A stretch of 60,050 nt of DNA from NCBI RefSeq assembly GCF_001194135.2, contig NC_068983.1, positions 32,827,688-32,887,737 on the forward strand, read 5' to 3'. Below, one piece after another: positions 1 to 60,050 of this stretch; position 1 is the first letter of the stretch; every line of letters starts with the position of its first letter. The notes beneath the pieces were generated by a model that saw nothing but the letters and a program-made list of their open reading frames with translations, did no database searches and was not told the origin of the DNA. Made by a program: the position numbers and the translations under genes. This DNA is from Octopus bimaculoides. Its lineage: Eukaryota.

Positions 1-58
<58 letters not shown>

Positions 59-98
59 GTGTGTTTGCGTGTGTGCGTGTGTGTGCATATGTGTGTGT
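1..98. repeat. (GT)n microsatellite
   Basis: Direct reading; one of many (CA/GT)n, (TA)n, (TATG)n, (TCTA)n, (AAT)n, (ATC)n, (CTTT)n and (GA)n tracts in the window. Confidence 0.98.
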
Positions 99-507
99 GG
101 TTCGTACACATATATATAATACAATATTAATTCGGTTCTACGTCAGTTCCGACGATGAATATTCCGGTTGATTTACCAACTGAAGTAGCTACTCATTGAA
201 TAATTGTCCAACTCTTTGCCCACCCACAGACGCTTTTAGCATTAAATTAATCCCGTGGTAGATTCAATAAGACACTGTATGAGTACTCCAGCCAAATAGC
301 TTTTAGAATTTTTGTCTACTCATTTCATTCACAAGGCTGAGATCGAACAAAGGCTATACTATAACCTCTAACAGTGGATGACATATTGCACATAATCACT
401 CAGCCGTGCCTGCTTCCATACACTCATACACACAGCACACATATACACATGCACTTCAACACATAAACACAAGCATACACATATATACATACATATATGC
501 ATACACA

Positions 508-804
508 TGTTGTTGTTGGCACTCCATCGCTTACAACGTCAAAGGTTCCAGTTAATACGATCAACGGAACAGTCTGCTCGTGAAATTAACGAGTAAGTGG
601 CTGAGCACTCCTCAGACACGTGTACCCTTCACGTAGTTCTTGGGGATATTCAGCGTGACACAGTGTGACAACAGAAACAGGAAGTAAGAGTGAGAGAAAG
701 TTGTGGTGAAAGAGTACAGCAGGCTTCGCCTCCATCCCCTGCCGGAGCCTCGTGGGGCTTTAGGTGTTTTCGCTGCCCTAACCACTGGGCCATTGCGCCT
801 CCAC
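508..804 (-). mobile_element. tRNA-headed SINE (family A, head variant 1)
   Basis: Minus strand starts GGAGGCGCAATGGCCCAGTGGTTAGGG (pol III A-box-like) and ends ...GATGGAGTGCC(AAC)n. The 3' ~140 nt (CACGCTGAAT...TTAATTTCACGAGC...CCGTTGATCG) are shared with copies at 2967-3257 and 51217-51531. Confidence 0.85.
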
Positions 805-1071
805 GCATACACATATATACATACATATATCCATACACGTATACATATTTCTACATACACTCCACGATGTTGTTTAATTTCCCTCTGTGTTATTCAATTA
901 CCTCTTTTTACAGACACGGCGTTACCCATGCATAGATATATTAAATAAATACATATAGTGTCGGGATGTGGTAACACATCTACGGTAATTCCGTGAAGGA
1001 AGTACCAAGGGATCATTCTCATGGAAAGCACAGGAGTATTTGGCTTTCTTGTTGAACGTCCGACATCTTAT

Positions 1072-1207
<136 letters not shown>

Positions 1208-2966
1208 CAGACATGCAAATAACAGTATCGGAAAGGAATGAGACAAAATGTCCCAACCGAACTATATCCTATATTGGCATCTGCCATGTCAAGAATGACT
1301 AAAACATATTCATAGTTGTCGAAGGTATGTTCTCTAGGAATAAAATGTTAACTTGAACTTCGTAACATCCGTACTTTCCTGGAGAACATCGTAGCTCTTG
1401 CCTAAAACCATCACTTTATGTGCCAAACGAGGAGCGAACAAGTATGGCATATATCCATAAGGATCCTTAAACAGGCTATCCAATGCAGTGATTTTCGTCT
1501 CTGAAAACATTTCACCGCCAGTCGTATCGAACCTGCTGCTACAAATTTTTCGCAACACCAAATTCTCATCTGAAAACTACATATCCATCTAGTCCAGCTG
1601 AAATCGCAGGAATCCTAAGCTGTTCTTATTCACTAAATTCACAAATACTCTACGGCTATAACATCTGTGTGATCCGATGCAATTACTCTCGGTACCTGTT
1701 AGTACAATCGAGAAATCGAGTCGATATCTATAAGACTGTTGGAGCTTTGCGAGGGTTTTTACGTCTCACACTCCTATTTTATATTCCTACACAAAACTAG
1801 ATTTGTTCTACAGACCCATTACGATCGCCCACTAGGTAGAGGTGTATTGCACCTTATAAAACATCAATGACTACTCGATTCCAGGTATCATCTTAGCTGT
1901 TGTTTACATCTAGGACCAACAACTTACAACCTGTATCCAGGAAAACAGTTCATGCCTCGAGATTCACCACTTAGCGGAATAACAAGATTACGACGACCGA
2001 AAGATATATAGATCTCGTTGTCATTCAGTAAAAACACCAACGACTGTGTGCAGGAACATTTGATCAGGCTGATAGATACCACATCCAAATCTATTGGTAT
2101 GGAGCCATTAACCAAGTTACGTTGATTCCTGACAAACAGGCTATTCTGGAAGGAGGAAGATGAGAATGGCTATTTGGTGCTTGGATGGCCTTATCAAAAG
2201 TTACCTCTTGTAATTCTTAGGGAAATTCCCAATGTGAATATTTTTATAACTTAAGTCATAACAATAAGAGTGTATTTATTACAGACTATTTTCTTTCTCT
2301 CCCAGTCAAACATGCAGAAGTTCACCTGTATGTGTGTATGAATGTATGTATGTATGTATGTATGTATGTATGTATGTATGTATGTATGTATGTATATGTA
2401 TGTATGGGGGTATGTATGTATGTATGTAAGTATGTGTGTGTGTGTGTGTGTGTTTGTACACACATACATATACAGATAAGTACTCAAATAGACAGAAAAT
2501 GAAATTGCAGGCTACAGTTAAGTAGCGGATACAGATATGAAGTACCTAATTTGAGTGAATTATTCGTTTTATAATCATCAACGCAGTCTACCAACTAACA
2601 AAGGCTTTCTGATTTTAACCCTGCTAGTTAGTTTTCTTTCTAACTGATTATAAAGTCCAATATCATAGATACCTATTATTATTAGAGCAGTACTTATTAT
2701 ATAATTGGACCAACTCGTCTGGCGCAAAGTATAAGGAGAACGCAAATATTTAATTCATATGCGTCAAATAATCACAATACTGGGGCTATAAAAACTTGCA
2801 AGACCTTCTTAAGATTTGAAGGGGGATGGTTGAAATAACCTTGCTACTGATTAGGTGGCTCTTCAAAATTTACTCAAAAATTAAAAAGAGAAAGAGAACA
2901 TACGTACATACATGCATACATGCATACATACATGCATGCATGCATACATACACATCGAACTCTAAA

Positions 2967-3257
2967 CTGCCATTCTATCATTTACGACGAGGGTTCCACC
3001 TAAGTCGGTCGACGGAACAGCCTGCTTGTGAAATTAGCATGCAAGCAGTTGAGCACTCCTAAGACAAGCGTAACTCTTGACGTAGTCCTCAAGGAGACTC
3101 AGCGTGACGCAGAGTGTGAAAAAAGGCTGGCCCTTTGAATTAGGGGTACAACTCATTTTTGCTCGCAGAGTGGACTGGAACAACGTGAAATAAAATGTTT
3201 TGCGCAAAGAGACAACGATCGTGAGCCGAATATCCTAATCACTAAGCAACGCGCCTT
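2967..3257 (-). mobile_element. tRNA-headed SINE (family A, head variant 2), diverged
   Basis: The reverse complement aligns along its length with 51217-51531 (AAGGCGCGT.GCTTAGTG head, CCAGTCCACTC...GCAAAAATGAGT core, shared 3' tail). Confidence 0.85.
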
Positions 3258-3957
3258 CTTACATACATACATACATACATACATATGCATACAAATACAT
3301 ACATGTATAAATGTACATACATACGTACATACATTCACGCATACACACACGTATATACATACACACACACACACACCTCACATATTTATATACAGGAGTT
3401 GTTACGTCTTATGCAATGGGTAAGTGTCGAAGTTTACTTTTGTTTCCGTGGGTAATATCAGGAAACATGACCGACGTGCAGTAAATATAATCTTTCATAA
3501 ATTTTCTTGATACTTCTAGAAAATAACGAAATGTATATCCAATTTTCAAAGGGAAATATTTATTATCTTAAAATGAATATGACGAGAAAACCTTGTAATA
3601 TCACCGGCAGAATCCGAACTCTGCGTCTGGTGTGCGTTAACAACTGCCGTAAAAACCACACACACACACACACACTGAAACGCACACAGGTATATACACA
3701 TACACCTGTACGAGTTTGTATGTTTGTCTCTCACTGCTTGACAACCAGAGTGGTTTAGCTTACGTCCAATTAAACTGGATATTTAGACAAAAGAGACAGA
3801 TGGAATAAGTAACAGATTCTAAAGATAAATGCTGGAGGCGATCTTATTACCAACATCCTTTAAGACGATGCTTTCAAGCATGGCCACATTTCCGAGAATG
3901 AAACAAGCAAAGGGATAAAGGAATTCTTTGAAACATATTTATTGGTATACACACACC

Positions 3958-4011
<54 letters not shown>

Positions 4012-4811
4012 AATAAAGATATAAATATCATATTGATATTTCGGAATTTAAGAATCTGTATNNNNNNNNNNNNNNNNNNNNNNNNNNNNNNNNNNNNNNN
4101 NNNNNNNNNNNNNNNNNNNNNNNNNNNNNNNNNNNNNNNNNNNNNNNNNNNNNNNNNNNNNNNNNNNNNNNNNNNNNNNNNNNNNNNNNNNNNNNNNNNN
4201 NNNNNNNNNNNNNNNNNNNNNNNNNNNNNNNNNNNNNNNNNNNNNNNNNNNNNNNNNNNNNNNNNNNNNNNNNNNNNNNNNNNNNNNNNNNNNNNNNNNN
4301 NNNNNNNNNNNNNNNNNNNNNNNNNNNNNNNNNNNNNNNNNNNNNNNNNNNNNNNNNNNNNNNNNNNNNNNNNNNNNNNNNNNNNNNNNNNNNNNNNNNN
4401 NNNNNNNNNNNNNNNNNNNNNNNNNNNNNNNNNNNNNNNNNNNNNNNNNNNNNNNNNNNNNNNNNNNNNNNNNNNNNNNNNNNNNNNNNNNNNNNNNNNN
4501 NNNNNNNNNNNNNNNNNNNNNNNNNNNNNNNNNNNNNNNNNNNNNNNNNNNNNNNNNNNNNNNNNNNNNNNNNNNNNNNNNNNNNNNNNNNNNNNNNNNN
4601 NNNNNNNNNNNNNNNNNNNNNNNNNNNNNNNNNNNNNNNNNNNNNNNNNNNNNNNNNNNNNNNNNNNNNNNNNNNNNNNNNNNNNNNNNNNNNNNNNNNN
4701 TATATATCATCCGACATGTATAACATTAAATATTCATTACGCCAGATCTTACTAAACAGTTTCGCGTAAAAAGTACAATAGAGTTTTAGGTAACAATCCA
4801 ATTACTTAGAT

Positions 4812-5560
4812 ACATAGATAGGTTTCAGTCACATTGGTCCAGGCTATAGCTAACTTAATAACACCACCTGGTAAAGACATTTAGTAATGTATTTTTGCAT
4901 AGTTATTTTTAGGTACCATTGCTCATTCGATTAAAGTGTTGTTTGCAGCAGTATATCCGTGTGTAGGTGGTTTATCTGGAATTTGTTGGAGATATTTATC
5001 CAGGGACTTTTGAAGGTTGTGAAATCTTTTTCCTCCATGATATGTATGGAATGGTGTTAAAAAGAGCAGGTCCAGTTGAAGCGAAGTAGTTCTGTCTTAG
5101 TGTTGTGATGTGCTGAGAGCACGATTTCTGCAGCGGACGCATGGCCCGGAGACCAAGCCTTGGGTGGATTTTAAAAGTGATACCGATATCATTTGGGCAA
5201 TACTGTCGGAACAATTTCCACATCATACAAATAATATAGCACTCTCGGTGGCGCTGGAGAGAATACAGATTGAGATTCGCAAGTGGATCCCAGTAATTCA
5301 GACCAGACATGCCATCAATTTTTTTTTTTTTTTGTAATTGACCTCTGGGGTACTTCAAGCTTTTTAATATTCTGGCTTGTGTAGGGATACCATAGCAGGC
5401 AACAGTATTCAAGCGGGCGAAGGTAGTAAAAAGAAGGATAATGGTTGGAGTATCGCTAGACTGGAAAGTCCTAAGGATCCGCTCATCAGATTTAGCCGAT
5501 ATGGAAGAGCATATGGCGACTGCTCTCTATTGTCGCAGGCAGATTAGCACAACCGGTCAG
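4812..5560 (-). mobile_element. CR1-like LINE, 3' end of ORF2 plus 3' UTR, frameshifted
   Basis: Minus-strand peptides RILRTFQSSDTPTIILLFTTFAR, PLEYCCLLWYP and KKIDGMSGLNYWDPLANLNLYSLQRHRE...GPALFNTIP match the post-RT C-terminal region of CR1-clade ORF2 (LEY...W.P; L.LYSL.RRR). Confidence 0.85.
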
Positions 5561-6269
5561 CGGCTGTTGCGAAAAAAGGTGGTGAAACGAAAAAGGGCCA
5601 GGGGATTAGGTTAGGAGTTATGTCTCTTGGTTGGGTATGCTGTGAAGCCGGGAAGAGTGATCTTGAAGTGGGGAAAGGTGTGTATTATTAGTGTAGTGCT
5701 CCTGGCGGGGTAGGTGGGGGTGATATGTGTAGTGGTGTCATATGAATAATTTTTCTGGAGGTGTAGGTATATATAGTTGTTCGTTGGTCTGTTTTCTTTC
5801 TGTAAAGGATACAGTCGTGGGTTTTTTCGTGTTACCTTGCAGTGTGTAATGTGTGTGTGGGTGTGTGTGTGGGCATCTGTGTATGTGTGTGGGTACAGTT
5901 TGTGTGCAGGGGTATGTTGTAGGGTGTCCGCCTTATAGAGGTGTGCATTTGTGTACATGGTTGCATTGGTGTGTACTTTGGTCAAAATCCTTTTGCTGGG
6001 CCCGTGGGCATTGGTGGATGGTCGTTAGTGGAGGGTCGAGTCAGGGGACCTGTGGTTGAAGTCATGGTGGGGCGCGCAGGTACGATAGGATGTACTTCCT
6101 TTCATATGGGCAAGAATTAAACACCTTACTCCTGCTATTCAGGTAGACATGTTGGCGTTGGGTACCTTTTAAAATTGCTCTCTTCTCAGCCAGGCATAAT
6201 ATGCTCTTCCTGCTGCTATTGAAGTATGGGTGTTGTGGATATATGCTGCCTGGTTATTTAATTTGCATT

Positions 6270-6480
6270 TAGATTTATGGTAAAATTTGAAGGTATGAAA
6301 AAATGGTGGTTGCATGAACTTAGGGCCTCATTATATTTATTTATTTAGTAGTGTCGAGGAGTTTTAATATGTGGAATGCCTCTTTTAGGCATAACTTATA
6401 GTCTAAACTTTGGCCTTGGTATGGAAGCCCTGAATCTATTATGGATCATGACAAAATGTAGAGAATATTTCTATTTTTGA
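6270..6480 (-). mobile_element. Possible Penelope-like element C-terminal relic
   Basis: Minus-strand pieces SIIDSGLPYQGQSLDYKLCLKEAFHIL and NEALSSCNHHFFIPSNF resemble the PLE C-terminal pattern W.I...A.PY.....C.LCL.EK..I...LN.RSE..S.C.H. Confidence 0.45.
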
Positions 6481-6512
6481 GATGATGTATGTGACTGATG
6501 TATGTATATGAC

Positions 6513-6561
<49 letters not shown>

Positions 6562-6647
6562 TAGAAAACAATAATAAGGCACTCAGAGATCTGGGTGGTT
6601 GTATATTTACATATTTTTATTAATATGTCACGTTTTTATAAATCATA

Positions 6648-6687
6648 TATTAGCGCTTTCATCTACTCTAATAGATTCTTCAGATTG
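6648..6687 (-). ncRNA. Minimal type I hammerhead ribozyme motif (PLE-type), stem I eroded
   Basis: Minus strand reads CUGAAGA-AUCUA(UUAGAG)UAGAU-GAAA-GCGC-UA. The core is intact, stem II is 5 bp, stem III is the palindrome AGCGCU and the triplet is CUA. Stem I has only 2 adjacent pairs. Confidence 0.6.
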
Positions 6688-7503
6688 AAATTTTTTTGAA
6701 GGGATTCGTCTCTTTTCATAATATTATTGAGTGCGTAGGGGTGGAGAGAGAGGGGGAGAAAAAAGTAATGTGTGGTGTATAGGATAGTAAAAGAGGGTGA
6801 GGAATGGGGAGAAAGCGAGAGAGAGTGTGTGCGTGTGTGTGTGTGTGTGTGTGAGTGTGTGTGTCCTGTGTATCTGAATGGAGTGTTAATGGAAAAGAGA
6901 AAGAAAGAAGGAAAGAAGAAAAAATGTGTTTACATCTACACAGGTAGTCAACTCTTTCAATAGATGACAAGTTGATTCTTGGTCTTTAAGAATGGTAAAA
7001 CCAGGTGGCTACTCCAAAGGGTGTCTGTTTTGATAAGAAATAATAAATTATTTTTCAAAAAATTGTCTAGACTTATTATCCTCATCATCATCATCATCAC
7101 TGTCCAATGAGAGAGAGTGTGTGTGTGTTTTTTTTGTGTGTGTGTATGTGTGCGTGTGCCTGTGTATCTGAAAGGTGTGTCAATGGAAAAGAGAAGGAAA
7201 GAAATAAGGAAGAAACAAAGAAGCTGTAAATGTACAACCATCCAGATCTCTGAGTACCTTATTATTTTTTCTAATATATAATACCTGTACATCACCTCCA
7301 AACATTCTAATATATAGCTCTTCGAAACGCCGCTGTTAAAACGGGGGTAGCTGATGAAGTAGAATGTTCTCTATGTGGCTTGTGTGTTTTCTCGTCTACG
7401 TTTTGTTTGCAATGTCCTGTACCTAGATATGCACCTATACATACAGGTGGATGTCGGTATGCACATACCTGTACGTATATATGCATATACTCATTTACTG
7501 TTT

Positions 7504-7548
<45 letters not shown>

Positions 7549-8287
7549 CACACACAAACACACACACACACATTGTGTGCTGAGTTGGATGTACGTACCG
7601 TACGAGTTATACGTATATTTTTATATGTATGTATATGAGTTGCATATATAAAAAAGAAACCCGTTACTGTTTTATTAATATCTACGAAAATTTCTCAGCC
7701 CATGGGTTCAAAATTTATTTTCTATATTTATATTAACTGTCTTAACTTGCATACTTCTGAAAGACCACCAGTGGAAACAGCCAATCAAATTCAAATGAAA
7801 CATATCAAAATTTACTTTATACGTACAATCACAATTTTTACCCCATTCTTGATCACAAGTGCTCAACGAATGGTAACGTGAAACTCTGAGTAGCAGCTTT
7901 TTGTGATTTTTTAATGATAATTTTGCAGCTTTAATAATAATGTAGAAATGTATGTATATATAACAAAAAAGTGGGTGTATTTCAACACAGGAAAAACATA
8001 CGCAAATTTGTTGTTGAAAATGCACTTAAACATGAAAAATTTGTAATTTTTTAAAATAAATTTATTTATTTTAAACAATTATATATANNNNNNNNNNNNN
8101 NNNNNNNNNNNNNNNNNNNNNNNNNNNNNNNNNNNNNNNNNNNNNNNNNNNNNNNNNNNNNNNNNNNNNNNNNNNNNNNNNNNNNNNNNNNNNNNNNNNN
8201 NNNNNNNNNNNNNNNNNNNNNNNNNNNNNNNNNNNNNNNNNNNNNNNNNNNNNNNNNNNNNNNNNNNNNNNNNNNNNNNNNNATGTA

Positions 8288-9280
8288 TTAGGTTGTTACG
8301 AAATTTCGACATAATAATTGATGTATGCTCGTTAATAATTTTCTACTTATTTCAGACAGAAAACATTCTTTAAGCATAGGGGCCCGTAATTATGAACATG
8401 ATAAAAACGGACCTTCGCATACTTTTCTTGCATAACGTCAAGCTTAGGAACAATGCCTCCCAAACTGCTACCAATATCAACAGAACATAGGGAGAGGGTT
8501 CCACAAGTGATCGCACAATACAAATGTAGTTTCAGAAATTCCGTAGTGATAATGAGAGCCTTGAAGAGGAAGAAGGTAGAGGACGGTCATGCAGTCTTGA
8601 CAATGAACAATTGAAAGAAATTGTTGAAGAAAACCCACGTCAAAGTGTCAGAGAAATGTCTCGGGCACTTGGTACCGGTATTGCAACGGTCTCACACAAT
8701 CGGCAGAAGATTGTTAAGGTGAAAAACTTCGATAAATACGTACTGCATGAGCTCAATGAAAATCAAAATGTTCGGCGTTTTGAAGTTTGAATTTGGTGTT
8801 GTCCATTACAGCTTTCTGGAAGCCAATCAGAGCATTATAGGGGAAGTCTACTGCAATCAACTCGATGAAATGCATGCTAACTTGCAAAAATACGAGACCG
8901 GCATTGGTGAATTGGCGTGGCCTAATTCTGCTCCACGTTAATGCAAAGCTATATGCTGCAAGTATGACGTTGCAGAAACTCACAGACTTGGGATACGAGA
9001 CTTTACTACATGCTCCATATTCTCCTGATCTTTCACCCACTGACTAACGTTTTTTGTTTAAGCATTTAAACACATTTTGAAGTGTTAAAACTTTCAGGTC
9101 CAAACCAGAGGTTGAAGCAGCTTTCAAACATTTCTTAGCATCAAAGAAAATAAGATTTTATTAACGAGGCATAAATAATCTCGTTGATCGATGGCAGAGA
9201 CTAATCAAAACGTTTCTATAGCTAATTTTTCCAGAATAAAATTGTTTCTAAAATCGGGCATTATTTTCGAAACAACCTAA
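8288..9280 (+). mobile_element. Mariner DNA transposon (Hsmar1/cecropia-like), internally deleted, non-coding
   Basis: TIRs TTAGGTTGTTACGAAA / TTTCGAAACAACCTAA flanked by TA on both sides. Transposase remnants: N-terminal HTH (FQKFRSDNESLEEEEGRGR), YVLHEL (WVPHEL-like), PYSPDLSPTD. Several stops; the first catalytic-D region is missing. Confidence 0.93.
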
Positions 9281-9285
9281 TATAT

Positions 9286-9384
9286 AGCAAATAAGTAGGA
9301 AGGATGTCCAGTTATTAGTGCATTAAAGCCGTTTCAAGCGGCCGTAATGCACTGATACCTGGACATCCTTGTTAGTTATTTGCT
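9286..9384. other. ~99-nt imperfect hairpin (pre-miRNA-like or mini foldback element)
   Basis: Paired blocks AGCAAATAA/TTATTTGCT, AAGGATGTCCAG/CTGGACATCCTT, TATTAGTGCATTA/TAATGCACTGATA and GCCG/CGGC, with loop TTTCAAG. Confidence 0.8.
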
Positions 9385-9466
9385 TTTTATTCACATAACT
9401 TCGAGCTGTGCGCACAATACCGGACTGACTTTATACCTCAAAGTAAAGACCTAATTCAGCTGAATC

Positions 9467-9503
<37 letters not shown>

Positions 9504-9957
9504 GAGAGAGTGAGAGAGAGAGAAAGTGTGTGTATGAGAGAGTGAGAGAGAGAGAGCTATATTAAGAAACAAGTATCTAGATATACTTGTAGAGAGATAT
9601 ATTTAGAACCATCGCATCATGCATTATGTGCACTATGCTTTAAAAGTAAATACACAAAGACAAAGAGATAAAAGCAGAAACATATAAAGAGATAAAGAGA
9701 GAGGGGGTGGTATTGTGTATGATGAAACGAGAGATGTAAAGCTGTAACACTGTCACATAAACATTCTTCGAAAGATTCTGTTACTATTTCTGCACATGAA
9801 TAAAATCATTTATGTGCACGTCATGTAAGGTTTGTTGGGTATTAGAAAGATATTAATCCTACTATTACTGTTACTTTTTGAAACGCTGCCCTCCGGAAGA
9901 ATTTTATGCATGTATGCATGTAAAACAATTGCTGTGAAGGGCATTTATGTCAATCTG

Positions 9958-10028
<71 letters not shown>

Positions 10029-11693
10029 AGAGTATGCACGCAAGTATCGTATGGTATTTTTCAAATATCAGGTGACACCTGCAAAGTAATATTCGTATAA
10101 TAGATAACTACAGTGTAAAATTTTTCACAAATATTCACGGCCGCAGCTCTGAGCTGAAACTGCAGAAGAAAATTACCTCAAAGGACAACTTTGTAATAAT
10201 TTATTTTCCATTAAAAACAATTGAACAGAATTTGTAGGGAACGAGAAAGAGAGAATGAAAGACAAGGATATTGTTGCAAGGGGAAAAGGTAAAAATGACA
10301 GAAGATGCAGAGACAGACAATGAAATGAAATGAAATGGTAAAAGTTGTAAACAAACTTCCAGAAAGGAAGGACAAAATGCCTTAGAGAAGACGTTGAGCA
10401 ATAAACAAACATAAATTCGCTTTAGATACAGAAAGTAACACAAAGTTTTCATTAGTCAAAGGGCCATATGTATCTATAATGTTATAAAACTTTGAAATAA
10501 GTTGTGTAAACATTTTCACAAATATTCTCAAAGTATTTCAAAGACAAACTTTGTAATCACTTATTTTTAACGAAAACCATTGAATAGGGTGATAAAGAGA
10601 AAGTGTGGGGTAGGGTGTTTTTTTCAGGGAAGAAAATTTATAATGAATATAATTGAATAGAACAAGAGAAGGCGAGAGGGAGCGAGTGGAACACAGAGAN
10701 NNNNNNNNNNNNNNNNNNNNNNNNNNNNNNNNNNNNNNNNNNNNNNNNNNNNNNNNNNNNNNNNNNNNNNNNNNNNNNNNNNNNNNNNNNNNNNNNNNNN
10801 NNNNNNNNNNNNNNNNNNNNNNNNNNNNNNNNNNNNNNNNNNNNNNNNNNNNAGAGAGAGAGAGAGAGAGAGACACACCGCAATGAATAAATATTAGCTT
10901 TGTGACTCAAATGAGTGCTTCAATGTATAATAACAAAAGAAAGTTGGAAACGTCACTAGGATTTAAAAGAATTTTCAAGACATTTTAGACTTTAATGATT
11001 GATTTCTTTTTTTCTAAGTTACATAATACCAACTAACTGATTAGCACCTTTTTATTTATTATTGTATTGATATTAATATTATTAAACGCTTAGTATGTCT
11101 GAATCTCTAAGAAACCAACTTCATAATTTGATGCTCCAGGGACTGATAACTTGTAATCTGTGTAGACTGAAATTGTTTTAACATCCTGTTTCCTACACTT
11201 ATTTTACCCCAAAGAATTATTTTAGGCACAGACTTGAGTAGAAAATGCTCAGCCATGTATATGTTCATTCACGAGTAGGTAATTGTGTTGACTGATCAAC
11301 TGTGAATCCTCATTAATGAACGACGGAGATCCATTTCTTCGACTGCCACCGATCCCCACCACCACTACCACCACGACCAACAATAACAACAACAACAACG
11401 TCAACAACACCACCACCATTGATTTTAATATTTACACATTCATGGAATTTATGCACACATTTCCTGATGTAGTTTGCTCCCTTAATTACACATTTTGAAA
11501 AACTTTACATCTGCTTCTGTTCATTGTATCTTACGAATGTCTTCTTCTTTGTCATAAATTAAACCCTATATATATATGCACACTTATTCAAGGTTAGACC
11601 ACCTACAAGAACTCAAATTCATGATTTTTAATCATTAACACCCAATCATTCAAAATATAATTATTGATTAAATATACATACATACATGCATAC

Positions 11694-11724
<31 letters not shown>

Positions 11725-12111
11725 GAGGGAGATATGTAATTTAATTTCACACGTGATTTTCTCGGACTAGACTTTTCTTTCTCTCCGGACCTTTTCTCTT
11801 TCGTATACATTATATCATATTGGCTATGTATGTAAATGAATATATGTGTGTGAGTGTGTTTGTGTGTGTGTATGTATGTGTGTGTGCATGAGTGTGTGTG
11901 TGTCTTTCTTTTGCTATATATATATATATATATATATATACGTATGTATGTATTAGAGGAAAAAGGACTGCAAAACCAAAGCAAGACGAGCGAGCATCTC
12001 AAGTCATTTAGAATATTTAATTTGGGTAAAGTGAATTTGAAGTAATTAATTAACTAATCAATTGGGTAATTAATTAAGTATTTATCTGTTTGTCTTACAT
12101 CTGTTTCTCAG

Positions 12112-12170
12112 ATATCCCAAGTGATAGTTTAGCATCTTTATATACTAGGTATTCCGTCATCAGAGACAAG
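12112..12170 (+). CDS. Probable small internal coding exon (phase 1 to phase 0), xIPSDSLASLYTRYSVIRDK; likely part of the ALK-like gene
   Basis: Good acceptor (tgtcttacatctgtttctcag) and canonical donor (AAG|gtgagt); 59 nt, open in only one frame. The peptide is not recognisable, so gene assignment is by position and strand only. Confidence 0.55.
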
Positions 12171-12202
12171 GTGAGTATGTATGACAGTTCTAGTCAGGGA
12201 AT

Positions 12203-12569
12203 TCACAGTTTATAAAGGAATAAAATAGTAGATAGAAGAATAAAGAGTAAAGCCGTAGATAGAAGAATACAGACAAGAGAATAAAGCTCATAGCTCATCT
12301 TCTTCCAGAGAGTATGGAGGTATTCCGTGAAGATATTGGTCCTTAAGTATAATCCCATATTTTGGCAGTATTTTGAAGGTTGCCAAAATACTGCCTGGAT
12401 TTAACTGGAATTATAATTAAGCACCTATATCTTCACGTAAGTGCGGACTAGCCTCCAGAACTTCTGGAAGAAGATGAGCATTGAACTTTATTCTCCTGTC
12501 TATATTCTTCTATCTACGGTTTTACTCGTTATTCTTCTATCTTCTATTTTATTCCTTTATAAACTGTGA
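12203..12569. mobile_element. Foldback element / MITE-like long inverted repeat
   Basis: Arms of ~150 bp beginning TCACAGTTTATAAAGGAATAAAATAG and ending CTATTTTATTCCTTTATAAACTGTGA pair along their length with scattered mismatches. No TSD seen. Confidence 0.85.
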
Positions 12570-26135: not shown

Positions 26136-26398
26136 TGTTATATCCTTATGGATAAACGCAGTGTAATAACAATATAATCGAAACAAACAGCAGTAACCAC
26201 ACGATACGTAACAACAATCTTTTAAGAACCAACAATCTAACACGCTAACCCGAACTGTAAACTTTGAACTCCAACTTTGTACCACCAACACACGAACTGT
26301 GGAATTAGCACGTACTACCTCAGTTACTCGGACTGCTACTATTTATATGCAGTGGTCCAGTCCATTCTCGCCAGGGGGCGTCGTAATCTCGCACAACA
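26136..26398 (-). mobile_element. Solo LTR (263 bp) with 5-bp TSD CATAC
   Basis: Termini TGTT...AACA; CATAC at 26131-26135 and 26399-26403; TATAAATAG on the minus strand near 26339-26347. Confidence 0.8.
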
Positions 26399-27503
26399 CA
26401 TACACATATGAGTAAGCGTGCATTTGTGCATGTGAGTTAGTGATTGCAATTTTGATTTATTTTTATTATGCACGTGTCATTAAAAGATTATGTACATATA
26501 AGTCATTATTGTCCCTTGTATGACGTAATTTGTTAATTATGTGCAATGAATCTTATTGGACACAGAAATAGATGTCAATGCGTCAGTTCCAACACACGAC
26601 GCCGCCACCTCGCACCTGGCTTTGTTCAATAAAAGAAAATTAACAATTACGATTATATATAGTGATAGAATTTGCGAATATATATTAACAGACAAAACTA
26701 TCTCTATCCATCTATCAACTTCCTATACGCTTTCGCTCACATGATTACACTTTCTCTCTTTGTGTATGCATAAACACACGCGCGCGTGCATATATGTATG
26801 GTGATCTAAAATTGCTTTTAGCAATATGTTATGTAGATCAAAAGCTATTCAACACAAAGTGACTGTAATATAATTAAGTTCATACAAAAAAAAAAAAACG
26901 TGGATAAATAAAATAAGAGATGAACCGGTGATTGTAAGCAGAAAAACGGAGAAATCAGGAGAGTGAGACATTATAGTCGTTCTTCATGTATAATGTGTCG
27001 ATGTCCTGAAAGTTCACTCTCTAATCCCCAAGATAAGAAGGTAGAATTCGTGTAATCCTTCACATTGATAGGTCGAGAGAGATATCTGGAGAATTCATAT
27101 TAGAACTTGACAAATAGGAGAAAAGAAAATACCGGTAATCTTTTAAAGCTGTATCTGACGTTTGTTGCTCAGTAAATGCAATTCTGTGTATTGGGTGTAC
27201 ATATAATTGAAGTAAATTGACGTTAGTGAATGTATATAAAATATCAAAAAATTGCATTATATTAACACTCGTCCCGTCATTGGAAGGAAATAAAATTTTA
27301 GTGGTTGAATATACTTAATACACACGCATACACAAACACTCATATATATGTATGTGTGTATGTATGTATGTTATCAATCAGTTTCATTTCTGTATTTTTT
27401 TGTCAATAGAGAAAGAGCCGGACTCTAACATAAATTCAAGGCTCCTTCATTGGAACTTTTATCAACGTGAGTGTGTTTTCTTCAAACGTAATATGTATAC
27501 ATG

Positions 27504-27581
27504 CTGAAAGAGATCGTATTAATAATTCAGAAATCTCTGCATATAAATATACAATTAATGCGATCGAAACACATGTCAGAC
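27504..27581 (+). ncRNA. Hammerhead-like relic with 12-bp stem II
   Basis: CUGAAAGA (one extra A), stem II GAUCGUAUUAAU/AUUAAUGCGAUC, then GAAA-CACAUG-UC (GUC triplet, ACA/UGU stem III). The 5' arm of stem I does not pair. Confidence 0.55.
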
Positions 27582-27730
27582 AATTATCATGAATAAACCA
27601 CCTGTAAATAAAAATAAAGTTTGAATGTTCAAATTCTCCATTCACCTTATTATCAATAAATCAGCCGCCATAATTAATTCCTAGCTTCAAATTTTTTTTT
27701 ATTCTCTCTTTGTATATTTCCTCGTGTTCC

Positions 27731-27848
27731 TTCCGTTGAAGAGCGTTGGCGCGAAACGTAAAAAGACTCTCTGACTTTCCCGAGCGTTAAACTAGTACAC
27801 ATGTTTATTGTTATACACCTGTCATCGTCTTTTGTTTTCCTGTAAATT

Positions 27849-27850
<2 letters not shown>
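27731..27850 (+). mobile_element. PLE-type terminal repeat fragment with degenerate hammerhead, ending in (TA)n
   Basis: UUGAAGA-GCG(UUGG)CGC-GAAA-CG-UA (C3 mutated, palindrome ACGU). The downstream tail CACCTGTCATCGTC..TTGTTTT..GTAAATTC resembles the reverse complement of 59812-59855. Confidence 0.55.
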
Positions 27851-27910
<60 letters not shown>

Positions 27911-27971
27911 GAAGTTTTTGTATTTGGTTTGCAAGATTCTTTATGTGAATTCATGTGTTGAAGCATATTTC

Positions 27972-28358
27972 ATTGTGCCTAGGGAGAACCATTCTCTTTT
28001 AGTGCATTATAACTTAACACTCACCGGTTCGACTTCCACTCCCTTATTTCTTTTTCCTAAAATTTTTTATTGCGTCTTGCAACTTCTTCAATAGGCGTCG
28101 ACACGTATACATGTATACACAAGTACATACATACATATATGTATACAGATGCACACTGACGCACACTCATGGCCACAAACAAACAAACAAACAAAAAGAA
28201 CGCAGCTCTAATAACGGACAGAGTCAATGACTATTAAAGAGGTTGCAAGATACAACGAAAATTTTAGAAAATATAAATAAGTAAATGAGTGGAAATCAAA
28301 CCGGTGAGTGTGTTAAGTATTAATGCACTAAAAGCGAATAACTCTTCCCAGACACAAT
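27972..28358. repeat. Inverted pair of a ~125-bp dispersed repeat (27972-28094 and 28230-28358) between (TA)n tracts
   Basis: TTTTAGTGCATTA...CACTCACCGGTT...CCACTC...AAAATTTT...TCTTGCAAC pairs with GTTGCAAGA...AAAATTTT...GAGTGG...AACCGGTGAGTG...TAATGCACTAAAA. Confidence 0.85.
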
Positions 28359-28359
28359 A

Positions 28360-28445
<86 letters not shown>

Positions 28446-29614
28446 GTGTGTGTGTGTATGTGTATATATATATACATATATATACATATATATACATGTA
28501 GTAAGTCTCATCTTTTCAGTATGCAAATAAAATATACAAAACGTCAAAGAAAATTACGTCTAAAAATAATATAAAAGCTCACATATATAATAAATAGGAA
28601 ATCATTTGGTTCAATGCCTTCCTGGGTTTCATTATCTGAATACGTATATTGCTAAGCACATCTTTAATTATCACAACTGACACTTTCCGAAGAATCATAA
28701 ATATTGAAATTTTAATAGAAATAATGAAAATTTAGTTTCAGCTCTTAATATAATTTTCTACAAAACTAGGAAGCCCTAAGACTATTATTCATAAATATCT
28801 ACATGCCAAATCTTATAAACAGGTTAACTAAGGTTAAGACAGCTTTCAGAGATTTATTGATTTATCGTGTGTCCACCTTAAACACTTTTTGAGTTGCCAC
28901 CATTTTGTTTCTACAAATATATAAGCCTGTTGAAATATTTTGAGGTATGTGAGAAGTGAATATCATATAGTACATGGATCTACGTTCTAAAAAAATGTTC
29001 CAAGTATTTTGAAATGCTTGTTTCTCCTTAACGGGTATATTCAACTGATTTTATATATATATATTTATCCAGTATATGAGTAGAAAATTATTAAAAACAG
29101 TACACACATTGATATAAAGTTGGTAAATTATGAAACTAATAATCACAGTCTGTATAATTTCAGCTTAAAATATAATAGGCATATAGGCACACACACACGT
29201 ATACACATAAACTGTGTACACTGAGCAAGCTAAAGTTTCGAAGTTGCTGTCAACTTTCCGACGTAATAGTTAATGTATTATTCAGTAGTAGTTTCATGTT
29301 AAGTTGTTTTAATATATAGCTTAACATAAAGCACACACATACACACACATACACACTCACACACATACACACTCACACACATACACACTCACACACATAT
29401 TTATCAATATATCTATTGCTATATATTCACACACATACATATCTATGTATATACATATACGTATACATACATATATATATGCGCGCACACACAAGCACAC
29501 ACATGCACTCACACATAAGCATACACACATGTATATATGAAGAAATAGAGAGAAAGAGAGAGAGCGATGACAAAGATATATGTGACTGATATTTTCCTAT
29601 TCATATCATTTCAG

Positions 29615-29774
29615 TATTTTGGCTCTTGGTGCTGAAGGTGGCAGGGCAATAGCTCCACTACACCAGTCACGTGAAGCGAAGCAGTTAGCTCCATATGCAA
29701 TGGCGTACTTTCATTTATCTGAAGGTACAAAACTCAATATCTTGATCGGTCAGAAAGGTCAAGATGCTTGTTCT
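29615..29774 (+). CDS. ALK: Internal exon (phase 2 to phase 0) of an ALK/LTK-like receptor tyrosine kinase, glycine-rich extracellular region
   Basis: Acceptor tcatatcatttcag and donor TCT|gtaagt; 160 nt. Encodes ILALGAEGGRAIAPLHQSREAKQLAPYAMAYFHLSEGTKLNILIGQKGQDACS, which matches ALK/LTK ISGYGAAGG...[23 protein letters not shown]. A non-kinase protein with the same Gly-rich domain cannot be excluded. Confidence 0.8.
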
Positions 29775-30013
29775 GTAAGTAATATTTACGTTGCATTTCT
29801 GCTTTGCTTTTAGTTTGTGTTGATGTGAAATATATATATGTGTTGATGCGTGCGTATGTAGATATATGCGTGCGTATATAGAGATATGTGCGTGCATATA
29901 TGGATATATGCGTGCATGCAATAATATACGCAGTTTTAGACGCGTTTTGTCACTGCACAGTAATTTCTCTTTGTTTTTAACAGTCATTTTTTACAGGAAT
30001 TTTTAATTGGCCA

Positions 30014-30074
30014 GATAACTGAAGAGATGTTGGCGTGGGCTCCCACCCTAGCATCCGAAACTCGGAGTTTTATC
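30014..30074 (+). ncRNA. Near-intact type I hammerhead ribozyme motif, sense to the host gene
   Basis: Stem I GAUAA/UUAUC, core CUGAAGA (30019-30025), long stem II with one bulged C, GAAA (30057-30060), stem III ACUC/GAGU with a 1-nt loop, triplet GUU (30067-30069). Confidence 0.75.
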
Positions 30075-30108
30075 ATGATTACTGAATAAGTGTCACATAT
30101 GTTTACAG

Positions 30109-30141
<33 letters not shown>

Positions 30142-30571
30142 NNNNNNNNNNNNNNNNNNNNNNNNNNNNNNNNNNNNNNNNNNNNNNNNNNNNNNNNNNN
30201 NNNNNNNNNNNNNNNNNNNNNNNNNNNNNNNNNNNNNNNNNNNNNNNNNNNNNNNNNNNNNNNNNNNNNNNNNNNNNNNNNNNNNNNNNNNNNNNNNNNN
30301 NNNNNNNNNNNNNNNNNNNNNNNNNNNNNNNNNNNNNNNNNNNNNNNNNNNNNNNNNNNNNNNNNNNNNNNNNNNNNNNNNNNNNNNNNNNNNNNNNNNN
30401 NNNNNNNNNNNNNNNNNNNNNNNNNNNNNNNNNNNNNNNNNNNNNNNNNNNNNNNNNNNNNNNNNNNNNNNNNNNNNNNNNNNNNNNNNNNNNNNNNNNN
30501 NNNNNNNNNNNNNNNNNNNNNNNNNNNNNNNNNNNNNNNNNNNNNNNNNNNNNNNNNNNNNNNNNNNNNNN

Positions 30572-30608
<37 letters not shown>

Positions 30609-32624
30609 AAGAATGTATGTTTGCTTATGTGACAGTCAATGTGTCTGCGCATGTGCGGACAAAGAAGTGATCAGCATTTTAATACATGGTAATTATTTTC
30701 CCTGCATGTCGTACCACTTAAATTAAATACCATGGGGCTACAATGTGCATTCGTTGATGGAAGATGAAGCAGAAAGTAATCAGATAAAATGCTCCCGGGG
30801 CTGATGACAGCGTTTAATATCATAAATGCTGTTCTGTGAAAGGACTGCTTGTGACAACAAAAACCGAACAAGGACGCTTAATTTTTCTAGATGCATAATA
30901 ACTGAAATAACAGTGTCAAGATATCTAAGTATACATTGCGACAATCATGTAGGAGAACAATATGACATAATGGTCTAATGAAAATGACACATTTGCCGTC
31001 GAAAAAATATTATGAAAAGCTGAAGAAATTAATTGTATTTGTTATCATATTATTTCATTAAATGAGATGTCAAAATGAGACAATGCAAAAGAAAAAAAAA
31101 AAGCAATAGATAAAGGAAAATATTATGCATAAATGTCACAGTACTTCATGTTGAACTATCTGTACGCAAAATGCCATCAAGCATTTTGGAATCTATCTTC
31201 ACTAAAATAATCTAATGAGGTAGATGGAAGCCCGTAACAAATTCCACAGTTTTTTAATACGTAAACAAATGTGAAGTGGAGCTAGTTTTGTCAATTCTTT
31301 CCTCTCATTTCCATTGACATTTTCATAATTAAACATTAATCGAGCACAAGAAGGATTTTTACTTGAACAGTTTATGAATGAAACAATATGAAACTAGGTA
31401 ATCTGGCTTACAACATTTCACTTTCTACCATTCCACTCTCATTCAGATAATAGTTTCAGATTTCGAGACACGGCCAGTAGATTTAGGAGGATGGGTTATT
31501 CGTATATATCAGTCTGGTACTTGTTTTTGTTGAACTTGAAAGAGGGAAGGCAAAGTTGATTCTGAACTCAGAACGTAAAGAGGACCCCCCCCCACTCAAA
31601 AAACACTAAAGATTTTGTTCGACGCGCTCACAGTTTTCCCAGACCTCTGTTTATTCTCCTTAGGATAATGATAAACGTTTCCTTTCACGTGGGGTAGGAA
31701 AGTCTAGATTGAATCGTAGGAAAGTCTAGATTTAATCGTATTCTGTGTATGACTAATAATTATCCATTGCCAGGGGAATCAACGACAAATTCAACCACGG
31801 TTGGGATTCGGAAGCGAAACTATGACAGATGGCACTACACTTCATACTATAAAGCATTTATATGGCCGTTAGCGAAGAGAAATACTTACAAACATATAAA
31901 TAGATAGATAGGAGGAGATTTTGTATGTTACGTTGCTAATTGAAGTTTCTTATTTAACATATTCCGTAGAGGAACAGGAAAATGTTCTGAGTTGTAACCC
32001 AAGAAGTACCAACAGTATAAGTTATTGTACTCTACACTGTATTGGGTACCTTTTCTCTCCTTCCTAAACAAAGACTTGCTTCTGCCCATTCATACCTTTT
32101 CCTCCATCTGTTCAAATATTTCAGCATTCAATAAGTTACTTTCTGAATCAGGTATCAGATTACAGATTAACACGTAACAAAATAATTCCATGTACATAGG
32201 AATGCATATATGTATGTACCTATAGACACGTATGCATACATATAGCCATATATATACCTACACACAAATATGCATATGTACATGCATATATTAATCATAC
32301 AACGATATATACACATATATTTACATATATATCCATATATACATGTACGTACATGCACGCACACACATATGTACACTCACTTAAATATGTATGGGTTATA
32401 CATATATATGGGCATACAACATAAATACACACAGTCTAATATAAATGCAAACACAACTGCCTATTCAATAAACAAATTTAAACATACATACACAAGCAGA
32501 TATGGATACATACATTATATATATATATATATATATAATGATCTTCAATGTCAATACTATGTCTACATAAAGGTGTTGGAGAAATTTGAGTTCATGGGTA
32601 GTCCGAATTCCCAACGTCTTTCAA

Positions 32625-32790
32625 CAACACCTACACCTTCCAGCAAGACTTTGTACAGTCTCATAGGACACTAACAGCCCAAGCATGGATGTGTACCAAA
32701 CTTCATGATCACTTTTTCTTAGATACCTGCCCTTCTATCTCACCAGTCCTCAGTTACGTATGGACTATTACGTAAGGGAGTTAGCTGAGA
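32625..32790 (+). mobile_element. Tc1/maT-like transposase relic
   Basis: YTFQQDFVQSHRTLTAQAWMCTKLHDH...DYYV resembles FQQD.AP.H....TQ.W.....W...SPDLNPLDYYVW. Confidence 0.55.
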
Positions 32791-33501
32791 GAGAGGGCAA
32801 TCAACACACTCATGATAGCATATAATCTGACGAAACAACCATCGAATATGTTTGATAATAGGATCTTCAAAATTATTTGTACTAATTTGTTTCGAAATAC
32901 AGGTCATTTTGATGAGATATGCGTCTTTTTTTAAAAATTCATTCCTATAAATGACCTCAAAAAACATGCATCCTGTATAAGAAACAGATAAAATCCAACA
33001 TTACACTTGATAGCTAAATGCTTGTTAGTATATTATTATATTAATAATGTAAATATATTTAATGAAGTGTAGGAAAAATAATCTTTAATTATCAATCAAT
33101 TAAAATTATGGCCACCTCTGAGAAGGAAAGCTTTATCATTAACGAGCGACTATACAAGTGTAACATCGAGAAACGAGAATGATATTGCCAACTGTATTTC
33201 AAGCCTTCATTAGCATAGAATGAGTCAATGTATAGTACTGTACAAGACGCATTTAAATATTTCACTTGCAACATAGAAAGGCATTTACTCTTTTTTAAAG
33301 CGTTTTAAGGTTGATTCAATGACATATTTCTGGGTTCAAATCAAAGCAATGTTAACTTTACGCTGCAGCACCCAAGGACTTTGATCAATGGAATCCATGT
33401 AAAATATCTGTTTCAATTCCCTACGTTGCTTCCCGTCCTCCACCTGTACTTGTAAGGTATATCCTGTTGAAACACAAACCCAGGTTATTATATCATTTCT
33501 T

Positions 33502-33720
33502 AAGGCGACGAGCTGGCAGAATCGTTAGTACGCTAGACGAAATGCTTAGCGATATTTCGCCTGTCGTTACGTTCTGAGTTCAAATTCAACCGAGGTCTAC
33601 TTTGCCTTTCATCCAATCGGGGTCAATAAATTAAGTACCAGTAAAACACTGGGGTCAATGTAATTGACTAGTCCCCTCCGCACCAAATTTCAGGCCTTGT
33701 GCCTTCACTAGAAAGGATTA
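33502..33720 (+). mobile_element. tRNA-headed SINE family B, near full length
   Basis: AAGGCGACGAGCTGGCAGAATCGTTAG...GTTCTGAGTTCAAATTC...CTTTGCCTTTCATCC...TAAGTACCAG...GAAAGGATTA. Homologous copies at 50232-50445, 56124-56338, 57331-57463 and a diverged one near 31465-31645. Confidence 0.9.
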
Positions 33721-34221
33721 TAAAATTTCCTCCCTCATGAAAGAAGAGAAGCGATATACGTCTCACATCTCATTGTTGCTCGTATTTTATTCCGATGGTT
33801 TTCACAGAGTGAAATACACGAACTACACACACACACGCTCTCTTTCTCTCTCTCTCTTTCTCTCTCTCTCTTTCTCTCTCTCTCTCTCCCTCTTTGTGTC
33901 TTTAATGTTGCTCTACATTTCGCTGTAACAAACGAAGAATCATTTTATAAATTCTGTATCGATTGTTCCAACTATCCCGAAGGGAGACTATAGATATGAA
34001 GCAGAAAAGGAGGAAAATATTTTCCTATCTATATGTATGAACACACACACACACACACACACGCATATATATATATATATATATATATATCTTACACATA
34101 AACACACATGTATGTATATTAGATAAATGACGTGTGTATTATAATGTAGTTGCATTCTATATTTCATGTATATAGATACATACAGGTGTGTGTATTTGTT
34201 TGTTTGTTTGTATGCGTGTGT

Positions 34222-34261
<40 letters not shown>

Positions 34262-34747
34262 TTCATTCAGGCTAATACCTTTGATATATATTTTTAATGA
34301 AAATTTGTGATGAAATTTTATCTATTTGTATTTGAAATTCATTGTCTAGTATACTTACTATTTTTAAAACGAAGTGTATTTGAATATTTTAGAATTTGAC
34401 ACAATACAACACAATATAAATTGTGTTGTATCATTCTTTCTAGTTTTTCTGTGTGAAATGTTTAAATTGTCCTTTATTCAATGACTGTTGCAAAAGTGCT
34501 CTGTTCTGATATCATTAACTATTTTGGGTGCCGCATATGTACTATATTTTCGTATGTAGGTGCAAACTCAATAAAATCCTTTCATACGCTTCCTGTTATT
34601 CCTATCTTCTCGTTCACCTATATACCTTTATGTGTTTAATAATTTTTTTCGCTTATTTTTTTCATTTATTTTCACTCATTTTTCCATTGATCTTCATTAT
34701 ATATATTTCATTTTCTCTGAAATATATATATATATATATGTATATAT

Positions 34748-34824
<77 letters not shown>

Positions 34825-35694
34825 AACAAATNNNNNNNNNNNNNNNNNNNNNNNNNNNNNNNNNNNNNNNNNNNNNNNNNNNNNNNNNNNNNNNNNNNNN
34901 NNNNNNNNNNNNNNNNNNNNNNNNNNNNNNNNNNNNNNNNNNNNNNNNNNNNNNNNNNNNNNNNNNNNNNNNNNNNNNNNNNNNNNNNNNNNNNNNNNNN
35001 NNNNNNNNNNNNNNNNNNNNNNNNNNNNNNNNNNNNNNNNNNNNNNNNNNNNNNNNNNNNNNNNNNNNNNNNNNNNNNNNNNNNNNNNNNNNNNNNNNNN
35101 NNNNNNNNNNNNNNNNNNNNNNNNNNNNNNNNNNNNNNNNNNNNNNNNNNNNNNNNNNNNNNNNNNNGTGTGTTTGCTCGGCGATAGCCAAGGAAGAAAA
35201 GGATTATTGACCGGAAGCATGTGACCATGCCGGTGTAAGGAGAAGAGAGAGAGAGAATGATAGAGGGAGAAACAAAGGGAGGAAGTAGAAGAATAGGTGA
35301 GCAACGAGAGGAAAAGAGGAAGAGAGGAAGTACGAGGGGGGAAAAGGAGATACGTAGTAGTAACAGGAAGAACGAGAGGGGTAAAGAGAGATACGTAGTA
35401 GTAAACAGAGGAAGAACGAGAGGGGGAAAATTGAAGAGGAAGAGAAAGAGATAGAGTAGCGTCGGAAAATATAAAGTTGCGAAAACTACTTACAGATTGG
35501 TGACGCTGCGTTCGGTCGCGTGTGTTTGTGCGTGCGCGCACGTATGTGTGTGTCTATGTATGTATATATGTATGTATGGAGAGGAGTATATTCCTACGGT
35601 GGAAAAATGTAGGTGAATGCGTTTTGGGAGTTTTAAAATGCACCTAAATCTCAAAACGTGCATTGGTTTTCAAATTTTGTAATACATTTATTCA

Positions 35695-35740
35695 AATGCC
35701 AAACCGGTTTCGATATTTTTTTTTTAATTATCAGTGGTAT
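35695..35740 (-). ncRNA. Decayed minimal hammerhead motif
   Basis: Minus strand AUACCA-CUGAUAA...GAAA-CCGG-UU-UGGCAU: stem I 5 of 6 pairs, palindrome ACCGGU, but G8 is mutated and stem II is eroded. A still more decayed GAAACCGGTT motif lies at ~36195-36235. Confidence 0.45.
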
Positions 35741-38700
35741 ACATATATAAATAAAAAGTTAAGGAGATTTAAAGTTATAAGGTAAAATTTGGAAATCAGG
35801 TTTAAATTATCAACTGTTCACTGAAACTTCATTGAGGTTCACAAGGTGAGACAGTAATATAAGTATAAATATTCAATGAAGATCATAACAAACAAACATG
35901 ACTAATGACTCATATTGAGTTTTTATCAAAAGAGGCGGTAGAAAAGAAAGAGAAAAAGATGGACAGAAGGAATTCTTATTTTTACAATTTCTTTCGTGGT
36001 GTATGCAGGGGTTCTATCAATTTCAGTTGAAATTTACGAGTCAATACAACTTGTACGCTTGTGAATGTTCGAAATGCTATATGTCCAATTCATTTCAGTA
36101 TATATATATATATAATAAAGTAAAGTTGTGGAATACCGTAAGAGTGGAAATATATATGAAAGAAGGTTTGAAAATGCACTTATTTTAAAGATATTTATTT
36201 ACTTAACCGGTTTCACTTTTTTAGAAAAAGATTATCAAAAGTCTTTGAGAATAATAAAAAATGTTAAAAAACAGTTTGAGTATTAAAATGCATATATACA
36301 TTCTTTGATGATAAAATATATTTAAAGTATAAAGCTTTGTATGAACTTTGTAGTGTTACATACTTATTATCACACATTCTCTGATAANNNNNNNNNNNNN
36401 NNNNNNNNNNNNNNNNNNNNNNNNNNNNNNNNNNNNNNNNNNNNNNNNNNNNNNNNNNNNNNNNNNNNNNNNNNNNNNNNNNNNNNNNNNNNNNNNNNNN
36501 NNNNNNNNNNNNNNNNNNNNNNNNNNNNNNNNNNNNNNNNNNNNNNNNNNNNNNNNNNNNNNNNNNNNNNNNNNNNNNNNNNNNNNNNNNNNNNNNNNNN
36601 NNNNNNNNNNNNNNNNNNNNNNNNNNNNNNNNNNNNNNNNNNNNNNNNNNNNNNNNNNNNNNNNNNNNNNNNNNNNNNNNNNNNNNNNNNNNNNNNNNNN
36701 NNNNNNNNNNNNNNNNNNNNNNNNNNNNNNNNNNNNNNNNNNNNNNNNNNNNNNNNNNNNNNNNNNNNNNNNNNNNNNNNNNNNNNNNNNNNNNNNNNNN
36801 NNNNNNNNNNNNNNNNNNNNNNNNNNNNNNNNNNNNNNNNNNNNNNNNNNNNNNNNNNNNNNNNNNNNNNNNNNNNNNNNNNNNNNNNNNNNNNNNNNNN
36901 NNNNNNNNNNNNNNNNNNNNNNNNNNNNNNNNNNNNNNNNNNNNNNNNNNNNNNNNNNNNNNNNNNNNNNNNNNNNNNNNNNNNNNNNNNNNNNNNNNNN
37001 NNNNNNNNNNNNNNNNNNNNNNNNNNNNNNNNNNNNNNNNNNNNNNNNNNATGTGTGTGTATGTATGTGTGCATCTGTGTGTGTGCGTGGGAGTGTTTTG
37101 TGTGAGGGTTGGAGTGTGTGTGTCTCTCTCTGTCTGAGTGGGTGTGTTGTTTTAAATATCCTTGTGGTGTGTGTGTGTGTGTGTGTGTGTGTGTAAGCAA
37201 ACGTATGTGTGTGATGGTTCATATGTATGTGTATGTCTGTATGTGTGCGTGTGTGGCATGTGTATATGAGTATGTGTGTGTTTTATTTATGGTAGGATGG
37301 TGTGTGTATGTGTGTGCACGTTTGCGTGAGTGTGTATGTGTGTGATTATTATTTTACTTTTTTTTAAATACAAAATCTATTAGATATTGTTTACTTAATT
37401 TATATACAAGATAACTTCTAACGACAGACAGATGTTTCGATCTTCGTCTGCTTGCATCAGACTCTTTCTGATGACTGTCTCTCTTTTAATCCTTATCTCT
37501 GAAAATGTTTTCGACTTTCTACTTGCTCATATCTATAACCTTTTTCTTTTCTACTCTATTTTCGTCATGTGTTTGCTTGTAGATATTATCTATGTATGTA
37601 TCTATACAATCATAGTTTTAAACTTTATAAATTTCTCTTCTCATGTATTCAAAGGCACGCGCATACTTTCTCAACGAATAGACATAGAGACATCTGTTAG
37701 ATTGTCACTTAGGCAGAATTACAAATACTTGATTATAATCTTCTAATGGATTGAAATCGTAATCGCTTCATATTTCATCTGCCTTTTCTTTCCTTTTCTT
37801 CTTTTGCTTCTTCTTCCGTCTCCATCTCCAACGGATTCTAATCTTCATCTTTATTCATTTTATTATTCACAATAATATTAATATTCATCATCATCATAAT
37901 CTTCATGACCACTAAAATAACCACAACTGTAATCATCAGCATCGTCATCACCTCCATCATCATTATTCAACATCATTGTCGTCGTCGTCGTCGTTGTCAT
38001 CATCATCATCGTTGTTGTTGTCGTTGTCGTCATTGCTTTCGTCATCGCCGTCGTCATCTTCCTCCTCCTTCTCCTTTTCATCATCACCTCCAAGATGCCT
38101 GAATTTGGGCATGATTTAAAAGAAATTTATACTAAAATGTTGCTGGAAACATTATTGCATGCGACATTAGAAGCAATTCAAAATATCTTTCCTGCACCCA
38201 CACGCGCGCACACACACAAACACACACAATATTACACTATACTACAGGTTTCGATCGTTCAGATTCCGTAACCTCAAATGCTATTTAAAGTGTTTTTCAT
38301 TTCAATCAAAGCCGTCAAATCAAGCAAGGATATTTTTGTATTTTCCAGTCTCTTCTTATGAAAAAATATTATCCTTTTGATTTAAGCATATATGTAAAAC
38401 TAATTTTATTATTCAGTATACATACTACATACAATTTCTCCACCCATTAGCAGCGGGTACTTGACTCTGTGAAAATTATCTCTATATATTACCAATCTAG
38501 ACTTAACTGCATTATTTTATACATGCATGCTTTAGAAATTAAATCCGAACCTCGAGCCAATCACGTTTTCTACTCACTTCTTTGAAGTGTCAAATTCGAT
38601 ATTGTGACTTATCTAGTTGGACACTTAACAGCAAATAAATTTTATCTAAAAGAATATCCGTTTTATATACAATGTTAACAGGCTCTACTAATCAGATGTG

Positions 38701-39293
38701 TCAGTGAGCAAGGAACGATCTCTTATTCCCTCCCTTTGATTGGTGTATTTGATGTGTATTCTTTGTTGTTTGCTTTAAATTAAACACTTAGATGAAGAAG
38801 TTTTAGGTATCGACACCTTGAGAATATGATATATCACAAATCATCAATACTTCATTTTACATTTCCTTTGGGAACAAAACTTTGTTTAACGAAGCTTCAT
38901 TTTGAGAGATAATTAGCTGTAAAGATTGCAAAAATATTTCTTTTTCATTATTTTTTCACCCCTGAATTTCTCACTTAAATTGAACATCTTTATATGGAAT
39001 CATTTTCGAACATAAGAAAACAATCAATAAGTCACACATGTTTTTTTTTCGTGTCCTGGAGTATTTACTCATGATATATACTATCATCTCTGGCAACTTT
39101 TAGAAATTTAAAAAAATTATGATAAACTGAAAAAAAAAAAAAAACAATTCTTTAATCTTGTTGTCCTATCATGACATGTCAGCGTAATGCAATATCATTA
39201 TATGCCAAACTAAAGATTATAAAAGTAATAAAAGAAAAACGTTGCTGTGAAATCATTTTGGTCTGCATTGTCAAATTTGAAAACTATAATGAA

Positions 39294-51619: not shown

Positions 51620-52496
51620 CTTTTCGTTTTCGTGTGTGTTCTTGCGCCACGTACTCCATTCTGTTCTTCTAATATGTGTATCTTTATGTGCGCATGCGTT
51701 TGTCACCTTGTTTGTGTGAGAGTGTTTGTGTTTGTGTGTGTATACTTGTACGTGTGTCATAGTTTTTATTTTGTGGGTGGGGGAAATGACCATCCCGAAA
51801 TACTATATCTGTTTCAACACAAGGAATCTTGCAAAACGAATTGATAAACGTATATAATTATTGTTTGCATTGAAGTTGAAGAATCAAAGAACCGTTGTGT
51901 TTGCTTTATTCTGGATGTTATAAATATCATATCTTTGGAAGCGAAAAAAAAAACCTTAAATGTTTATATATTTTATTTCAGAACATATCAAATGATCTCA
52001 TAAAGCTTGTTGTGGTTTTGAAATATCATATTGGTGTCCCGTGAAATAGATGCCCGTTTGCTTATGTTAACGTTTTCAGCTATCGCGTTACATACAAAGA
52101 TGAGTGACAGCTGAAATTTATTTAATTTCTCATTATGATAGAAACATATTAAGTGTCATTATGAATGCATACATGCAACTAATCATACTCTCGAAAATCT
52201 AGTTATATAATTGTAGCTTTATCTAATAATCAGTTGCGTTTTTCAAGTCAACAGAGAACAATTGATTCAGATATTTAATATTTTATGTTGGTGTACTTGT
52301 TGCCAGGGTGACTAGAATACATTACGAAACTTTTCATACCTTCCAGTCAGACCGATAAATCATACACAATGATAACATTTCAGACACATTCGTAGATATT
52401 CCTAAATCCATAACTTTTGGGGCATAATTACTGAAATTCCAACAGGTGAATTCATATTTTGACATATCTGTCTTACCATGCTTCCACAATCAGTAC

Positions 52497-52541
<45 letters not shown>

Positions 52542-55033
52542 NNNNNNNNNNNNNNNNNNNNNNNNNNNNNNNNNNNNNNNNNNNNNNNNNNNNNNNNNNN
52601 NNNNNNNNNNNNNNNNNNNNNNNNNNNNNNNNNNNNNNNNNNNNNNNNNNNNNNNNNNNNNNNNNNNNNNNNNNNNNNNNNNNNNNNNNNNNNNNNNNNN
52701 NNNNNNNNNNNNNNNNNNNNNNNNNNNNNNNNNNNNNNNNNNNNNNNNNNNNNNNNNNNNNNNNNNNNNNNNNNNNNNNNNNNNNNNNNNNNNNNNNNNN
52801 NNNNNNNNNNNNNNNNNNNNNNNNNNNNNNNNNNNNNNNNNNNNNNNNNNNNNNNNNNNNNNNNNNNNNNNNNNNNNNNNNNNNNNNNNNNNNNNNNNNN
52901 NNNNNNNNNNNNNNNNNNNNNNNNNNNNNNNNNNNNNNNNNNNNNNNNNNNNNNNNNNNNNNNNNNNNNNNNNNNNNNNNNNNNNNNNNNNNNNNNNNNN
53001 NNNNNNNNNNNNNNNNNNNNNNNNNNNNNNNNNNNNNNNNNNNNNNNNNNNNNNNNNNNNNNNNNNNNNNNNNNNNNNNNNNNNNNNNNNNNNNNNNNNN
53101 NNNNNNNNNNNNNNNNNNNNNNNNNNNNNNNNNNNNNNNNNNNNNNNNNNNNNNNNNNNNNNNNNNNNNNNNNNNNNNNNNNNNNNNNNNNNNNNNNNNN
53201 NNNNNNNNNNNNNNNNNNNNNNNNNNNNNNNNNNNNNNNNNNNNNNNNNNNNNNNNNNNNNNNNNNNNNNNNNNNNNNNNNNNNNNNNNNNNNNNNNNNN
53301 NNNNNNNNNNNNNNNNNNNNNNNNNNNNNNNNNNNNNNNNNNNNNNNNNNNNNNNNNNNNNNNNNNNNNNNNNNNNNNNNNNNNNNNNNNNNNNNNNNNN
53401 NNNNNNNNNNNNNNNNNNNNNNNNNNNNNNNNNNNNNNNNNNNNNNNNNNNNNNNNNNNNNNNNNNNNNNNNNNNNNNNNNNNNNNNNNNNNNNNNNNNN
53501 NNNNNNNNNNNNTGTATCAATCATATGAATATTTATTATTTAATTAACGCTAGAATGAACCACTATAAGAATTATGCTAGTAATTAGTTGAAGATTAGTC
53601 AGTCCAGTTGTAATTTCTTTAAAATTCTTCAAAAACTAATAAATATTTAAAATCAATTAGAGTGATTTAGATCTACAATCCGTAAATCACGTACCCTAAT
53701 CTCTTCCTATTTCTTTGATATTCTTTTTAAATGTGATTATCTTTTCGAGACTGCATTATTATATGCTATTTCATTCAGCTAATGAAGATTTTTACCCTCT
53801 CTTCAAAGTATTTTTTATCACAAACTCAGTAATATGTTGCAGGAAATATCTTCATAAATTATCAAACAAAATTGGAAGATCGCTTGTTCATACAAATTTT
53901 ACACTTCTGTTGCTCTACATTTTCCAGTCAATTGATCGAAACTGCTATTGAGCACAATAATATTCATAATTCTTCCTATTGAAGCGAACTTTGATTCACG
54001 CTGAATCAATACTTTCGCTGCTAAATTGCAATATGATGTATTTCAGGTTCATTATCAACAATTTCTCAGTTAAATGATCCCCTAAATACACTATTTCACC
54101 ATTTTCACAATATACAGTTCTTGCTATTGTGTACGAGTTATATTTTCTCTGCGAAATATCGCACGTAAAATCATCAGAATTCATGAATTGATAAAAAGCA
54201 AACGTTATGATACCACTTCTGAGAATTACATGATCATAAACTAAATACTTTTATTATGAAATGCAAAAATCATGCAGTTTCTATAGTAATTTAACTGGTT
54301 CGTCCGATTATCTGGTAGACGTAACACAGTTTAGGGTTTAACAGCATTTTCTGATGTGCTGATTTTTTTTTTTTCTTGCAGAATTCATTCTTTTGCTATC
54401 TCCATTTTCGTCTCTGTTCACTTTTTTTTGTAGTAAATATTGATCTGAAGCTGTTCAGGTTGGATGTTTTAACTGAATAGGAAAAAAAAGGAGGAGAAAT
54501 CCGAAGAATGAAGGCTGAGATGGATCAAAGACTGCGCAAAGATTTGCTTACAATAATGAGAAGAACGCGCAATCATTCCCCACACGACTTGACTTATCCT
54601 TGGTTGGTCCGTGGCAAGGAAGAAATCCAGGACGACTGAGGTTGGGGCAAGCTGCCGCGACCACAGTGTGTAGTGAGGCGCCTTAACAACCAGCCCGCTT
54701 GGCTTTGTCCTGTTGTAAGGAATAGCAGCACAAAGTACAAAACTTGCCGCCGTTTGTCTGACAGACGAAGAGGGTGTGTGACCAGGGCAGCTGCCAGGTG
54801 CTAGAACAAACACTGTTCTGGATTTGACGAAGGAAGGAAGATTGGGTAGGGCTTAGTGGACATGCTAGTTAACCCATAGCTGCAACTCTAATAGGTGCTA
54901 CTACACTGGGTCAGAGCAGAATTGTGAATAACAGTGGTTAAATTATGGTTCCACACTTAAGGCTCTGGAATTTTTGTACTAGGGTCCCAAAGCCGGATAC
55001 AATTGGAAGTCATACTTAGGACACTTCCAGGGC

Positions 55034-55151
<118 letters not shown>

Positions 55152-56123
55152 CATATACATACTTATATAGATATGTGTGTTTTGTAAGATGTTATATACG
55201 TGTATGTACGTGCATTATAGTGGAGTATATTGTTTACATTAAATTTCTTCTCCATCACGAGTTTCACGATGCTGTTATCTTAGGTTTTAGATGTCATCGT
55301 TCAGTATCCGTTGTAGTTACATATATATCAGACCAAACATACTTCCCTTTTGCTTTTGAGGATAATAACACTGTATGACTGGAGGTCGTGCAGTGCTAGA
55401 TATAAACATCCTACCGACGACTTCGGAGTATAACAATATCTGTCAGAACGGCAACCGTCGTATAAAGACAGATACAACAGTGGCAAAAGATCGCTTTATA
55501 ACAGTTTACAGCTTATTCATTATTCACTTCTGTATTTATCATATGAATACCTGTTGATGATATCATTCATATTTATCTGCTTTCTTTATAGATAAGAGGT
55601 ATTCTATATCTGAAGCTTTTAAAAATGTCTTCGATATATATATATTGTAGATGAGATTGTACATACTATCAAATGCGTATAAACTGTTATTCTTTTCCGT
55701 GTGTTAATTTGGTTGTTCTTCCAAAGCGTCGTCTGATATCGTTCTTCAATCGAAAGAAAAAAAAATTGTCCATAGTTATAAGTCCTATCAAAAATGGTAT
55801 TAATATCACGTTTCAGAGTATAATCCGTTAGGAAGAGTTGCAAATCAACAACAAATATTCGACTTGAATTTTTGCTGATGATCATTACTTTAAGGTTCTC
55901 TTATACCACTGCTCTTTGTAATGACTTTGCAAAGAAATACGTTTGAAATGGATTTACAAAAATGAATAGATTGGCATAATTTAACTTTGAATTAATTTTT
56001 CCAAGCATGTGTATGGCTTCAAACGGTTTGACATGCCGATAAAATTCATGAATTACCCAATTTTTTCCCCTTTGTGATTTAAAATGAAATTCATTCAAAT
56101 ATATGGTAATATTTATAACAAAT

Positions 56124-56338
56124 AAGGCGGTGAGCTAGGAGAATCGTTAGCACGCAGGAGAAAATGTCTTGCAACATTTCGATCATCTCTACCTCCTGAG
56201 TTCAAATTCCGCCGAGGTTGATTTTGCCAGTCATCCTTTCGGGGTCGATAAAATAATTTGCAGTCAAGTCCTAGGTCGATGTAATCGGCTAGCCCCATCA
56301 CCCAAAACTGCATGCTCTGTGCCTGTAGCAGTAAATAA
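56124..56338 (+). mobile_element. SINE family B, diverged
   Basis: AAGGCGGTGAGCTAGGAGAATCGTTAGCACG...GAGTTCAAATTCCGCCGAGG...CATCCTTTCGGGGTCGATAAAAT. Confidence 0.88.
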
Positions 56339-57330
56339 TATTCGTACGAAATGCTAAGCAAGTAATTCATCTTCGCGAAAAATGTAACTTTCATGCCAAT
56401 AGTCTACATTTGTTCTCTGGACCTATAAAAGCTATAGCTTTCTGTTTTCATGTCAGGCAAGCTTCACAATCATAAGGCAAATAATCTCCATTATCGGATG
56501 CAAGTCCTTACAGGTCTTTAAATAGGCAATGGCTACATGATAGAGACTTCATAAAATTGATATTTAAAATAATTGCACACAGAATACTTTTTGATTTTAC
56601 TTATTTCACACATCAATTTTCTTGATATGCACAAACATTTTGAAAATTCTTTTATTTTCTAAATTTAGACAAGCCAACTGAATTTAATCGAATTTAATTT
56701 AGAAGAAGAGCCTAATTTAGACTCAAACATTGCTGAGGCACACGTTATGCTAATTACAAGCCGAACTGTGAATTTCATGCGTCGATAGTTTTGTCAATGA
56801 GCGAAAATTAACTAAATTACCGTAAATTTTCTGCGATTATTATGAGTATTTGGATCATTTATACCGACAACAATAACTTCATCTTATTCTGCTATTATTA
56901 TATTATCTTGCATTTCAAACTCATATTTTCCTTCTTTTAGCTTTTACCAGGTACAAAACTTCAGCAACTGTTAAACAGAATTTTTGTCCAATAAGTTGCA
57001 TAAGCTTTCAAACTTAAGATTTTTAATGATCTTCTTCAGAAAAATTACAATCAGAATGTTTAGTCGTTTAATGACAGTTAACTTTAATTGTCTTAAATGC
57101 CCAGAAGAAATTCAAACAGTTGCCACACTGGTCTGAATTTCACTTCACTAAAGAAGAAATTATTTTTCCACTTATTTTATTGCTTTTTGTTATTAAAAAC
57201 CATTTTCATTTCTTGCAGCAATTATGAGAGGCTATCAAAAATTGAAACTCACATCTGCGTCACTTGATTAACATGTTTGTTGACAAAACGAAATGAATTG
57301 CCATCCGTCTGTACTAGTATATATATGATT

Positions 57331-57463
57331 TTAATTGGCACAAGGCCAGCAATTTCGTGTGGCGGGGTAAGTCGACTACACGACCAGTGTTAAACTGGTA
57401 CTTATTTTATCGACTCCAAAACGATAAAGGGCAAAGTCGACCTCGGTGGAATTTGAACTCAAA
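57331..57463 (-). mobile_element. SINE family B 3' fragment
   Basis: CTGGTACTTATTTTATCGAC...GGCAAAGTCGACCTCGGTGGAATTTGAACTC. Confidence 0.85.
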
Positions 57464-57469
57464 TCCTAT

Positions 57470-58725
57470 ATGGATTTTATCGTTGATTATTATAATAATA
57501 ATAAATATGAATTCACTAAAATCAATTTATTCGCTGCTGAATTATTTTGGTTATTCACACGTGCCTGAGATGAGCCATCTGCATTTAAACTGTATATACG
57601 TGTGAGCATTTATGGATGCATTAGGGATACGTATGTGTTCGTATGATAAGTATAATTGTTTATAATTATATACATTCAGTTATGTCATACTGATGACGGT
57701 AAAGGAACTTATATTCCTGAACTAGAAATCAATTGATCGATGGGTAAACATTAAAAAAAAATCTTCTTTGTTCATTTCCATCGCTTTCAGCTCGTGTCTT
57801 TGTGATAAGTAAGGCAGTTTTAGAGTCATTTGACATTTGACAGAGTATATAATATTTTATAATAATTATAATAAAGGCGACTACATAGTAGTGCCACACG
57901 CTAAAAGAAAATGTCAAATGACTATAAAACTACTTTATTTATCACACTAACACGGGCTAAAAGCGAGGGAAATGAACAAAAAAGATTTAAAAAAAAGTTT
58001 AATCAATTGATTTCTAGTTCAGGGATATACCTTGCTTTACCGCCATCAGTATGACATAACGTACATAATTATAAACATTTATACATACCATACAAGCACA
58101 ACGTATCCCCAGTGCATCTACAAATGTTCATATTTATATACATAGTTTATATCTAGATCGTTAATCACAGCCACGTGTGAATAATCAAAAGAATTCAGCA
58201 GTGAATACATTAATTTAAGTGAATTCATATTTCTTATTATAATCAAGGATAAAATTTGTATAGGATTTTATCAGGTAGCTAGCAATGTAAAATATTTTAG
58301 GAATAAATTAATACAGAGTAAATCATTTTTTATAATAATTATAATAAGGTCAACTACATAGTAGTACCACACGCATGAAGAACATGTCAAAAATAACTCT
58401 CAGATTTACCTTATTTATCACATAGACACGGGCTGAAAGCGAGGGAAATGAGCAAAAAAGATCTTTTTAAAAAATTTAGCCATATTTCAATTCATTTCTA
58501 GTTCAGCGATGTAACTTCCTTTACCGTCATCAGTATGACATAACTCAACGTATATAATTATAAACATTTATACATTTGACATCTTCTAGCGTGTGGCACT
58601 TCTATGTAGTTGCCTTCATTATAATTGTTACAAAAAAATATATACTCTGTATTAATTTATACTTAAAAGGTTTTACATGCTAGTTACCTGATAAAATCCT
58701 ATATAGATTTTATCCTTGATTATAA
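57470..58725. repeat. Complex array of a ~480-bp unit in mixed orientation, with one hammerhead-like motif per unit
   Basis: ~57480-57840 is the reverse complement of ~57905-58240; ~58325-58575 directly repeats ~57850-58085; ~58577-58725 is the reverse complement of ~58233-58390. HHR-like motifs lie at 57684-57744 (+), ~57995-58055 (-) and 58479-58539 (-). Confidence 0.88.
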
Positions 58726-58770
58726 TAATAATAATAATAATAATAATAGAGTCAAAATCCTTTCTATATA

Positions 58771-58831
<61 letters not shown>

Positions 58832-58854
58832 GTAATCATAAAAATAACAACAAC

Positions 58855-58889
<35 letters not shown>

Positions 58890-59395
58890 TAATAATAAAT
58901 GGCCTGATGCAGTACCAGGCCGTAGCTCTCATGGCTTCTGATCTTAATTGACTGGAAATGTTATCATGTACATTGTGTTGTCTTGGTATAAAAAGATGGA
59001 CTACAGCAAATATTCTGCTCAATACCACAGATTTGCTTGTCAGTTATTTGACCTTAACCAGTTGTGCATGTCCCTTGGTGGCTGACGATATGTGCATCTC
59101 TGATCACGAGCAGAAGTAGTGGGGGAGCATAATAGCCATGTGTTGAGAGGAATTCTTTGGGGGTTTGAATAATTCATTTTTGGAAACATGGGTGTTTTAC
59201 TCAACATCCTTAAACAAACCTTATTCAGGGACCTTTTGAGCGGGTTGGGCTACTCGACCTGAAGAAAATTCTAACTGGGCCCCACCTGCGAGATCATGCT
59301 CTGTTTATCTTGATATGAGATCATCACGTCGCGCACATAGTTGTGATGCATGTGTCTAGTGTACCCTTATCAGACGGGTAGTCATGATGGGTATA
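58721..59395 (-). mobile_element. Probable retroposon 3' end with long (ATT)n tail
   Basis: A complex segment (58900-59395) runs on the minus strand directly into a long (ATT)n tract and is cut by an N gap. It resembles a common octopus repeat from recall only; no protein motif was recognised. Confidence 0.45.
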
Positions 59396-60050
59396 NNNNN
59401 NNNNNNNNNNNNNNNNNNNNNNNNNNNNNNNNNNNNNNNNNNNNNNNNNNNNNNNNNNNNNNNNNNNNNNNNNNNNNNNNNNNNNNNNNNNNNNNNNNNN
59501 NNNNNNNNNNNNNNNNNNNNNNNNNNNNNNNNNNNNNNNNNNNNNNNNNNNNNNNNNNNNNNNNNNNNNNNNNNNNNNNNNNNNNNNNNNNNNNNNNNNN
59601 NNNNNNNNNNNNNNNNNNNNNNNNNNNNNNNNNNNNNNNNNNNNNNNNNNNNNNNNNNNNNNNNNNNNNNNNNNNNNNNNNNNNNNNNNNNNNNNNNNNN
59701 NNNNNNNNNNNNNNNNNNNNNNNNNNNNNNNNNNNNNNNNNNNNNNNNNNNNNNNNNNNNNNNNNNNNNNNNNNNNNNNNNNNNNNNNNNNTATATATAT
59801 ATATATGTATGGGTGAATTTACGAAAAAAAAACAACGGACGAAGACAGGTGGTGTAAGTAATCACACACACACATATATTTCGTATGTGTATTTCGTGTA
59901 TTTCATACCAAACAGTTTTGAAACAACGCCAAAACAACGCCAGATCATACATTCAAAATAAATGGAAGTGGAGAGACAAGTCACTGAAGAGATTGCAAGA
60001 GTGCAATGAAATAATTTAACAAAAAACTATATAAATTAATAAAGGACTGA

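What the first reader, a model, noticed from the sequence alone, without database searches (positions are those of the whole stretch)
30014..30074. Near-intact hammerhead in sense orientation 240 nt downstream of the ALK exon donor
Seen: all core nucleotides are present, with stem I 5 bp, stem II 8+4 bp plus one bulged C, stem III ACUC/GAGU and predicted cleavage after 30069. It is the best-preserved motif in the window and would be in the pre-mRNA. Established: conserved intronic HHRs exist in amniotes (RECK HH9, C10orf118 HH10); a 1-nt stem III loop normally needs dimerisation. Inference: most likely a young PLE terminal repeat, but if a partner copy lies in the adjacent gap (30142-30571) it could cut the nascent ALK transcript co-transcriptionally.
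Basis: partly seen in the sequence, partly recalled or inferred. Interest (0 to 1): 0.72.

Follow-up and report, generated by a model that had tools for sequence, protein, structure and literature searches.

The report
Solitary transposon-type hammerhead motif in intron
A complete-looking hammerhead ribozyme motif does sit in the intron just after an ALK/LTK-like exon, but it looks like an ordinary stranded leftover of a Penelope-like retrotransposon and is predicted to cut poorly, if at all, so it is unlikely to matter for the gene.

Summary
Window 30014-30074 (+) carries every conserved hammerhead core nucleotide in type I topology. Helix I has 5 bp. Helix II has 8 bp, a C·C mismatch and 4 more bp, with one unpaired C at its base. 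Helix III is ACUC-G-GAGU, H17 is U30069, and the motif lies 239 nt after a GTAAG donor. It is not chance: a descriptor that accepts it hits about 0.4-1.3% of random 56-kb windows, and none of about 1,200 random windows or 400,000 planted cores matched it in quality. It is not a database-grade hammerhead. Rfam Hammerhead_1 is the top full-length match but scores 13.3 bits against a cut-off of 34. The architecture (long helix II, short open helix I, no loop-loop contacts, ATG at the start of helix II, adjacent (TA)n tract and assembly gap) fits the minimal hammerheads of Penelope-like elements and their retrozyme derivatives. Those occur mostly as solitary copies and barely cleave alone. I found no second copy, no tandem unit, and no Penelope-like coding sequence in the 4.3 kb past the gap. 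A competing hairpin hides G12-A14 and the cleavage site. Verdict: a solo retroelement relic, probably inactive as a monomer. "Young" and "cuts ALK pre-mRNA" are unsupported. Copy number and conservation could not be tested here.

The parts
30014..30018 (+). Helix I, 5' strand (GAUAA)
   Evidence: Pairs with 30070-30074. Rfam aligns it to the Hammerhead_1 helix I.
30019..30025 (+). Core box C3 U4 G5 A6 A7 G8 A9 (CUGAAGA)
   Evidence: Direct reading. Aligned to the Rfam consensus CUGAnGA.
30026..30056 (+). Helix II hairpin: 8 bp (two of them G·U), a C·C mismatch, 4 bp and the loop GCUC, with one unpaired C (30055 or 30056) at the junction with G12
   Evidence: MFE and centroid folds. Pair probabilities are 0.79-1.0. 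The descriptor calls it 'bulge3@0'.
30057..30059 (+). Core G12 A13 A14
   Evidence: Direct reading; Rfam alignment CGAAAC.
30060..30068 (+). Helix III ACUC-G-GAGU (A15.1-U16.1 plus 2-3 more pairs), a near-palindrome with a central G
   Evidence: Pair probability is only 0.3-0.5 in short context and 0.02 in 181 nt.
30069..30069 (+). H17 = U; predicted cleavage between 30069 and 30070
   Evidence: Position follows from the core numbering. Cleavage was not tested.
30070..30074 (+). Helix I, 3' strand (UUAUC)
30027..30089 (+). Short ORF (MLAWAPTLASETRSFIMITE*) whose ATG lies at the start of helix II
   Evidence: Direct reading. The anole Poseidon PLE also starts its ORF at the start of stem II (PMC11167929). 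No protein relative was found.
30057..30071 (+). Competing hairpin G57·U71, A58-U70, A59-U69, A60-U68, C61-G67, U62-A66, which sequesters G12-A14, H17 and the start of helix I
   Evidence: The MFE of the 61-mer is -17.6 kcal/mol against -13.7 for the hammerhead fold. The same pairing dominates the predicted dimer.
29615..29774 (+). Upstream exon encoding an ALK/LTK glycine-rich-domain segment (...LNILIGQKGQDACS); the donor GTAAGT starts at 29775
   Evidence: PDB search: LTK E=0.034, and seven of the eight weaker matches (E 0.6-1) are ALK entries at the homologous position. tblastn with a human ALK sequence recalled from memory gave E=0.003 (a lead only). Splice sites were read.
30109..30604 (.). 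(AT)16.5, a 430-N assembly gap (30142-30571) and (TA)16.5: a microsatellite that broke the assembly and is the likely insertion target
   Evidence: TRF and the N-run list. PLEs prefer microsatellite targets such as (TA)n and often break short-read assemblies (PMC8557442).

Best explanation
The motif is a solitary type I hammerhead left by a retroelement. Most likely it is the terminal (pseudo-LTR / ORF-start) piece of a 5'-truncated Penelope-like element, or of a retrozyme derived from one. It inserted into TA-rich simple sequence in a large intron of an ALK/LTK-like gene, in the sense orientation. In the parent element such hammerheads are thought to process tandem or multimeric element transcripts, working as dimers through an extended helix III. 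Here the copy is stranded alone inside the pre-mRNA. As a monomer it is predicted to be weak or inactive for five reasons. It has no loop1-loop2 tertiary contacts. An extra C sits beside G12. Helix I is short and A/U-rich. The cleavage triplet is GUU. A more stable alternative hairpin pairs GAAAC with GUUUU. The intron should therefore be spliced normally, and the motif should have no role in the gene. Shown: the motif, its non-random quality, its solitude in the window and the competing fold. Inferred: the retroelement origin and the lack of activity.
For: All core nucleotides and three helices are present in type I order. The motif is far better than chance: 0 of 1,200 random windows and 0 of 400,000 planted cores reach its quality. 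Several features match the metazoan PLE minimal hammerheads (PMC4209133): helix II of 8 or more bp, helix I of 5 bp with no defined loop 1, a possible G10.1-C11.1 pair, and a near-palindromic helix III. That paper also reports that most such motifs occur as single elements from truncated PLEs. The ATG lies at the start of helix II, as in the anole Poseidon element (PMC11167929). The motif is a roughly 95-nt island of about 55% GC between a T-rich 13-mer repeat and (AT)n plus an assembly gap, and PLEs target microsatellites and break short-read assemblies (PMC8557442). Penelope families are annotated in Octopus vulgaris (PMC13282606), and 235 Hammerhead_1 loci were reported in the giant squid genome (PMC6962438). 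About 44% of Xenopus retrozyme copies overlap introns, so an intronic copy is commonplace (bioRxiv 10.64898/2026.07.22.740005). On activity, a solitary PLE hammerhead showed no cleavage in vitro and dimers cleaved weakly. The hammerhead fold is 3.9 kcal/mol worse than the competing hairpin, and helices I and III have a probability of about 0 in 181-nt context.
Against: No related copy exists in the window. No PLE RT or GIY-YIG coding remnant was found in the three sense frames of the 4.3 kb past the gap (Pfam). A motif search of the whole window also found no PLE coding remnant. The family-level evidence that would prove a transposon origin could not be obtained, because no cephalopod genome or repeat library is reachable with these tools. 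One hallmark of PLE minimal hammerheads, the extra nucleotide between A9 and G10.1, is absent; here the extra nucleotide is on the opposite strand. The Rfam score is well below the cut-off. Nearest-neighbour folding ignores the hammerhead's tertiary core, so the inactivity call is a prediction. I did not verify the organism.
Confidence: 0.75

Rival explanations
1. The visible motif is one half of a larger or tandem element (a retrozyme dimer, or a PLE with a second pseudo-LTR) whose partner hammerhead lies in the 430-N gap. The two would form an active dimer and cut the nascent transcript.
For: Helix III is a near-palindrome suited to pairing in trans. PLE insertions are often tandem or inverted and cause assembly gaps (PMC8557442). 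Retrozyme units are 150-450 bp and would fit in the gap (PMC7229834).
Against: Both gap edges are pure (TA)n of equal length, the usual sign of an unresolved microsatellite. Nothing to the right of the gap resembles the left flank on either strand. No PLE ORF follows the gap. Even dimeric PLE hammerheads cleaved poorly in vitro. The predicted dimer pairs G12-A14 with U69-U71 rather than leaving the core free.
Confidence: 0.1
2. The motif is a chance hammerhead-like arrangement built around an unrelated GC-rich hairpin.
For: Rfam scores only 13.3 bits, E=0.86. The minimal descriptor is expected about 190 times (up to about 600 with the window rates) by chance in a 2.7-Gb genome. CUGANGA...GAAA strings are over-represented in this window for unrelated reasons (17 against 4.2 expected). 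The fold z-score is only -1.39. A first-stage scan of many windows can select rare chance events.
Against: Nothing of this quality (I>=5, II>=8, III>=3, full core) appeared in 1,200 random windows or 400,000 planted cores, which puts the rate below about 5e-5 per window. My analytic estimate is a few per genome. Real PLE or retrozyme hammerheads number from hundreds to thousands per invertebrate genome.
Confidence: 0.06
3. The motif is an exapted, conserved intronic ribozyme that regulates ALK/LTK pre-mRNA processing, analogous to the amniote HH9 and HH10 hammerheads.
For: It lies in the sense orientation close to a donor site with an intact core. Conserved intronic hammerheads do exist in amniotes (cited in PMC7229834).
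Against: It does not match the HH9 or HH10 models. It has no tertiary-contact loops and is predicted to misfold. It has minimal PLE-type architecture rather than the canonical one. It sits in simple-sequence surroundings typical of neutral intron DNA.
Confidence: 0.03

Closest known systems
Minimal type I hammerheads of metazoan Penelope-like elements (Cervera & de la Pena 2014, PMC4209133)
   Same: Both are type I with a full core. Both have a long helix II (8 or more bp), a short open helix I (5 bp) and no loop-loop contacts. Both have a small, near-palindromic helix III that implies dimer action. Both occur mostly as solitary copies. Here the ATG at the start of helix II also matches the Poseidon element of Anolis (PMC11167929).
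   Different: The unpaired nucleotide lies on the 3' strand of helix II next to G12, not between A9 and G10.1. Helix II is extended to about 12 bp with a C·C mismatch. Helix III is longer (3-4 bp) than in the strict minimal form. No PLE ORF or second pseudo-LTR is nearby.
Non-LTR retrozymes of invertebrates (Cervera & de la Pena 2020, PMC7229834) and their proposed PLE origin (bioRxiv 10.64898/2026.07.22.740005)
   Same: Both carry a type I hammerhead in a short AT-rich unit. Monomer copies are dispersed through the genome, introns included.
   Different: No tandem repeat is visible here. Retrozyme hammerheads usually have a 6-bp helix I, a 4-bp helix II and loops that make tertiary contacts, and they cleave efficiently.
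Rfam Hammerhead_1 (RF00163)
   Same: It is the top-scoring family, aligned over the full model with the same core and helix order.
   Different: The score is 13.3 bits against a gathering threshold of 34. The helix II insert is 29 nt against 12 in the consensus, and H17 is U instead of C.
Conserved intronic hammerheads of amniotes (HH9 in RECK, HH10 in C10orf118)
   Same: Both are intronic, in the sense orientation and part of a pre-mRNA.
   Different: There is no match to those Rfam families and no evidence of conservation. This motif has minimal rather than canonical architecture.

Membership tests
Hammerhead ribozyme, type I | Conserved core: C3 U4 G5 A6 N7 G8 A9, G12 A13 A14, the A15.1-U16.1 pair, and H17 not G | tested here: met
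   30019-30025 is CUGAAGA; 30057-30059 is GAA; A30060 pairs with U30068; H17 is U30069.
Hammerhead ribozyme, type I | Three helices around the core, with helix I open and helices II and III capped | tested here: met
   Helix I has 5 bp, helix II 12 bp and helix III 3-4 bp.
Hammerhead ribozyme, type I | Helix II abuts the core directly (10.1-11.1 pair next to A9 and G12, no extra nucleotide on the 3' side) | tested here: inconclusive
   Either G26-C56 pairs with C55 bulged (-10.3 kcal/mol), or G26-C55 pairs with C56 inserted next to G12 (-13.7 kcal/mol). The effect on catalysis is unknown.
Hammerhead ribozyme, type I | Score at or above the Rfam RF00163 gathering threshold | tested here: not met
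   13.3 bits against 34, E=0.86 on 73 nt. No hit in the wider scans.
Hammerhead ribozyme, type I | Loop 1 / loop 2 tertiary contacts of canonical natural hammerheads | tested here: not met
   There is no loop or bulge in the 5-bp helix I. Helix II is about 12 bp, so loop 2 lies far from helix I. The canonical form has a 6-bp helix I and a 4-bp helix II (PMC4209133).
Hammerhead ribozyme, type I | Site-specific self-cleavage after H17 | not testable with these tools
   Needs an in vitro transcription assay or mapping of RNA ends.
PLE minimal hammerhead | Long helix II (7-8 bp) and short helix I (4-5 bp) | tested here: met
   8 bp (plus 4 more) and 5 bp, compared with PMC4209133.
PLE minimal hammerhead | [quoted passage not shown] | tested here: not met
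   G26 follows A25 directly and pairs. The unpaired C is on the other strand. The feature is listed in PMC4209133.
PLE minimal hammerhead | Conserved G10.1-C11.1 pair | tested here: inconclusive
   It is possible as G26-C56, but the fold model prefers G26-C55 (probability 0.79 against 0.007).
PLE minimal hammerhead | Palindromic 15.2-16.2 / loop 3, allowing a dimeric helix III | tested here: inconclusive
   ACUC-G-GAGU is a palindrome except for the central G, which would form a G·G mismatch in the dimer.
PLE minimal hammerhead | Located in a pseudo-LTR flanking an RT plus GIY-YIG ORF | tested here: not met
   No Pfam family in the three sense frames of 30572-34831. No PLE-type YxDD or GIY-YIG motif anywhere in the window. 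This fits a solo truncated copy but gives no positive proof.
PLE minimal hammerhead | Belongs to a multi-copy consensus family in the same genome | not testable with these tools
   There is no other copy in the 60-kb window, and no cephalopod genome or repeat library is available.
Non-LTR retrozyme | Head-to-tail tandem units of 150-450 bp, each with a hammerhead | tested here: not met
   No similarity between the two sides of the gap or elsewhere in the window. TRF finds only simple repeats. The content of the gap is unknown.
Conserved intronic hammerheads (HH9/HH10) | Match to the Rfam HH9 or HH10 model | tested here: not met
   Neither family was reported, even at E<=10.
Conserved intronic hammerheads (HH9/HH10) | Conservation at the orthologous intron across species | not testable with these tools
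   No related genomes are reachable.

The most novel reading that the evidence does not exclude
The motif is not a dead relic. It is a hammerhead retained in the first few hundred nucleotides of an ALK/LTK intron across octopods. On this reading it cleaves slowly, or in trans-dimer with transcripts of sister copies, and so tunes receptor tyrosine kinase pre-mRNA output. It would be an invertebrate counterpart of the amniote intronic HH9 and HH10 ribozymes.
Probability: 0.03. Interest if true: 0.7.

Novelty: new member of a known kind. Interest (0 to 1): 0.15.

Why it matters
As it stands the finding matters little. Solitary Penelope-type hammerheads are known to litter invertebrate genomes, and this is one more copy that happens to lie in a gene. 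It is a useful caution that a complete core and tidy stems do not make an active ribozyme: the extra C, the missing tertiary contacts and the competing hairpin all argue against activity. It would become interesting only if the motif proved conserved in the orthologous intron of other cephalopods or was shown to cleave in vivo. That would extend gene-embedded hammerheads beyond amniotes.

Tried and rejected
1. Rfam at gathering level on the whole window, and at E<=10 on 242 nt, gave no hammerhead. Only a 73-nt scan exposed the sub-threshold Hammerhead_1 alignment.

2. A search for other copies in the window by blastn (word size 7) found only the (TA)n tail repeated. Repeat finder output was swamped by microsatellites and N runs.

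3. The other 16 CUGANGA...GAAA sites, including 30801-30841, 51587-51614, 59984-60011 and 12090-12169, lack proper helices or have G at H17. None is a hammerhead.

4. A public-collection scan for CTGANGAGATG-N(14-30)-CATCCGAAAC gave 16 metagenome hits and 1 viral hit. I estimate that number is about what chance gives, and 16 of the 17 have no hammerhead architecture; the viral one, L017, passes only the loosest descriptor.

5. Protein searches with the exon ORF and with the peptide read from the helix II ATG found nothing.

6. Pfam on the three sense frames of 30572-34831 gave no family.

7. tblastn with a human ALK sequence recalled from memory found only this one exon in the window.

8. No tRNA-like or SINE promoter lies next to the motif.

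9. The supplements of the PLE and Octopus repeat papers hold no usable sequence libraries.

Full report
**What is there**

On the + strand, GAUAA (30014-30018) pairs with UUAUC (30070-30074) as helix I. CUGAAGA (30019-30025) supplies C3-A9. Positions 30026-30056 form a long hairpin, helix II. GAA (30057-30059) supplies G12-A14. ACUC-G-GAGU (30060-30068) is helix III, starting with the A15.1-U16.1 pair. U30069 is H17, so cleavage would fall between 30069 and 30070.

Helix II has 8 bp, two of them G·U, then a C34xC47 mismatch, 4 G/C-rich bp and a GCUC loop. One C at its base (30055 or 30056) has no partner. The fold model prefers G26-C55, which leaves C56 wedged between helix II and G12 (-13.7 kcal/mol). 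The alternative, G26-C56 with C55 bulged, scores -10.3 kcal/mol.

Helix III can form as 4 bp with an impossible 1-nt loop. It can also form as 3 bp with a CGG triloop, which is feasible in a monomer.

**The gene context**

The neighbouring exon runs from 29615 to 29774, with acceptor ttcAG and donor GTAAGT. Its translation (ILALGAEGGRA...LNILIGQKGQDACS) gives a weak but position-specific match to the glycine-rich domain of LTK (E=0.034). Seven of the eight weaker matches (E 0.6-1) are ALK structures aligned at the same position. The rest of the 60 kb is intron-like.

The motif is therefore in the sense orientation, 239 nt after the donor, as claimed. The ALK/LTK label is probable rather than proven. 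I could not verify the organism.

**Is it more than chance?**

I wrote a descriptor requiring the full core, helix I of at least 4 bp, helix II of at least 4 bp with at most one 1-nt bulge, helix III of at least 3 bp, and H17 not G. In the real window it finds only this site on either strand.

In 1,200 Markov-random windows of the same composition it hit in 0.7-1.3% of windows. It never produced a hit with helix I of at least 5 bp and helix II of at least 8 bp. A conditional simulation with 400,000 planted cores gave 0.004 expected hits per window for the minimal descriptor. That extrapolates to roughly 190 per 2.7-Gb genome. It gave none of the observed quality. By my analytic estimate, chance should yield only a few such motifs in a whole genome of that size.

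The raw string CUGANGA...GAAA is over-represented in the window (17 against 4.2 expected). The other sites are unrelated and fail the structural test.

**Database view**

Rfam reports nothing at gathering thresholds and nothing at E<=10 on 242 nt. On a 73-nt slice, Hammerhead_1 (RF00163) becomes the best hit. It aligns end to end in exactly the register above, but scores only 13.3 bits against a threshold of 34 (E=0.86). Apparent causes of the shortfall include the 29-nt helix II insert (consensus 12 nt), the inserted G in helix III and U instead of C at H17. Neither HH9 nor HH10 is reported.

**What kind of hammerhead?**

Cervera and de la Pena (PMC4209133) describe the hammerheads of metazoan Penelope-like elements (PLEs). 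Their features are:
- type I topology;
- a helix II of 7-8 bp;
- a helix I of 4-5 bp with no defined loop 1;
- a conserved G10.1-C11.1 pair;
- a tiny, palindromic helix III that implies action as a dimer.

They also report that most copies are solitary and probably come from truncated elements. A single motif showed no detectable cleavage in vitro, and dimers cleaved weakly.

The present motif shares the long helix II, the short open helix I, the lack of loop-loop contacts and a near-palindromic helix III. It differs in that its extra nucleotide lies on the opposite strand.

Three contextual points fit a PLE:
1. An ATG (30027-30029) sits at the start of helix II and opens a 20-codon ORF. In the biochemically studied Poseidon element of Anolis, the ORF likewise starts at the start of stem II (PMC11167929).
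2. The motif is a roughly 95-nt island of about 55% GC. It lies between a T-rich 13-mer repeat and an (AT)16.5 tract that runs into a 430-N gap, which ends in (TA)16.5. PLEs favour microsatellite targets such as (TA)n, and their complex insertions often break short-read assemblies (PMC8557442).
3. Penelope families are annotated in Octopus vulgaris (PMC13282606), and 235 Hammerhead_1 loci were reported in the giant squid genome (PMC6962438).

Non-LTR retrozymes are now argued to be non-autonomous PLE derivatives. Their monomers are dispersed, and about 44% of copies overlap introns in Xenopus (bioRxiv 10.64898/2026.07.22.740005). An intronic copy is therefore not unusual.

**What is missing**

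- No second copy of 29940-30095 exists anywhere in the window on either strand, so there is no visible tandem unit or inverted partner.
- The three sense frames of 30572-34831 match no Pfam family at E<=1.
- A motif scan of all six frames of the window found no PLE-type RT or GIY-YIG signature. It found only a LINE-type 'FADDITL' remnant near 43462 on the minus strand.
- I could not reach family-level evidence. Two protein searches found nothing. A pattern scan of the metagenome and viral collections returned 17 chance-like hits with no convincing hammerhead architecture. The relevant papers hold no usable sequence supplements.

The retroelement origin therefore rests on architecture, context and prior abundance, not on demonstrated homology.

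**Would it cut?**

The 61-nt RNA prefers a fold that keeps helix II but pairs G57-A58-A59-A60-C61-U62 with A66-G67-U68-U69-U70-U71 (-17.6 kcal/mol against -13.7 for the hammerhead fold). That pairing hides G12-A14, the scissile site and the start of helix I.

Helices I and III have a probability of about 0.36 in the 61-mer. In a 111-nt context helix I falls to about 0.1 while helix III stays at 0.4-0.5, and in 181 nt of context both are essentially zero. The predicted homodimer uses the same extended GAAACUC/GAGUUUU pairing. The fold z-score is unremarkable (-1.39). Nearest-neighbour models ignore the hammerhead's tertiary core, so this is a prediction and not proof.

Several other features point the same way: the extra C beside G12, the absence of loop-loop contacts and the A/U-rich 5-bp helix I. 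The GUU triplet does too; from my own knowledge of the NUH rule it cleaves less well than GUC. Together with the published inactivity of solitary PLE hammerheads, I expect little or no cleavage of the pre-mRNA.

The partner-in-the-gap idea cannot be excluded, but the matching (TA)n edges suggest an unresolved microsatellite.

**Verdict**

The words 'young' and 'could cut the nascent ALK transcript' are unsupported. This is a new member of a well-known kind, of low interest unless conservation or in vivo cleavage is demonstrated.

Noticed in passing
window 30027-30089 (+): An ATG at the start of helix II opens a 20-codon ORF (MLAWAPTLASETRSFIMITE*). The anole Poseidon PLE also starts its ORF at the start of stem II. 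No protein relative was found.
   Followed up: partly
window 30057-30071 (+): GAAAC/GUUUU complementarity creates a 6-bp hairpin that competes with the hammerhead core. It also dominates the predicted homodimer.
   Followed up: yes
window 29974-30006 (+): A T-rich 13-nt repeat (TTTTTAACAGGAA, 2.5 copies) gives two splice-acceptor-like 'ttttt(a)acag' strings 17-30 nt upstream of helix I. In Drosophila virilis Penelope an intron ends at the 5' end of helix I. This may be coincidence in AT-rich intron DNA.
   Followed up: no
window 30801-30841 (+): CUGAUGA is followed by a 9-bp hairpin, 6 unpaired nt and GAAA, about 730 nt downstream on the same strand. It is not a hammerhead: H17 would be G, there is no helix I, and a 6-nt spacer precedes G12.
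   Followed up: yes
window 13887-14160, 16917-17123, 39292-39529: Three copies (66-91% identical) of a SINE-like repeat. Two of them lie next to a (TTA)n tract.
   Followed up: no
window 57337-57461; also 33575-33703, 56197-56323, 50250-50374, 19987-20089: A dispersed repeat of about 125 nt, 75-79% identical between copies, on both strands. It is probably another SINE or MITE family.
   Followed up: no
window 57461-58268: A large imperfect palindrome (self-inverted, 76% over about 810 nt) with further internal inverted segments. It contains the paired CUGAUGACGGUAAAGGAA... strings at 57690 (+) and 58495 (-).
   Followed up: partly
window 47543-47841 and 47914-48212: A 299-nt direct repeat, 100% identical, spaced 371 nt apart and bordered by N runs (47413-47542 and 47842-47851). 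It looks like an assembly duplication around a gap.
   Followed up: no
window about 43462 (-): A non-LTR (LINE-type) reverse transcriptase remnant, '...DLDFADDITLVS*RITNAQTLLANLKLAAIEV...'. No PLE-type RT or GIY-YIG motif occurs anywhere in the window.
   Followed up: partly
window 22934-23272 (+) and 15065-15487 (+): The first ORF gives weak, sub-threshold Pfam matches to helicase C-terminal domains and resembles a Helitron or PIF1 helicase. The second ORF looks mariner-like by eye but has no significant Pfam hit.
   Followed up: partly
whole window: There are eleven N runs of 10-971 nt, many of them flanked by microsatellites. CUGANGA...GAAA strings are four times over-represented compared with shuffles (17 against 4.2) without being hammerheads.
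   Followed up: partly
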